DNA of 64,000 bases from an uncultured Chloroflexia bacterium (GCA_963842805.1 CAWJIA010000016.1:179191-243190); one strand, 5' to 3'; positions 1 through 64,000 are shown, counted from the stretch's first letter. Numbers and translations: made by a program. Notes: generated by a model not told the origin, from the letters alone.

Positions 1-9
1 ATTTATATC

Positions 10-1179
10 ATGTTTACGCCTTTTTTCTATAAGCTGCAGGAGAGGAAGGTGCCCGTTTCCATCACGGAATGGATGATCCTGATGGAGGCGCTCTCCAAGG
101 GCTGCATAAACAACCTGAATGAGTTTTACTACCTGGCCCGCGCCATCCTGGTTAAAAGCGAGACGCATTTCGACCAGTACGATATCGCTTTCCAGGACTA
201 TTTCAACGGCATTGCGCCTCCTCTCAATTTCACCGATGAGTTGCTTACCTGGCTAACCGATCCCAAAAACAGGCCGCAGCTTACGCCTGAAGAGATAGCC
301 GCTATCAAGAAAATGGATATCGAGGAGATCATGAAGGAATTCGAAAAGCGGCTCACGGAACAGAAAGAAAGGCACGATGGCGGTGATTACTGGATAGGCA
401 CTGGAGGCACTTCGCCTTTTGGCCATTCAGGGTATAACCCGCAGGGCATACTTGTAGGCGGACCGGGCGGCATGCGTAGTGCAGTGCGCATCGCGGAGGC
501 ACGCAACTTCCGCAACTACCGTAGCGATATGACCCTCGATGTCCGCCAGATAAAGGTAGCCCTTAAACAGCTCCGGCAGTTAAACAGGATCGGACCGGAG
601 GATGAACTCGACCTCGACAGGACCATCGATGCCACCTGCAAGAACGCCGGCGAACTGGAATTTAAATGGAAGCGGCCACGTAAGAACAGCGTCAAACTCC
701 TGCTGATTATGGATGCCGGTGGATCCATGGAGCCCTATGCCGACCTGTGCAGCCAGCTTTTCTCGGCTGCCAATTCCCTCAGCCACTTCAGATCCTTTAA
801 ATACTACTATTTCCACAATTGCCCCTATGATGTACTTTATTCTGACATTTACCAGCGCAAGGGCGAGTATATCGAGCACCTGCTCAAGGTGCTGGAGCCG
901 GACTACAAGGTCATCTTCGTTGGCGATGCCTGCATGGCTTACTCAGAGCTTGTTGACCGTTACGGAGACCTCTATTTCCATGGTTATCAGAAGATGTCAG
1001 GCCTGGATAGGCTCCGTCAGTTCAAGTCTCATTTTACTCACTGCACATGGCTCAACCCCGAGACATCCACCCTCCGCAACTATCCCACCGTTCAGATGGT
1101 TGCCAAACTTTTTCCAATGTTTGATCTCACCGTCGATGGGCTAAACATGGCCGTCAAGAAGCTGGTCACCAAAAGGTAA
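10..1179 (+). CDS. VWA (CoxE-like) domain protein, typical partner of MoxR AAA+ ATPases
   Basis: MIDAS-like LLIMDAGGSM; WIGTGGTSPFGHSG and YYYFHNCPYD motifs typical of this VWA family; a MoxR partner would lie upstream of the window. Confidence 0.8.
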   Translation: MFTPFFYKLQERKVPVSITEWMILMEALSKGCINNLNEFYYLARAILVKSETHFDQYDIAFQDYFNGIAPPLNFTDELLTWLTDPKNRPQLTPEEIAAIKKMDIEEIMKEFEKRLTEQKERHDGGDYWIGTGGTSPFGHSGYNPQGILVGGPGGMRSAVRIAEARNFRNYRSDMTLDVRQIKVALKQLRQLNRIGPEDELDLDRTIDATCKNAGELEFKWKRPRKNSVKLLLIMDAGGSMEPYADLCSQLFSAANSLSHFRSFKYYYFHNCPYDVLYSDIYQRKGEYIEHLLKVLEPDYKVIFVGDACMAYSELVDRYGDLYFHGYQKMSGLDRLRQFKSHFTHCTWLNPETSTLRNYPTVQMVAKLFPMFDLTVDGLNMAVKKLVTKR

Positions 1180-1200
1180 CCTCTTTTTTCGATAAATATA

Positions 1201-1229
1201 TAGACAACATATACGGCTACGGTTATAAT
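1201..1229 (+). promoter_or_regulatory. sigma70-type promoter, probably giving a leaderless hpt mRNA
   Basis: TAGACA-N17-TATAAT, with the ATG 7 nt after the -10 box and no Shine-Dalgarno. Confidence 0.65.
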
Positions 1230-1236
1230 CGTCTGC

Positions 1237-1755
1237 ATGTCCGGTACGCCCCGTATACTCATAACACGGCAGGATATCCAGGCGACCATCGAAAGGCTGG
1301 CGGGCGAAATACGCCGGGACTATATGCATAAAAACCCCCTGCTCATAGGCATACTTAAGGGCTCGTTTATCTTCATGGCCGATCTGGTGCGCCAGATAGC
1401 CATGCCGCTAGAAGTGAGCTTCATGCGCCTTTCAAGCTACGGCAGCCGCACGGAGTCGTCGGGTAGGATCAAAGTCCTAACCCGTCTCAGTGAGGCGGTG
1501 AAAGACAGGCACGTCATCGTCGTCGAAGATATCATCGATACAGGGCTCACCACCGCCTGCATCGTTGATTACCTTAATAAGAAAAAGCCTGCCTCGGTAC
1601 GTCTATGCAGCCTGACCGATAAGCCGTCCCGGCATAAGACACCAGTTAAAATCGATTACCTGGGATTTACGGTTCCCGATAAATTCATAGTCGGTTACGG
1701 CATCGACTGGGACGAGAAATACCGTTACCTACCCGACATCTGCTATATAGAATGA
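1237..1755 (+). CDS. hpt: hypoxanthine phosphoribosyltransferase
   Basis: LKGSFIFMADL, SSYG, PRPP-binding VIVVEDIIDTGLT, FIVGYGID. Confidence 0.95.
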   Translation: MSGTPRILITRQDIQATIERLAGEIRRDYMHKNPLLIGILKGSFIFMADLVRQIAMPLEVSFMRLSSYGSRTESSGRIKVLTRLSEAVKDRHVIVVEDIIDTGLTTACIVDYLNKKKPASVRLCSLTDKPSRHKTPVKIDYLGFTVPDKFIVGYGIDWDEKYRYLPDICYIE

Positions 1756-1813
1756 GGGTTTTCGTTATCAAATATTATTTTGCACTAATTGATACCGCTA
1801 TCGGAGGCATGAT

Positions 1814-3520
1814 ATGAGCTTGTCCGATCTGATAGCTGTGGCACGGGGTGATAGGCCCGCCGATCTGGTATTGAAGGATGCACGCATCATAAATACTTTC
1901 ACCGGCGAGATCGAAAAGGGCGATGTTGCCCTCTATCAGGACCGCATTGCCGGTATCGGTGAATACAGAAAAGCCAAAAAAGTTATCGGCCTCAAAGGCG
2001 CATATCTGGCTCCCGGGTTCATCAGCGGCCATATTCATATTGAGAGCTCTATGCTACACCCCTCGCAATATGCCCGTGCGGTCGTTCCCCACGGGACCAC
2101 TTCCATAGTCACGGACCTGCATGAGATAAGCAACGTGTCAGGAAGCGCCGGAATAAAATTCGTGCTGGACTGCGCACGTGAACTGCCCCTAGACTTCTTC
2201 TTCATGGCGCCATCCTGCGTGCCCGCCACACATATGGAGACTGCGGGAGCGGATATCGGTGCGCCCGGGATAGCCAGGCTGCTTAAATGGAAAAACAACG
2301 TTGGCCTGGGTGAGATGATGAACTACCCGGGCGTTATCAACGCCTTTGGCCCGGTTATTGACAAGATACTGGCTGCGCAAGGAACTTTAATAGCCGGCCA
2401 TGCCCCCGGCCTGGGTGGAAAACAGTTGAATGCTTATATGTCCGCCGGCATATACTCCGACCACGAGACTACGAATCTCAAAGAGGGCAGGGAAAAGCTG
2501 CGCCGGGGCATGTATCTTATGATCAGGGAAGGCTCCTCGGAGAAAAACCTGGAGGCCCTGCTACCTCTGGTTACCGACAAGGCATGGCACAGGTGCATGT
2601 TCGTGGTGGACGACCGCTCCTGCTCCGACCTCCTTAATGACGGGGATGTCGATGCTGTAGTACGCAAGGCCATAAAGCTGGGTCTTGACCCCGTCAGGGC
2701 CATCCAACTGGCTACCCTTAACTCAGCCGAATACCACCGTTTCTACGACCTGGGGGCTGTAGCCCCGGGCTACCGGGCCAATCTGGTGACACTAACGGAC
2801 CTCAAGAAATTAAAGGTGGATATGGTCTTCTATAACGGCGGGTTAGCCGCTCGCGGCGGCAAATACCTGGGTCCGCATTCGGGCAAAACCCCGCCAAAGC
2901 TGCTGAAGTCGGTCAACGTACGGCACTTTGACATCAAAGCGCTGCAGCTCAGAATCACTGAAGAGCGCTTCCCGGTCATAGAGATCATCCCCGGCCAGAT
3001 TGTAACCCGCAACACGCCGCTTAAAGTTCCCAGGGGCATTTTCAAGCCTGATACGCAAAAGGACATTCTGAAAGCCGTAGTGATCGAAAGGCATAAGGGG
3101 ACGGGCAATATCGGGCTGGGCATGGTCAAGGGATTCGGCCTCAAGAAGGGAGCGATAGCCTCCACCATCGCACATGACTCGCACAATATTGTCGTTGTCG
3201 GGACGAGCGACGCCGACATTTATGCAGCCGTACAGGCTATTGAGCAAATGCAGGGAGGCCTGGTGGCCTGCAAGGACGGGAAAACCATTGCCCAATTACC
3301 CTTGCCGATATGCGGGCTGCTCTCTGCGCACCCGGCGGAGGAGGTATCCCGGCAATTCGATGCTTTGGAAAAGACAGCCACAAGTCTGGGCAGCCTGCCT
3401 CCGGCCCCCTTCGCCATCCTGTCATTCATCGCTCTGCCCGTTATCCCCGAGTTGCGGCTCACCGATATGGGCATTGTAGATGTGACGCAGTTCAAATTAG
3501 TCAAACAAAAGGGGAAATAA
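1814..3520 (+). CDS. ade: adenine deaminase
   Basis: HIHIESSM, DLHEISNV, GLGEMMNYPG, SDHE, IREGS, AHDSHN motifs; 568 aa. Confidence 0.95.
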   Translation: MSLSDLIAVARGDRPADLVLKDARIINTFTGEIEKGDVALYQDRIAGIGEYRKAKKVIGLKGAYLAPGFISGHIHIESSMLHPSQYARAVVPHGTTSIVTDLHEISNVSGSAGIKFVLDCARELPLDFFFMAPSCVPATHMETAGADIGAPGIARLLKWKNNVGLGEMMNYPGVINAFGPVIDKILAAQGTLIAGHAPGLGGKQLNAYMSAGIYSDHETTNLKEGREKLRRGMYLMIREGSSEKNLEALLPLVTDKAWHRCMFVVDDRSCSDLLNDGDVDAVVRKAIKLGLDPVRAIQLATLNSAEYHRFYDLGAVAPGYRANLVTLTDLKKLKVDMVFYNGGLAARGGKYLGPHSGKTPPKLLKSVNVRHFDIKALQLRITEERFPVIEIIPGQIVTRNTPLKVPRGIFKPDTQKDILKAVVIERHKGTGNIGLGMVKGFGLKKGAIASTIAHDSHNIVVVGTSDADIYAAVQAIEQMQGGLVACKDGKTIAQLPLPICGLLSAHPAEEVSRQFDALEKTATSLGSLPPAPFAILSFIALPVIPELRLTDMGIVDVTQFKLVKQKGK

Positions 3521-3551
3521 AAAAGTCCCGCCTTCAAAAGGCGGGACTTTT
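3521..3551. terminator. bidirectional intrinsic terminator
   Basis: AAAAGTCCCGCCTT-CAA-AAGGCGGGACTTTT perfect hairpin with A/T tracts, between convergent genes. Confidence 0.85.
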
Positions 3552-3569
3552 GAAAATCCCGGGTAAATC

Positions 3570-3965
3570 TTAGCTGCTTTGCTTGGCCTTAAGGCGCGCG
3601 CTCTGCGCCAGCGCCCTTACCGCTTCCAGCAGGTCCTGGCGGCGGCAATCCTTGGTAAGATACCAGCTTGCACCGGCGGCCAGAGCATCTCCGGCATAAT
3701 CGCCGTAAACCGTCAAAAAGAGTATCTTCACATCCGGCATGATCTTCTTGATGCGGCGGATAGCTTCAGGCCCATCCATGCGCGGCATCTGGCCGTCCAT
3801 AAGTATTACATCGGGTTGAAGCTTTTCGGCCTTATCCAAGGCATCCAGCCCATCGACAGCCTGGCCTACGACCTGTATATCTTTGTGACCTTCGAATATG
3901 CTTATAAGCCCCTCCCGAACCACCTCGTTGTCATCGGTAATCATCACTCTGATCGGTTCTTCCAT
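3570..3965 (-). CDS. single-domain response regulator (NarL-like receiver only)
   Basis: ITDDNEVVREG, ILMDGQMPRMDG, FLT and YLTKD receiver motifs; ends without an HTH. Confidence 0.85.
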   Translation of the reverse strand: MEEPIRVMITDDNEVVREGLISIFEGHKDIQVVGQAVDGLDALDKAEKLQPDVILMDGQMPRMDGPEAIRRIKKIMPDVKILFLTVYGDYAGDALAAGASWYLTKDCRRQDLLEAVRALAQSARLKAKQSS

Positions 3966-4001
3966 TTTTCACCCTCTATAATTATTTATGCACTGATATT
4001 A

Positions 4002-4877
4002 TTATCTGTAACGGCCGTAAAGAGTATTGGCTGTCCAGTCCGTCCAATCACGCCGGACCCTGCCTGCCAGCAGGGGTGTTGAATGAAAACCTCCTTCTGA
4101 AAGAAGGATTCCTTTGGAACCTCTGGCCGTCTCGTAGAGGGCCACCGCAGTCGTGTAAGGAGCAATGCTGTCGCCATCGCAATGTACGAACAGTATGGCG
4201 CAGTCCCTGAGCTCCCGTATGACCGCTGAGAGCCTGGCCCTTCCCATAACATTGAAGAACCTGCTCCAGTTCACGCGCACTCTGTAGCCGGCCACTCTCA
4301 TCCAGAACTGCGACAGCAGCCCGGCGAAACCCTTCACCCATGGGAGAGAGCCATCCCGCGGGTATTCCATAACCGGCCTGTCTTCCTGCATAAGCTCTAC
4401 AGGCACTTCAAAGGAAAGTTTACTTATATCACCGTTGATCTCCGGCGGACATGAGATGGCGATCAAAGCGTGCGGCCTGACCTTGCGTGCAGCCAGTATG
4501 GCCGCCAGCGCACCCATGCTGTGCCCCACCAGTGCTATACGTTTACTATCAACGCCGGGCCATGTGGACAGGAAGTCCCGAGCGTCGACAACGTCCTTCA
4601 CAATGTCCTCATCGACTGTGCCTTCGCTTCCGCCGTGACCCCTGAAATCGAAAATGAGCACTGCTATACCTTTGCTGGCCAGGATACGGGCCGGAGCTTC
4701 CACCGTGCGATATCCTGTGCCGAAGCCGTGACACAGTACAGCGCCGGGAACCTTTCCGTCGATAAGGGGAAAGAGCAGCCTGCCGGTCAGCTTAATTTCT
4801 CCGCTTCCGAAGCTAACCTCGGAAACGCTCACTTCGTATTGATTGTTAGACCCTGTTAGTTCCCTTATATTGATCAC
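4002..4877 (-). CDS. alpha/beta-fold hydrolase
   Basis: CHGF oxyanion motif, FDFRGHGGS, nucleophile elbow GHSMG, GDSIAP, C-terminal GGFH. Confidence 0.85.
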   Translation of the reverse strand: MINIRELTGSNNQYEVSVSEVSFGSGEIKLTGRLLFPLIDGKVPGAVLCHGFGTGYRTVEAPARILASKGIAVLIFDFRGHGGSEGTVDEDIVKDVVDARDFLSTWPGVDSKRIALVGHSMGALAAILAARKVRPHALIAISCPPEINGDISKLSFEVPVELMQEDRPVMEYPRDGSLPWVKGFAGLLSQFWMRVAGYRVRVNWSRFFNVMGRARLSAVIRELRDCAILFVHCDGDSIAPYTTAVALYETARGSKGILLSEGGFHSTPLLAGRVRRDWTDWTANTLYGRYR

Positions 4878-4963
4878 GCGTAAATACCTCTCCTGTTAGA
4901 CGGGGTAAGTTTAACGTAATCGGAGTATATGTATAATCAGGAGATAGGTTGGTTTTGTTTATA

Positions 4964-4993
4964 AAAGGGTTGACCTGACAAGGTCAACCCTTT
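4964..4993. terminator. perfect 13-bp inverted repeat: terminator of the response-regulator gene or an operator
   Basis: AAAGGGTTGACCT-GACA-AGGTCAACCCTTT, 30 nt downstream of the RR stop; short T tract on the minus strand. Confidence 0.55.
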
Positions 4994-5022
4994 CGATGAT
5001 ACAAAATCATACTAAAGTATGA

Positions 5023-5667
5023 TTAAAGCTGGATCATGCCTTTTCTGAGAGCAGTGGTTACCGCTTCCGTACGCGTGGTCACGTTGAGCTTCTGGAAGAT
5101 GCTGGTTATATGTGTTTTGACCGTGCTTTGCGTAATGGAAAGCTGGTCGGCGATATCTTTATTCGATACTCCACTGGCCATCAGCCGCAAGACTTCGAGT
5201 TCCCTCTCGGAGAGCATTTCCGCCGACGGTGTTTTCTTCGACAGCTCGGCCAGTCTATCCAGCAGCCTGGAAGCAACTACCGGCTGGATCAGCGATTCAC
5301 CCCTGGAAACCGCCCGAATAGCCTTGAACAGCTCCTCACGCGGAGCGTCTTTCAATAAATATGCCCTTGCCCCTGCGGCAATGCCCTTGAATATATACTC
5401 GTCATCGGAAAAGGTTGTTAGTATGATGAACTTGACCTCGGGTCTCTCTTCCTTGATCTTGCTGATGGCCTCCACGCCGTCCATCTCCGGCATGCGCAAA
5501 TCCATAAGCACTACGTCGGGAGACAATTCACGCACCCTTTCTATGGCTTCCAGGCCGTTGGTGGCTTCACCGACTATTTTAAAGTCCGGCTCACGCTTCA
5601 GCATGGAGCAGATACCTTCCCTTACAACCGGGTGATCATCTACAATTAAAATCTTGATTGCCTCCAC
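5023..5667 (-). CDS. NarL/LuxR-family DNA-binding response regulator
   Basis: VDDHPVVREG...LMDLRMPEMDG receiver plus LSERELEVL...TVKTHITSIFQKL HTH. Confidence 0.95.
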   Translation of the reverse strand: MEAIKILIVDDHPVVREGICSMLKREPDFKIVGEATNGLEAIERVRELSPDVVLMDLRMPEMDGVEAISKIKEERPEVKFIILTTFSDDEYIFKGIAAGARAYLLKDAPREELFKAIRAVSRGESLIQPVVASRLLDRLAELSKKTPSAEMLSERELEVLRLMASGVSNKDIADQLSITQSTVKTHITSIFQKLNVTTRTEAVTTALRKGMIQL

Positions 5668-5678
5668 GCTCTTACCTC

Positions 5679-7796
5679 CTATGCAAGAGGAATTGAAACC
5701 CTGACGGTAGTGCCTTCTCCCTTTTCGCTCTGGACCTCGAAGTTGCCCTGCTGACCCAGCGCCCTCTCGCGCATGCTTATCAACCCGTAGCCGCTCTTGC
5801 CCGGTTTTTTATTAGCCCCCGGGTCGAAGCCCTTGCCGTTGTCTGTGATGCTTAAATCCACGGCGGAATCGTTGAAGCTGAGGACGACGCCCACCTCGCT
5901 GGCCTCCGCATGCTTGGAGATGTTGGCCAGCGATTCCTGGCATATGCGGAAAAGGGCAACGCCCATATCGGGAGGTAGGTCGCGCCTCTCCCCGAAAAGT
6001 GTGAAGTTGGCATCGATGCCGTTATCCTGCCTGAACCTCTCGACCTCCTGCTTGATGGCCTCGTCCAGCCTGAGCTGTTCCAACGCCTGAGGGCTGAGGT
6101 TCCATACGGAGCGCCTGGCCTCCGCCAGGCTCTTGCGCGCCAGGCTGCGCGCCTGGTTGAGGTGTCTCTGCACCTCATCATTGGTGTCCCCCAGCGCCTG
6201 CTCCGTAGCTTCGAGCTGCAATATTATGCCGGTGAAGCCCTGCGCCAGCGTATCGTGTATCTCCCGCGCCATGCGGTTGCGTTCCTCGGTAACAGCCATC
6301 TGACGCGTTTCCTGGTAGAGACGGGCATTTTCAATAGCTACAGCAAGCTGGTCGGCCAAGGTCTGGGCCGTGAAGACGTCCGCCTCATCGAACCCGTTGG
6401 CCTCGGCACTCTCGATATCGAGTACACCCAGCACCCTCTCGCCCATTTTTACCGGAACCGCCAGCTCCGATTTAGTCTCGCTCATATGCTCCGTTTTTTT
6501 GTATTCGGGTTCGGCCTCCATATCGTTGATCAGGACATAGTCGCCCGATCTGGCTGCCTTGCCTATGATGCCCTGTTCGTCCATTTCGAGGGGCACGCCC
6601 ACGGGTATAACGCTTTTCTGCCCGCTGAAATGAAGTGTCTTAAGCATCAATTTGCCCGAGTTCGGCTCGAACAGGAATATATTGACGTTGTAGAAATGGA
6701 AGGTCTGTCTCAGCAGGTTGCCCACGTAGGCCAGCAGCTCATCCAGGTTGACGATCGAGCTGATCTTGCGGCTGACCTCGTTGATGGTACGCAATTGCTC
6801 CGCCCTCTGACGTTCCTTTTCCGTACGCTCGATCACCTTCTGTTCCAGGTTGCTATAAGATTCCTGCAGGGCGGAGCCCATGGCATTGAATTGTTCGGCC
6901 AGCACCTGCATCTCGTCACCCGTATTCACGTTGAGGGTGAAGTTAAGTTCGCCTTTACCTATATTCTCCGAACCCTTGGTCAGCGCCATCACCGGTCGGG
7001 TAATGGTTTCCGATAGCAGGAAGGATATGCCTGAGACCACTACCACCATGGCGACGATAACTGCAATAAATATCAGTTCGGCTTCTCTGGACTGCTTGTC
7101 CACCTGGTTACTCATATCCTGGACCGCTGTGGCGATCTGGTCCTTGGTATCCTGGGCAGCAGAGGAAAATTCATCGAGATAAGTGGAAGCCGACACTACC
7201 AGCTTTGTATCCTGTACCGGGACCGTGTACATATACTTGGTTCGTTCCTGTGTGTCGGAAGGCCCCTTATAGCTATAGTATCCCGAGGCGTCCTCGCCAA
7301 GCAGGCTCCTTTCGAAAATCGATGAATAATATGTCGGCTCTCCTCCAATCTGGCGGAGATTGGAGCCTATCAGCTTGGGATCAAGAGCAAACAGAACTAT
7401 GCCTGTGGTATCGTAGACCCTGGTGTTGCCCGTTCTGCCCACGCTCTGCACCGCGATGGAGCGCAACTCGCTGTCCGTCATCATTGCTTGCTCGTCCAGG
7501 TTTGGATGCAACTGGAGGTAAAAATAGATCTGCTGGGCCACATCGTCGGCCTTCTGAGATATAGTTCTCCGGCCCTGGTCCTCCAAAGCTGCAATTGTCA
7601 CCGACATCACGGTCTCGCCCAGCGTGGCGCTGTATTGCTTGGTCAGTGAACCCACCGAACCGATATAGCGCAGCGCCAGTGAGCTGATGATGCCCACCGA
7701 AATAAGCGATAACGCCAGGAAGGAGATAAGGATCTTGTCGCGTATGCCGAATCGGATATGGACTTTGTTCCTGCGGCCAGGGTTTTTATCCGGCAT
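5679..7796 (-). CDS. sensor histidine kinase (2 TM, Cache-like sensor, HAMP, GAF, HisKA_3, HATPase)
   Basis: Two TM segments, HAMP (TGDEMQVLAEQFNAM), GAF (SELAVPVK...GVLDIES), ERNRMAREIHDTLAQG, QESLANISKHA, DNGKGF; start set at MPDKN (7796). Confidence 0.92.
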   Translation of the reverse strand: MPDKNPGRRNKVHIRFGIRDKILISFLALSLISVGIISSLALRYIGSVGSLTKQYSATLGETVMSVTIAALEDQGRRTISQKADDVAQQIYFYLQLHPNLDEQAMMTDSELRSIAVQSVGRTGNTRVYDTTGIVLFALDPKLIGSNLRQIGGEPTYYSSIFERSLLGEDASGYYSYKGPSDTQERTKYMYTVPVQDTKLVVSASTYLDEFSSAAQDTKDQIATAVQDMSNQVDKQSREAELIFIAVIVAMVVVVSGISFLLSETITRPVMALTKGSENIGKGELNFTLNVNTGDEMQVLAEQFNAMGSALQESYSNLEQKVIERTEKERQRAEQLRTINEVSRKISSIVNLDELLAYVGNLLRQTFHFYNVNIFLFEPNSGKLMLKTLHFSGQKSVIPVGVPLEMDEQGIIGKAARSGDYVLINDMEAEPEYKKTEHMSETKSELAVPVKMGERVLGVLDIESAEANGFDEADVFTAQTLADQLAVAIENARLYQETRQMAVTEERNRMAREIHDTLAQGFTGIILQLEATEQALGDTNDEVQRHLNQARSLARKSLAEARRSVWNLSPQALEQLRLDEAIKQEVERFRQDNGIDANFTLFGERRDLPPDMGVALFRICQESLANISKHAEASEVGVVLSFNDSAVDLSITDNGKGFDPGANKKPGKSGYGLISMRERALGQQGNFEVQSEKGEGTTVRVSIPLA

Positions 7797-9039
7797 TGGC
7801 CCCCTTGTCGGCAGAGAGTTTTTCATTGATTAACTTTTCACCATATTCAAGCAGCTTCTTACGCCTTTCAACCGCAATGTTTTGCGTCTCCATATATTTT
7901 CTCAGGGCTTCCAGCGGGGTCAGGTTGTCATTAATCCAGCCTGCGCCCCTGCTCCTGGAAACTTTTCTTATATCCCTGGCAATGCTTACATTATATGCTT
8001 CTTTTAAAGCTTTAAAAATTTCACCGTCCCTTAGGGCTGAGGCCAGATGGCCGGGCAGTGACAGCTTCAAGCGGACTATAGCGCCCGCAATATCGCCCGA
8101 TTTATGTGCAATTTCAGACAATACCCTTCCGGTGGGGTCGGATTCTTCATCGGGGACCTCTATTTCCAGCGTCAGGAAACGCCTGGCCTGCATTTTATGG
8201 AACTCATATTCGACCTGCTTCTTTTTCCCCACTTGCTTTATCTCAGATACGTAAAAGCCCTTATCTTCACCTTCGTCGCCGAAATCCAGCCTCTCCAGGC
8301 TTCCGGCGTAGACGACCGGCGGGTCTTCACTCAAAACCTGTTGCCTGTGCACATGTCCCAGGGCGATATAGTCGTAGACCGGGTTGGCGATGGTACTGAG
8401 CATGACCACCGGGTCGCTGCCTATGACCATATTTTTCTCGGTGCCGGTTTTGGCGCTGGAAATGGCGACATGCGCCGCCAGGACGGCAGGTTTGGATGGG
8501 TCTATATTCCCTGCCAGCTCCACCAGTTTGTCCGCCATGGCATCCTGGAGCTGCTCTATCACCTGCCCGATGCCCAGGTTTTTAATATCCTCTCTGGCCA
8601 GCAGAGCGGTGCGCCTGGGCCAGGGGAAGACGGCCACCTGGATCTCGCCTTTTCCCGTGGTGATGTTTAATACCTCCGGCTTGCCCGCTACATGGACGAA
8701 TTCAATATCCAGTGTATCGAATATCTCCACCGAGCTGGCCTTGCCCGCCGCTCCTGCCAGGTCGTGGTTGCCCACCACCACCACCGTGTGGATTTTAGCC
8801 TCCGAGAGACGCCGTATTCTCCGGGCAAACTCCCTCTGGTAGGTCGGCGAGGGCTCCCGGTTCTTGTAGGCGTCGCCGCAGAATAATACCAGGTCGGCCT
8901 TATCTTTGATGGCGAAGTCGATAACCGCGTCCAGCGCCTTCAGCTCGTCGATGACACGCGTATTGAGTCCGGTGGCAGAGTCCACGCCGCCGTAAGTTTC
9001 CAATCCTATATGAGCATCAGCAAAATGTACAATTTTCAT
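7786..9039 (-). CDS. sbcD: SbcD/Mre11-family DNA repair exonuclease
   Basis: HFADAHIG, CGDAY, GNHD, AH, ALGHVH, YAGSLERLDFG metallophosphoesterase motifs; start set at MKIVHF. Confidence 0.9.
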   Translation of the reverse strand: MKIVHFADAHIGLETYGGVDSATGLNTRVIDELKALDAVIDFAIKDKADLVLFCGDAYKNREPSPTYQREFARRIRRLSEAKIHTVVVVGNHDLAGAAGKASSVEIFDTLDIEFVHVAGKPEVLNITTGKGEIQVAVFPWPRRTALLAREDIKNLGIGQVIEQLQDAMADKLVELAGNIDPSKPAVLAAHVAISSAKTGTEKNMVIGSDPVVMLSTIANPVYDYIALGHVHRQQVLSEDPPVVYAGSLERLDFGDEGEDKGFYVSEIKQVGKKKQVEYEFHKMQARRFLTLEIEVPDEESDPTGRVLSEIAHKSGDIAGAIVRLKLSLPGHLASALRDGEIFKALKEAYNVSIARDIRKVSRSRGAGWINDNLTPLEALRKYMETQNIAVERRKKLLEYGEKLINEKLSADKGANAG

Positions 9040-9079
9040 ATTTAAATTCAATCAATTGGCTGCCATGCATACAGACCAC

Positions 9080-10393
9080 TCAAAAACTAAATCTGGATTT
9101 CAGTCTATCAAGCAATTCGGCGACCGGCACCCTTTCCTGCTGCATGCTGTCCCTCTCGCGAATAGTGACCTGGTTATCGTCCAGTGAGTCGAAATCAATG
9201 GTCACGCAGAAGGGCGTGCCGATCTCATCCTGCCTGCGGTAGCGCCTGCCGATGCTCTGCGCATCATCGTACTGCGTCATGAAATGCGGTCGCAGCAGGT
9301 CGTGCACTTCTTTAGACTTGGGAAGCAGTTTGGCGTTGCGGCTGAGCGGCAGCACCGCCACTTTGATGGGGGCGATCTCCGGCTTGATATGCAAAACGAC
9401 CCTGGTCTCTTTGTCCGCCGGCTCCTCGTCGTAGGCGTCGCACAGCACGGCCAGCAGGGAGCGGTCCACACCTGATGACGGTTCGATCACATAGGGAATA
9501 TATCGTTCGCTTTTCTCCTCATCGAAATAGTCCAGCGTCTTGCCGCTGAACTTGGAGTGCTGTGTGAGGTCGTAGTCGCCGCGGTTGGCTATGCCCTCGA
9601 TCTCGGACCAGCCGATGGGGAAATTATATTCCACGTCGAAGCAGCCCCTGGCATAGTGGGCCAGTTCCTCCTTACCATGCTCCCTGAGGCGCAGGTTATC
9701 CCTCTTGATTCCCAGGCTGACATAGTAATTAAGCCTTTCTTTGACCCAGTAATCGAACCACTGCTGGTCGGTGCCTGGCTTGACGAAATACTCGATCTCC
9801 ATCTGTTCGAACTCGCGGGTACGGAAAATGAAGTTGCCGGTGGTTATCTCGTTGCGGAATGATTTGCCTATCTGGGCGATGCCGAAAGGCAGCTTCTTAC
9901 GGGTGGTGGACTGCACATTCTCAAAATTGACGAACTGTGCCTGAGCCGTCTCCGGCCGCAGGTAAACGATGGCGGCGGCATCCTCCACCGGGCCCATGAA
10001 GGTCTTGAACATCAGGTTGAACATGCGGGGCTCCGTAAGCTGTCCGCCGCAGTTGGGGCAGGCGGAGGTGTCGATATCGGTTGAGCGGAACCTCTGACGG
10101 CAGTCTTTACATTCCACCAGCGGGTCTGAGAATCCGGCTAAGTGGCCGCTGGCCTCCCAGACTCTGGGATGCATCATGATGCTGGCATCGATGCCCACCA
10201 TATCGTCGCGTTCCTGCACGACCTTCTTCCACCAGAAATCCTTGATATTCCTTTTAAGTTCAACGCCCAGCGGGCCGTAGTCCCAGCAGCTGGCCAGGCC
10301 TCCGTATATTTCACTGCTCTGGAAGACAAAGCCGCGCCTTTTGCAGAGCGAGACGATCGTCTCCATATCAACTTTTTTGGTATCTTCCGGCAC
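9080..10393 (-). CDS. glyQS: glycine--tRNA ligase, alpha2 (homodimeric) type
   Basis: [55 protein letters not shown]. Confidence 0.97.
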
Positions 10394-10567
10394 GGTATCC
10401 TCCCTGATAGACTTTCAAAAGACTACAAATTATACCACTTACATTGTTAAAACAGCATTAAGGCCACGTATTCTGGGGAAATACTGAACACTAAATACCA
10501 AATCCTAAACAAATACAATAATCTGAACACCGATATTTCTAGCTTTACCACGTAGTATAATAAAGTT

Positions 10568-12130
10568 ATGAGGGATAGCACGTTGCGGATTGCCGTGGCC
10601 CTTCTTGTCCTGGCCGTGTTGCTGATACTATCAATTCCCGCTGGATGTATAACACCTCCTGCTCCACTGTCAAATTTGCCCCCGCCGTCTCTACCCTCTA
10701 TCCTGCCGTCCAAAGGCATAGTCCACCTCAAAACAGCCATCATGGACGGTCCCGAGGGCAAGATCAATTATGATAATGTGACCTTTACCTGGGGCACCCT
10801 CCTGTCCTCGGTGGATCCCACTAAACTAACCTACTCATCATTTTTGCAGGGATACGACCAGAACTACACCCCCTTCCTGCCCGATACTTCTCGCACATTC
10901 AGCAACCTCCCCAACAAGGACTACATATTTTATGTAAAGGCGCAAGATGCAGACGGCAATATCGAGCCTGTGCCCGCCAACCGTGCTTTCACCGTGGCAG
11001 CGGCACCGCCCGGCCTGATTAACCCGCAGCCTGTGCCAGGCGGCGGGGGCGGATATCTCCTGATCGGCATCCCTATCGACCGCATAATGGTGGGGGCCGA
11101 CGGCCTCACGCTTTATGCGCTCAACTCCGCCTATGCCCGGCTATACCGCTCCGATAATGGCGGTGAAGGCTGGAACGATATTTCCGGCAGGGTAGGTGGC
11201 GGCGCCCCCTGGGTCGACCTGGCCATAGCGCCCGATGATCCGCGTTTCGTGGCCGTGGCCACCAACGGAGGCAGGGAAGTGTACGTGTCCGCTGATGCCG
11301 GTGTAACCTTCACTGCTACCGGTCTCGCTTCGGTTATAGGCGGCGGGCAGGTTGTGAGCAGCCTGGCTGTATCACCGGATTATGGCGCGCCCAGGCGTGA
11401 TATCGCAGTCGGCACCTGGAACGGCTCGGCCGGCGGCCGGGTTCTGATGAACGTCCTGTCGGGCTTCCCCAGCGGGTGGATGGATACCGGGGTTGGCGGC
11501 ATAGATGTATTTGCCCTCAAATACTCGCCTTCCTTCTCCTCCGACGGCACACTGCTGGCCGTGGCCTCAAGCCCGGTGCATACTTATCTTTATATGGGCA
11601 CACGTGACCTCGGCTCAACATCCATTGCCTGGAATACCTCGTTAAGGTACCCGGCCGAGATCGGCCAGGCCAGCACGGGTACACCGGGAACGCCTTTGAA
11701 CTACGCCGACATCGCCTTCCCCGCCGATTATAACGGTACAAATGCCTTCTCACGCAATGTATTCGTCTCGTGGAGCAAAACTCATCCGGGGCAGGATGTT
11801 TACCGCATGATAGATACCCAGGCCTACCGCATGAACATGCCCGAAGCCATAGCGTCCATTGCCTTCTACGGACGCATCAGCAGAGGTAAGATGCTGGCCG
11901 GGGCCGCCAAATGCTTAAGCGGAGGCGGCTGCTACCATGTGCAGACCTATTTCAGCAGCAACCCAAGCTCAAACTACCCAGGCTGGCAACCCAGCCAGAA
12001 ACCTCCCACAGGCTCAGCCAACGCCCGCGTGGCCTGGTCGCCCGATGGCACTCTCGCCTATGCCGCTACCAGCGGATCGGGGGCGGCCGTCTCCCACAGC
12101 CGCAATGAGGGCTATACCTGGAACCAGTAA
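10568..12130 (+). CDS. secreted lipoprotein: Pro-rich linker, Ig/FN3-like (Y_Y_Y-like) domain, Asp-box beta-propeller
   Basis: Lipobox IPAGC; YIFYVKAQDADGNIEP; Asp-boxes SDNGGEGW, SADAGVTF, SRNEGYTW; collinear similarity to the N-terminal part of 18629..22318. Confidence 0.75.
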   Translation: MRDSTLRIAVALLVLAVLLILSIPAGCITPPAPLSNLPPPSLPSILPSKGIVHLKTAIMDGPEGKINYDNVTFTWGTLLSSVDPTKLTYSSFLQGYDQNYTPFLPDTSRTFSNLPNKDYIFYVKAQDADGNIEPVPANRAFTVAAAPPGLINPQPVPGGGGGYLLIGIPIDRIMVGADGLTLYALNSAYARLYRSDNGGEGWNDISGRVGGGAPWVDLAIAPDDPRFVAVATNGGREVYVSADAGVTFTATGLASVIGGGQVVSSLAVSPDYGAPRRDIAVGTWNGSAGGRVLMNVLSGFPSGWMDTGVGGIDVFALKYSPSFSSDGTLLAVASSPVHTYLYMGTRDLGSTSIAWNTSLRYPAEIGQASTGTPGTPLNYADIAFPADYNGTNAFSRNVFVSWSKTHPGQDVYRMIDTQAYRMNMPEAIASIAFYGRISRGKMLAGAAKCLSGGGCYHVQTYFSSNPSSNYPGWQPSQKPPTGSANARVAWSPDGTLAYAATSGSGAAVSHSRNEGYTWNQ

Positions 12131-12181
12131 CATAGATTAGAAGCAGCAGAGGCAAGATCGATAGTCGCGGTTGGCACCGGG

Positions 12182-12658
12182 TCATGACTCTTGTTTTATT
12201 TTCGATATCCAGAGCAAATTGGGCGTCCTGTTCATGAAGAAAAGCTGCAATAAATATGCGGCATAAGCTCCCACAAAGCTGTCGGCCATCTGGCCCAGGG
12301 GCCAGCGGTCCTCATAACCGGACTGTACAAACAGAATTCCTCCCATAGCGGCCGATGCTGTGAGTATCAGTCCTAAAATGGCAAAAATACGCACGTATAT
12401 GCTCGACTTAGAAATAAAAGCAGATATCAGGACTATGATCGAACCGATGCCTATCACAAATCCCATTATGGCATGGTAAACCGAAAGGCCGGCCATGGCT
12501 TTAAGGAATTGGGCGCTTAAATCAGCCGGCCCACCCGGCAAAATTAAAAAGAATGTAATCCAGTTACCGCTCCAGGCCTGGACGCTCATGAGAACCAGAA
12601 CAGCCAGGGTCGAAATCCATAAACTTCTCAAGGAAACTTTTTGTAGTTTTTCACCCAT
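12182..12658 (-). CDS. hypothetical membrane protein (4 TM)
   Basis: Four hydrophobic segments; GGAGG SD upstream of a GTG start. Confidence 0.7.
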   Translation of the reverse strand: MGEKLQKVSLRSLWISTLAVLVLMSVQAWSGNWITFFLILPGGPADLSAQFLKAMAGLSVYHAIMGFVIGIGSIIVLISAFISKSSIYVRIFAILGLILTASAAMGGILFVQSGYEDRWPLGQMADSFVGAYAAYLLQLFFMNRTPNLLWISKIKQES

Positions 12659-12733
12659 CCGGCTATAACCTCCGTCCTTGATTATTATCTCGGCATGGCC
12701 CCTGGGGCCTCATATGCAAGTATAAAGGAATTG

Positions 12734-12762
12734 CCCCGGTGCCGCATATAACGGCACCGGGG
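12734..12762 (-). terminator. hairpin downstream of the lipoprotein gene, probable terminator
   Basis: CCCCGGTGCCG-CATATAA-CGGCACCGGGG; weak T tract. Confidence 0.5.
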
Positions 12763-12785
12763 TTGATCGAACATACCCTTAAAAT

Positions 12786-13409
12786 TTAATATCGGTACTG
12801 CTGGGGCGGTCCGGATGAGCCGGGCTGAGGGGCTGGCAGTGGAGCCGCAGGCGCCGACATAAAATCGACCGGAGTGACCACGAACCAAAGACTGTTTAAT
12901 CCCTGTCCTATGGTATCACCTGCCGCCTGGTCCTGGGCATAATAGTAAAGCGGCCAGCCCTTAAAGGTGGTCTGCATCATTCCGTCATCCCTGGTCATGA
13001 ACCCGAAGTCAGTTGCCTTTAGCGACGCCGATACCACGATGCTTGCCGTATAGAATACCGGCCATATCTTCACGATGGCCGCAGTGGCATTGCTTTTAAA
13101 GTAGTTGTCCCTAAGGAAATAATAGATCGTCATCCCTCTGGAATCGACCAGATAGTCTCCAATGCCCGCTTTGTTGGAGAGGTTAATGGTATAACCGGGG
13201 GCGGCTGGCGCTGCGGCCGGGGGCACTGGGGTCGCGGCTGGCGCTGCGGCCGGGGGCACTGGGGTCACGGCTGGCGCTGCGGCCGGCGCTTGCGGCTGGG
13301 AAGCAGGAGCCGAGACCGGCGCAGCCGCGCATGCCGTTGCACCAGCTATTACAGCCGAAAAAAGGATGATTAGAATCCCTCTGATCAAACCCGGGTTAGT
13401 CCACCTCAT
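12786..13409 (-). CDS. lipoprotein with 'secreted repeat of unknown function' (Lipoprotein_15/COG4315-like) and Ala/Pro linker
   Basis: Lipobox ATAC; LVDSRGMTIYYF...WP and QTTFKGWPLYYYAQD...GDTIGQG...WFVV; GGAGG SD before ATG 13409. Confidence 0.8.
   Translation of the reverse strand: MRWTNPGLIRGILIILFSAVIAGATACAAAPVSAPASQPQAPAAAPAVTPVPPAAAPAATPVPPAAAPAAPGYTINLSNKAGIGDYLVDSRGMTIYYFLRDNYFKSNATAAIVKIWPVFYTASIVVSASLKATDFGFMTRDDGMMQTTFKGWPLYYYAQDQAAGDTIGQGLNSLWFVVTPVDFMSAPAAPLPAPQPGSSGPPQQYRY
13201..13286. repeat. intragenic 33-bp tandem repeat, 2.6 copies
   Basis: GCGGCTGGCGCTGCGGCCGGGGGCACTGGGGTC x2 plus a partial copy; encodes TPVPPAAAPAA. Confidence 0.9.
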
Positions 13410-13600
13410 TTCAATACCTCCATAATTAAAGCATTCGCCCATCATATTATGCCCCTCAACGTTAACAACTCATAAAATTCCGGCGGAAAAAGTTGCGAAG
13501 TCATAACATTAATAAAAAATTAACACTTCCCTGTTATCATCCTTATTAACCACAGTAAATCGCCCGGACAAACAAATGACAAAAGGAAGTGTGAACAACC

Positions 13601-13990
13601 ATGTCGATTATTTTTGAAACGAACCGCTTTAAACATTACGGCCTGGTATCGCTTTTAAGACAGATGAATTGCAGCGTAGTACAGTTCAAGCTGCTGCGAT
13701 TCCTGCTGGCACATCCACAGGCCCACCTCTGCCCGGAAACTCTTGCCAGTGCCCTGGATATCACCAGGATTTTGCTGGCGCAGGAGATAGGACCGTTACT
13801 CGAGCTTGGAATCGTCTCGGAGCAGTCCCTTAATGGAATTACCACCTATTCCCTGACCATTAATCCGGTTATCCGGAAATATATAAGCGAGCTATCCAGC
13901 CTGGATGCCTGCGAAACGGCCAATATGAGGAAGGAATTATTCGGGGAAGTCCTGTACAATGCTCACTACCCGAATCAGTGCCGACTTTAA
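13601..13990 (+). CDS. hypothetical protein with probable winged HTH
   Basis: LLRFLLAHP...ETLASALDI...EIGPLLELGIV...TTYSL pattern fits a wHTH; divergent from the lipoprotein gene. Confidence 0.6.
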   Translation: MSIIFETNRFKHYGLVSLLRQMNCSVVQFKLLRFLLAHPQAHLCPETLASALDITRILLAQEIGPLLELGIVSEQSLNGITTYSLTINPVIRKYISELSSLDACETANMRKELFGEVLYNAHYPNQCRL

Positions 13991-14637
13991 TCCGGCTGCA
14001 GGCGCAGCACCATCCTGGCCAGGTCCCAGGCATGCTCGTAGAGGTGAAGGCCCTTGCTGAAGGCGTGGATCTCCCCGTCCTCCACGCCGATCTCGTTGGC
14101 CATATATTCCTTTAAAGTCTGCAGCCCGCCCAGGTTGGTGGGGAAGCCACCCCACAAGTCCCAGCTCCGGAAGTACAGGATGAAATGTAGTGCGCCATCC
14201 TGGATGCGCGTGTCCACCAGGCGCAAACACGGTGGGTCCTTCTGGTAGATGCTGTCCTTGTTCCCCACGCACATGCACATCTGGTTTGTACCATGCCCCA
14301 GCTTGTACCTGCTGATGACCTCCTCGATCTGCGGCGACAGGAACTCGCCGTAGGTGTACTCCTCGTTCTCCTCGCGGTGAGGGGTCATAAGATAGGTCAT
14401 ATACTCTTCGATCACCTCGTCGGTGGTGGGCAGCGGCACGCCGGTGGGCACGTCCGGGCTAAGCGGCCTGATGCCGGGCTTACTAATATTAACGGCCACC
14501 AACTCGATCTCCCTGCGGCGCATGCCTTCGAAACTGCCCTGCTCGATGACGTATTCCCTGCCTTCGAAAAGGGCCGTCTTGAGGCACTGGAACCAGGCGT
14601 CGCTGAGGCTCAGGGCATCTATCACGGTTAACTTCAT
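13987..14637 (-). CDS. thyA: thymidylate synthase, short archaeal-type
   Basis: YTYGE, catalytic DPPCL, YFRSWD, PTN and HLYE motifs; only 216 aa. Confidence 0.85.
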   Translation of the reverse strand: MKLTVIDALSLSDAWFQCLKTALFEGREYVIEQGSFEGMRRREIELVAVNISKPGIRPLSPDVPTGVPLPTTDEVIEEYMTYLMTPHREENEEYTYGEFLSPQIEEVISRYKLGHGTNQMCMCVGNKDSIYQKDPPCLRLVDTRIQDGALHFILYFRSWDLWGGFPTNLGGLQTLKEYMANEIGVEDGEIHAFSKGLHLYEHAWDLARMVLRLQPD

Positions 14638-14807
14638 TTTGTCCGTAGCATATTAAGCAACAGGGGCAATTGATGTCAAGGTGTAAAAAACCCCTGCACA
14701 CGCCGGGATTGCCCGCTCTTGGAAGCAGCATAGTGGTATAATTCGGCATTATCCCAAACAAGCAAGGGACTCAAACCGAATTCAATAATCACAGGGAGGC
14801 AAATCAT

Positions 14808-15113
14808 ATGCACTGGCAGGAAATACTGGGTTTAACGGCGGGATTGATCGGCAATATAAGCATCGTGCCCCAGGTATGGAAGCTATTCCGTTATAAAACA
14901 GCCTACGAGATAAGCCTGCCTTTCCTTTGTTTGTGGCTGGTCAGCACGCTCTGCTGGCTCTCTTACGGCATCTCCCTGGGGCTCCCCTCGGTGACTATAT
15001 GGAACAGCATTACTCTTCTTCTGGCCGCCCTGATAATGTATGCCAAGCTGAAATGGGGCATGCGGGCCAAACAGGCGAAGCAGGCGACCGGCGCCCTTCC
15101 TCCCGGGAATTGA
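14808..15113 (+). CDS. SemiSWEET / PQ-loop 3-TM transporter
   Basis: IVPQVWK PQ motif, EISL, WLSYGI, IWNSI; 101 aa; GGGAGG SD. Confidence 0.85.
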   Translation: MHWQEILGLTAGLIGNISIVPQVWKLFRYKTAYEISLPFLCLWLVSTLCWLSYGISLGLPSVTIWNSITLLLAALIMYAKLKWGMRAKQAKQATGALPPGN

Positions 15114-15139
15114 CATTTGTGCATGAGAGAAACCATAAT
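15110..15139 (+). promoter_or_regulatory. sigma70-type promoter for the HAD gene (very short leader)
   Basis: TTGACA-N18-CATAAT; ATG 11 nt downstream. Confidence 0.55.
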
Positions 15140-15150
15140 TTTAATCCAGC

Positions 15151-15843
15151 ATGATAAAAGCTGTTTGTTTCGATTTCTTCAATACGCTGGCCTACTTCGA
15201 TCCGCCCCGCGATGAGTTTTATGCTGAAACAGCGCGCGGGCTGGGCATAAATGTGACTGTAGAACAGATAGCCGAGGCCCTGCCCGATGCCGACACCTAC
15301 TGGCGGCAGGAGAACTTCAAGTCTCCCATTCGTGAGCGCCCCGAGAAGGAAAAATTCGAGGCCTATGAAGGCTACGGGATGCGCATTCTGAGAAATGTCG
15401 ACCCCCCGGCCACACCCGAAAAGGCCCTGCAGATGCTGGCCAAGGCTTTTGCCAGGGGCTTCAAATTTGTGGCCTTCGACGATTCCCTGCCCATATTGAA
15501 AGCCCTTAAGGAAAAGGGCCTTAAAATCGGCGTTATTTCCAATATCGGGCAGGAGATCGATTCTTACTGCCTGGAGCTGGGCTTTGCGCCCTACCTTGAT
15601 TTTAAGGTGACCTCCTTCGAGGTCGGCTACGACAAGCCCCACCCCGAAATATTCAAGCTAGCCCTACAGCGGGCAGGCGTCTCCGCCGATGAGGCGGTCT
15701 TTATAGGAGACCAGTATGAGCAGGATATCACGGGTGCCAGAGGCGTGGGCATAAAACCCATGCTCATAGACCGCAAAAGAAGCGCAAATTCCTGCGACTG
15801 CATCGTTATCCACAACCTCTGCCAGGTCGCCGATCATATCTAG
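15151..15843 (+). CDS. HAD-superfamily hydrolase, subfamily IA
   Basis: FDFFNTL, VISN, KPHPEIF, FIGDQYEQDITGA. Confidence 0.92.
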   Translation: MIKAVCFDFFNTLAYFDPPRDEFYAETARGLGINVTVEQIAEALPDADTYWRQENFKSPIRERPEKEKFEAYEGYGMRILRNVDPPATPEKALQMLAKAFARGFKFVAFDDSLPILKALKEKGLKIGVISNIGQEIDSYCLELGFAPYLDFKVTSFEVGYDKPHPEIFKLALQRAGVSADEAVFIGDQYEQDITGARGVGIKPMLIDRKRSANSCDCIVIHNLCQVADHI

Positions 15844-16110
15844 CTTCCGGCCATGCCAGGCGCTGGATTGCTAATACAGTATGCGGCACCATCACAAACA
15901 CAATAGAACTTAACTAACCGGATAATTGCCGGCTTTTCACTCGCCCTATAATGGGTCATATTTGCAACGAATCTAATACAGTACCATTTGCTACACAAAT
16001 ATGGGACTAATGGGTCATTGACATTGTACTTTCCGGGTCTTTTCACACAATAAATGCCTATGTATTATGTATTATGTTAATAAGTCAAAATAAAATAGTG
16101 TGGTGATCGA

Positions 16111-16707
16111 ATGAAAGCAGTAAAGAATTTGTTAAGAGATCAGAGCGGTATGACAGGACTGGAAACCGCCATTATTTTAATAGCCTTTGTTACCGTAGCC
16201 GCGGTTTTCGGCTACGCTGTACTGAGCGCCGGACTGTTTTCAGCCGAGCAGGGCAAGGCGACCATCTATGCAGGCCTCACGGAAGCGCAGAGCAATCTGC
16301 AGGTTTCCGGCGATGTCATCGCTAAAAGCGCCGATGAGGAAAATGTTAACAGCCTGATAGTAACCGTCAGGAACACGCCCGCCGGCAACCCCATCGATAT
16401 GACCCCGAATGACGGCAGTGGCACGAACAAGTGTGTTATCAGCCTTGCAACCAAGGGCTCTTACCTAAATAATGTGAAGTGGACAGCCGCATTCACGGGC
16501 AACGGCGATACCCCCAACATGCTGGAGCCGGGAGCGCAATGCCAGATTACCATTGACTTCACAGACCTCGGCAGCGGACAGACCCTCTCCGACAACCTGA
16601 CAGCCAACTCCTCTTTTACCCTGCAGATAAAACCGGGTGTAGGTTCGGTGATTAGCGTCCAGAGGACCCTACCTGCATCACTATCATACGTAATGAACCT
16701 TAACTAA
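16111..16707 (+). CDS. archaellin (archaeal-type flagellin, FlaB/ArlB family)
   Basis: Class III signal peptide RDQSG|MTGLETAIILIAFVTVAAVFGYAVLSAG matches the archaellin N-terminal consensus; C-terminal LEPG...FTLQIKP..G......RTLP also typical. Confidence 0.88.
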   Translation: MKAVKNLLRDQSGMTGLETAIILIAFVTVAAVFGYAVLSAGLFSAEQGKATIYAGLTEAQSNLQVSGDVIAKSADEENVNSLIVTVRNTPAGNPIDMTPNDGSGTNKCVISLATKGSYLNNVKWTAAFTGNGDTPNMLEPGAQCQITIDFTDLGSGQTLSDNLTANSSFTLQIKPGVGSVISVQRTLPASLSYVMNLN

Positions 16708-16725
16708 ATAATTTAAGTCGTGCCC

Positions 16726-16765
16726 GGGCCGCAGTTTCGGTACCTCCCTACGTAAACTGCGGCCC
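16726..16765. terminator. hairpin between convergent genes
   Basis: GGGCCGCAGTTT...AAACTGCGGCCC 12-bp stem followed by TTTCC. Confidence 0.6.
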
Positions 16766-16797
16766 TTTCCATTTTATAGACTCATCCAGGGCTGCTG

Positions 16798-17739
16798 TTA
16801 CAGGCCCCTCAAAAACTCGGGGCGCAGCAGGGCGGGGTCTTTCCTGGCCAGTATACTGTCCAACTGCTTCAGCACCCTGGCCTTGTCGGCAGGCATGGTT
16901 CCCCTTATCGCATAGTAGTTTGAAGCATGCATAGAGCTAAAAAAGCAGTTGCTAAAAGTGGAATTTTCCACGATGGCACGCAGTTCCTGCAGCGAATCGA
17001 AGGGAGTGATCAGGTCGAATTCACCACGCTCCCACTCCTCATAGAGGGCGGTGCCCGGTATGAGTGTCAAAGTCAGGGCGCCGGCATAATCGGGGTCCAT
17101 TTCCGTCAATATCCTGGCGGTTTCCAGCGCGTGCTTGCGGCTGCCTTTAACCCCACCCAGACCCAGGATCATGGTCACCGAGAGCAGTATGCCTGATTCC
17201 TTGACTTTGGCGGCCGCCTGCACCATCTCGGTATGAGTTGCGTTCTTTTGAATATGCGTCAAGACTCCGTCATCGCCACTCTCCACACCCATATACAGGA
17301 TGCCCAGCTTCAGTTTTTGCAGGGCCTTAAGCTCGTCCACGCTGCGCCTGCGGATATCCTGAGGAGTGGCATAACTGGCAACACGCTCCAGTTTCGGAAA
17401 TTTCTCATTCAGGTACTGCAGCGCTTCAACCAACTTGGTATAGGGATATACCAGCGCATCTCCGTCCTGAAGGAAGATTTTTTTGCCGTCCCAGCGTCTG
17501 AGGATCATATACATAATATCGGGCTGCCCCTGCACGTGGACACCATGGTTGACATAGAGGGACACGGCATCGATCTCCCGCTTAACATCTTGCAGGTCCC
17601 TGGTACCGAGGTGGGTGAAGGAGAAATTGCAGAAGGAGCAGGAGTTATTCGAGCACCCGGATGTCAGCGGCAGGTAATAGCTGGCATGCTCGCTGGGGGG
17701 TCTTATTATATCCGGCCTTTCAAATTCCATTATTGTCAC
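16798..17739 (-). CDS. radical SAM protein (RPPSE subfamily)
   Basis: IIRPPSE, GCSNNSCSFC cluster motif, FLQDGDAL, YMGVESG, HASNY. Confidence 0.88.
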   Translation of the reverse strand: MTIMEFERPDIIRPPSEHASYYLPLTSGCSNNSCSFCNFSFTHLGTRDLQDVKREIDAVSLYVNHGVHVQGQPDIMYMILRRWDGKKIFLQDGDALVYPYTKLVEALQYLNEKFPKLERVASYATPQDIRRRSVDELKALQKLKLGILYMGVESGDDGVLTHIQKNATHTEMVQAAAKVKESGILLSVTMILGLGGVKGSRKHALETARILTEMDPDYAGALTLTLIPGTALYEEWERGEFDLITPFDSLQELRAIVENSTFSNCFFSSMHASNYYAIRGTMPADKARVLKQLDSILARKDPALLRPEFLRGL

Positions 17740-17746
17740 TCTTCAA

Positions 17747-18589
17747 CTAATGCAGCAGGGCTACATAGCTGTTCAAGGGAACTTTCAGCGATCTGGCCAC
17801 GGGTCCGCATTTTGCCTTCAGACAGAAGAATATCCTGCCCTCGGCCGGTAGTTCTTCCAATGTTTCATAATAGCCCATACCCTTGGCAAAGACAAAATCA
17901 GCGCCTTCGAAAGCGCTCTTGAAATCGGCCGAGGCCTGTGAGAAGTCGATGCCCGGTGTGGCTGTGCCGGTCGTCATCACTTCACCCACCAGTTGTTCCA
18001 ATCCGGCCTTCTTGACTTCCTCCCGCGTTATGTCATTCTGCACCGGGTCCTGCTTGACTACGTATACCGTGCGGCTGTATCTCCTCATGAGTTTCAATAA
18101 CGGCAGGTCGAAATAAATTTCTCCGGCATTATCGGCCAGATAGAGGATATTGCCGGACTCTTTCACTTTGCCTTCCAGCAAGCCGGAATCGTCGACAGTA
18201 AACGTCAAGCGATTCCTTTTGATCTCCTCACTGACCTCCTCAATGGGCCTGAAAAAGTCGATGGCATTGCCCAGGGCAGCCAGCTTCAAATATTCCCTGA
18301 AATCCTCTTTATAGCTGGATCTAACTGATTTGAATAGCTGACGGGATGTCTCGATTTCGATATCCTTCATGTGGCGGTAAGGGTCAGGGTTGCCGCTGGC
18401 TTTTTTAACGGCAGCATGCATGGCAGAGGCTATCACGATGGAAACCGAGCCGGGCTTCAGCCTTTCCTCCAGTATCTGTTGGGCTTTTTGCCTGGCCGCT
18501 TCTCGGAGGGTCCCCTCTTCGGCAGCCAGTCTGGAAGCCTGATCGGCAAGCTTTAGCAGGCATTCACGGCATTCTCTGGAAATTCTCAT
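17747..18589 (-). CDS. DUF89 / ARMT1-like damage-control phosphatase
   Basis: N-terminal ECREC, DPY, GNAIDF, DNAGE, ND, KGMGYYETL, LKAKC. Confidence 0.9.
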   Translation of the reverse strand: MRISRECRECLLKLADQASRLAAEEGTLREAARQKAQQILEERLKPGSVSIVIASAMHAAVKKASGNPDPYRHMKDIEIETSRQLFKSVRSSYKEDFREYLKLAALGNAIDFFRPIEEVSEEIKRNRLTFTVDDSGLLEGKVKESGNILYLADNAGEIYFDLPLLKLMRRYSRTVYVVKQDPVQNDITREEVKKAGLEQLVGEVMTTGTATPGIDFSQASADFKSAFEGADFVFAKGMGYYETLEELPAEGRIFFCLKAKCGPVARSLKVPLNSYVALLH

Positions 18590-18628
18590 CTGCGGACGTT
18601 AATAGTTGATAATAGCAGCATTGGAGCA

Positions 18629-21600
18629 TTAAAGCTTTGAACGCAATTTGATAATCATTACCAGCGTAATAATTATAAGAATTAAGCCGATCCCTATCAC
18701 ACCCCAGACCCACAGGGGAGTAGCCGGTTCGGTGGGAGTGGCGTTCATATCTGAAGGAGCCGGTTCAGTCTGGAAGCTAAAAGTAGCGCTCCAGTCACCG
18801 GTGTTCGGTTGTCCATTGACCTCCATGGCGCGTACCCGCCAGAAATAGCCCGTGCTGTAGTCCAACGTACCATCATATTGATAGGCCGTCGTGGAAGTAT
18901 GGACATCCCTTATTATCTGTTTGAAGTCCGTGTCCCTGGACAACTCGAACTCATAGCCTGTAGCTTCCTTCCAGGGCGACCAGGAGAATGAAGAAGGTCT
19001 GACCTTGCAGGTTGTGCATCCGTTTTCCGGCGACAGAAGCTGGACCCCCAAGTATGGCGACCTGACCACAAAGCCTGGCGCTACCTTGAAGCTCCGGGTC
19101 TCGGACCAGGGGCTGATGGCTATCTGGCCGGTGGCCGACCTGTAAGAGCGTATCCTCCAATAATAAAATGCGCCAGCTTCAGGCAGCGAGCCGGGTGAAA
19201 GCCAGACACCGGGGTTGGTGACATTCACGGGGTCAGTATTTATAAGAATCGACCCGGTAACCGCCTTGATATGGTTAACATTGGATATCTCCGGATTAAT
19301 CCTCAAGGTAAAATCCCTGTCCTTGGCGATCTGCATCTCATATGTATTGCTCAGGCATAGCTGTTCCCATGACAGGTCGATCTGCTGGTTGCGTCCGGTT
19401 ACAGGATCGGCGCCGACAAGAGCCTGGTCCGGCGGGTGTTTCAGGGCAGGGCCTTTTTTAGCCAGGCAGTCCGTATAAGCCCACAGCATGCCCTGATTGA
19501 TGTCGGGGTCATAACCCGGAGTCTGCTTATAGCGGCCGCTGAGGCCGAGAGCCGCCACAAGCCCGATAATATTGTCCGTCTGTAGAAAAGCACTGGCGCT
19601 GAGGGTGAGGCCCGACTGATTATCGATGGCATACAGTATCGTGTTGGTATTGGGGGAGCAGCATCCGCAGGACTTCAGGGATGTCGGCTCAAGCGTAAAA
19701 TGCACGTTGTTTTGAGAGGGCGGCGCAAATATATCCAGGCAGTCCCAGTATACTCCAGGTTTGGGAATGCCGTTCCTGCATTCCAGCGTACGGCAAACTG
19801 CGCTGTTGGAAGGCAGTCCTCCCGGCCCTGGGGCTATTGAGCCGGTTATATTATCGTGGGCGGCGTAGAGCGCCGGCTGCGGGTTTCCGGTATTGGCCAT
19901 AACGATGCCGAAGAAACTGCGCTGGTGCGGCGGGTCGCCCGCGGCCTGGCTGTAGCCGTCGTTCCACCAATCGGGACCGGCAGCGCCGTTGGAGATATCC
20001 ATCAGGTCACCATCGTGCCAGCGGGTAAAGTTGGGTGCGGTGTTCCGATAGACGCTGCCCGTGAGGTTATCATCCGTTGCGGCATATATAAACGAGTTGT
20101 TTTCGTAGTCGACATCGAAGATGACATGTATGTTGCCGCCCGTCGGCACACGATCCTTGTAAATGTACCAGTTCTGGCCGCTGTCGGCCGAATAGGCTAC
20201 CGCCCCACCCTGCAGGTTAGCCAGAGCCGCTCCTACCAGCACTTTCCCATTGCGTGCGGCAATGGTATGGCCATACAGACCGCAATTGGTAACAGGAATG
20301 GTATTGGACCAGGCCGTCCCGCTATAAACCAGTTTCTGCACTATCCCCTCCGGGCTGAGGGCATAAATTGTCTGGCCTGTATCGAAGGTGAAATCCTGCA
20401 CGATGTCATTGGGAGCGATGGCCGACCAGAAGTCCCCGTAGTCGGAAGACCATGCCATCACGCCCCCCTTGCCGGCCGCCGTCAGAGGCTCATATTGCGC
20501 AGCCCAGGCTACAATGCCGCCGTCGGCCGAATCGTCACAGGATGGTACCGTCCGCAGGATGGGCAGGTCGGTCTGCGGGAAGCGGCAGCAAACCGATGTT
20601 GTGTGCGTAAAGACACGCTCCCAGCAATAGCCTATATCTCCCTGCACAGGTAATGGGGCTGCTGCGGCCGGGCTGATGGTCGAACGCCAGATGCTGTCGA
20701 ATTCGTTGCAGCCGATCCCGATATTCCTGTTGACTGAAGCCAGGTAAACGGTGGTACAATCGGCGGATACAGCGACATCGTTGAACCAGTCGATGGTGGT
20801 ATCTATCAGGGCGAGCTGGTTCCAGGTATCGCCGTTATTACGGCTGATGGAGAGCGCCGATTCGTCATCTGGTATCAGTGTCGTGATCCACGGTCCGGTA
20901 GAAGAGTTCCACCAAATTATATTGTCCGCTATTGTCCCTGAGCCTGTAGCCGCATAGGCCAGTGAACCGTCGTGGCTCCATGCTACCAGGGCCGAACCGA
21001 TCCCTGTAAGGGCATCGCTGCAGGTTAAGATGCTGCCGCAGTTGCCCTGGTTGGCTGAGCCCGTGGGTGGCTTGAGGGATTTGTACACGCATGAGCCGGC
21101 GCAAATACAGGGTGTATCAGCGAACAGGGTGGGTACGGCCGCATTGCAGGGAGACCCATTTACAAAACCGGCCAGCAGTTTGCCCGTCTGATAGGTTCCG
21201 AAGAAGGCTATACTGTAGATCTGAAGAGTGCGGCTAGAAGTGGTGCTTAAAAGCGCGGCGGGAACTGAATCGTCCATGCGGAAGATCCCTGATTCATCCG
21301 TCCCGATGGCCGGCGAGGGAACGTTGAGGCTAATAAAGGCACGCCTCAGGCTGGCAGTCTGACCGGAGAAATCGGCCGGCAGAGAGATATCGGCCGTCGC
21401 CAGCGTAGCGAATGAAGGCGACGCCCCAACGGGTGAAGTGCTGGAGATTATCTCAATGCCGTTCCCCGTAAATAGCCACGAAGAAAGGGAGTTGTTGTTT
21501 ATATCTCTGATGCCTATGTTATAAAAGGTCGAGGTCGCATTCGCCAGCACAGCTACCACAGATTGGTCGCCGGCATAGCCGGGAGAAAACTTAACGCTGA

Positions 21601-22318
21601 AAAAGTCCACTGGATCGGATGTGGGGTTAGTCTGCTGGCTCCAGACGCCGAACCCGGTCTCTTTGGTTATAAAGATGCGTCCACCCCCGGTGCTGCTACG
21701 AGTTGCAACCAGGAAATCACGGCCAGTTGTGTAATCGACCGATATATCAATGCTGCTGATCGCTTCACCTGCGGCCAGGGCGGGGACCAGGCTGTTGCTC
21801 CATATGGCGCCGGCGTCGTGTGAAACCCACATCTCGACCGGTCCGGATGCGGCACTGCCGGCCGTAGCCGCCCACAACCTGGAGTCATCACCGTCCACCA
21901 ACACGTTGTAAACGTGGTTGCCCGCCGTCCAGCCGGCTGCATTTACCAGGTGCAAATAGGGAGCAACAGTCCAGCTCACTCCGCGGTCGGGAGAAGCCAG
22001 CAACACGCCCAGCGGGCCGGGAGCAGCGGCCGTATTTATATATCTGGCATCGACCGTAACGGCCGTTAAAAGAGTGGTGCTGTCGCTGCCGACCGAAAGA
22101 TCGCGAATTTCACTGCCGGTAAAGGCGCCCCCGATGAGAGGATTTAAGATATCGTTCCTGCCGGGGTAGGAATAAGGCGTGGAAACCGTCTCCCAGCGCA
22201 TGATCCCCGGGCTGGCTTCGGCAGGCAGAGAAAGAAAACTATCACCCGGCAGCACAAAATTCGAGATGATCGCCAGCAAACAGGTAAAAGCTAAAAGGAA
22301 ACGACGATTAACAATCAT
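18629..22318 (-). CDS. large cell-surface (S-layer-like) protein: Asp-box beta-propellers, FN3-like domains, C-terminal membrane anchor
   Basis: Signal peptide; Asp-boxes SPDRGVSW, SHDAGAIW, SRNNGDTW, SSDYGDFW, SADSGQNW; FN3-type YYWRIR / YFWRVRA; anchor TPLWVWGVIGIGLIL...KLRSKL; about two dozen Cys. Confidence 0.8.
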   Translation of the reverse strand: MIVNRRFLLAFTCLLAIISNFVLPGDSFLSLPAEASPGIMRWETVSTPYSYPGRNDILNPLIGGAFTGSEIRDLSVGSDSTTLLTAVTVDARYINTAAAPGPLGVLLASPDRGVSWTVAPYLHLVNAAGWTAGNHVYNVLVDGDDSRLWAATAGSAASGPVEMWVSHDAGAIWSNSLVPALAAGEAISSIDISVDYTTGRDFLVATRSSTGGGRIFITKETGFGVWSQQTNPTSDPVDFFSVKFSPGYAGDQSVVAVLANATSTFYNIGIRDINNNSLSSWLFTGNGIEIISSTSPVGASPSFATLATADISLPADFSGQTASLRRAFISLNVPSPAIGTDESGIFRMDDSVPAALLSTTSSRTLQIYSIAFFGTYQTGKLLAGFVNGSPCNAAVPTLFADTPCICAGSCVYKSLKPPTGSANQGNCGSILTCSDALTGIGSALVAWSHDGSLAYAATGSGTIADNIIWWNSSTGPWITTLIPDDESALSISRNNGDTWNQLALIDTTIDWFNDVAVSADCTTVYLASVNRNIGIGCNEFDSIWRSTISPAAAAPLPVQGDIGYCWERVFTHTTSVCCRFPQTDLPILRTVPSCDDSADGGIVAWAAQYEPLTAAGKGGVMAWSSDYGDFWSAIAPNDIVQDFTFDTGQTIYALSPEGIVQKLVYSGTAWSNTIPVTNCGLYGHTIAARNGKVLVGAALANLQGGAVAYSADSGQNWYIYKDRVPTGGNIHVIFDVDYENNSFIYAATDDNLTGSVYRNTAPNFTRWHDGDLMDISNGAAGPDWWNDGYSQAAGDPPHQRSFFGIVMANTGNPQPALYAAHDNITGSIAPGPGGLPSNSAVCRTLECRNGIPKPGVYWDCLDIFAPPSQNNVHFTLEPTSLKSCGCCSPNTNTILYAIDNQSGLTLSASAFLQTDNIIGLVAALGLSGRYKQTPGYDPDINQGMLWAYTDCLAKKGPALKHPPDQALVGADPVTGRNQQIDLSWEQLCLSNTYEMQIAKDRDFTLRINPEISNVNHIKAVTGSILINTDPVNVTNPGVWLSPGSLPEAGAFYYWRIRSYRSATGQIAISPWSETRSFKVAPGFVVRSPYLGVQLLSPENGCTTCKVRPSSFSWSPWKEATGYEFELSRDTDFKQIIRDVHTSTTAYQYDGTLDYSTGYFWRVRAMEVNGQPNTGDWSATFSFQTEPAPSDMNATPTEPATPLWVWGVIGIGLILIIITLVMIIKLRSKL

Positions 22319-22411
22319 TTAACCCGGCAATAGGCTGCGATTATATGGCAGGCAAAAGAGCCGGGTAATATGATAACATAGGAGTTACTTTTCTGCATCG
22401 GATAAAATGCG

Positions 22412-22810
22412 TTGGCGGATAATATAGATAGGTTGAAAGAACTGGGCAAAAAAGAGCCCATCGCCTCATTCCTCGACATGAATCTAACGGATTTGTCGGA
22501 CGGCTACGCCAGGGTTGAGATGAAGATGAAGCCTGCATATATCAACTTCAACGGCACGATCTTCGGAGGTATTATTACTGCTATCGCCGACCAGGCTTTT
22601 GCCTATGCTACTAACTCGGTGGCCGCGCCCAACGTAGCTTCTCAGCTCAATATTCATTTCATAGCCGCTGCCAAGGAAAATGATAAACTAATTGCCGAGT
22701 GTCTGGTGGTTAAAAGGGGCAAGCGCGTTTGCATTTCGGAGATCAAGGTCACCGACCCCGAGGGTAAACTTATAGCCATGGCCAGTGGGACAACTATTCC
22801 GCTCGATTAA
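22412..22810 (+). CDS. PaaI-family hotdog thioesterase
   Basis: NFNGTIFGG...ADQAF, LNIHF, GKRV. Confidence 0.88.
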   Translation: MADNIDRLKELGKKEPIASFLDMNLTDLSDGYARVEMKMKPAYINFNGTIFGGIITAIADQAFAYATNSVAAPNVASQLNIHFIAAAKENDKLIAECLVVKRGKRVCISEIKVTDPEGKLIAMASGTTIPLD

Positions 22811-22904
22811 ACCGCAACAGGCGCGACGGCAGATATTTCATTCCATGGTTTTACGTTTTACCGGCCAGCTTCTATAATTTTAATCAGGTGATAATGAGGA
22901 GGCC

Positions 22905-23204
22905 ATGCGAAAAGTCAAAATCCTGTTTACCGACGTTCACCAACCGGAATACCATGATAAGAACCCTTTCAGGGAGGGTTTTGAATGGGGGAAGAAGATC
23001 ATCCTCGACCTCTGCGTGGAAGTCGACCTGGATGATATGTTCAATATCTATATCGAGCAACCTGAAAAGCGCATCAGTAACGGCAGGGTCATAAAATTCA
23101 GCGAATTCGCTATCGACTATCTGGAAAAGGAGCAGAAAAAGCAGCGGGAAGCGCTCAAGGACAAGGATGACGCTTCGGACATACCTACACCCGGTCAGAC
23201 ATAA
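22905..23204 (+). CDS. hypothetical protein
   Basis: GAGGAGG SD directly upstream; 26 bp before the ATPase gene on the same strand. Confidence 0.6.
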   Translation: MRKVKILFTDVHQPEYHDKNPFREGFEWGKKIILDLCVEVDLDDMFNIYIEQPEKRISNGRVIKFSEFAIDYLEKEQKKQREALKDKDDASDIPTPGQT

Positions 23205-23230
23205 ACAAATTAAGTAGAGGTGGTAAGTAA

Positions 23231-25699
23231 ATGGAAGATTTCGAAAAGCTGGGCGTATTTTACATCGGCAGACAGTATGACATGGCATCCAAAAGCTCGG
23301 GGGAACATCTTGTTTTATATGATTCCAGGGACATGGTGACACACGGAGTATGCGTGGGGATGACAGGCAGCGGCAAGACCGGTCTCTGTATCGCCATACT
23401 GGAAGAGGCTGCCATCGATGGCGTGCCGGCCATTGCTATCGATCCCAAAGGCGACCTGGCCAACCTGTTACTGACCTTCCCCCAACTAAGGGCCGAGGAT
23501 TTTCTGCCGTGGGTGAACGATGATGACGCACGCAGAAAAGGTCAGACCACCCAGGACTTTGCCGCCGGCCAGGCCGACCTCTGGAAAAAGGGGCTGGCCT
23601 CATGGGGCGAGAGCGGCGACCGCATAGACAGGCTCAAGAAGGCCGCCGACTTCGTGATCTATACCCCGGGCAGCACCGCCGGCCTACCGGTCTCCATCTT
23701 GAAATCGTTTGCTGCGCCGCCTTCGGCTGTTATTGCAGACGATGAGCTGCTCAGGGACAGGATAGCCTCCATCGTCACCAGCCTGCTGGGACTGATCGGC
23801 AAGGACGCAGATCCCATCAAGAGCAAGGAATATATTTTAATATCGACCATAATAGATAAATGCTGGAGACAGGGCACCGACCTGGACCTGGCGGCCTTAA
23901 TTCAGCTTATACAGTCGCCCCCGGTAACCAAGATCGGCGTAATAGACCTTGATTCATTCTATCCCGCCAAGGACCGCTTCGACCTGGCCATGGCGATAAA
24001 CAACCTGCTGGCGTCCCCCGGCTTCAGCTCCTGGCTGGAAGGCCAGGCACTGGACATCGGGCAAATCTTATTCAGCCCGTCGGGCAAGCCCAGGATAGCC
24101 GTCTTCTCCATCGCTCATTTAAGCGACCCCGAGCGCATGTTCTTCGTTTCGCTGCTGCTTAACCAGTTCCTGGCCTGGATGCGGCAGCAGCCGGGCACCA
24201 CCAGCCTGCGCGCCATGCTTTACATGGACGAGATCTTCGGCTATTTCCCCCCGGTGGCCAACCCACCCTCCAAACAGCCGCTTTTGACCCTGCTCAAACA
24301 GGCCCGCGCCTTCGGGGTAGGTATACTGCTAGCTACTCAGAACCCGGTGGACCTCGATTATAAAGGGCTTTCCAATGCCGGCACATGGTTGATCGGCCGT
24401 TTGCAAACGGAGCGTGATAAGGACCGCCTGCTGGATGGGCTGGAGGGAGCCGCAGCCTCACAGAGCGGCAAGTTCGACCGCCAGTCCATGTCTCAGACGC
24501 TGGCCGGGCTGGGAAACCGCATATTCCTTATGAACAACGTGCATAGCGATGCGCCTATCGTCCTCGAGACGCGCTGGACCATGTCCTATCTCAGGGGACC
24601 GATAACAGGCAACCAGATCAAGGTCCTCATGGACCCGGTCAAAGCGCAGATGCCCAAACAGGCAGCGCCCGCACCTGTGGCGCCTTCTGCTTCATCTTCT
24701 GCGCAAAGCACTGCCGCCTCGCCGTCGCCTACCGCTTCAACCGTTTCGGCCGGGCGCCCGGTTCTGCCGCCCGATGTTACACAGTATTTCGTCCCGGTCA
24801 GGGGCAGCCAGTCAGGTAGCGGGCTATTATACAAACCGGTCGTTCTGGGTAACGCACAGGTGCATTTCACAGACGTGAAATCCGGCATAGACACTACCGA
24901 TGATTGCACTGCCGTCACAGATATCACCGATGACCCCATACCCGTCAACTGGGACAATGCCAGGGATGCCGATTTCGTTATCGCGGACCTGGATAAATCT
25001 CCACGCGATTCATCCCAGTTTGCAGCCCTCACTTCGATCGCCGGAAAGGCACGCAGCTACGATGCATGGGGCAAAGATTTTGCCACCTGGTTATACGGGA
25101 GCAAGAAATATGAACTGCTGAAAAGCCCCACCTACAATCAGTTTTCCAAACCCGGCGAATCCGAGCGTGATTTCAGGGTAAGGCTGGCACAGAGCGCCCG
25201 GGAACAGCGCGATGAGATGGTGGATAAGCTGAAGCAAAAATATCAGGCCAAGGTGGCAGCGCTTGAGGATAAGGTGCGTGTCGCCCAGCAGTCTGTGGAC
25301 CGCGAAGCCGCTCAGGAAAGACAGCAGCAGATGCAGACCGTTATCTCCGTGGGTTCGACCTTGCTGGGAGCGTTTATAGGCGGCAAGGGAATCAGCACCG
25401 GCACAGTCGGCCGGGCCGCCACCGCGGCTAAAAGCGCCGGACGTATCATGCAGGATAAACAGGACGTGGACAATGCTAAAGAGACGTTGACGGAGCATCA
25501 AAAGATGCTCGACGACCTCGAGGTGGAGTTCAAGTCCGAGACCGATCAGCTCGCTGCCAAAATAGACCCGGCCACCGAAGAGCTTCAGAAGATATCTGTG
25601 CGTCCTGCCAAGAAAGATATCATCGTCAAGCTGGTCGGTCTGGCATGGCTGCCTTACTGGCAGTCATCCGACGGTAAGACTACACCAGCATGGCAGTGA
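23231..25699 (+). CDS. HerA/FtsK-superfamily (DUF87/DUF853-like) ATPase with C-terminal coiled coil
   Basis: Walker A GMTGSGKT, IDPKGD, Walker B YMDEIF, KQARAFG, LATQNPVD; Ala/Pro/Ser linker; coiled-coil tail. Confidence 0.85.
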   Translation: MEDFEKLGVFYIGRQYDMASKSSGEHLVLYDSRDMVTHGVCVGMTGSGKTGLCIAILEEAAIDGVPAIAIDPKGDLANLLLTFPQLRAEDFLPWVNDDDARRKGQTTQDFAAGQADLWKKGLASWGESGDRIDRLKKAADFVIYTPGSTAGLPVSILKSFAAPPSAVIADDELLRDRIASIVTSLLGLIGKDADPIKSKEYILISTIIDKCWRQGTDLDLAALIQLIQSPPVTKIGVIDLDSFYPAKDRFDLAMAINNLLASPGFSSWLEGQALDIGQILFSPSGKPRIAVFSIAHLSDPERMFFVSLLLNQFLAWMRQQPGTTSLRAMLYMDEIFGYFPPVANPPSKQPLLTLLKQARAFGVGILLATQNPVDLDYKGLSNAGTWLIGRLQTERDKDRLLDGLEGAAASQSGKFDRQSMSQTLAGLGNRIFLMNNVHSDAPIVLETRWTMSYLRGPITGNQIKVLMDPVKAQMPKQAAPAPVAPSASSSAQSTAASPSPTASTVSAGRPVLPPDVTQYFVPVRGSQSGSGLLYKPVVLGNAQVHFTDVKSGIDTTDDCTAVTDITDDPIPVNWDNARDADFVIADLDKSPRDSSQFAALTSIAGKARSYDAWGKDFATWLYGSKKYELLKSPTYNQFSKPGESERDFRVRLAQSAREQRDEMVDKLKQKYQAKVAALEDKVRVAQQSVDREAAQERQQQMQTVISVGSTLLGAFIGGKGISTGTVGRAATAAKSAGRIMQDKQDVDNAKETLTEHQKMLDDLEVEFKSETDQLAAKIDPATEELQKISVRPAKKDIIVKLVGLAWLPYWQSSDGKTTPAWQ

Positions 25700-25802
25700 A
25701 CGTCAGCCACGCCTGAATGATCGAAACCGCCAGAATGGCAAAGAGAATGAGGGATATAGGAATATTAAACTCAAGGTTGCTGCTAGCTGCGAAGACAAAA
25801 TA

Positions 25803-26387
25803 TTAAATGATAATGCGCGATCTTCTGCGCAGGTACCATCCCGCCAGCAGGCCGGTTAGAAGACCCCCCAGATGACCCTGCCATGAGACTCCCGGTATTA
25901 AAGCCAATACCAGGAAGGTGATCAGTATGGCTACCCAAAGGGGCATCGGCACGGGTATGGGAAAAATGAAGACTTTTAGCTGCGGCGTAAGCACCGCCAG
26001 CGCTCCGCCCAACGCAAAAATGGCGCCTGAGGCGCCTATAGTAAATGACATGACGGGTGACAGCAGGAGTATGACCAGCCCCGAAACCAATCCGCCGATG
26101 AAATAGATAGTCAAAAATATCCGGGTGCCCACTAATCTATTAAGGAATTGCCCGAAGAAATACAGGGTCAGCATATTGAACAGGATGTGGAAAAAGTCCT
26201 GGTGCGTGAACATGTAGGTGAAAATAGTCCAGGGATAGTCAAAGAAAGTCGACCTGGATAGCGCCAGGAACTGTATTATGCTGCCGCCGGTAAAATTAGC
26301 GATATTAACGGCGATATACACCAGGAAGTTCAGTATAATGAGGATAATGATCGGGGTCAGATCACCATCGTTGGACCTGTATCTCAT
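25803..26387 (-). CDS. rhomboid-family intramembrane serine protease
   Basis: HILFNM, catalytic GASG and GHLGG. Confidence 0.92.
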   Translation of the reverse strand: MRYRSNDGDLTPIIILIILNFLVYIAVNIANFTGGSIIQFLALSRSTFFDYPWTIFTYMFTHQDFFHILFNMLTLYFFGQFLNRLVGTRIFLTIYFIGGLVSGLVILLLSPVMSFTIGASGAIFALGGALAVLTPQLKVFIFPIPVPMPLWVAILITFLVLALIPGVSWQGHLGGLLTGLLAGWYLRRRSRIII

Positions 26388-26460
26388 TTAGGTATTCTTT
26401 CCCTGCCTATTCAAAAATATCTTGCAATAATAGCCTATCGTTGATCGATTATCAAGCGTT

Positions 26461-27429
26461 TCACTCAAGCGAATAGTATATCTGGCCGTCCTCACGGTAA
26501 CTGCGCAACACGCCGTCATTTTCAAGATACTGCAGGTGCGCCACCGTCTCGCCCACAGCGAAGAACTTTTGAGCGATGGGGAACTGCTCCCAATCTGAAT
26601 AGTCTATCTTCCATGTGATATAAGGGGCGACTTCATAAGCCGTCATATCCCCGTCCTGCAGTGCCGTGACTACTTCTTCCAGCCGCTGACGATGGTGCTT
26701 CTTCAACTCTTCGATCCTTTCCAGATGGTTATGCCAGGAGCTACGGTGGCCGGGAAGGACCAGCGATACATCAAGAGTGCTCATCTTATCCAGGCTGGCC
26801 AGATAGCTACGCAGAGGATCTTTCATCTGCGGCCAGTATGATATATTGGGCGTGATATCAAACAAGATATGGTCGCCTGAAAATAAAATCTTTTTGCCGG
26901 CCTCGTAGAGGCACATATGCCCCGGAGAATGCCCGGGAGTTTCTATACATTCCAGCATGTACTCTCCTGCCTCGAGCCTCTGACCGTTTTCGACCGGCGT
27001 TATCTCCACCAGCCGGCTGGGGCCGAAGATCACACCGGGATGCCTGGAAATCGATTCCTTTAAAACGTCTACCGGGAAACCGTTATCAGAGAAAAGCGAC
27101 AGATAGTCATCCCAGCGCTTTTCTCCCTTGACTATGTCACTTTCAAGGCTCCCCATATAGCATTTCGAGCCGTCCACGGCCAGGTCGCCGCTTAGTCCGA
27201 AATGGTCGGCATGCAGATGGGTTATGAAGAGGTCCGTCTTCTCCATGTCGACCCTCAATTCATTCAGGGCTGGAAAGAGGACCGCCTTGCATTCCGGCCG
27301 GTTCATGCCGGTATCGATGATAAGGTTCCTTTTCTTTCCCTTTATCACATAGGCATTGATGGATTTCAACGGGTTTTGCGGCAACGGTAACTCGATGCAA
27401 TACAGGTTGGAAGCTATTTCTTTTATCAT
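26461..27429 (-). CDS. MBL-fold metallo-hydrolase
   Basis: IDTG, THLHADH, PGHSPGH, SGDH, PGH. Confidence 0.92.
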   Translation of the reverse strand: MIKEIASNLYCIELPLPQNPLKSINAYVIKGKKRNLIIDTGMNRPECKAVLFPALNELRVDMEKTDLFITHLHADHFGLSGDLAVDGSKCYMGSLESDIVKGEKRWDDYLSLFSDNGFPVDVLKESISRHPGVIFGPSRLVEITPVENGQRLEAGEYMLECIETPGHSPGHMCLYEAGKKILFSGDHILFDITPNISYWPQMKDPLRSYLASLDKMSTLDVSLVLPGHRSSWHNHLERIEELKKHHRQRLEEVVTALQDGDMTAYEVAPYITWKIDYSDWEQFPIAQKFFAVGETVAHLQYLENDGVLRSYREDGQIYYSLE

Positions 27430-27528
27430 GAGGTTCCTTTTAAAACGGCGGGCAAATTTTTATTCCGGGCATGTTTTAATCCGTTATTATATGGCAGTTG
27501 GGCACGATAAGGCCAGAAAAACTGTGTA

Positions 27529-28575
27529 TTACTCTGCAGTTTCGACGGGAATGATGGACTTCTCGTTCCTGGCCCAATCCCTGAGAAAAACTATCGAAAG
27601 CGGCTTGCCGATGGATTCTTTACCCAGGACATGGTGCACGTCGTCAACACTTGCGACAGCGCGGCCACCGAGGGACACCAGCACATCTCCCTCCCTCAAG
27701 CCAACGTGGTAGGCGGGGCTATCAGGCACTACCGAGACTATCTGTACGGCGCTGTCCTTTGCCAAATTGTAGAACCTGACCACACGTGTCGGAAGTGGGA
27801 TCCTCCTACCTGAGATCCCCAGAAAACCCCTGGTTACCTTCCCTTCCCTGAAAAGCTGGCTGACCACCCAGCGGACGGTATTTACGGGTATGGCGAAGCA
27901 TATGCCCTGGGCCATCTGAATGATGGCCGTGTTTATGCCGATCATCCGGCTGCGCGAGTCCACCAGCGGGCCGCCGCTGTTGCCGGGATTGAGGGCGGCG
28001 TCTGTCTGGATGACGTCTTCTATCAGCCTACCGCTCAAGCTGCGCATGGAGCGTCCCAGAGCGCTGATTACACCCGTGGTGACGGTGCTCTGAAAACCCA
28101 GTGGGCTCCCTATGGCAATGGCCAACTGGCCGACGCGTAATGTATTGGAATCGCCGAACCTGACAGGCGACAAGCCCGATTGTCCAACGCTCAATAGCGC
28201 AATGTCAGTGGCAGCATCTTCGCCCACCACTCGAGCGCGGCAGCGCGTTCCATCAATGAATACCGCCTCGATTTCTCCTGCGCCTTCCACCACGTGGCAG
28301 TTGGTGACAATGTAACCGTCCGGCGTTATAACCACTCCGCTTCCACTGCCCTCCACCTCATGCTTGTGCCCAAGGCGGTCCTGGACTTCCTTCTTAACAG
28401 CTATGTGCACAACTGCCGGAGATACGCTTTCGACGACGTTTGCCACCGCCTCCGAATAGGCATCCAGGAAATCGGGCTGCTCCAGCACCTCGCCGGTGCC
28501 ATTAGCTTTCAATCCATAAGACGGGACAGGTCCTTCAACAAACTCAAGTCCCGCATTTGTATTCATACTGATCAT
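27529..28575 (-). CDS. HtrA/DegP-like trypsin serine protease with PDZ domain
   Basis: GSGV, TNCHV, DIAL, QTDAALNPGNSGGPL, C-terminal PDZ; start trimmed to ATG 28575 (GAAGGTGA SD); no obvious signal peptide. Confidence 0.9.
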   Translation of the reverse strand: MISMNTNAGLEFVEGPVPSYGLKANGTGEVLEQPDFLDAYSEAVANVVESVSPAVVHIAVKKEVQDRLGHKHEVEGSGSGVVITPDGYIVTNCHVVEGAGEIEAVFIDGTRCRARVVGEDAATDIALLSVGQSGLSPVRFGDSNTLRVGQLAIAIGSPLGFQSTVTTGVISALGRSMRSLSGRLIEDVIQTDAALNPGNSGGPLVDSRSRMIGINTAIIQMAQGICFAIPVNTVRWVVSQLFREGKVTRGFLGISGRRIPLPTRVVRFYNLAKDSAVQIVSVVPDSPAYHVGLREGDVLVSLGGRAVASVDDVHHVLGKESIGKPLSIVFLRDWARNEKSIIPVETAE

Positions 28576-28730
28576 ATTTGTATCACCTTCGATTGTATCT
28601 AATGTAATAATGATACTGCTATTGGCCAACCCCGCAAAAACCACACAGCAACGAAGGCAATCTGAATCTGCAGGACCAAGCCTATCAATTTCCTTAAGGC
28701 GGGCCCTCAAGTTATCTAGATGAGCTAAGT

Positions 28731-30323
28731 TTAACTGTCCAGAATTTTCATTGCCTGCGGCCTGTAAGCATTCATCAAGTACGGCACACCTGTCACTTTG
28801 GCGCATTCGTCAGTGAGCGACATTAGTTCGTTTCTCGAAATTGCCGGTACGTTGAAGCATCGGGCTCCGGCCATAAGTTGTTGGAGCCCAACCCTTATCT
28901 TGTCGCAATAACTATAGATGCCCAGCGCTCCTAATGGAATATTCTTCATTTCTTTGGCGCCTACCATTTTCTTGACGTCCTCATAGTTGACAAAAATCTC
29001 TTCCGGGGTAGACCCGAACTGTCCGACTGTATGCGGCAGCTTGCCATCCTTCATCCAGTTGGCAATGTTCTTGCCGACCATGCCCGGTATCATGAGCGCC
29101 CTGCCCATACATACTGCCTTTGTGAATGGAGCTCCCAGTGCCAATGCTTTGAAAACACCATCTTCACTGCTGAAACCACCTGCGAATGCGATATCGGGTG
29201 GTCTTTGCCCTTTGTCTTCGAGGTATTTAGCAAACTCACAGGCAGCCGAGTGCAGATAGAGAGGTGGCATGCCCCATTCTTCCATCATCCGCCACGGGCT
29301 CATCCCTGTACCGCCGGACGATCCATCAATCGTGAGAAGATCTATTTTGGCCACCGATCCCCATTTTATCGCCATAGCCAGTTCGCGCAGGCTATAGGCA
29401 CCTGTTTTAAGGGTGATCCTCTTGAAACCCAGTTTTTTTAGGCGTCTGACTTCGTCGTAGAAGCCGTCTTGGCTCACAAAACCCAGCCTGCTGTGGCGCT
29501 CGAATTCTTTGAGTGCGCCATCCTGATAGGCTTTCTGGTTGACGGGATCGGACGGATCGGGAGTAACGAGATAGCCGCGTTTCTGTAGTTCCCGGGCTCT
29601 TTCAATACTATTGACTTTGATTTCTCCTCCAATGCATTTGGCGCCCTGCCCCCATTTAAGCTCAATAGTATCCAGTCCATGTTTATCAATAACATATTCG
29701 GCAACTCCCAGCCTGGTGTCCTCGACGTTCATTTGCACGAGGATCTCACCGAATCCACGCTGATACCGTTTATAGATTTCTATTCGGCGGTCCATATCCG
29801 GAGCTGATTTTACCTTACCCTGGGCATTCAACTGGAGCTTTGGATCGATCCCGCAAACGTTTTCTCCGCATACGAGTGTCACTCCACCAAGGGCCGCCCC
29901 TACTGCAAAATGTTCCCAGTTTTTCCTGGCTATTTCGGTGGAACCGAGTGCGCCGGTAAATATGGGTACCTTCATTTTAACTTTGCGGTTCCAGCCATAT
30001 TCCGTTTCTGTGTTAACTGACGGGAAGGTGGCGGTGTCCGGGCTGGCCTTTACACCCTTCGGTAGTCCCTTTGCTCCGAGAGCATATCCCTGGATATTGA
30101 GGTGAGAGTAATCAACGGGATATTCCTTATCGCCGCCTGCGGTGATCTCACCAAACGGCCCCGGGTAGATAAGTTCGCGTCCACGGAATGTGGCCTTGAA
30201 AACCTCGCAATTTCCGGTGCATCCATCCAAACACCGTGAACACAGTCCGCTGGAAGGAACAATGCTCCTCGATCGGTTTGCCGTCCTGGTAGCGTCATTT
30301 GAGTTAGGTCGCTGCAGATTCAT
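28731..30323 (-). CDS. FMN-binding glutamate synthase family protein (stand-alone, archaeal-type subunit)
   Basis: N-terminal CSRCLDGCTGNC Fe-S motif, IELKWGQGAK, IDGSSGGTGMSP, AGG, KALALGA, MGRA. Confidence 0.88.
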   Translation of the reverse strand: MNLQRPNSNDATRTANRSRSIVPSSGLCSRCLDGCTGNCEVFKATFRGRELIYPGPFGEITAGGDKEYPVDYSHLNIQGYALGAKGLPKGVKASPDTATFPSVNTETEYGWNRKVKMKVPIFTGALGSTEIARKNWEHFAVGAALGGVTLVCGENVCGIDPKLQLNAQGKVKSAPDMDRRIEIYKRYQRGFGEILVQMNVEDTRLGVAEYVIDKHGLDTIELKWGQGAKCIGGEIKVNSIERARELQKRGYLVTPDPSDPVNQKAYQDGALKEFERHSRLGFVSQDGFYDEVRRLKKLGFKRITLKTGAYSLRELAMAIKWGSVAKIDLLTIDGSSGGTGMSPWRMMEEWGMPPLYLHSAACEFAKYLEDKGQRPPDIAFAGGFSSEDGVFKALALGAPFTKAVCMGRALMIPGMVGKNIANWMKDGKLPHTVGQFGSTPEEIFVNYEDVKKMVGAKEMKNIPLGALGIYSYCDKIRVGLQQLMAGARCFNVPAISRNELMSLTDECAKVTGVPYLMNAYRPQAMKILDS

Positions 30324-30417
30324 GCTTCAATCTCCTTCTATTTAAATTGATTAGTTCAACCATTAATTGTCTCAACAGGAGATAAATGTGCACTCAATAA
30401 GGCCTAATCTGAGTACG

Positions 30418-30600
30418 TGACGGTTTGGCTCTGGGATCACCCTTCCATCCCTGTGGCCTGCCGGACGCGTTAGTCGTGGATTAACTATTGACCTGAGGTG
30501 GTAGCATACTGCTCTTTCACCCAGACCCATGCCCGGTCCCCGCAGATTTCTTACTATAACTATTGCCCCTTGCGTTTCAGTGGTCTATCCCCAACCGTCA
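30418..30600 (-). promoter_or_regulatory. candidate structured 5' leader (c-di-AMP riboswitch-like)
   Basis: Ends can pair (TGACGGTTGG / CCAAACCGTCA); ordered words CACTGAA, GCGGGGACC, GGGTGAA, AATCC..GACTAAC, GCAGGC resemble the ydaO consensus. Confidence 0.3.
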
Positions 30601-30782
30601 GGGATAAAATGCGTCTTTTCCCCGGGTTACCGTTTAAAAAGCTACTATTTGCAGAAAAAAACGCGAGAAATGGGATGATTTTATCAATAAAACATGCGAA
30701 AATCAATAGAAATAGGCAAAAATCATCAAAATATTTATGGAAATTCAAAATTAACGAGGTTTCCTGTAACTGTCTATTTAGA

Positions 30783-31034
30783 ATCCATGTTATCCCCGAT
30801 TTCCTGTGCAACGCCGGCGGCGTTACCGTTTCCTACTTCGAGATGGTGCAGAACTTCAATATGTACTATTGGACCGAGGCAGAAGTTTACGAAAAACTCG
30901 ACAATAAGATGACGACTGCCTATCACTCGGTCTACGATACGCATAAGGACTACAAGATCAACATGCGTCAGGCAGCATATGTGAGGGCTGTGGAACGTGT
31001 TGTGGAAGCCATGAGGCCACGCGGTTGGGTCTAA
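30783..31034 (+). pseudogene. gdhA: C-terminal remnant (about 83 codons) of Glu/Leu/Phe/Val (glutamate) dehydrogenase
   Basis: IHVIPDFLCNAGGVTVSYFEMVQN...MRQAAYVRAVERVVEAMRPRGWV; the in-frame upstream part is AT-rich and unrelated. Confidence 0.88.
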
Positions 31035-31061
31035 ACTTAGAACTTTAGAATCGGATTATAG

Positions 31062-31092
31062 AAGTGGCCGGCTGCAATGCAGCCGGCCACTT
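31062..31092. terminator. intrinsic terminator between convergent genes
   Basis: AAGTGGCCGGCTGC-AAT-GCAGCCGGCCACTT perfect hairpin. Confidence 0.8.
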
Positions 31093-31108
31093 GATTTTTA
31101 CGTATTAA

Positions 31109-31465
31109 TTAATACCTTCTCATCCCACCACGACCGCCACCACCACGGCCGCCACCACCGCCACCGCCTCTACCCCCAAAGGACGACCTGCCGCCGCCGG
31201 GACCACCACGGGAACCACCTTCGCCCTTGGGTCGGGCGCCGTTGACCGTAATCGTGCGCTCCTTGAGTTTCTTGCCGTTCAAGCCTGTGATAGCCGCCTG
31301 GCCTTCCTGTAGCTTAGGCATCTCCACAAAGCCGAATCCCTTGGACCGGCCCGTGTAAGTATCCTTAATAATGGCTACCGAAGCGACTTCTCCAAATGCT
31401 TCGAACTCCGTCTTAAGATCTTCCTCTGTCACCTCGTAGGCCAGGTTTCCAACATAAATGTTCAT
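31109..31465 (-). CDS. RRM RNA-binding protein with Gly/Arg-rich tail
   Basis: RNP2 IYVGNL, RNP1 KGFGFVEM, RGG tail. Confidence 0.95.
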   Translation of the reverse strand: MNIYVGNLAYEVTEEDLKTEFEAFGEVASVAIIKDTYTGRSKGFGFVEMPKLQEGQAAITGLNGKKLKERTITVNGARPKGEGGSRGGPGGGRSSFGGRGGGGGGGRGGGGRGGMRRY

Positions 31466-31725
31466 AATACTTAGTGTTTCCCTCCAAAAATTATTACCGT
31501 ATAGATATTTATGGCTTGAAGTCGGGTCATCTCAAACTTAGATCGGTTAAGGCGGGGTATGCGATAAAGGGATTAAGTCAACAATAACCTAAACAAAAAC
31601 CACTAGGATAACTATACACTTTAAAGCGATAGGATGCAAAATAATACATCGTAGCGGATTGTTGCCAACCTTGTAATCCGTTTAGCGAATTCACCATTCA
31701 TCTGATATACTTCTAAACTTCAATT

Positions 31726-32883
31726 ATGGAAATTCACGACCTCAGTTTTTCAAAGCGCTTTGTAATACCCTGCATCATCTATGGGCTGCAGTCGATGTCG
31801 CTTTGGACCGTGCTAACCTATATAACTATCTACTGGATAGATATCGGCTTCAGCCACTTTGAGGTGGGCGTGCTCATTTCCATTTTCACCCTGATGTCGC
31901 TGATATTGATGGTCCCCATCGGCATCTTCGTGGACCGCATCTCGCCAAAAAAACTGGTAATCGCCAGCCAGGTCGTTTTCGGCCTGGGTATCGTCGGCCT
32001 CATGATGTCCCGGGAATTTTGGCCTACCCTTCTGTGGGTGGCGGTGGCAGGCACGGGATATGCGCTATTCAATAATGCGCTGCCCTCGCTTTACTATAAA
32101 ACGCTGGGCTATAAATTTCGCGGCCTCAAGCTCGGATACTTCAACGCCGCACTATTGGTAGGCTATGGCCTCGGGCCGCTGCTGGGCGGCTACATATTAT
32201 CGGCCTGCAACATGAATGCCGTCTTTATATTTGCCCTTTCCGCCCTGGCGCCCCTGTTCATCCTGTGCATATTCCTGGCTGATATGCCGGGCATGCGGGT
32301 GCAGATCTCGGATTACAAAGCTGACCTGTCAAATAAGTCCGTGCTCATCTTCATCATGCTGGTTTTTGCCTTTTCGCTGCATGCCGGCGCAGAGCAGTCC
32401 AGCTTGAGCCTCTTCCTCAATAAAGATATAGGGCTCAATGACGAATCGGTGGGCTGGCTGTTTTTTATCCATGCCGACGTCATGGCACTTCTGTCGATAG
32501 TAAATGGGTTTCTGGGCGACCGCCTCAACTCAGGGGGCAAAGGGCTGGCCAGGCTCTACTACCTGGGCATCGCTATTTCCGGTGTTACCAACATTTTGCT
32601 GGGTTTCACCAGCACCTTCGGCACCGTCCTCGGCACGCGCTTATTGCATGCCGTAGGCGACAGCGTTGTAATGGTGACACGCAGCCTCATCATCTCCAAT
32701 CTATTCGTCACTACCCGCATGGGAGGCAACCTTGGAACCATCACGGCCACAGTGACGCTGGCCACCCTGGTGGGATCCATCATCAGCGGCGCTGTGCCCG
32801 GTTATGTGACCGGTTTTGTTATCGCCGGAGCGCTGGCCTTACTATCCATACCCATTGCCGTCATTGCAAAACCGAAATTTTAA
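31726..32883 (+). CDS. MFS transporter
   Basis: About 12 TM; motif A-like GIFVDRISPKK and GFLGDRL; GPLLGG. Confidence 0.88.
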   Translation: MEIHDLSFSKRFVIPCIIYGLQSMSLWTVLTYITIYWIDIGFSHFEVGVLISIFTLMSLILMVPIGIFVDRISPKKLVIASQVVFGLGIVGLMMSREFWPTLLWVAVAGTGYALFNNALPSLYYKTLGYKFRGLKLGYFNAALLVGYGLGPLLGGYILSACNMNAVFIFALSALAPLFILCIFLADMPGMRVQISDYKADLSNKSVLIFIMLVFAFSLHAGAEQSSLSLFLNKDIGLNDESVGWLFFIHADVMALLSIVNGFLGDRLNSGGKGLARLYYLGIAISGVTNILLGFTSTFGTVLGTRLLHAVGDSVVMVTRSLIISNLFVTTRMGGNLGTITATVTLATLVGSIISGAVPGYVTGFVIAGALALLSIPIAVIAKPKF

Positions 32884-32957
32884 TACGGTTTTTTAATCGC
32901 AGGATTTCTTCAAAGCGTATATGAACCTGATCGGACTTTAAGGTATAATTCCGCTCA

Positions 32958-33845
32958 ATGAAGGCCGAATTAAGAAAAGCCGTCAATGCGATTGGGAGGG
33001 ACCGCGAGCACGGGGCGGGCTGGTTGACCTCACAATCCCTTGAAGCTCTCAAGGCCGCCTGTCTGGAAAGCGATGCCCGGACAGCAGCCAAATTCTACAG
33101 ACAGGTCGGTGAAGTTGTGGATGCTCTTATCCAGATACGGCCGGGCATGGTCTCCATAGCCAACTACGCACTGAAATTCAAGGACGAATTGACGGCTTTG
33201 GAAACCAGAGTCAAAACGATCGATAGGTTGAAAAAACACGGCGTGAGTATCGCCGGCCGTCTGGTCAAATATCAGGCAAAATCAGCCGCTTCCGTTGCAC
33301 GCCACGCAGCTAAATTGATCGACCGCCGCACGATTATCATGACCTGCAGCTATAGCTCCTCCGTCTGCAGCACCCTGGAAACGGCCAGGCGAAAAGGCAT
33401 CGATTTCAAGGTCCTGGTTGTAGAATCACGGAATGGCAGGATATCTTACGGCCGGATTGCGGCCGGCCGCCTTGAAAAAGCTGGAATCATCTGCAGGATT
33501 ATCCCGGACGGGCAGGTGCGCTGGCACGTAGCCAGGGCTGATACCGTCCTGATAGGCGCCGATTCCGTCTCCCTGCAGGGGTGGCTTCTCAATGGCTCTC
33601 CCACGCTTGAAGTTGCTGAAATTGCCGGACGCAGGTCGATCCCGGTCTATTCTATATGTGAGAAGGCCAAGCTCGATGTCAGGGGCTTCATAACCGGCAT
33701 GCGCAGGCCCGAGCCTGGATTCGACATGGTCCCGCTTGAGCTGGTCACCGCTTTTATCACGGAATCGGGCCTTTTAAAGCCTGACGATATATATAATTTA
33801 AGTTTTGAAGATATCTTCGGGAGCCGATTTGCCGGGACTGGTTGA
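32958..33845 (+). CDS. eIF-2B alpha/beta/delta-family protein (ribose-1,5-bisphosphate isomerase-like)
   Basis: DREHGA, RPGM, MTCSYSSSV, VESR, IGADSV, NG, FDMVP...FITESG. Confidence 0.78.
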   Translation: MKAELRKAVNAIGRDREHGAGWLTSQSLEALKAACLESDARTAAKFYRQVGEVVDALIQIRPGMVSIANYALKFKDELTALETRVKTIDRLKKHGVSIAGRLVKYQAKSAASVARHAAKLIDRRTIIMTCSYSSSVCSTLETARRKGIDFKVLVVESRNGRISYGRIAAGRLEKAGIICRIIPDGQVRWHVARADTVLIGADSVSLQGWLLNGSPTLEVAEIAGRRSIPVYSICEKAKLDVRGFITGMRRPEPGFDMVPLELVTAFITESGLLKPDDIYNLSFEDIFGSRFAGTG

Positions 33846-34599
33846 CACACACGCTCACCTCGACGAGATCAAGGACATCGATTCAGCGCTGACGCAGGCC
33901 GAGGAGGCCGGGGTGGAGGCCGTTATAGGGGTGGGCCAGGATTTAGTCTCCAATCAAAAAATAGTAGAACTTGCTGCCCGCTATCCAGGACTTGTTTATG
34001 CGGCTATCGGCCTGCATCCCTGGTCGCTGGGAAAAATGGATGAAACCGGGATAGAGGAGAATATCGCTTTTATTAAAGGCCATCTATCGTCCCTCTGCGC
34101 CCTGGGCGAGGTGGGACTGGACTACGATAAGCGGGTGCTCAAAGGGGCCGGCAAAGATCTGCAACAAAATGTTCTCCGCAGGCTGCTTCAGTTGGCCCTG
34201 GAATTCGATAAGCCGGTGTCATTGCACAGCCGCTATGCCTGGAAGGATTGCCTGCAATTGGCCAAAGAGACGGGAATAAAAAGGCTGGTATTCCACTGGT
34301 ATACGGGTTTCTCCAGCACCTTATCCGAGCTGATCGAGGCCGGCTATTATATATCCGCCACGCCTGCGGCGGAGTACCATGACGAGCACCGCCGGACTAT
34401 CAGGGAGGCGCCGCTTGACAGGCTCCTGCTGGAGACCGATTGTCCCGTATTCTACGGTCGGCCTGAACGGTACCGCTCTCAGCCATCGGACGTTCTTCGC
34501 AGCCTTAAGGCGGCGGCTCAGATCAAGGGTATCGACGAGAAGGAATTGTCTATTCAGACCACATTGAACGCAAATGCCCTGTTTAAACTCTCAAGATAA
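33805..34599 (+). CDS. tatD: TatD-family hydrolase/DNase
   Basis: DTHAH, GLHPW, GEVGLDY, LHSR, FHW, LLETDCP; true start may be a few codons downstream. Confidence 0.92.
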   Translation: MKISSGADLPGLVDTHAHLDEIKDIDSALTQAEEAGVEAVIGVGQDLVSNQKIVELAARYPGLVYAAIGLHPWSLGKMDETGIEENIAFIKGHLSSLCALGEVGLDYDKRVLKGAGKDLQQNVLRRLLQLALEFDKPVSLHSRYAWKDCLQLAKETGIKRLVFHWYTGFSSTLSELIEAGYYISATPAAEYHDEHRRTIREAPLDRLLLETDCPVFYGRPERYRSQPSDVLRSLKAAAQIKGIDEKELSIQTTLNANALFKLSR

Positions 34600-34617
34600 C
34601 GTATAATATCTGGAGCG

Positions 34618-35343
34618 ATGTTTAATTGTATCCGGACCATGAAGGAAGATATCCGGGCCGCCATGGACCGGGACCCGGCAGCCAGGAGCGCATTCGAGGT
34701 GCTTGTCCTCTACCCGGGCCTGCACGCGCTGTGGTGGCACCGCGTGGCCCATTTCTTCTATTGCCATCGATGGTTCTTTATCGGCCGTCTGATCTCACAG
34801 GTCAACCGCTTCTTCACCCAGATCGAGATCCACCCCGGCGCTACCATCGGCAGGCGCTTCTTCATCGATCACGGAGCGGGTGTAGTGATCGGCGAGACTT
34901 CGCAGATTGGCGATGATGTCTTGATGTACCAGGGCGTGGTGCTGGGAGGCACTATGCTGCAGAAAAAGAAAAGGCATCCCACCATAGGCAATAACGTGGT
35001 CATCGGGTCGCGCGCCGTCATACTGGGCGCCATAACGGTGGGGGACGGCGCACGCATAGGCTCGGGCTCGGTGGTTATCAAATCCGTCCCGCCCGGGGCC
35101 ACAGTAGTGGGCGTGCCCGGAAGGATAGTCGAGGAGCAGCGGCCAGCCAAAATCGAGCTGGACCATGACCGTCTGCCCGATCCAGTGGCCGAGGCAATCA
35201 GGCTGGTGCTGGCCGAGCAGGACAAGCTGGAAGAGCGTGTGAAAATGCTGGAGGGCAGCATCGGCGTCACAGCGCCCGCTGACGAATTGAAAGAAATGCA
35301 AATGAAGGTCAAACAGGAATTTAACTACGACTACCAGATTTGA
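34618..35343 (+). CDS. cysE: serine O-acetyltransferase
   Basis: [45 protein letters not shown]. Confidence 0.95.
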
Positions 35344-35410
35344 TCCGTCACCATATTTACTGCCATAGGGATGTGCGAAAGGCACTGAATGATGAAAATT
35401 GAGTATTCCA

Positions 35411-35683
35411 CTATATATCGCTGAAGTTAAAAAGATTTTTCACCCCAAGATATAGTGCAAGTTCTGACTTGGTCTTGGTAACCTCCACCTCTTTGATCTT
35501 GGCCATGCAAGCATCACATTCCTTTATAGCCTCCTCTACCCGGCTCTCCTCTGCGTTTTCGCTCGACAGGAGCTGGTCACATAGGTCTTTGATCTTTTTA
35601 ATACGCTCAGCATCAGCGCTAGCGTTACGCTTGCCGACTTCCAGCATAAGTTCGGAATACTTAGCTCTTAGGGTTTCTTTCAT
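35411..35683 (-). pseudogene. probable N-terminal fragment of a phage head (scaffold/prohead-type) protein
   Basis: GGAGGT SD preceded by a terminator; charged helical sequence EVGKRNASADAERIKKI; changes abruptly to an unrelated tail after ...EVTKTK (about 35468); same strand as and downstream of the gpF fragment. Confidence 0.45.
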
Positions 35684-35708
35684 GGTTTACCTCCTGTTTT
35701 CGGGCAAT

Positions 35709-35733
35709 AAAAAAGCCGCCCTTTCGAGCGGCT
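35709..35733 (-). terminator. intrinsic terminator
   Basis: Minus strand AGCCGCTCGAAAGGGCGGCT-TTTTT. Confidence 0.75.
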
Positions 35734-35962
35734 AGGAGTATTTCTTGGGAAATATTTACTAGGCGGAGCTAAGTGGCTCTCGCAGAATTTGCAGATTTGT
35801 AGCAGTGGTTTTGATAGTCACCATGTGTTGCCATTCCCCAGACACAGAGTATAATATCGGACATGAATGCCAATAGGGCTGTAATTATAGTTAGACTGGC
35901 TATTTCTGCCTATTCATCAAGGTGAAGCCCACAATTATTTAATTTCAGGGTAACAGTTAGTT

Positions 35963-37048
35963 GTGAGATACAAGGGAATGATTGTGCCGGGAGTTTTCAT
36001 CCTGCTAGCGATAGCGGTGACGCTAACAGGCTGTGAAACGGCGAAAGAACATTTTGATAAAGGGCAAGAATACTGGTATCAACAGCAATATGACAAAGCA
36101 ATTTCGGAATACACTGCCGCCATAAAAATGGACGCAAAATATACCGAGGCATACGCCCAACGCGGAATTGCATATTCCAATATAGGTAACTACGACAAGG
36201 CAATTGATGATTTATATATGGCACTATATCTGAACCCAAATAATGCCACAGCATACCTTTACCTTGGAGATGCCTATTTAGACAAACAGGAATATGATAA
36301 AGCAATTGACGATTACAATATGGGGATATATCTAGACCCGACTGAACCTGCGAATTACTTTTCCAGAGGAATCACGTATAACCAAAAAGGCGAATATGAC
36401 TTAGCTATAGCTGATTTTACCAAAGCTATTTCGCTGCAAACAGACAAGCCTAGTTCTTACAGTACAGTACTTCTGAGTCTTTATTACAAATATCGCGGAT
36501 TGGCCTATAAAGCTAAAGGTGACATGGATAAAGCCGAATCTGATTCAAATAAGGCTCAAGAATTAGAAACTGAATCGAAAACAAACCCAACCCCCTCACC
36601 TGATGAGACAACTCTAACACCGGCGCCAGCACCTACTTCGTCACCTCAGTCTATTTCTCCAATAACACCTACACCCAAACCAAAACCTATTCCTACTCCT
36701 TATCCTGCACAACCAAATCCATGGCCTATCATCAACGGCATTAATTTTAACGATGAAACGATTACGCCAAACACAGCAAACCCAACACCTGAATACCGTA
36801 GATGTACCGGATATGATGTAACTTGTTTAGCTAGTGATACTGATAATGAGACCTTGATTTATACTTGGTCAACAAGTGGCGGCGAAATAAAGAGCCCAGA
36901 TAACAAATCAGGCCCCAAAATCCGTTGGGTTTCACCATGTGTTGGTGCTCATGAAAATGACGTCGATAGCATTATTGCAGTTACTGTAACTGATGGAAAA
37001 GGTGCAAGTACTAATTTCAGTATCATGGTAAATCTAATAGACCAGTAA
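35963..37048 (+). CDS. TPR-repeat lipoprotein with Pro/Thr linker and C-terminal PKD/Ig-like domain
   Basis: Lipobox LTGC; about 5 TPRs (AY..RG.AY...G.YD.AI.D); ASDTDNETLIYTW...VTVTDGKG. Confidence 0.85.
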   Translation: MRYKGMIVPGVFILLAIAVTLTGCETAKEHFDKGQEYWYQQQYDKAISEYTAAIKMDAKYTEAYAQRGIAYSNIGNYDKAIDDLYMALYLNPNNATAYLYLGDAYLDKQEYDKAIDDYNMGIYLDPTEPANYFSRGITYNQKGEYDLAIADFTKAISLQTDKPSSYSTVLLSLYYKYRGLAYKAKGDMDKAESDSNKAQELETESKTNPTPSPDETTLTPAPAPTSSPQSISPITPTPKPKPIPTPYPAQPNPWPIINGINFNDETITPNTANPTPEYRRCTGYDVTCLASDTDNETLIYTWSTSGGEIKSPDNKSGPKIRWVSPCVGAHENDVDSIIAVTVTDGKGASTNFSIMVNLIDQ

Positions 37049-37087
37049 CTTATAAAACTTCCACGATTAGCGAAACTTGAATTTAAA

Positions 37088-38158
37088 CTACTTCTTATAA
37101 GCGGTTTTCACAGCTTCGATAAAATCCTCAAACGCTTTCAAGGAGAAATGTTGTAAAGGCCATCTGGCGATGATGCCGCCTTTAAATTTTTTATTTTCAA
37201 ATACTATACCAGGCAGCCTTGCCCTTATTATGTCTTTTAACGTTTCTGCGTCTTCAATATTTACCCAAATACTTATGCCCTTCTTTTGCGGTTTTATTGG
37301 TAATCCAGCATATATGCTGTGCATTTTACCTGGGCGAATATGGAAATTGACGGTCTTTTCTGACTTGCGAGCTTTAAAATCAGTGATAATTTTTTCACCG
37401 CTATTTACCTTATTCACGAAATCAAGTATTTCCTTGACATTCTGCTGGGCAGTGAGATCACCAGCGTATGCTTCTATGACTACATCGTCAGCAGGTATCG
37501 GGGGTGGAGGGCTGTCCTTCTTGACCTCCGTACAATATATTTTAGGTATAGTAATTTCCATATCTTCGTGGTTATATTGCTCCAGTTGTACAGGGTATAT
37601 GGTGAATTTGCTATTCTGATTAAGAAAAACAATGACGTTTTTTAGCTGCTCATGAAGCTGATCCATTAACACCACGAACTTGATATTGCCTTCATGGAGG
37701 TTGATCTTAATTTTTCTTATGACGTCTGCGACATCCTCATCTCCGAAATCGAGGAACTCCTTTAACCTGCCTTTAAGATTAGTATTATTCTTAAAATGTT
37801 TTTTGATGCATTTATCCGCTTTGTCAATAAAAGCCTCGAAATCAAAAGAGTCACGCCATAATGATGACCCGTAATCTAATACTTGGGCAACTACTAAACG
37901 CTTATCCGGATTCTTGTATAACTTCGTTTCTATAACATAAATTTCCCCATCCTGATCGGTAGCAAGCAGATCAATCTGTCCGGTATTCGTGGGAAATTCA
38001 GGGCAGAGTATGAGCAGGCGTATATCCTCTTTGATATCATAAAGCGGAATAGAATCAGGATTCTCAAAGATATACTCCTGAAGTTTACCCTCCTGCTCAA
38101 ATGACGACTTGTTCAATTTAACCGCGTCCTTACCTCCTTTCGTAATAATAATTGACAT
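37088..38158 (-). CDS. PD-(D/E)XK endonuclease (NucS/DUF91-like N-terminal domain)
   Basis: E..LQEYI, EF, IDLLATD..G..YVIETK, VVAQVLDY; AGGAGGA SD favours ATG 38158 over GTG 38167. Confidence 0.75.
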   Translation of the reverse strand: MSIIITKGGKDAVKLNKSSFEQEGKLQEYIFENPDSIPLYDIKEDIRLLILCPEFPTNTGQIDLLATDQDGEIYVIETKLYKNPDKRLVVAQVLDYGSSLWRDSFDFEAFIDKADKCIKKHFKNNTNLKGRLKEFLDFGDEDVADVIRKIKINLHEGNIKFVVLMDQLHEQLKNVIVFLNQNSKFTIYPVQLEQYNHEDMEITIPKIYCTEVKKDSPPPPIPADDVVIEAYAGDLTAQQNVKEILDFVNKVNSGEKIITDFKARKSEKTVNFHIRPGKMHSIYAGLPIKPQKKGISIWVNIEDAETLKDIIRARLPGIVFENKKFKGGIIARWPLQHFSLKAFEDFIEAVKTAYKK

Positions 38159-38462
38159 CGTTAACACTCCTCCTACGGACTAAATTAATCCGGGATTTCT
38201 AACCCTCCCCAGTCTTAGCATAACAACCTATTGAGATTCTACTACCGCAACAGTCGATTTACCAGAGATTCATAATTTAGGAATACTCTTAACCGCATTA
38301 TGGCAATAGCGGCATGTATGTTAATCCATGAAAAATGCATACACTACTAGCAAATGGAGTTAATCTTCAGGGCTTCGAAACGTCCGAAGAATTAAGTCCT
38401 ATAACAATTGATTACGTTCTTAAAAAACAAGCTTGATTTAACTTAACCAGACATTCCTTAAA

Positions 38463-38729
38463 TTAAATTTCTTCGGTATATGGCGCCCAGCAAAGCGTCC
38501 CGTTGGGATGCTCTTCCTGGCTCTCGGCCTCGGCATCGTCAAATGAGTACACCTCACCATCCCTGGCCGTGCACTCTTCGTCATCGAATCCGGTCAGGTT
38601 ATCCATAGCTTGCAGGCCGGTAACGGCATCGGACTGCCGGTAACTCTCAATAGTCGATATGTTCTGGGCATACTTAGTCTCGGTTTGAGCTATAACTCTG
38701 GCCCGTTCGCTAATGCTAGACCAGGGGCC
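38463..38729 (-). pseudogene. C-terminal fragment of phage head morphogenesis protein (Mu gpF / SPP1 gp7-like)
   Basis: Manual translation (absent from the ORF track): GPWSSISERARVIAQTETKYAQNISTIESY...DEECTARDGEVYS...HPNGTLCWAPYTEEI*; no start codon, frame closed by a TAG inside the right inverted repeat. Confidence 0.75.
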
Positions 38730-38796
38730 ACATCCCTATGTCATTCAATTAGTTGCTACACCTCAGCAAACGGATTAAAATAATCTAACCCCCATT

Positions 38797-39837
38797 ATGA
38801 AGGCTATTATTCTCGTGGGCGGCGAAGGCACCAGGCTCCGCCCGTTGACTTATAACGTAGTTAAATCCATGGTGCCGGTTGTCAACAAACCGTTCATCGA
38901 GCACGTCATCCGCCGGCTGGCGGCACATGGCATAAATGAGATCGTGCTTGCCATGGGTTACAAGCCCGACTCCATTTTCGAGCATTTCCGCAAGAGCAGC
39001 GCGCTGGATATCAAGCTCACCTACAGCCTGGAGGAGAAGCCGCTGGGCACGGCGGGGGCTGTCAGGCATGCCGGCAGCCAGCTGAATGAGACATTTTTCG
39101 TTCTCAACGGCGACGTTTACACTGACATCGACTACACCGATATGCTGAATTTCCACAGGCGCAATAAGGCCAGGGCTACCATTGCCCTGACCAGGGTGGA
39201 AGATCCGACCAAATTCGGCGTCGTCGAGACAGACCAAAACGGCCGTGTGCAGCGCTTCATCGAAAAACCGTCCTGGGACAAGGTAACCAGCCACTGGATA
39301 AATGCAGGCATATATATACTCGAGCCGGGCGTTCTTAACTATATTCCCGAAGGTGAATTCTATATGTTCGAGCGCGGCGTTTTCCCCGACATGCTGGAAA
39401 AGAGGGAACCCGTCTACGCTTATACCAGCGATGCTTACTGGATCGATATGGGAACGCCCGAAAAATATCACCAGTTGAACTGCAATATCCTCGGAGGTGC
39501 CTGCGCTTCACTACTACATAATGGCGATAAGGTTATAATCGACAGCAGCAGCAAGGTGCACCCCACCGCCCGCATAACAGCGCCAGTCATAATTGACGGC
39601 AACTGTGTGATAGAAGAAAGGGTCGAGTTAACGGGTCCCGTAGTTCTGGGAAAAGGCTGCCTGATAAAAAAGGGCGCCGTCATAGAGAATTCCCTCCTGT
39701 GGGATAACGTCACCGTAGGCAAAAACGCATCTATTATTAGCAGTATTCTGGCAAGTGGTGTTAAGATTAAAGACAAAGTCCGGCTGGAAGGACAGACTCT
39801 TAACCAGGAACCCGGCAACGCGGCCGACAAGAATTAA
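38797..39837 (+). CDS. NDP-sugar synthase (mannose-1-phosphate guanylyltransferase family)
   Basis: LVGGEGTRLRPLT, PLGTAGA, NGD, FIEKP, INAGIY, WIDMGTP, left-handed beta-helix tail. Confidence 0.92.
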   Translation: MKAIILVGGEGTRLRPLTYNVVKSMVPVVNKPFIEHVIRRLAAHGINEIVLAMGYKPDSIFEHFRKSSALDIKLTYSLEEKPLGTAGAVRHAGSQLNETFFVLNGDVYTDIDYTDMLNFHRRNKARATIALTRVEDPTKFGVVETDQNGRVQRFIEKPSWDKVTSHWINAGIYILEPGVLNYIPEGEFYMFERGVFPDMLEKREPVYAYTSDAYWIDMGTPEKYHQLNCNILGGACASLLHNGDKVIIDSSSKVHPTARITAPVIIDGNCVIEERVELTGPVVLGKGCLIKKGAVIENSLLWDNVTVGKNASIISSILASGVKIKDKVRLEGQTLNQEPGNAADKN

Positions 39838-39855
39838 ACTACACTCGGAGGCGAA

Positions 39856-40188
39856 ATGACCGCAAATATCAAAGATGTTGGAGAAAAGGATTTCAAATCG
39901 GCTGTCCTTGAATCCCAAAAACCTGTGCTGGTTGATTTCTGGGCCATATGGTGCGGGCCGTGCCGCATGGTAGCCCCCATCATCGACGAGCTGTCTGTGG
40001 AATACAAGGATAAGATGGAATTCGCCAAGGTCAATGTGGACGAGTCGCCCATGATAGCTTCGACTTATTCGGTTATGAGCATACCGACCATCATCGTTTT
40101 TAAAGAGGGCAAACCTTTTGAGCAGGTCGTCGGCTACCGGCCCAAGAAGGATATACAGAAAGTCCTGGAAAAGGTCTTAGGACAATAG
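39856..40188 (+). CDS. trxA: thioredoxin
   Basis: [15 protein letters not shown]. Confidence 0.96.
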
Positions 40189-40195
40189 GTACCCA

Positions 40196-40891
40196 TTGAC
40201 AGATATACATTACTGGACTGCCTTCGGCGCCGGCCTGCTGTCGTTTTTTTCGCCCTGTGTGCTGCCTCTCGTTCCCGCCTACATTGCCAACCTGGCGGGC
40301 GCTTCGGCCATCGCATCGAACGAAAACAGGCGGATGTGGCCAACTCTGCTGCACAGTATATCCTTCATTCTGGGTTTTTCGATCTTGTTCATCCTGATGG
40401 GCGCCTGTGCCGGCCTGATCGGCTCGGCCATGACAATCTACGCCGAGCCTATACGCATAGTCTCCGGTATCGTAGTCATCCTTTTCGGCATCTTCCTGGT
40501 AGCCGCTTACAAAATACCCTGGCTCAATTATGAGAAACGCCTGCATGTGCAGCATTCCAGCAACCCGGGCTATATCAGGTCCGCCCTCATAGGGGCGGCT
40601 TTTGCCGTAGGCTGGACGCCCTGTATAGGCCCGATACTGGGGTCCATCCTCTTCATAGCCTGCTATACACAGGAGACGATGAAGGGGGCTGCACTGCTGG
40701 CAACATATTCACTCGGCCTGGGCATACCTTTCCTGCTGATCGGGTTGGCCTGGAGCTACGTGGTGCCCTTCTGGAAAGGCATTACACGTTACATGGGAGT
40801 TATTTCCATCATCAGCGGAATATTGCTTATAATTGTCGGTATACTGATGCTTACCAACCAGCTTACCTGGCTAAGCCGTTTCGCATCATAA
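40196..40891 (+). CDS. ccdA: CcdA/DsbD-type transmembrane disulfide reductant transporter
   Basis: SFFSPCVLPLVP and GWTPCIGPILG motifs; 6 TM. Confidence 0.93.
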   Translation: MTDIHYWTAFGAGLLSFFSPCVLPLVPAYIANLAGASAIASNENRRMWPTLLHSISFILGFSILFILMGACAGLIGSAMTIYAEPIRIVSGIVVILFGIFLVAAYKIPWLNYEKRLHVQHSSNPGYIRSALIGAAFAVGWTPCIGPILGSILFIACYTQETMKGAALLATYSLGLGIPFLLIGLAWSYVVPFWKGITRYMGVISIISGILLIIVGILMLTNQLTWLSRFAS

Positions 40892-40920
40892 TACGTTAAC
40901 TACGGAGGAGAAGGCTTATT

Positions 40921-41439
40921 ATGAAATTCTTCTTTTCAGCTCTGCTTGGAATAGTGATATGCTGTGCCTTTCTGGCTGGTTGCGGGGGGGCTGCGGCCTG
41001 CCCCAGGATCGGCGATCCGGCCCCCAACTTTACACTGCCCACCTATGACGGCAAAACCATCAGCCTGAGCGATTATGCCGGCAAGCCCGTGATCATCAAT
41101 ACCTGGTCCGTTAGCTGTATCGAGTGCAAAGAGGAGATGCCCTATTTTAAGGAAATCTGCGATGAATATATCCCGCAGGGCCTGGTTTTTCTCTCTGTAA
41201 ACACGAATGACAGCATGAGCGTCGCCAAAGACTTCTTATCCCAAAACGGCTATAGCTTCACCGTGCTGTTCGATAGGGAAAATTGGACCATCTGGAAGAC
41301 CTACTGCTGCCCCAAGGATGCCGACCCCAACACTTTCTTTATCGGCAGGGATGGCATCATCAAATCCATAAAAATCGGCGGATTTGCCAGCAAAGACGAT
41401 CTTGTAAATGAAGTAACAAAGATAATGGGCGGCTCCTAA
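40921..41439 (+). CDS. TlpA/ResA-like thiol-disulfide oxidoreductase lipoprotein
   Basis: Lipobox LAGC, APNFTL, WSVSCIECKEEMP, PNTFFI. Confidence 0.88.
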   Translation: MKFFFSALLGIVICCAFLAGCGGAAACPRIGDPAPNFTLPTYDGKTISLSDYAGKPVIINTWSVSCIECKEEMPYFKEICDEYIPQGLVFLSVNTNDSMSVAKDFLSQNGYSFTVLFDRENWTIWKTYCCPKDADPNTFFIGRDGIIKSIKIGGFASKDDLVNEVTKIMGGS

Positions 41440-41466
41440 ATCAGCAGTTAAATTGGAACTATCCCG

Positions 41467-42054
41467 ATGAATATGTCCAAAATCCCGCTATTTCTGTGGA
41501 TACTGCTGGCTATATTGCTGGTTTCGCTGGCGATCGTTGCCGTTGTCGACCGGGTCTACCACGGATCACCTCAGGCTGTGCAGTCCCAGGCCCTGCATTC
41601 TGCAAAGAATGAACCTGAGGATATCGTAGTAGGCAATAAGATCGGCGATACTGCGCCCGACTTCACGCTTGAGACAATCGACGGCCGTCAAATAAGCCTC
41701 AGCGATTACCGCGGGAAGAATGTAATCTTGAATTTCTGGGCTTCCTGGTGCGGGCCCTGCCGCTTCGAGACGTCCACCGTGGAGGCCATACATGAAGCAT
41801 GGTCGGATAAGGGTGTGGTGGTGCTGGGAGTCAATTTGCAGGACAGCTTCGATAATGCGCTCAGCTACGCCAAGGCCTATAACCTGAAGTTTACCATACC
41901 GGTCGATGTCCCGGGAGACGCAGTACGCCTTTATGGTATCCACGGCATTCCCACCACCTTCTTCATCAACCGTGAGGGTATAATCACCGCAATTAAAGTC
42001 GGCCCTTTTATCAGCACGGACGAAGTGGAAGAGATGATGGCCTCGTTTAAATAG
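41467..42054 (+). CDS. membrane-anchored TlpA/ResA-like oxidoreductase
   Basis: N-terminal TM, APDFTL, NFWASWCGPC, IPTTFFI. Confidence 0.9.
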   Translation: MNMSKIPLFLWILLAILLVSLAIVAVVDRVYHGSPQAVQSQALHSAKNEPEDIVVGNKIGDTAPDFTLETIDGRQISLSDYRGKNVILNFWASWCGPCRFETSTVEAIHEAWSDKGVVVLGVNLQDSFDNALSYAKAYNLKFTIPVDVPGDAVRLYGIHGIPTTFFINREGIITAIKVGPFISTDEVEEMMASFK

Positions 42055-42182
42055 CCTTCCCGTCCCATAAATCGGGTTATAGTACATCCGGTTACAGACA
42101 GATATATTCAATTCCGTTTATTGTAGGTGTATAATTCGTATAATCAACAGGTATTGATACTTTTGACTAACGCATCTGTCTA

Positions 42183-44660
42183 ATGGAAGATATTAAAAAC
42201 GTATTCGAAAAGATTAAAAAGGCCGAGGCAATCCTGGGCGAACTGGACAGGAAACGTGGTGAGAACGCAGTTGAAAATAATGCCCTGGCCAAATTAGACA
42301 AAGAATATCTGAACAATATCGCTAACGCCAGGCATACCCTTGCCTCCATCAAGGCAAAACTGAGCAAAGAGCTGGCCGTCAGGATACGGGAGCTGGATAA
42401 ATGCCAGGAAGACCTGGCCATGCTTGACGCAAGGTTAAAGAGCGGGGAAATTACCGAGGAGCAGCACCAGACTAAAGGCAAACATCTTATTGAAAAAATT
42501 AAAATTCTGGAACACAAAGTTACTGACACCCAGAGTCTGATAGCAGCCAAATTTGCCGAAAACATAGCTCCCGTAATACAATCTGGGAAAGCATTGGTGA
42601 TTGCCGGGCCTATAATTGATATAGCTCCGACGGCCCAAAAAGCAGTTGAAAGCCCCTCAGAAGAGAATATAAAGGAAACAGAAAAAATTGAGGAGAAAGT
42701 CCCCGAAATCGAAGGGGTCAAGGCCGGTGAACCGGAACAGGGCGTTCCGCCGATAAAGGAGCCGGTTGAACCAAAGGATGCTGAAAAAGACCTGGTTCCG
42801 GAAAAAGAAAGCCCCGCAAAAGAAAAAATAACAGAGATAGAGAAATTTGAGGAGAAAGCTCCGGAAAAGGAAGATATACGTACGATGGAACCCGAACAAA
42901 ACGTGCCTGAAATAGTGAAGAAGGAAGAACAAAAGGAAGCTGAAACGGCATCAATGCCGGTCGGCGGAGATACAATAAAGGCTAAGTCCCCCAAGGGCCG
43001 CAAGCCTTCGCTGCACATCCACCCACTCAAGGTAGAAGCGATTCCAAAGGTACATATGTCTATACTCGATTTGATGAAGAAAAACCGGACCCTGACCACA
43101 ATTCTGGCGGCCATTGCTCTGGGACTGCTTGCCTGGGGAGCTATGGCGCTATTCATACCGAGGCCCGGTTCCAACGTCGGCAACGTAGCCCCTGACTTCG
43201 TTATGCAGCTCAGCGATAATAAGACTTCGGCGCTAAGTTCGTTCAGAGGGAAAAATGTTATCGTAGTCTTCTGGGACCGTGACTTCTGGGACGGCCAGTT
43301 TTTCTATGTAAATGGAGTGCAGCACAAGCTGTACACGCCCGACAGGTTAAATGAGTTATATGCTAAATATCAAGGCTCTGATCTTGCCATCATAGCTATC
43401 GCTTCAGGTACCAATAACAATGAGATCGACAGGTTGATACAAGATTACGGAATAGAGTTTCCTGTCATCGTCGATCCCTTCGGTAAACTTCGAGCCAGCT
43501 ACGATGTATCCTATGAGCCGACTTTTTTCTTCCTGGATAAAGGTGGTGTGATACGCTCGAGAGTAGAAGGCCCTATATTGAATACCTCCGACTTCGAACA
43601 GATATTGTATGGCGTAAACAATAATAGTGAGATCAAGCAGATAAAACCACCTGTAACGGACGTTCTCATACAATCCGTAACTGAAAAATCTGCGGCCGTA
43701 AATTGGTCTACCGATTCTCCCACGACCACACAGCTGGATGTAGACGGTAAAAATATTCTTTCGGTAATAACTCCCTCTCCCCAGACCATTCACTCTCTAA
43801 CATTAAGAGACCTATCACCCAGCACATCCTATCGCATAAGGATCCTGTACAACATAAATAATATAAACGTTTCGGAGCACTCGTTTGGGGCTCTCGCAGA
43901 TACGATAGTCTCAAAACGCTACCTGGTGACAACATCGAACAACGATACCAGCCCCCCGGAGATTTCCAATATAAGTACCAGCTTCGTTACTGATTCATCT
44001 ATCACCGTGAGCTGGAAAACCGATGAACCAACTACAGGGTTGATTGAATACGGCGAAAACTCCACGTACTCCGATATGGCAACCCAGATCGAACCATTAT
44101 CGATCTGGCATACGGTTAAAATAGACGGGCTGCAGGCTGATACACTGTATTACCTGCAACTTGAGTCCAAGGATGCCAGCGGAAAACAGAGCGTCCTGGC
44201 GATCGAACCCATCCAAACGCAGAGCATAGGGGAAGTCGCCTCAACGGTCGGCAAACGCGCCCCTGATTTCTCGTTATACTCCACCGACGGCACCAGGTAT
44301 ACCTTGAGTCAATTCTTCGGACACCCGATCTTGCTTAATTTCTGGCTGGAAGGTTGCCCCGCATGCGAATCGGAAATGCCCCTGATTCAGGCGGCCTACG
44401 ACAAATACAGCCGTGACCAGCTAACCATACTGGCCGTCAATGTGCACGGGGACCCAGATAAGGTCACATATTACCTGGCTCAAGGAAAATTCACCTTCCC
44501 GGTACTGATGGATTCGGAAGGCAATGTCGACGGGATTTACAAAGCACCCTATTTCCCCACCACATACTTGATCGACTCCAAAGGTATTATCCGGCAGATA
44601 GTAGGAGAACGGTTCCAGTCTATCGGCGAGATTGACGACGCACTGAAAAAGTTAGAGTAA
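42183..44660 (+). CDS. multidomain membrane protein: coiled coil, acidic linker, TM, Cys-less redoxin, 2x FN3-like, TlpA redoxin
   Basis: Heptad-rich N-terminus; E/K/P-rich linker; TM near aa 305-325; APDF...VFWDRDFW...PTFFFLD; W.TD.PT...H...L..L...T.Y twice; APDFSL...NFWLEGCPACESEMP...PTTYLID. Confidence 0.82.
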   Translation: MEDIKNVFEKIKKAEAILGELDRKRGENAVENNALAKLDKEYLNNIANARHTLASIKAKLSKELAVRIRELDKCQEDLAMLDARLKSGEITEEQHQTKGKHLIEKIKILEHKVTDTQSLIAAKFAENIAPVIQSGKALVIAGPIIDIAPTAQKAVESPSEENIKETEKIEEKVPEIEGVKAGEPEQGVPPIKEPVEPKDAEKDLVPEKESPAKEKITEIEKFEEKAPEKEDIRTMEPEQNVPEIVKKEEQKEAETASMPVGGDTIKAKSPKGRKPSLHIHPLKVEAIPKVHMSILDLMKKNRTLTTILAAIALGLLAWGAMALFIPRPGSNVGNVAPDFVMQLSDNKTSALSSFRGKNVIVVFWDRDFWDGQFFYVNGVQHKLYTPDRLNELYAKYQGSDLAIIAIASGTNNNEIDRLIQDYGIEFPVIVDPFGKLRASYDVSYEPTFFFLDKGGVIRSRVEGPILNTSDFEQILYGVNNNSEIKQIKPPVTDVLIQSVTEKSAAVNWSTDSPTTTQLDVDGKNILSVITPSPQTIHSLTLRDLSPSTSYRIRILYNINNINVSEHSFGALADTIVSKRYLVTTSNNDTSPPEISNISTSFVTDSSITVSWKTDEPTTGLIEYGENSTYSDMATQIEPLSIWHTVKIDGLQADTLYYLQLESKDASGKQSVLAIEPIQTQSIGEVASTVGKRAPDFSLYSTDGTRYTLSQFFGHPILLNFWLEGCPACESEMPLIQAAYDKYSRDQLTILAVNVHGDPDKVTYYLAQGKFTFPVLMDSEGNVDGIYKAPYFPTTYLIDSKGIIRQIVGERFQSIGEIDDALKKLE

Positions 44661-44691
44661 TATAAATACCGGGCTCTTTCGTTTTCAGGTT

Positions 44692-45726
44692 GTGGAAATG
44701 GAAAGTAAAAGCCGCTTCATCATCTGGATCTTCGCCCTGCTGTTTCTGATTGCCTTCGGAACCCTCGGTTATATGGGCATCGAAAAATGGAATGCTTTCG
44801 ATGCCTTTTATATGACAGTCGTAACCATTTCCACGGTCGGTTTCATGGAAATCCACCCTCTTTCGTCTTCCGGCCGTATCTTTACAACCGTCCTTATTCT
44901 GGGTGGAGTTGGGACGGCATTTTACATCCTGACGTCTATCGTACGTGTGACACTAGAAGGCGAATTTGGGACATTCGGGAGGCGCCGTATGGAATCCAGA
45001 ATTAAAAAACTAGACCAGCATTTCATTGTTTGCGGCTATGGCCGCGTCGGCGAAGCTATAGCAAGCACGCTCAAATTACAGAAAGCGAATTTTGTAGTCA
45101 TCGATCACAGTTTGAATAGCTATACCAGGGCAGTGCAGCAGGACTGCCTGACCATCATGGACGATGCCACTAACCACGATGTTCTCAAGCGGGCCGGTAT
45201 CCTTAAAGCCAAAAGCCTTATAACCGCCTTCGGTGACGATGCCTATAATACCTATGCCGTATTGACCGCCCGTGAGATCAATCCCCGGTTGATCATTATA
45301 GGCAGAGCCAGCAATGACGAAGCAGCCAAACGGCTGAAGCAGGCAGGCGCTACCCATATCATCCTGCCGGAAGTCATAGGAGGGTTACAGATGGCCAGGC
45401 TTGCTCTGCGCCCTACTACAGTCCAGTTTGTGGAAACCGTGCTATCAGGAGGGGAACGGGAGTATCTGGTGGAAGAGATCTATGTGAGCGAGAATTCCAC
45501 ACTTATCGGCAAAAGAATAAAAGAAGTTGAAGAGCGTTTCCCCGGTGTGCGCATACTGGCCGTCAAGGAGAGAGATGGCAACCTTCATATTAATCCCAGC
45601 CTGACCATGGCAATTGTAGCTGGCGGCAACCTTACCGCCTTCGGCACCATGGAACAACTGCAGGCCGTGGAAGGCTGCTGTTCGTTTAACCGTGATCAGG
45701 CCAGGGTTGTGACGCCAGACCTGTGA
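44692..45726 (+). CDS. potassium channel protein (2-TM pore, TrkA-N and TrkA-C/RCK)
   Basis: AFYMTVVTISTVGF pore signature, IVCGYGRVG Rossmann motif. Confidence 0.92.
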   Translation: MEMESKSRFIIWIFALLFLIAFGTLGYMGIEKWNAFDAFYMTVVTISTVGFMEIHPLSSSGRIFTTVLILGGVGTAFYILTSIVRVTLEGEFGTFGRRRMESRIKKLDQHFIVCGYGRVGEAIASTLKLQKANFVVIDHSLNSYTRAVQQDCLTIMDDATNHDVLKRAGILKAKSLITAFGDDAYNTYAVLTAREINPRLIIIGRASNDEAAKRLKQAGATHIILPEVIGGLQMARLALRPTTVQFVETVLSGGEREYLVEEIYVSENSTLIGKRIKEVEERFPGVRILAVKERDGNLHINPSLTMAIVAGGNLTAFGTMEQLQAVEGCCSFNRDQARVVTPDL

Positions 45727-45785
45727 ACGACACACGTAAGCAACCAATCAAAGACCGCTAAACGGCGGAAGAACAGGGGAGTATA

Positions 45786-46427
45786 ATGACCATTTTATAT
45801 GTAATTTTAGGCATCCTGGGTTTTATCATCCTCTGGCAGATCTTATTAAGGCTGGTACGCAGGTTCGCCAAATTCCCGGCTCCTGCCTTTATGGGCAACT
45901 TGCTAGATTCGGATTTCCGCAAGAAAATGGAGCCGCCCTCCCGTGTCATTGCCGGCAGCGGCATCATGCCGGGAATGCAGGTGCTGGAAATCGGCTGCGG
46001 CCCCGGCACATTCACCCTGGATGCCGCCCGGGCTACTGGAGATAAGGGAAAAGTCTATGCGCTCGACATTCAGGAAGATATGCTCAAACAACTGCAAGAG
46101 AAATTATCTCTCCCGGAAAACAGCGATATCAAAAATATCGAATTCCTGCATAATAGCGCCTACGAATTACCCCTGGCAGAAAGTTCGCTTGACCTGGTTT
46201 TCATGGTGACGGTATTTCAGGAAATACCCGATAAACAACGCGCCCTGAGTGAATTTAAACGCGTTCTCAAACCGTCCGCCGTCCTGGCCATCTCGGAGTG
46301 GATAGTGGACCCTGACTATCCCTGGATGTCGACCACCCGGCGCATGGTGGAAAAAGGGGGATTTATTTATTGTGGATTCTCTGGCAACCTGTGGAACTAT
46401 ACTGTAAGATTTAGAAAACCGGGTTAA
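45786..46427 (+). CDS. class I SAM-dependent methyltransferase with N-terminal TM
   Basis: VLEIGCGPG, ALDIQ, DLVF, RVLKP. Confidence 0.9.
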   Translation: MTILYVILGILGFIILWQILLRLVRRFAKFPAPAFMGNLLDSDFRKKMEPPSRVIAGSGIMPGMQVLEIGCGPGTFTLDAARATGDKGKVYALDIQEDMLKQLQEKLSLPENSDIKNIEFLHNSAYELPLAESSLDLVFMVTVFQEIPDKQRALSEFKRVLKPSAVLAISEWIVDPDYPWMSTTRRMVEKGGFIYCGFSGNLWNYTVRFRKPG

Positions 46428-46454
46428 CTTATTTTTGCTTAAAAGGATGAGTTA

Positions 46455-47357
46455 ATGAGCCTGCGTACAAAAAAAATACTTCTCTTCATCGGCCTTACTT
46501 TTCTGCTGGACTGGTTGATGGTCCTGCTATATGTGGCCATGGGAGGCAGGGATGAGGGTCTGCCCTTCCTGGCTACCGTCTATATGTTTGTGCCCATGAT
46601 CATAGCTTTCGTCGTTCAGAAAGGAATTTTTAAAGAGCCCATCATTCAGCCGCTGGGCATCTCTTTCAAAATAAACTCCTGGTTCTTCGTAGCCTGGTTC
46701 CTGCCGGTTATCATAGCCTTTGCGGCCATGGGGGTTAGCCTGCTGTTGCCGGGGGTCCGATTCACGCCTGATATGTCGGGATTTCTCAGCACACTGACCG
46801 GCTTGCTAACTCCGGAGCAGATGGACCAGGTCAGACAACAATTGGCCGCTTTCACTGTTCATCCCATCTGGTTGGGGGTCCTGGTGGCCCTGATAGCCGG
46901 CACAACGATCAATGCGGTGCTGGGCTTCGGTGAAGAGTTGGGATGGAGGGGCTTCCTATTAAAGCAGCTTGGATTTATGGGTTTCTGGAAATCATCCGCT
47001 CTAATCGGCCTCATCTGGGGGATATGGCATGCGCCGCTGATAATGCTGGGACTCAATTACCCCGATCATCCGCAGGTCGGTGTATTGATGATGGTTATCT
47101 GGGTCATGGTAATCTCTCCCCTCTTCAGCTATATACGTCTCAAAGCCCGTTCCGTTATCGCCAGCTCGGTTTTCCACGGAACTATCAACGCCGTCCCGCT
47201 GCTGGCAATCCTGCTTATTGCGGGCGGCAACGATCTGACTGTCGGCATCATGGGACTGGCCGGTATCATAGTTTTTGCCCTGGCGGACATTTGCCTGTTC
47301 GTATTTGATCGCTTTCTGACCAAAGAGCCTGTAAACCAGATTATTAAAAACATATAG
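46455..47357 (+). CDS. CPBP/Abi (CAAX protease-like) intramembrane metalloprotease
   Basis: GEELGWRGFL, WGIWH, FHGTIN. Confidence 0.92.
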   Translation: MSLRTKKILLFIGLTFLLDWLMVLLYVAMGGRDEGLPFLATVYMFVPMIIAFVVQKGIFKEPIIQPLGISFKINSWFFVAWFLPVIIAFAAMGVSLLLPGVRFTPDMSGFLSTLTGLLTPEQMDQVRQQLAAFTVHPIWLGVLVALIAGTTINAVLGFGEELGWRGFLLKQLGFMGFWKSSALIGLIWGIWHAPLIMLGLNYPDHPQVGVLMMVIWVMVISPLFSYIRLKARSVIASSVFHGTINAVPLLAILLIAGGNDLTVGIMGLAGIIVFALADICLFVFDRFLTKEPVNQIIKNI

Positions 47358-47381
47358 TCGAAATGCGCTGACTCGAAACTT

Positions 47382-48629
47382 ATGAATGAAAACCTGGCGA
47401 ACCTGATTGCTGAGAAGCTCCCCGTGCCTGTATTCAGGCTTATCCAGGCTGCCGGAGGCGCAGCTGCCAATTCAGGCATGGAGCTCTACCTGGTCGGCGG
47501 CATTGTACGCGACCTCTTGCTCAGCCGGCCTAGCGGCGATATCGATATAATGGTTGAGGGCGATGCGCTGCAACTGGCCGCAACCCTGGCTGCTGAGCTG
47601 GATAAAAAGCCAATCCTGCACAAAAGATTTGGAACTGCTACCTTTAAGATCGGTGATTACAGGATAGACCTGGCAACCTGCCGAAGCGAATCATACGAGC
47701 ACCCCGGAGCGTTGCCCACGGTTAAACCCGGCAACATCAAACAGGACCTCTTCCGCCGTGACTTCACCATCAATGCGTTGGCCATTTGCCTAAAGCCTGG
47801 CCGATTCGGCAGATTGATTGATTATTACAGCGGCCGGCAGGACCTCGAGAACAAACTGGTCCGCATTTTACATACTAATAGCTTCCAGGATGATGCCACA
47901 CGCATTATGCGGGCGGTGCGCTACGAACAACGGTTAGGCTTCAAACTGGAGCCCGTTACTTTAAATACGCTTGACCGCGACCTAGATATGCTGGATACCA
48001 TCGGCGGCAACCGCTTGCATCACGAGGTAATCCTGTGGCTGGGAGAAGCCCAACCGGAAAAGATACTTAAACGTGCCGGACAGCTGGGAATACTGTCCAG
48101 GCTCAACACATCGCTGGCCTGGGACCCGGTCTGGAGAAAAATCTTCCCATCAGCCAGAAAATTGTTTGAGCGAACCCAACTCACACAGCTGTATTTTGCC
48201 CTTCTTATCTATAAGCTGGATAAAAAGCAGTGTGACGCGTTGTTGAAGCGGCTGGGCATAGACGGGGGCGAATTCAGTGAAATTGCTACCGATACTTTGA
48301 AGTTGAAGGACAGGCTGGACATTCTTGATAAATCCGGCCTTAAACCATCGGAAATATATGCGAAGTTGAGCCGCTACAATAAAGTTGCAGTCCAGGCCAA
48401 CGCCCTGCGCTGTTCATCGCTCCACGTGCGCAGAAATCTTAGGCTCTTTCTCGATAGGCTGGCCTCGATAAAACCCCATTTGAACGGAAAAGACCTGATG
48501 CAAATGGGTATCCCAGAGGGTCGGAAGGTCGGGTTGATACTGGCAAAACTCTTAACTGCCAGGCTTGACGGTGAGGTCAGGACAAGGACCGACGAGGTGA
48601 GCCTGGTACGCAAATTGATCAACGGTTGA
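47382..48629 (+). CDS. cca: class II tRNA nucleotidyltransferase (CCA/A-adding family)
   Basis: VGGIVRD...DIDI, FGTA, DLFRRDFTINA, SFQDDATRIMRAVRY, NGKDL...G.KVG. Confidence 0.9.
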   Translation: MNENLANLIAEKLPVPVFRLIQAAGGAAANSGMELYLVGGIVRDLLLSRPSGDIDIMVEGDALQLAATLAAELDKKPILHKRFGTATFKIGDYRIDLATCRSESYEHPGALPTVKPGNIKQDLFRRDFTINALAICLKPGRFGRLIDYYSGRQDLENKLVRILHTNSFQDDATRIMRAVRYEQRLGFKLEPVTLNTLDRDLDMLDTIGGNRLHHEVILWLGEAQPEKILKRAGQLGILSRLNTSLAWDPVWRKIFPSARKLFERTQLTQLYFALLIYKLDKKQCDALLKRLGIDGGEFSEIATDTLKLKDRLDILDKSGLKPSEIYAKLSRYNKVAVQANALRCSSLHVRRNLRLFLDRLASIKPHLNGKDLMQMGIPEGRKVGLILAKLLTARLDGEVRTRTDEVSLVRKLING

Positions 48630-49230
48630 TAAACCACGGATGTACCAGGAAGGGTATCTGGTGTCCCAGGTAGGCTATCAGAAAGGCGCGCGGTAACTTA
48701 CCCACCCAGGTAGCCAGCAGACATTTCCACCAGCGTATCTTCAACGCGCCGGCGGCAATCCCCACCAGATCGTAGGGCACTATAGGCACCAGCGCTATGC
48801 CAAATACCGTCCATGCGCCGTAGCGGTTCATCCACGATGTAGCCCTTTGGTAGGCGGGCATGTGCTCATCGATAATTATTCTTTCGCCCACATAGCCCAT
48901 CCAGTAAGCCGTCATTTCACCGATAGCATCACCGGTTCCGGCTGCTAGCGCCACGAAAAACGGGTCCCACACAGCCGCTGCGGCCAACACAAAGACAGGC
49001 CCCGGCGCCGGAACAAGTATAGTGGCACTGCTCAGCATGCTCGCCACAAAAACAATTAAATAGGCCAGCCAACCGTAGCTGCGTAGAGAGACATTGAAGA
49101 AGTCCTGGAAGTGGTATAGCAGCAGGGCGATGCCGCCTGACAAAGCCAGCATGCCCAGCACCAGCAATGCCTCCTCAAACCACTTTAGCTTTTTCCCGGC
49201 GGGTTTTTTCGGTGCAGTATCAGGTTTCAT
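48619..49230 (-). CDS. VTT/DedA (SNARE-associated) family membrane protein
   Basis: ILVPAPG, GDAIGEMTAYWMG, PIVPYDLVGIAAG, GKLPR. Confidence 0.85.
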   Translation of the reverse strand: MKPDTAPKKPAGKKLKWFEEALLVLGMLALSGGIALLLYHFQDFFNVSLRSYGWLAYLIVFVASMLSSATILVPAPGPVFVLAAAAVWDPFFVALAAGTGDAIGEMTAYWMGYVGERIIIDEHMPAYQRATSWMNRYGAWTVFGIALVPIVPYDLVGIAAGALKIRWWKCLLATWVGKLPRAFLIAYLGHQIPFLVHPWFINR

Positions 49231-50080
49231 TTTTTACTAAACTCGCAACGGCGTACGATTTTAATCCATTGCTTGCAAGCTTTAATTTAAGGGCCTCGGC
49301 CTGCGGCCGGCCGCCCGTTACAGCAAATAGCGCCGGCCCCGAACCTGCCAGGTGAATATCCCCACCCACCAACCTGCTGATCCGTGTCCAGTAATTTTCC
49401 ATTCCAGGGTAAGCATGCAAGGCAACTTTATCAAAGGCGTTATACAGCAAATGCGGGCTGATTTTACGTTCCCTCCGTACCTGTTCCCCGGCATTGTCCG
49501 CATAACGGCCTTCAGTAAACGCCCCGGGGCCGAGCATGCCGTACAGCCTTCCCGTCTTGCCAGGCTGTATCTTGATCTCAGGCCTGACCAGCAAATAATA
49601 TGTTTCAGCCATATCAGGCAATGGGGTAATTCTATCTCCTCTGCCTTCCGCCAGACACGTTCCGCCATAGATAAAAAACGGCACATCGGACCCGATATCT
49701 GCCGCGATTTCAGCCAGGTCTTTTGGGTATAAGTCGAGCGCCCACAATTTGTTCAGCCCGACCAGGGCCGCCGCGGCGTCGCTGCTGCCGCCCCCAAAGC
49801 CGCTATCCAGGGGAATAGTCTTCTCAAGACGGATGCGGACGCCCCCACTGAAGCCTGCCTTTTTTCTTAATGCCTCGGCAGCTTGGATAACCAGGTTGTC
49901 CGCCGATTGCAGGGCTGACAGGCTGCATCCGATTTCCAGGCGGTCGCTTTTTTCGAAGCTTAATACGTCGAACAGGCTGACCGCCTGCATGATGCTTTTT
50001 ATCTCATGATATCCATCGCTGCGTTTTCCAAGCACTTCCAGCACCAGGTTGATTTTGGCCGGAGCCCTGACCTTCAACAT
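49220..50080 (-). CDS. ispE: 4-diphosphocytidyl-2-C-methyl-D-erythritol kinase
   Basis: APAKINL, DGYHE, IP..SGFGGGSSDAA, GSDVPFF, GSGP; start trimmed to ATG 50080. Confidence 0.95.
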   Translation of the reverse strand: MLKVRAPAKINLVLEVLGKRSDGYHEIKSIMQAVSLFDVLSFEKSDRLEIGCSLSALQSADNLVIQAAEALRKKAGFSGGVRIRLEKTIPLDSGFGGGSSDAAAALVGLNKLWALDLYPKDLAEIAADIGSDVPFFIYGGTCLAEGRGDRITPLPDMAETYYLLVRPEIKIQPGKTGRLYGMLGPGAFTEGRYADNAGEQVRRERKISPHLLYNAFDKVALHAYPGMENYWTRISRLVGGDIHLAGSGPALFAVTGGRPQAEALKLKLASNGLKSYAVASLVKNET

Positions 50081-50927
50081 GAAAGCCCCCCGGTGATGCA
50101 ATATAAGTCACGCCACTCGGCCAGCTCCAGTGTCCCAGGGCGCCGCTGAGGATCGATTTGGGCCAGCTTCAATAGTTCCTCTGCTTGTACGGGCTCTTTT
50201 TTCAGGCCGATGGCCAGCGAATTATGCAGTTGCTTCCTGGGAGCCGCGAAGCCGCTGTGCACGAATTGCAGAAAGTCTTCCATATCTCCCACAGTGATCG
50301 CAGCCTCCGGCAACATGGTGAATTTAACCACAGCCGAATCCACTTTGGGCGGCGGGTAAAAGCCTTCAGCGGGTACACGGCAAATAATTTCAGGCCTGCT
50401 GAATATCTGCATGCTGACGGATAAAAAATTCATCTTTCCCGGCCGGGCCGTCACATCTTCGGCCATCTCCTCCTGCATCATGATGACCATCAAGCCCGGC
50501 TTCCATTTGCCGTGCATAAATAGATGAAGTATGGGCGAGGTTATATAGTAGGGAATATTGGCTACCACCTTGTAAGAACGGCTGCCACCCAAAATATCCT
50601 TTAAATTGACATGAAGGATGTCGGCATGAACCACCTCAAGATTGCTGAACTCGGCCATTTTTCCCTTCAGGCGCTTTGCCAGGTTCTCATCCAGTTCAAC
50701 GGCCACCACCCTACCCGCCCTCTCGGCCAGCTTTTCCGTAAGGGTACCCACTCCCGGACCAACCTCCAGAACCGTATCGGCGGCAGACAGGTCTGCCGCC
50801 TCTATGATGATATCCCTGATATTTTCGTCAATAAGAAAATTCTGTCCCAGCCTTTTTTGGCCTTTGCGTGCGCGCTCTGAAGCTGGTGGTGGATATCGCC
50901 CGGTTGTCCTTTCTTTTTATGCAGCAC
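50074..50927 (-). pseudogene. rsmA: 16S rRNA dimethyltransferase RsmA/KsgA with a 1-nt frameshift near the 5' end (real or sequencing error)
   Basis: Frame 1 from GTG 50927 reads MLHKKKG...HAKAKK; frame 2 continues RLGQNFLID...VLEVGPGVG...ANIPYYIT...FYPPPKVDS; one extra A in the A6 run (50853-50858) joins them into 284 aa. Confidence 0.85.
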
Positions 50928-50955
50928 TATATAGTAGAACGTAAAATAATCGAGT

Positions 50956-51223
50956 GGGCCGTGCACCGGCTGTCGATAGTGCCTTTCAGCTTACACTTGC
51001 CAGCCAGCTCCAGCCAGGCATCCCTGCGTCACCCGGAGCTTACCATTTACCGCTGCTTCCTTCCGGACCTGACGGGATTCATAGCCCTCCGCCGCGGAAG
51101 ACCCAACCTTCAACGCCACTTAACCATTGCAGTATTGAAAAGCAAAACCTCGAGCCGGAATTCAACCCCGCTAGAGCGGATCTCGGGTACAGGGCACCGC
51201 TAGTTCCCCGTTTAGCACGACCC
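50956..51223 (-). ncRNA. ffs: signal recognition particle RNA, large bacterial type with Alu domain
   Basis: Minus strand contains the domain IV motif GTCAGGTCCGGAAGGAAGCAGC; Alu-like 5' GTGCTAAACGGGGAACTAGCGGTGCCCTGTACC; ends pair (GGGTCGTGC / GCACGGCCC). Confidence 0.95.
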
Positions 51224-51261
51224 AATTCAAATACTACTACTCAGATTATGACTTTTCAAGG

Positions 51262-51993
51262 CTAGACTCCCCATCCCAACCTGCTCACCAGGAATTCCGG
51301 CAACTCTACAGCCTCCATTTTGTCCTGGGTCAAACCAATCTCATAGGATACCCTGTGATGGTGAAGTATCCCGTCATCAGAATCGTAGATAATGTAGGAG
51401 GCCCGGGGGTCGCGGTGCCGGGGTTGCCCCACCCCACCCGGATTGATGATCAGCCTCTTACCGGCCGGCATCAATATATCTCCGTCATTCAAATAGCTCT
51501 CCTTGACCAGCGAGTCCTCCTGCTCGAACAGAAACGGCACATGGGTGTGCCCCACCAGGCAATATTGTGTATCAAAATAATCGAAATTATCGGCCGCCGT
51601 GAAAGCGTGCGCTATATACTCCCAAACCGGCATACGCGGGCTGCCATGGACCAGCGTAAAACCATCCTGCACCAATTTCTCAGGCAGCGCCAGAAGGTAG
51701 TCCCGGTCATCCTCGCTTAACTGTCCCGCTGTCCAGCGGTTGGCTCGGGCGGCGTCGGAGTTGAAATCTCCTATATCGATCTTACTTACGACCGCCTGGT
51801 CGTGATTGCCGCTGACACACAGAGGATCCAGCTCCCTCAGCAACTTGATGCAGGCCGAGGGGTCCGGGCCATATCCCACTATATCGCCCAGACACCATAC
51901 ACGTTCGAAGCCGCCGTAGTTCTTCGCATCGTCCAGCACCGCCTGAAAGGCTTCGAGGTTGCTGTGAATATCCGCAATAATCAGGTACTTCAC
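51262..51993 (-). CDS. metallophosphoesterase (calcineurin-like)
   Basis: DIHSN, GDIVGYG, GNHD, HGSP, GHTH, NPGGVGQPR. Confidence 0.92.
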   Translation of the reverse strand: MKYLIIADIHSNLEAFQAVLDDAKNYGGFERVWCLGDIVGYGPDPSACIKLLRELDPLCVSGNHDQAVVSKIDIGDFNSDAARANRWTAGQLSEDDRDYLLALPEKLVQDGFTLVHGSPRMPVWEYIAHAFTAADNFDYFDTQYCLVGHTHVPFLFEQEDSLVKESYLNDGDILMPAGKRLIINPGGVGQPRHRDPRASYIIYDSDDGILHHHRVSYEIGLTQDKMEAVELPEFLVSRLGWGV

Positions 51994-52093
51994 GGAAGGT
52001 GGATTATATCACAAAAGCGGCTGCACGCCATTGATCTTATACGCTTTGACTGGCACAGGCCGTGATGTTACTATTAGTCTCTTACAGGAGGGG

Positions 52094-52498
52094 ATGATGT
52101 ACTACTTCGCCTATGCTTCCAATATGAACCGCAAGCAGATAAAGGAGCACTGCCCCGATGCAGTTGCTAAAGTCGTGGCCACGCTCCCCAACTTCAAACT
52201 CATCTTTACCGGGTTTTCCCGCGGACGTAAGGGCGCCGAAGCCACCATCAAGGGCTCCAGGGGCGATAAGGTTATAGGCGCTGTATATGAGGTTACCGAG
52301 GCCGGACTGCGCAAGCTGGATAAATGGGAAGAACATCCGGTCAATTATAAGCACCTCAACGTCAGGGTGTTTACCGATGGCGGCGATGTCTATGATGCCG
52401 TAACCTATATAAAGGCTGCGCAGCAGGAAGAGGGCAGGCCGTCACCCGAATATTTGGCCGTCATACAGCAGGGTTATCGGGACTGGGGTATTATTTAA
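52094..52498 (+). CDS. gamma-glutamylcyclotransferase family protein
   Basis: YFAYASNM, GAVYEV, LDKWE, PSPEY; AGGAGG SD before ATG 52094/52097. Confidence 0.88.
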   Translation: MMYYFAYASNMNRKQIKEHCPDAVAKVVATLPNFKLIFTGFSRGRKGAEATIKGSRGDKVIGAVYEVTEAGLRKLDKWEEHPVNYKHLNVRVFTDGGDVYDAVTYIKAAQQEEGRPSPEYLAVIQQGYRDWGII

Positions 52499-52505
52499 CC
52501 TTCCC

Positions 52506-53177
52506 CTAGCTGCTCTCAGCTATATCTATCTCGTTGATGACGTCGCCCTTAAAGGCAGGGCTTTGATTGGGATCACGCGGCATCAGCTTGTTCACGACAT
52601 CCATGCCCTGAATAACCTGGCCGAATACGCTGTATTTTCCATCCAGCGCCGGCTGCGGCTGGTAGCATATAAAGAACTGGCTTCCGTTGGTATTGGGGCC
52701 TTTGTTTGCCATGGAAAGTGCTCCTGTAATGTGCTTTCGCCCGCTGATCTCATTCTGGAACTCATAGCCGGGCCCTCCTGCGCCGGTGCCGGTGGGGTCT
52801 CCGCCCTGCGCCATGAAACCGGGGATTACGCGATGAAACGTGCATCCATTGTAATAACTCTTGCGCGCCAGGGAGACAAAGCTGTTCACCGTGACAGGCG
52901 CATCCTGTGGATACAGCTCACAGACTATGTCGCCTTTGACCGTCTTAATTGTGGCTGTATATTTCTTATTCACGTCAATAACCATCGGGATGGGTGAGTT
53001 ATAGCTTTTGGGTGTTTGTGATCCCATATTTAATACTCCTGTTAGATATAAAGTTAGGGTTAACCCGGCAAGGCAAACCAGTGTTACCAGAATTATCCCA
53101 GCTTTATTCTTATACCATTTATTTTGTACCTGGTTTTGATTCTGGCGCTTAGCTTTTTTAGTTTTGCGTTTAGTCAT
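52506..53177 (-). CDS. cyclophilin-type peptidyl-prolyl isomerase with N-terminal membrane anchor
   Basis: FHRVIPGFMAQGGDPTGTG, SMAN.G..TNGSQFFI, SVFG; start uncertain (53177 chosen). Confidence 0.92.
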   Translation of the reverse strand: MTKRKTKKAKRQNQNQVQNKWYKNKAGIILVTLVCLAGLTLTLYLTGVLNMGSQTPKSYNSPIPMVIDVNKKYTATIKTVKGDIVCELYPQDAPVTVNSFVSLARKSYYNGCTFHRVIPGFMAQGGDPTGTGAGGPGYEFQNEISGRKHITGALSMANKGPNTNGSQFFICYQPQPALDGKYSVFGQVIQGMDVVNKLMPRDPNQSPAFKGDVINEIDIAESS

Positions 53178-53286
53178 TTTAATAGACTTTCCCTTGTATT
53201 TTTTTAGTGACTTATTTATTAAAACGGAGTGCTGTTGCACCACAGCACTCCTTAGAATTTCAAGTCAATTGATTATAGGATATAAC

Positions 53287-53646
53287 TTAAAAGCTGCCAA
53301 AGACCGAGTTATACCCCAAGACCATTCTTACGACCATATACAAAAGAAACATCAGCCCACCCATAAACAGGAGCAGGCATAACGTTCTCCAGAAAAGTCC
53401 CCAGGCCAGTGCCCAGGTGGGTTTTATGTCAACCTTTTTCTCCGACTGCACAGGAGGTGGCAAAACCGTTGTCATCATAGGCTGACCTACCACGCCACCC
53501 ACACCCGCCATAGGCGCAGCAATGCCGGTTACGACCGGCACATGCGGACGGGCGGCCGTCCCCAGGTTTGCTCCGCACGATACGCAGAATTGCTGGTTAG
53601 CAGCGTTCTGAGAACCACAATTGGGACATGTCACCATTTGCTGCAT
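53287..53646 (-). CDS. zinc-ribbon domain membrane protein
   Basis: CPNCG...FCVSCG, Pro-rich linker, C-terminal TM. Confidence 0.75.
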   Translation of the reverse strand: MQQMVTCPNCGSQNAANQQFCVSCGANLGTAARPHVPVVTGIAAPMAGVGGVVGQPMMTTVLPPPVQSEKKVDIKPTWALAWGLFWRTLCLLLFMGGLMFLLYMVVRMVLGYNSVFGSF

Positions 53647-53761
53647 AAATCACCGCCTGATTATTTACTTTCTTGCATTATATACGTGGTATGGATGTAT
53701 ATCAAGACCCGATCATATTATTTTTTCGTGCAATGAAATATCCCTGTGTTATAATCACGCC

Positions 53762-54778
53762 ATGCGTGTAGCTGAACTGGGTGAATTCGGCCTGATCGAT
53801 AAACTGGCCTGTCTCATCAATAAGAAAAGCCTTAAAAAGTCCGGCTATTGGAAGGACATGCTGATCGGGATCGGCGACGACGCGGCAGCCTGGAAATCAC
53901 GAAGCGGCATAGAGCTGATCACAACCGACATACTTGTCGAGGATATCCATTTCGATTTCTCGTACACAGGTTGGCAGGACCTGGGCTGGAAATCAATAGC
54001 CATAAATATTAGCGATATATACGCTATGGGCGGCAGGCCCCAATACGCACTGGTCTCCCTGGCAGTGCCGGGGTCACGCCGGGTCAGCGATGTGCTGGCC
54101 ATGTATGAAGGCATGATAGAGATATGCAACAAATACGGGGCCGTACTGGCCGGAGGTAATATCTCAGCTTCGGAAAAGGTGGCTGTCAACGTGACTCTGA
54201 CTGGCATTGCGGGCAAGAATGTCATGATCCGTTCCGCCGCCAGGCCGGGCGACCTGATCGCCGTTTTCGGGCATCCAGGTCTCTCCGCGGCCGGTTTGAA
54301 AGCCCTCACCGGCCAAAAGAAAATAGACGAGCCAGATACGAAGGTATTGTACAAAGCGCACCTGCATCCTGCCCCCGGACTGCATTCCGGCCCCAGGCTG
54401 GCAGCCTGCGGAGTGCAGGCCGCCATCGATACCAGCGACGGACTGCTATTGGACCTCGGACATATATGCGAGGCGAGTCGCACCAGCGCGGTAATTTACG
54501 AGCAAAACCTGCCAGTGCACCGTCTCTTAAAAAGGTATTTTAAGCAGGAATACCCGGAACTCGTTCTGACCGGGGGCGAGGATTATCAACTGCTTTTCAC
54601 GGCCGAACCTGAGACCATGAATACCGTAATCAAGGCGATGAAACCTGCTCCGGCCGTCATCGGTGAGATAATATCCGGCAAATCGGGCAAAATAACCGTC
54701 CTGGATGCCAGCGGGAAAACTCTGGCTTTCAACCGCAAAGGATGGGACCACTATAAGAGGCCATCCGGTCATGGGTAA
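53762..54778 (+). CDS. thiL: thiamine-phosphate kinase
   Basis: GEFGLI, GIGDDAA, NISDIYAMGG, DTSDGL, GGEDYQL, GWDHY; start trimmed to ATG 53762. Confidence 0.95.
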   Translation: MRVAELGEFGLIDKLACLINKKSLKKSGYWKDMLIGIGDDAAAWKSRSGIELITTDILVEDIHFDFSYTGWQDLGWKSIAINISDIYAMGGRPQYALVSLAVPGSRRVSDVLAMYEGMIEICNKYGAVLAGGNISASEKVAVNVTLTGIAGKNVMIRSAARPGDLIAVFGHPGLSAAGLKALTGQKKIDEPDTKVLYKAHLHPAPGLHSGPRLAACGVQAAIDTSDGLLLDLGHICEASRTSAVIYEQNLPVHRLLKRYFKQEYPELVLTGGEDYQLLFTAEPETMNTVIKAMKPAPAVIGEIISGKSGKITVLDASGKTLAFNRKGWDHYKRPSGHG

Positions 54779-55271
54779 TTTCACCCTTTCCACCCACAGC
54801 CCCGAAGCGACCCGCAGGCTAGGCATGTTACTCGGAAACCTGGCACAGGGCAGCGACATATATTTGCTGAGCGGCAACCTTGGGACCGGTAAAACATGCC
54901 TTATCCAGGGTATCGCCTTCGGACTGGGAGTTAAAGAATACGCCTGCAGCCCGTCCTTTATGATCGCCCGTGAGTACCATGGCCGCCTTATCCTTTATCA
55001 CCTTGACCTTTATAGACTGGACCACATCGAGGAGATATTCGACCTCGGGCTTGACGAGTATTTCAGGGAGGATGCAATATGCGCCATCGAGTGGGCCGAG
55101 AAGGCGAAGGGAGCATTGACCGGAGACAACCTCATCATCGAGCTCGCACATATTGGGAAGGACAGCCGCAAGATAAGCTTTATTCCACGGGGACCGCGCT
55201 ATGCAGATCTTGTGAAGCATTTAAAGGAACAACTTAAGCAGGATAAAGAAGAAAATTGGAACTTTCGATAG
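54771..55271 (+). CDS. tsaE: tRNA t6A biosynthesis ATPase
   Basis: GNLGTGKT, SPSF, HLDLYRL, IEW. Confidence 0.95.
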   Translation: MGNFTLSTHSPEATRRLGMLLGNLAQGSDIYLLSGNLGTGKTCLIQGIAFGLGVKEYACSPSFMIAREYHGRLILYHLDLYRLDHIEEIFDLGLDEYFREDAICAIEWAEKAKGALTGDNLIIELAHIGKDSRKISFIPRGPRYADLVKHLKEQLKQDKEENWNFR

Positions 55272-55936
55272 ACACATCCACAAGTTGGGCTGGGCTGGCA
55301 CTGTCGCAAGAGGGCCAACTCATAGCCGAGCTCACCTGGAAGCCAGGCCAGAACCATACCTCCGAGATGTTCCCCAATATCGACAAGCTGCTGGCGATGG
55401 CCAAAGCCGACATTCATAACATGATCGCCATCTTCATAGCCAGGGGGCCGGGGAGCTATAATGGCCTACGCGCCGGCATCAGCGCCGCCAAGGGACTGGC
55501 TTTTTCACTGTCAATACCGCTGGTGAGTGTGAGCACACTGGAGACCGAGGCCTATCCCTTCGCTTTTACAGGGCTGCCCATCTGCCCTCTTCAGGATGCC
55601 GGAAGGGGAGAAATCGCCTCCGCTCTTTATCGTCTCGACGGAAATTGGAAATGTCTGAAGGAGGCACATCTGACAACAGCCGAATCCTTATGTAAAGAAA
55701 TAGCGGTAAAGACAGTTTTCTGTGGAGAGATCCCTTCTGCGGTCGCCGATATAATCAAGTCAACTCTCGGCCCAAGGGCTATCGTACCGGAATGGCAGGA
55801 ACGGGTGCGTCGGCCGGGCTGCCTTGCCGCACTGGGTTGGCTGAAACTTTCTTCAGGGCAGAAAGACAACCTGGCAACACTGCAACCGATTTACCTGCGG
55901 CAGCCACCCATCACCAAGAGCAAAAAGAAATATTAG
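55256..55936 (+). CDS. tsaB: tRNA t6A biosynthesis protein
   Basis: SIDTS, GPGSYNGLRAG, DAGRGE, PIYLR. Confidence 0.95.
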   Translation: MELSIDTSTSWAGLALSQEGQLIAELTWKPGQNHTSEMFPNIDKLLAMAKADIHNMIAIFIARGPGSYNGLRAGISAAKGLAFSLSIPLVSVSTLETEAYPFAFTGLPICPLQDAGRGEIASALYRLDGNWKCLKEAHLTTAESLCKEIAVKTVFCGEIPSAVADIIKSTLGPRAIVPEWQERVRRPGCLAALGWLKLSSGQKDNLATLQPIYLRQPPITKSKKKY

Positions 55937-55938
55937 CG

Positions 55939-56457
55939 CTAGGCTGCCTTGCCGGCAAAAAATTGAAGCAGCATCGTTATGAAGGGGCCGAAATTGGCGA
56001 CAAGCCAGTTTAAAACGTGCGAGGATGCCAGGATGCTGTTAAGCCAGCTGAGAATCGGATAAATATTGAGAAGTTTTACGAGTAATGCTAGTCCCAGGGC
56101 ACAGTCGATCAGGCCGAATATCCCTCCCAGCAGGCTCCATACAAATCCGCCATCCCAGACCTTGTCTATAAAATAGCGCGGAATCCAGAAAATGAGGAAC
56201 ATTGCCATGAGGATTAAACCCATCGTCAGCAAGAAAGACAGAAAATTACGCCATGTAACGATGCCGATAAAAGACAGCCACCCGGTGACGTGGCCGATAA
56301 AAAGCCCCGTCAGCAGCAGGGCTATAACAAATGCCGCTAGGCCGAAAAATTCCCTGACCGCCCCCCGCCGCAAGCCCCCGATGAAGCTGAAGATCAATAT
56401 GAGCGCCACTATTATATCTGTGACTACGCCGAAAGCCGATGGTATATCCATATCCAT
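55939..56457 (-). CDS. CvpA (colicin V production) family membrane protein
   Basis: DII...IGGLRRGAVRE, LLGGIFG; 4 TM. Confidence 0.8.
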   Translation of the reverse strand: MDMDIPSAFGVVTDIIVALILIFSFIGGLRRGAVREFFGLAAFVIALLLTGLFIGHVTGWLSFIGIVTWRNFLSFLLTMGLILMAMFLIFWIPRYFIDKVWDGGFVWSLLGGIFGLIDCALGLALLVKLLNIYPILSWLNSILASSHVLNWLVANFGPFITMLLQFFAGKAA

Positions 56458-56615
56458 TATATCCAGTACAGAGCTTCCCGCTATTCTATCTAATTAGCTG
56501 GATGTTAACAATCCTGGTAGGCTGCCTCGTCTATAACGAACCTGCCGGTGGCAAAATATACGCTTTGCAGATAAAATTAATACCCGCAAAGCAATAAAAT
56601 AGAGACGGAGTCGAA

Positions 56616-57068
56616 ATGGAAAGAACCCTTATACTGGTAAAACCTGACGGCGTGCAACGCTGCTTATCCGGCGAGATCATATCGCGCCTTGAGCGGCGCG
56701 GGCTGAAAATCGTGGCCTTGAAAATGCTGTGGATGGACGGGGCACTGGCTGAAAAGCACTACGCCGTGCATAAGGAAAAACCGTTTTTCAACGACCTGGT
56801 GAAGTTCATCACATCCGGGCCTATCATCGCTGCTGTTCTTGAAGGGGAGAAGGCCGTAGAGGCCACCCGGCAAACAATGGGCGCCACGGATCCCAAGAAG
56901 GCAGCCCCGGGAACTATACGGGCCGACCTGGGCATCAATATGGAGCACAACATGGTCCACGGGTCAGATTCTCCGGAGAATGCCGAAAAAGAAATAAGTA
57001 TCTTCTTCAAACCGGAGGAGATCCTCAAATACGGCAGAGATGTCGATAAGTGGCTTACTGGATCCTGA
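56616..57068 (+). CDS. ndk: nucleoside-diphosphate kinase
   Basis: [29 protein letters not shown]. Confidence 0.97.
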
Positions 57069-57420
57069 GCAGCCTGGGGGCTTTTTCGTAGATGCTTTCC
57101 AGACAGTAAAAATCGCGCACTTCTTTGGAAAAGATGTGGATCACCACTCCCAAATAATCTAATAGTATCCACCCCGAATCCGAGTTGCCTTCACTGCGGT
57201 ACGGGGTTACGGAAGCTTTCTTGAGGGTATCCAAGATTTCCTGATGGATGGCATCCACCTGGCGATCTGTTTCACCGTTGCAAATTACAATATAGTCAGT
57301 ATATGAACAGGTTTGCCGGGTATCGAGTAACGCTATGTCTTCGGCCTGCTTGTCAGAGGCCAGTTCAACTGCCCGGCGGGCGATTTCTATTGGCTCCAGG
57401 TCTATCTCCTTTGCTTGCAT
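57055..57420 (-). CDS. rsfS: ribosome silencing factor
   Basis: [20 protein letters not shown]...WILLDY..VVIHIF...RDFYCLE; start trimmed to ATG 57420. Confidence 0.93.
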
Positions 57421-57571
57421 ATCCCCCGTGAGTACTTCCAAAATCATTATAGCATAATAATTGCAGCGCAAATATGATTGGTGGGACAGCAGTTCGGGGA
57501 CTTTATTTCCAGGCCTTTTTTGCCCCCGGCGCCCGATAACCACATGCGCACGGGTTTTAGGGACTATCATT

Positions 57572-57599
57572 TTGACATTCTTATTTTTTATGCGATAAT
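57572..57599 (+). promoter_or_regulatory. sigma70-type promoter for the MarR gene
   Basis: TTGACA-N16-GATAAT with extended -10 TG. Confidence 0.55.
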
Positions 57600-57716
57600 T
57601 AAATCAGTTACACATGAGCGACCAATAAGATTCAAGGCCGGTAGTTCGACGAAATATCGGCTGTGTATATTGGAAATTTAAATTTAATAGAATAAAATTA
57701 CCCTCGGAGGATAGAA

Positions 57717-58190
57717 ATGGCACAGCAAATTAAAGCCGACAAAGACTATACACTTTTAACATCGCTACTTCAGGTAGCGGATATTTTTGTCAAAATCAGG
57801 GAAAGGGAATTGCTACCCCAGAACCTTTCAGCCACATCTGCAGCAATATTATTCCTGGTCGATGCAATGGGCAAAGATGTTACACCGGCTAGGATTTCAA
57901 GGATGCTTCTTAGAGAACCACACTCCATATCAGGCATACTTATGAGGATGGAAAAACAGGGCCTTATAAAAAGGGCCAAGAATATGGAAAGGAAGAACCT
58001 CATCAGGGTCACTCTGACTTCCAAAGGGGAGACAGTGCTCAAACAGGCCATGAAGAAAGAGGGAGTCAAGCATGTCCTGTCTAAGCTCACCGAGGAGCAG
58101 CGCAGGCATCTCAAGCAGTCGCTTAGCGCTCTTAAAGATGCAGGAATGAAGGAATTAAACTTGAGCCCCAAGGCACTTCCCTGGCCGTGA
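57717..58190 (+). CDS. MarR-family transcriptional regulator
   Basis: TPARISRMLLREPHSISGILMRMEKQGLIKR...VTLTSKG wHTH. Confidence 0.9.
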   Translation: MAQQIKADKDYTLLTSLLQVADIFVKIRERELLPQNLSATSAAILFLVDAMGKDVTPARISRMLLREPHSISGILMRMEKQGLIKRAKNMERKNLIRVTLTSKGETVLKQAMKKEGVKHVLSKLTEEQRRHLKQSLSALKDAGMKELNLSPKALPWP

Positions 58191-58208
58191 TCGTAATCTG
58201 AAGTTGCT

Positions 58209-58238
58209 GGGCGTTCTGCACCGTGGTGCAGAACGCCC
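58209..58238 (+). terminator. hairpin after the MarR gene
   Basis: GGGCGTTCTGCACC-GT-GGTGCAGAACGCCC perfect inverted repeat; weak T tract. Confidence 0.6.
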
Positions 58239-58346
58239 TTCCGTTAGCCCTGTTAATCCCGCAGAAAGCATTTACCTATACGATTGCTCCTTTATCATCT
58301 CTTCCGTATTTGTTATAATTATCAGGCGATTTAATCGAGCATACTT

Positions 58347-60191
58347 ATGAAAGCGCGATGGTGGCAAGGTAGCCTCCTCTACCTATTGATCTTGGTTGCT
58401 CTGTTGGCCCTGGCCTTCAGCTTCTTCCCTGTTAACAAAGGCCCAAAAGAAGTCGACTACTACACATTTATTGACAACGCCAAGACCAGTCAGATTGACG
58501 TTATTCAGCAGGATGGCACGACGATCATCGGGCTGAAAGACGAGAAGCCGGTTGTCAAGGCCTCTTTTGTCGGCAGCACCAAGGAACTGCTGGACAGTCT
58601 TAAGGACGCAGGGGTCCAGTTGGGAGAGGCAGGCATCAAATTCGAGGTTAAAACCGGGGGTGTCGATTGGGGCAGCATCATGCTTACATTCCTGCCGCTG
58701 CTTCTGTTTGCCGCCTTCATATTCTTTGTATTCCGTTCGGCACGAGGGGCCAATACGCAGGCCTTTAATTTCGGTAAAAGCCGCGCACGGCTGGCCTCGG
58801 GAGACAAGCCAACGGTGACCTTTGCAGATGTCGCAGGCATTGATGAATCCAAAGGTGAGCTGCAGGAAATCGTCGAATTTCTTAAGTCCCCTCAAAAATT
58901 CCTGGCTCTGGGCGCACGTATACCGCGCGGCCTGTTGCTGGTCGGCCCCCCGGGCTGCGGCAAAACCCTGATAGCCAAGGCCACGGCAGGGGAAGCGGGC
59001 GTGCCATTCTTTTCCATCAGCGGCAGCGAGTTCGTTGAAATGTTCGTCGGCGTCGGCGCCTCACGTGTACGCGACCTTTTCGACCAGGCTAAACGCAACA
59101 CTCCCTGCATCGTTTTCGTCGATGAAATCGATGCTGTCGGCCGCCATCGCGGCGCAGGGTTGGGCGGGGGACACGATGAGCGTGAGCAAACTCTCAATCA
59201 AATCCTGGTTGAGATGGACGGCTTCGACAGCAATACCAATGTGATTGTGCTGGCCGCCACCAACAGGCCTGATATACTGGACCCCGCGCTGCTCAGGCCA
59301 GGCAGGTTCGACCGCCATGTCGTTATAGACCAACCGGACATTAACGGCCGCAAGGCCATCCTGGCTGTGCATGCCAAGGGCAAGCCGTTGGCCAAGGACA
59401 GCGACCTTGAGATCATAGCGCGCCAGACACCGGGCTTCAGCGGCGCCGACCTGGCAAATCTGATAAACGAAGCCGCCATACTGGCTGCCCGGCGCAACCG
59501 TAAAGACGTCAGCCAGAAAGAGCTAGAAGATTCCATAGACCGTGTAATTGCGGGGCCGGAAAAGAAGGGCAGGGTCATTACCAAGAACGAGAAGGAATTG
59601 ATTGCCTACCATGAAACAGGACACGCTCTGGCGGCCAAAATGCTGCCTAACGCCGACCCGGTCCATAAGATTTCAATCGTAGCCAGGGGTATGATGGGAG
59701 GATGGACACGCTTCCTGCCCACAGAGGAACGCCATCTGGAGACATATGCCCGCTTTAAGGACCTCATGGTCGTATGCCTGGCCGGTCGCGCGGCGGAGCA
59801 GGTTGCGTTCAACGAGCTAACCACGGGCGCTCAAAACGATCTTGAAAAAGTCACCCTGATCGCCCGCCGTATGATAACCGAGTTCGGCATGAGCCAAAAA
59901 CTCGGACCCCGTACCTTCGGTAAGAGGGAAGAGCTGGTTTTCCTGGGAAAGGAAATCCACGAGCAGCAAAATTATAGCGACAAATTCGCCGAGGAGATCG
60001 ACGCCGAGGTGGAGCAACTGGTCAAAGACGCCTATACCAAGGCCGTAGAAATCATGATGGAGAACAAAGACCGTCTTAAGTTTATCGCCGACTTTCTGAT
60101 CGAAAAAGAGACCATCGATGAAACGACTTTCGAGGATCTTTTAAAGAAGCCTATTCCAGCCCCCGATTTAGAGACCGCTCCCGCCTCCTGA
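58347..60191 (+). CDS. ftsH: ATP-dependent zinc metalloprotease FtsH
   Basis: 2 [41 protein letters not shown]. Confidence 0.98.
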
Positions 60192-60196
60192 CAGCC

Positions 60197-61159
60197 CTAT
60201 TTATTCCTTTCGATAACGTAGGCCACCAGCGCTTTAAGCGATCCCCTGGCGTCGCAGTCCGGTAATTTATCCAGCGATCCGCTGGCTTTCTCGCAGAATT
60301 CACGGGCAATTTTTTTGCATTCGTCGATAACGCCGGAGGCCCGTATTTTAGCAACGGCTTCCGGTATCAGGCTCTTATCCCGTTCAACGATGACCCTGTA
60401 AATCACACGGTCGTCAGGATTGTGCTGCAGATAGATAACGGTCGGCAGGGTCATGGCGCCTTCGTTGAGGTCCGATCCGACCGGTTTGCCCAGCGCCGAC
60501 TGGTCCCCGACAAAATCCAGTATGTCATCGATTATCTGGAAGGCCAGCCCGAAATTCTGCGCATAGTCTTTTAACGACAGCACGTGGTTCTCAGGACACC
60601 CGCTTAATACCGAGCCGCACTCGGCAGCCATGACGAAAAGGCAGGCCGTCTTATCGCTTATCCATTTATAGTAATTGTCCCTGGCTCCTCCCGGTTCAAA
60701 GTGCGTGCTGGCCTCACGCAGTTCTCCGCCTGATATGATCATGAGGGTCTCGGTGAAACGCCTGATGACGCGGCTATTTTCGGTGGTTGTGGCAAGGCTG
60801 CCCGCCCTGGAAAAAAGATAATCGCCCAGCAGTAAGGCGCTGTTCGAGCCCCAGGTACGGTAAACCGCCGGCTTGCCATGCCTTGTGGCCGAGTTATCGA
60901 TAATATCATCATGCACAAGCGTGCCGATGTGCAGCAGCTCCACGGCTGAAGCCATGGGCACCAGCAATTCCAGGTCGTAGTTGTAGAATTTACCGCTGAG
61001 CAGTGTGAGGGCAGGCCTGACCCGTTTGCCGACGTTCAGCAGTGCATACTCCAGCATTTGCGAGAGCAGGGGGATATCGTTGTGGGCTATGTCGCCAAGC
61101 TTAGCTTCTACCAGCTTCAGGTCTTCTTTTATCGGGGCATAGATCTCATCCAGGTTCAT
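60197..61159 (-). CDS. trans-polyprenyl diphosphate synthase
   Basis: GKRVRP, VHDDIID, GDYL, KTA, FQIIDDILD, GKPVGSD. Confidence 0.93.
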   Translation of the reverse strand: MNLDEIYAPIKEDLKLVEAKLGDIAHNDIPLLSQMLEYALLNVGKRVRPALTLLSGKFYNYDLELLVPMASAVELLHIGTLVHDDIIDNSATRHGKPAVYRTWGSNSALLLGDYLFSRAGSLATTTENSRVIRRFTETLMIISGGELREASTHFEPGGARDNYYKWISDKTACLFVMAAECGSVLSGCPENHVLSLKDYAQNFGLAFQIIDDILDFVGDQSALGKPVGSDLNEGAMTLPTVIYLQHNPDDRVIYRVIVERDKSLIPEAVAKIRASGVIDECKKIAREFCEKASGSLDKLPDCDARGSLKALVAYVIERNK

Positions 61160-62838
61160 GCAGGGCCCCCGCTACCCAGGCGCGCCATCTCCTCTTCAAC
61201 AATCTTATCCTCCAGCTTGACGAAAAGCGCCTGCGGTTGAGGCAACTTCTGTCCTGCAACCGGCAACTGCACACGCCATCCGGCGTCCCGTATATCGCCT
61301 TCAAAGCCAAGGTAGTTATGCAGCTTCTGCGAGGTGAAGGGCAGAAATGGATAAAGCATGGTTTTTAAGGCCGATATAGCCCCGATGGCTGTGTAAACCG
61401 ACCTGGCGGCGACAAGTCTGTCCTGCTTGAGCATTTTCCAGGGGGCGGTATCATCCAGGTACCTGTTGACGTCCTGCGCCAGTGCCATAGCCGCCTTGAG
61501 GGCTTCCTTAAAATGGCAGTTGTAAAGCTGTTTATCTACCTCTTTGAGGGTGTCGGCCGCCATCTCGAGCAACCCCCTGCTTACTTCATCCAACTCTCCC
61601 GGTTCAGGGACTGCAGCCCCGAAGTTGCGGTTGGTAAAGGTCAACACTCGATTGACCAGGTTGCCATACGTGGCCACCAGCTCGTCATTGTTTTTCCTCA
61701 AGAATTCATGCCAGGAAAAATTAGCGTCGCCGGTCTCGGGCATATTGATCGAGAGGTAATAGCGGAGTGGATCGGGGTCGTAGCGCTGCAGGTAATCGGG
61801 CAACCATACCGCCCAGTTCCTGCTGGTCGAAAGCTTCTTCCCTTCTATGGTAAGGAACTCATTGGCGGGAACATCGTAAGGCAGATTCAGTCCACCATAG
61901 CCCATCAACATGGCCGGCCAGATGATGGTATGAAATGGGATGTTATCTTTGCCGATAAAATAGTAGGACTTGCTCTCGCCCGTCCAGAAAGGTTTCCAGC
62001 CCTCGGCATCACCGTGCGATTTGGCCCATTCCTTGGAGGCCGAGAGGTAGCCTATTACCGCTTCAAACCATACATAAATGCGTTTTTTCTCAAACTCCGG
62101 TTGAGGAACGGTCACGCCCCATTCGATGTCACGCGTGATGGCCCTGTCCTTCAGGCCGCCTTCCAGGAAACCCATGGTGAAATTCTGGACGTTTTGCCTC
62201 CAGAAGGTCTTGTCTCCCACCCATTTCTGCAGCTTCTTCTCGAAAGTGCTCAGCTTCAAAAAGAAATGCTCAGTGGTCTCGAAGGTGGGCACAGCAGAGC
62301 AGATCCGGCAATGTACGTTGATCAGGTCGCTGGGATTTAAAGTCCGGCCGCACTGATCACACTGGTCTCCGCGGGCGGCGTTGAAATTGCAGTGCGGGCA
62401 GGTGCCTTCTATATACCTGTCGGGCAAAAACCGTTTACAGTTAGGGCAATGGGCCTGCGGCATAGACCCTTTGTAAATATACCCTTTGTCCAGCAGGCGC
62501 AGGAATATATCATGTGTAACTGCGGCATGATTTTCCGTGTCCGTATGCGTAAAAAGATCGAAGGTTATGCCCAACTTGTCCCAGCATTCCAGAAACTCTT
62601 TGTGGTACTTCTGGGCGACCTCGGCGGGGCTGATGCCTTCTTGCTCGGCCCGCAGGGTGATGGGCGTGCCATGCTCATCGCTGCCGGATACCATAAGCAC
62701 ATTGTTGCCTTTCAAACGGTGATAGCGCGCAAAAATGTCCGACGGCAGGTAACAGCCAGCTATATGGCCTAGGTGTAAAGACCCGTTGGCATAAGGCCAG
62801 GCGACTGATACCAGAATATTCTCAGGCAATTGGAGCAC
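61156..62838 (-). CDS. metG: methionine--tRNA ligase (no C-terminal tRNA-binding appendix)
   Basis: PYANGSLHLGH, two Zn knuckles, YVWFEA, GKDNIPFH, KLSTS. Confidence 0.97.
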   Translation of the reverse strand: MLQLPENILVSVAWPYANGSLHLGHIAGCYLPSDIFARYHRLKGNNVLMVSGSDEHGTPITLRAEQEGISPAEVAQKYHKEFLECWDKLGITFDLFTHTDTENHAAVTHDIFLRLLDKGYIYKGSMPQAHCPNCKRFLPDRYIEGTCPHCNFNAARGDQCDQCGRTLNPSDLINVHCRICSAVPTFETTEHFFLKLSTFEKKLQKWVGDKTFWRQNVQNFTMGFLEGGLKDRAITRDIEWGVTVPQPEFEKKRIYVWFEAVIGYLSASKEWAKSHGDAEGWKPFWTGESKSYYFIGKDNIPFHTIIWPAMLMGYGGLNLPYDVPANEFLTIEGKKLSTSRNWAVWLPDYLQRYDPDPLRYYLSINMPETGDANFSWHEFLRKNNDELVATYGNLVNRVLTFTNRNFGAAVPEPGELDEVSRGLLEMAADTLKEVDKQLYNCHFKEALKAAMALAQDVNRYLDDTAPWKMLKQDRLVAARSVYTAIGAISALKTMLYPFLPFTSQKLHNYLGFEGDIRDAGWRVQLPVAGQKLPQPQALFVKLEDKIVEEEMARLGSGGPA

Positions 62839-62856
62839 CCCCGAAACTTATTATGA

Positions 62857-63294
62857 CTATTTGCCGGTTTTGGAAGGGAAAAAGGTGAATATTTTCTCAC
62901 CCTTTTCCTTTCTTTCAGTTCCTGCTTTGCGTTTATCACAGCACTCGTTGCAGAACCGCAGGTTTTCGCTGCGTTCCCTGGACTTATCAAAGCGTATTAC
63001 AGTGCCGAAGTTCTTTTTCCTGAAAGATTCGCCGCCCTTCTTTTTAAAACATGCCGGGCAGTAGCACTTCTCGCTTTCGCCGTCCAGCACAAACAAATAC
63101 TCTTCGCCGTTTTCCAGTTTGTTGCCACACTCCGAACAATCGATATCGTCGATGAACATTGTCTCTTCTTTGAATTTGTCCGACGGTTTTTCGTCTATCG
63201 ACAGATAAACTTCACCGTCCTGCATAATACGGTCACAGCCGTTGCAGGTAATGGGACCAATGGAAATTGCACCTCTGCGGAATCTCTGCTGCAT
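62857..63294 (-). CDS. Cys-rich putative zinc-binding protein
   Basis: Four CxxC pairs (CNGC, CSEC, CPAC, CNEC); tightly packed between rsmI and metG. Confidence 0.7.
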   Translation of the reverse strand: MQQRFRRGAISIGPITCNGCDRIMQDGEVYLSIDEKPSDKFKEETMFIDDIDCSECGNKLENGEEYLFVLDGESEKCYCPACFKKKGGESFRKKNFGTVIRFDKSRERSENLRFCNECCDKRKAGTERKEKGEKIFTFFPSKTGK

Positions 63295-63296
63295 GC

Positions 63297-64000
63297 TCAG
63301 TCTCCCTTATTAAATTTGTCCTTGGCTTTGCGCACGGATTTTTTTATCTCGCCAGTTCCTTCAATAACTAATGTAAATTCGCCCCTCGGTTTCGCAAAAT
63401 GGCGTACCGCCTCGCTCACCGTGCCGCGGAAAACTTCCTCGTGCAGCTTGGTCAGCTCCCGGCACACAGCGATATTTCTGTCGCCCAGCGCGTCCAATAT
63501 GGCCTGCAACGTGGCGGCAACCCTGTAGGGTGATTCAAAACAAACTATGGCCCGCGGTTCCTCCCTTACCGACATCAGGAGGTTTTTTTTCTCGTTTTTC
63601 TTTCGAGGTAAAAATCCCAAATAAATAAACTGGGAAGCTGCCAGCCCTGATGCTGCTATGGCTGTCGTGACTGCCGAACAGCCCGGCAATACTTCTACGC
63701 GGAAACCCTTTTCAACAGCTCCTTTGATCAGCTCATAGCCCGGATCGCTTATGCCAGGCATACCGGCCTCCGAGACCAGGGCGATGTCCTGTTCATCCAG
63801 CATTCCAAGTAGTACAGGCAATTTCATCCTCTTATTATGCTCGAAATAGCTGGTCAGCCTGGTGTTTATGTTGTACCTGTTTAAAAGTTTACGTGCTGTG
63901 CGGGTGTCTTCTGCGGCTATGAGCTGCACTTCACCCAGCACTCGCAGTGCCCTCAGTGTGATATCTTCAAGGTTTCCGATGGGCGTAGCTACGACATATA
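63297..64000 (-). CDS. rsmI: 16S rRNA (cytidine1402-2'-O)-methyltransferase, 5' end beyond the window
   Basis: Frame stays open to the edge: YVVATPIGNLEDITLRA; AAEDTR, GMPGISDPG, FESPYR, RELTKLHEE, RGEF. Confidence 0.95.
   Translation of the reverse strand, partial: YVVATPIGNLEDITLRALRVLGEVQLIAAEDTRTARKLLNRYNINTRLTSYFEHNKRMKLPVLLGMLDEQDIALVSEAGMPGISDPGYELIKGAVEKGFRVEVLPGCSAVTTAIAASGLAASQFIYLGFLPRKKNEKKNLLMSVREEPRAIVCFESPYRVAATLQAILDALGDRNIAVCRELTKLHEEVFRGTVSEAVRHFAKPRGEFTLVIEGTGEIKKSVRKAKDKFNKGD

Follow-up and report, generated by a model that had tools for sequence, protein, structure and literature searches.

A phage-derived insertion of 3373 bp lies between cysE and an NDP-sugar synthase gene in the stretch of DNA analysed here (64 kb, referred to as the window) and, judged by comparison of the sequences, it is genuine. 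The chances are about even that it is the relic of a promoter-targeted transposon insertion, whose interior either was lost or gave way in place to phage DNA. The features are listed in Table 1. The G+C content of the insert is 41%, compared with 51% in the flanks, and no tRNA was found in the 64-kb window. An inverted repeat (35361–35375 and 38729–38743) with 14 of 15 bases matching, 12 of them contiguous, bounds the insert, its left copy 17 bp past the cysE stop and its right copy 53 bp ahead of the next gene. These values had been given in an earlier note on this DNA, together with a gpF-like C-terminal fragment at the right repeat, an intact nuclease-like ORF, a convergent TPR lipoprotein gene, a terminator and the N-terminus of a head protein, and all were found again on re-measurement.

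Table 1. Features of the insertion and its flanks, in window coordinates
Feature	Position	Strand	Basis or remark
cysE, host gene, left flank	34618..35343	+	TIGR01172 above cut-off; adjoins NDP-sugar synthase gene in G001, G002, G004, G005
Likely 5-bp target-site duplication, left copy TGCCA	35361..35365	+	Register set by empty alleles
Long element end, TAGGGATGTGCGAAA...	35366..35466	+	BLAST, nhmmer and weight-matrix matches
Start of phage head maturation protease/scaffold gene, 71-75 codons, cut, fused to element end	35471..35683	-	82% identity to L166:10337-11836
Phage intergenic piece, terminator-like hairpin and ribosome-binding site	35684..35754	-	Within 265-nt stretch 83% identical to prophage
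TPR lipoprotein-like cargo gene, intact	35963..37048	+	PF00515 E 6.7e-31
Predicted nuclease cargo gene, intact, NucS-like	37088..38167	-	PADLOC PDC-S11 E 7e-15; NF003270 E 7.7e-6
gpF/gp7-like head morphogenesis gene, last third, ~86 codons of 278 aa	38463..38729	-	80% identity to residues 192-274 of L166:9428-10261
Truncated element end, 10 bp, CACATCCCTA on + strand	38729..38738	-	Exact inverse of left tip
Likely target-site duplication, right copy TGTCA	38739..38743	+	4/5 bases same as left copy
Sigma70-like promoter TTGCTA-17-TAAAAT of downstream host gene, likely target	38753..38781	+	Retained in empty alleles
NDP-sugar synthase, host gene, right flank	38797..39837	+	PF00483 E 1e-58

The empty site, which the earlier note had proposed looking for in sister genomes, was found in four of five genomes of the same genus (G001, G002, G004 and G005), and the breakpoints coincide exactly with the repeat. 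The fifth genome, G003, carries an 8.3-kb two-component cargo at the site, its left end being the same and placed at the same base, and a second copy of the locus on contig C5 of the window's assembly holds a 1.9-kb cargo with G003-like ends. At the empty site of G001, G004 and G005, two conserved blocks are separated by 7 bases (the G002 allele was too diverged and was left out of this base-level reading). The G004 empty allele reads TATTTAC-CACCT-TTCAATTAG and the filled allele in the window reads TATTTAC-TGCCA-[TAGGG...CCCTA]-TGTCA-TTCAATTAG. This is most simply read as a likely 5-bp duplication (TGCCA/TGTCA, one mismatch) around an element beginning TAGGGATGTG. Read in this way, the 15-bp repeat is not one unit, and consists of a 5-bp target duplication and the tip of the element end; it was lengthened to 15 bp, and acquired an apparent TG...CA, because the duplication is near-palindromic. 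The earlier note had described an element with TG...CA termini and no visible target-site duplication. Both points had to be revised, as comparison with the G004 empty allele reveals the 5-bp direct repeat with its one mismatch, and the TG and CA are part of the duplicated target, other end copies having other flanks. This separates the insertion from transposons of the TG...CA DDE type (Mu, Tn7, IS21, IS3).

Registers of TA, 4 bp, 8 bp and 9 bp were also compared by eye, and none fits the empty alleles, which permit a duplication of 5 bp, or of 7 bp with the terminal T/A excluded. The likely duplications match at 4/5 bases in the window, 4/5 in the L031 cassette of G005, 2/5 at the cysE site of G003 and 4/5 with one extra base (by eye) in G003:C33/C37, and this imperfection counts against the reading as a transposon relic.

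Ordinary prophage decay at a variable site, with a repeat that arose by chance, would be an alternative, as would an invertible segment or a chimeric assembly, and the second copy of the locus on contig C5 speaks for this group. However, exact inverted matches of at least 12 bases arose by chance in 0 of 3000 random pairs of segments with the same spacing, the breakpoints coincide with independent insertions in G003, no recombinase or invertase gene lies within or beside the insert, and all three filled alleles have their long end towards cysE. These explanations are already largely refuted and have very little probability left. The invertible segment considered in the earlier note is unsupported, whereas its doubt about plain prophage decay was borne out by the exact breakpoints, by a left end that bounds other cargo and by a tip foreign to the nearest gpF gene.

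The left end of the insert is ~100 bp in length and repeated elsewhere, while only 10 bp remain of the right end. Approximately 90 bp of the left end match the generic end sequence and ~100 bp match a copy in G003:C28. End copies differ from one another by 12–25%. A weight matrix trained on 22 end copies, with overlapping training and test sets, found eight clear copies and one weak match in the window's assembly and none in one shuffle of it. Of 202 genomes examined from the order, 11 matched an independent pattern for the end, and these belong to a single family; the reversed pattern gave no match. Most copies have T-A before GGG, and TAGSGATGTGCGAAA, a sequence in the element end, could serve as a handle for further copies. 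The retained length ranged from 9 to ~180 bp among 32 ends measured, with the shared sequence extending to ~170 bp. Substantial ends are present on both sides of G003:C2 (3.9 kb) and of G003:C33/C37, a site that is empty in G000. A search for the repeat elsewhere, also proposed earlier, showed the left end bounding other cargo at the same site and at other sites. Many of the cassettes hold host-type genes, some of them cut at the end. The length of ~100 bp and the repetition of the left end had been overlooked in the earlier note. Two other identities for the end sequence were discarded, namely the C-terminus of a transposase, as there is no conserved reading frame, and a structured RNA, as the fold is weak, the covariation term is positive and Rfam gave no match.

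In these bacteria the end family often lies ~15 bases upstream of a promoter-like site. After removal of 10 same-site repeats from 30 long ends, 20 non-redundant ends were scored, and eight had a promoter-like site 15–16 bases outward (counted from the A), compared with 0/20 inward and with a rate of 0.75% among 8000 intergenic positions. The binomial P is ~1e-12, a value to be read with generic promoter weights, a 9-bit threshold chosen after a first look at promoters and kin that are not independent. The other 12 long ends have no promoter at 15–17 bases, which also counts against the relic reading. Three of these 12, including that in the window, have a promoter at the other end of the insertion, in two it lies 5 or 44 bases away, and the remaining seven show nothing above the threshold. 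In the window, the -35 box begins 14 bases beyond the short right end, and the short ends of two cassettes (the window and L031 of G005) are also at promoter spacing. The short ends of G003:C13 and C18 were found later and are outside this scoring; in G003:C13 the closest promoter-like site is 28 bases out. The targets have no common sequence beyond the promoter.

A single viral record, IMGVR_UViG_3300038428_000826 (G576), contains both phage genes. It is a 43-kb prophage, 61% complete, with an operon in the order terminase-portal-gpF-protease-capsid, in which the gpF stop is followed directly by a terminator and the protease gene with no cargo between them. At this junction the window has 2.7 kb with two genes, flanked by gpF residues 192–274 of 278 and protease residues 1–71 of 500. 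The comparison of both fragments with phage proteins that had been suggested thus led to one prophage, with 80% identity for the gpF C-terminus and 82% for the protease N-terminus. The full 500-aa protease matches phrog_15531 and PF06810, and the gpF-like fragment matches phrog_2468 (E 3.6e-5) and, under the curated cut-off, PF04233 (E 0.002). The right tip, AGGGATGT, aligns with ATACCCGCT in the gpF gene of G576, and the tip sequence is absent at that place in the other 16 gpF homologues shown. As the right 9–10 bp mismatch the nearest gpF gene, the tip is more likely a cut element end than a native gpF site, which bears on the question of whether the repeat belongs to the phage gene.

The terminator-like hairpin is at 35714–35733, and both cargo genes have promoter-like sites of their own, at 35828–35855 for the TPR lipoprotein-like gene and at 38324–38297 for the nuclease-like gene. 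A copy of the former with 79% identity is found in another island of G005. The latter resembles the candidate defence protein PDC-S11, and its match to NF003270 is far under the cut-off; it is a candidate anti-phage nuclease. Two such genes between gpF and the protease gene are comparable to phage morons, but here nothing else of the phage is left and the ends around the piece are not of phage origin.

In three further cassettes, G000:C3, G004:C99 and G003:C13 (a ParB-like C-terminus to a small terminase fragment), pieces of the same phage family lie around accessory genes and are fused to an end. One alternative is that the element is a transposable form of this temperate phage family, having these ends instead of an integrase site, which inserted whole and was reduced by large deletions to its ends and accessory genes. 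In agreement with this, four cassettes have pieces of one phage family with accessory-gene sites at their centre, and in three of the four the phage genes read away from the promoter-facing end. However, the nearest prophage, G576, carries a gene for a large serine recombinase and shows no match to the end family, four scans of viral contigs gave no convincing copy, and many cassettes have host-type cargo only, making a transposable phage rather improbable. Fragments of the same phage genes were also found without a recognisable end (G003:C44, G000:C22, C13 and C12), a point that counts against the relic reading as well.

That a transposase made the outer junctions is very probable, given the precise tips, the short duplication and the fixed distance to a promoter. 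Under the preferred explanation, a relic refilled in place, a DDE-type transposase would have recognised ends beginning TAGGGATGTG and been guided to a position ~15 bp upstream of a -35 box, making a 5-bp duplication; this step rests on analogy, as the loci scanned yielded no transposase linked to an end. A break within the element may then have been resected, leaving 100 bp at one side and 10 bp at the other, after which end joining (Ku-LigD) or gap filling would have linked the remnants to a piece of phage DNA. Retention of the relic in the population could be owed to its intact accessory genes, among them a candidate anti-phage nuclease, and present mobility of the cassette would not be required. 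The ragged inner junctions, with 9 to ~180 bp retained, point to repair, since a transposase cutting at the tips would not yield them. The contrast between precise outer tips and ragged inner junctions, the presence of Ku, and the precedents of capture through non-homologous end joining (NHEJ) as well as of Pack-TIR gap filling favour a relic refilled in place. The empty site in relatives, the promoter spacing of eight of the 20 long ends and the three other cassettes with phage pieces at an end also speak for it, as does the L031 cassette of G005, whose plan is that of the window (long end distal, 7–8-bp remnant at the promoter, 4/5 duplication). Microhomology of 1–3 bases was seen by eye at four inner junctions, not above chance and with only an 80% relative as donor. 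Ku was present in all five genomes searched, with a LigD-like ORF beside it in G000 (read by eye), and this only permits an end-joining mechanism. According to PMC6379672, NHEJ captured foreign DNA at an engineered break in Sinorhizobium; Ku/LigD can insert unrelated DNA into such a break, both ends of which suffer deletions, and here Ku and the pattern of the products are what is seen. Gap filling explains single-copy Pack-TIRs in animals (PMC8277862). Replacement in place predicts an intact element at an orthologous site, and none was seen among the ends from 12 genomes, which counts against it.

Another alternative is a non-autonomous cassette mobilised in trans, an idea of the earlier note; it would have formed elsewhere and been moved as a unit by a transposase that needs one long end and only an 8–10-bp tip at the other, comparable to TIME composites or one-ended capture. 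Two cassettes, the window's and L031 of G005, retain short remnants on the promoter side with the duplication intact. The left end in the window is closer to the copy from another locus in G003:C28 (74/84 bases identical) than to the same-locus copies in G003 and C5 (66–67/84), and ABC-transporter cargo lies beside ends at two different loci; at the first, in four genomes, it follows a long end, and at the second, in G003, it adjoins an end of 16 bp. All of this would suit movement in trans. However, in G003 the end is on the opposite side of that cargo, no cassette was found twice with the same ends, the ends are diverged by 12–25% and no transposase was found. Transposition of the cassette as a unit is therefore unlikely, and a truncated relic accounts for the 10-bp end more simply. 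What stood of the earlier proposal that phage DNA was captured between short recombinogenic ends is that the ends recur with other cargo; a second copy of the cassette was not found.

Junctions made by a tyrosine recombinase were also considered, with AGGGATGTG as a 9-bp core site, the long end as arm sites and the seven flanking bases as coupling sequences. Partly mismatched coupling sequences occur in Tn916 and CTnDOT. A 9-bp tip suffices at one end, and the flanking 7-mers are partly alike, the 3' side agreeing in three of four pairs. However, the 5-bp model fits the edge bases of the G004 empty allele exactly and a pattern of core sites around a 6–8-bp spacer fits less well, and the targets are alike only in the promoter. 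Of five tyrosine recombinase matches (PF00589) in G000, namely a XerD-like gene, three island integrases (two beside tRNA-like sequence) and one fragment, none was beside an end. A tyrosine recombinase is thus a very doubtful source of these junctions.

The enzyme was sought by scanning for the end in each match plus 1.5 kb on each side, at up to 30 loci per family search, and in the whole G000 assembly. The searches gave many mobile-element genes, none of them linked to this end in the loci scanned. PF00872 was found in 0/5 genomes. NF033572 was found in 13/77 genomes and PF06782 in 8/77, none in G000, and no locus scanned had this end family. PF01609 occurred in 8 of 12 end-bearing genomes and PF05598 in 46/202 genomes, and 17 and 30 loci, respectively, scanned among the matches were without this end; PF00665 and PF07508 in the 12 end-bearing genomes, and PF12762, likewise gave no gene linked to an end in the loci scanned. 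A Pfam scan of 48 ORFs (42 of 72 listed and six others) from end-bearing or neighbouring variable sites found only an IS1595 gene, 1.3 kb inside a G001 cassette and, as in its other copies, behind its own, different end, whereas for an IS1595-family transporter element the transposase gene would immediately follow the inverted repeat of the element. Four end-pattern scans of viral contigs gave 0, 0, 18 and 0 matches, the best scoring 24 bits compared with 27–49 for clear end copies. A metagenome scan gave 24 matches, five of them real, each without a transposase of the element; plasmids had no match to the end and phages chance matches only. The autonomous element that the earlier note had suggested searching for was not found among the genomes searched, nor was an intact element among ends from 12 genomes. 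These negatives hold only for the genomes searched, as these are mostly draft assemblies, which tend to drop multi-copy elements. While the enzyme is not found, the end family is a well-supported pattern rather than a defined system.

Tentatively, the ends may belong to an undescribed transposase family, with ends unlike Mutator-like ones and with promoter docking evolved independently, whose insertions trap and carry prophage defence genes beside host promoters, a bacterial Pack-element system that is possibly mobile with a long end and a 10-bp tip. This would be a third end family with the same promoter rule and another duplication length, and so an independent handle on promoter reading by a transposase. 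The cassettes also show how, in at least four instances, accessory genes of a phage turn into permanent genes of the chromosome once the phage is gone, and account for several integrase-free variable sites in the lineage. No report of the end family was found in the literature searched, ISfinder being outside its scope.

In PMC3942029, TnGBS/ISLre2 (p-MULT 3) and the ISKra4 group (p-MULT 4) insert 15–17 bp upstream of the -35 boxes of sigma-A/70 promoters, with 8–9-bp duplications, 18–39-bp inverted repeats with a terminal C and a Mutator transposase. A spacing of 13–17 bp to the -35 box is shared by eight of the 20 long ends and by the short ends of two cassettes, the ends are inverted and, as in the ISKra4 group, either may face the promoter. 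However, the ends described here begin TAGGG and reach ~170 bp, with no 18–39-bp inverted repeat with a terminal C, the duplication is ~5 bp with no 8–9-bp register that fits, and no Mutator-like transposase was linked to them. As the duplication, end and transposase all differ, the family was not classed with either group, and GGGATGTG had no match in Table S1 of PMC3942029. In eukaryotic Pack-MULEs and Pack-TIRs (PMC8277862), captured fragments of unrelated genes are similarly enclosed by transposon ends and a target duplication; these elements are single copies and have short or no microhomology at inner junctions. In contrast, the cassettes are bacterial, the captured DNA comes from accessory-gene sites of phages, one end can be as short as 10 bp and the parent element was not found among the genomes searched. 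The Tn3-derived TIMEs (PMC4133298) also have no internal transposase, a 5–6-bp duplication and mosaic cargo, but keep 38-bp GGGG-initiated Tn3 inverted repeats, unrelated to the ends here, at both ends and were shown to be mobile. A true ISLre2 element is present in five copies in G002, with 9-bp duplications and unrelated ends. The tips of the end family may resemble those of the IS5 and IS1182 families, in which a DUF772 and DDE transposase would lie between the ends.

The same-genus genome G002 carries an ISLre2-family element in five nearly identical copies, flanked by 9-bp duplications and with promoter-like sites ~16 bp downstream, an instance of known promoter targeting that is active within a Chloroflexota genus. 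Two IS1595-family elements (2382 bp, 99.9% identical), both carrying passenger genes, were found in the window's own assembly, G000, and IS1595-type transposases were present in 38 of the 77 genomes belonging to this bacterial family.

In the same-genus genome G003, one insertion has two of the mobile-element ends that begin TAGGG, one facing an rRNA promoter and the other the fusA promoter. The 350 bp separating these promoters in G001 is missing, and the arrangement looks like an adjacent deletion reaching a second promoter target. At a variable site in G000, where the cargo differs among four genomes, a promoter-like site was found in the flank, which also resembles the XerD arm of dif sites. 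Short intergenic repeat families were abundant, with dozens of copies per genome in every genome of the genus.

Features identified outside the main insert
Feature	Location
ISLre2-family copies	G002:C17, C19, C20 (L140, L151, L155, L159, L164)
IS1595-family elements	G000:C15 ~86300–88700; G000:C16 56937–59318
Double-ended insertion	G003:C2 359–4282 (L092)
Variable site	G000:C3 ~12100–16200 (L049)
Short intergenic repeats	L049:11230–11440; L050:7450–7650, 9050–9230
IetAS system	L166:2459–5944
Five-gene cluster	L094:3230–8686 (G003:C13)
Further cysE locus copy	G000:C5 11653–15503
Ku gene, LigD-like ORF	G000:C2 300598–305144

In the related prophage (L166), an inserted IetAS defence system separates the ParB-like gene from the gene for the small terminase; the contents of this same site are kept in three of the cassettes. 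A five-gene cluster in G003, including a HerA-like ATPase gene, has phage fragments on either side; four of its five genes had no PADLOC match, and it is a candidate unrecognised defence system.

A further copy of the cysE locus in G000 (86–88% identity), with ends like those in G003, probably represents a co-binned related population. Loci L022 (G018:C306) and L021 (G003:C28) were apparently identical, host genes included, and their genomes belong to two genera, a pattern that probably reflects mis-binning. G000 also carries a Ku gene with a 921-aa LigD-like ORF nearby.
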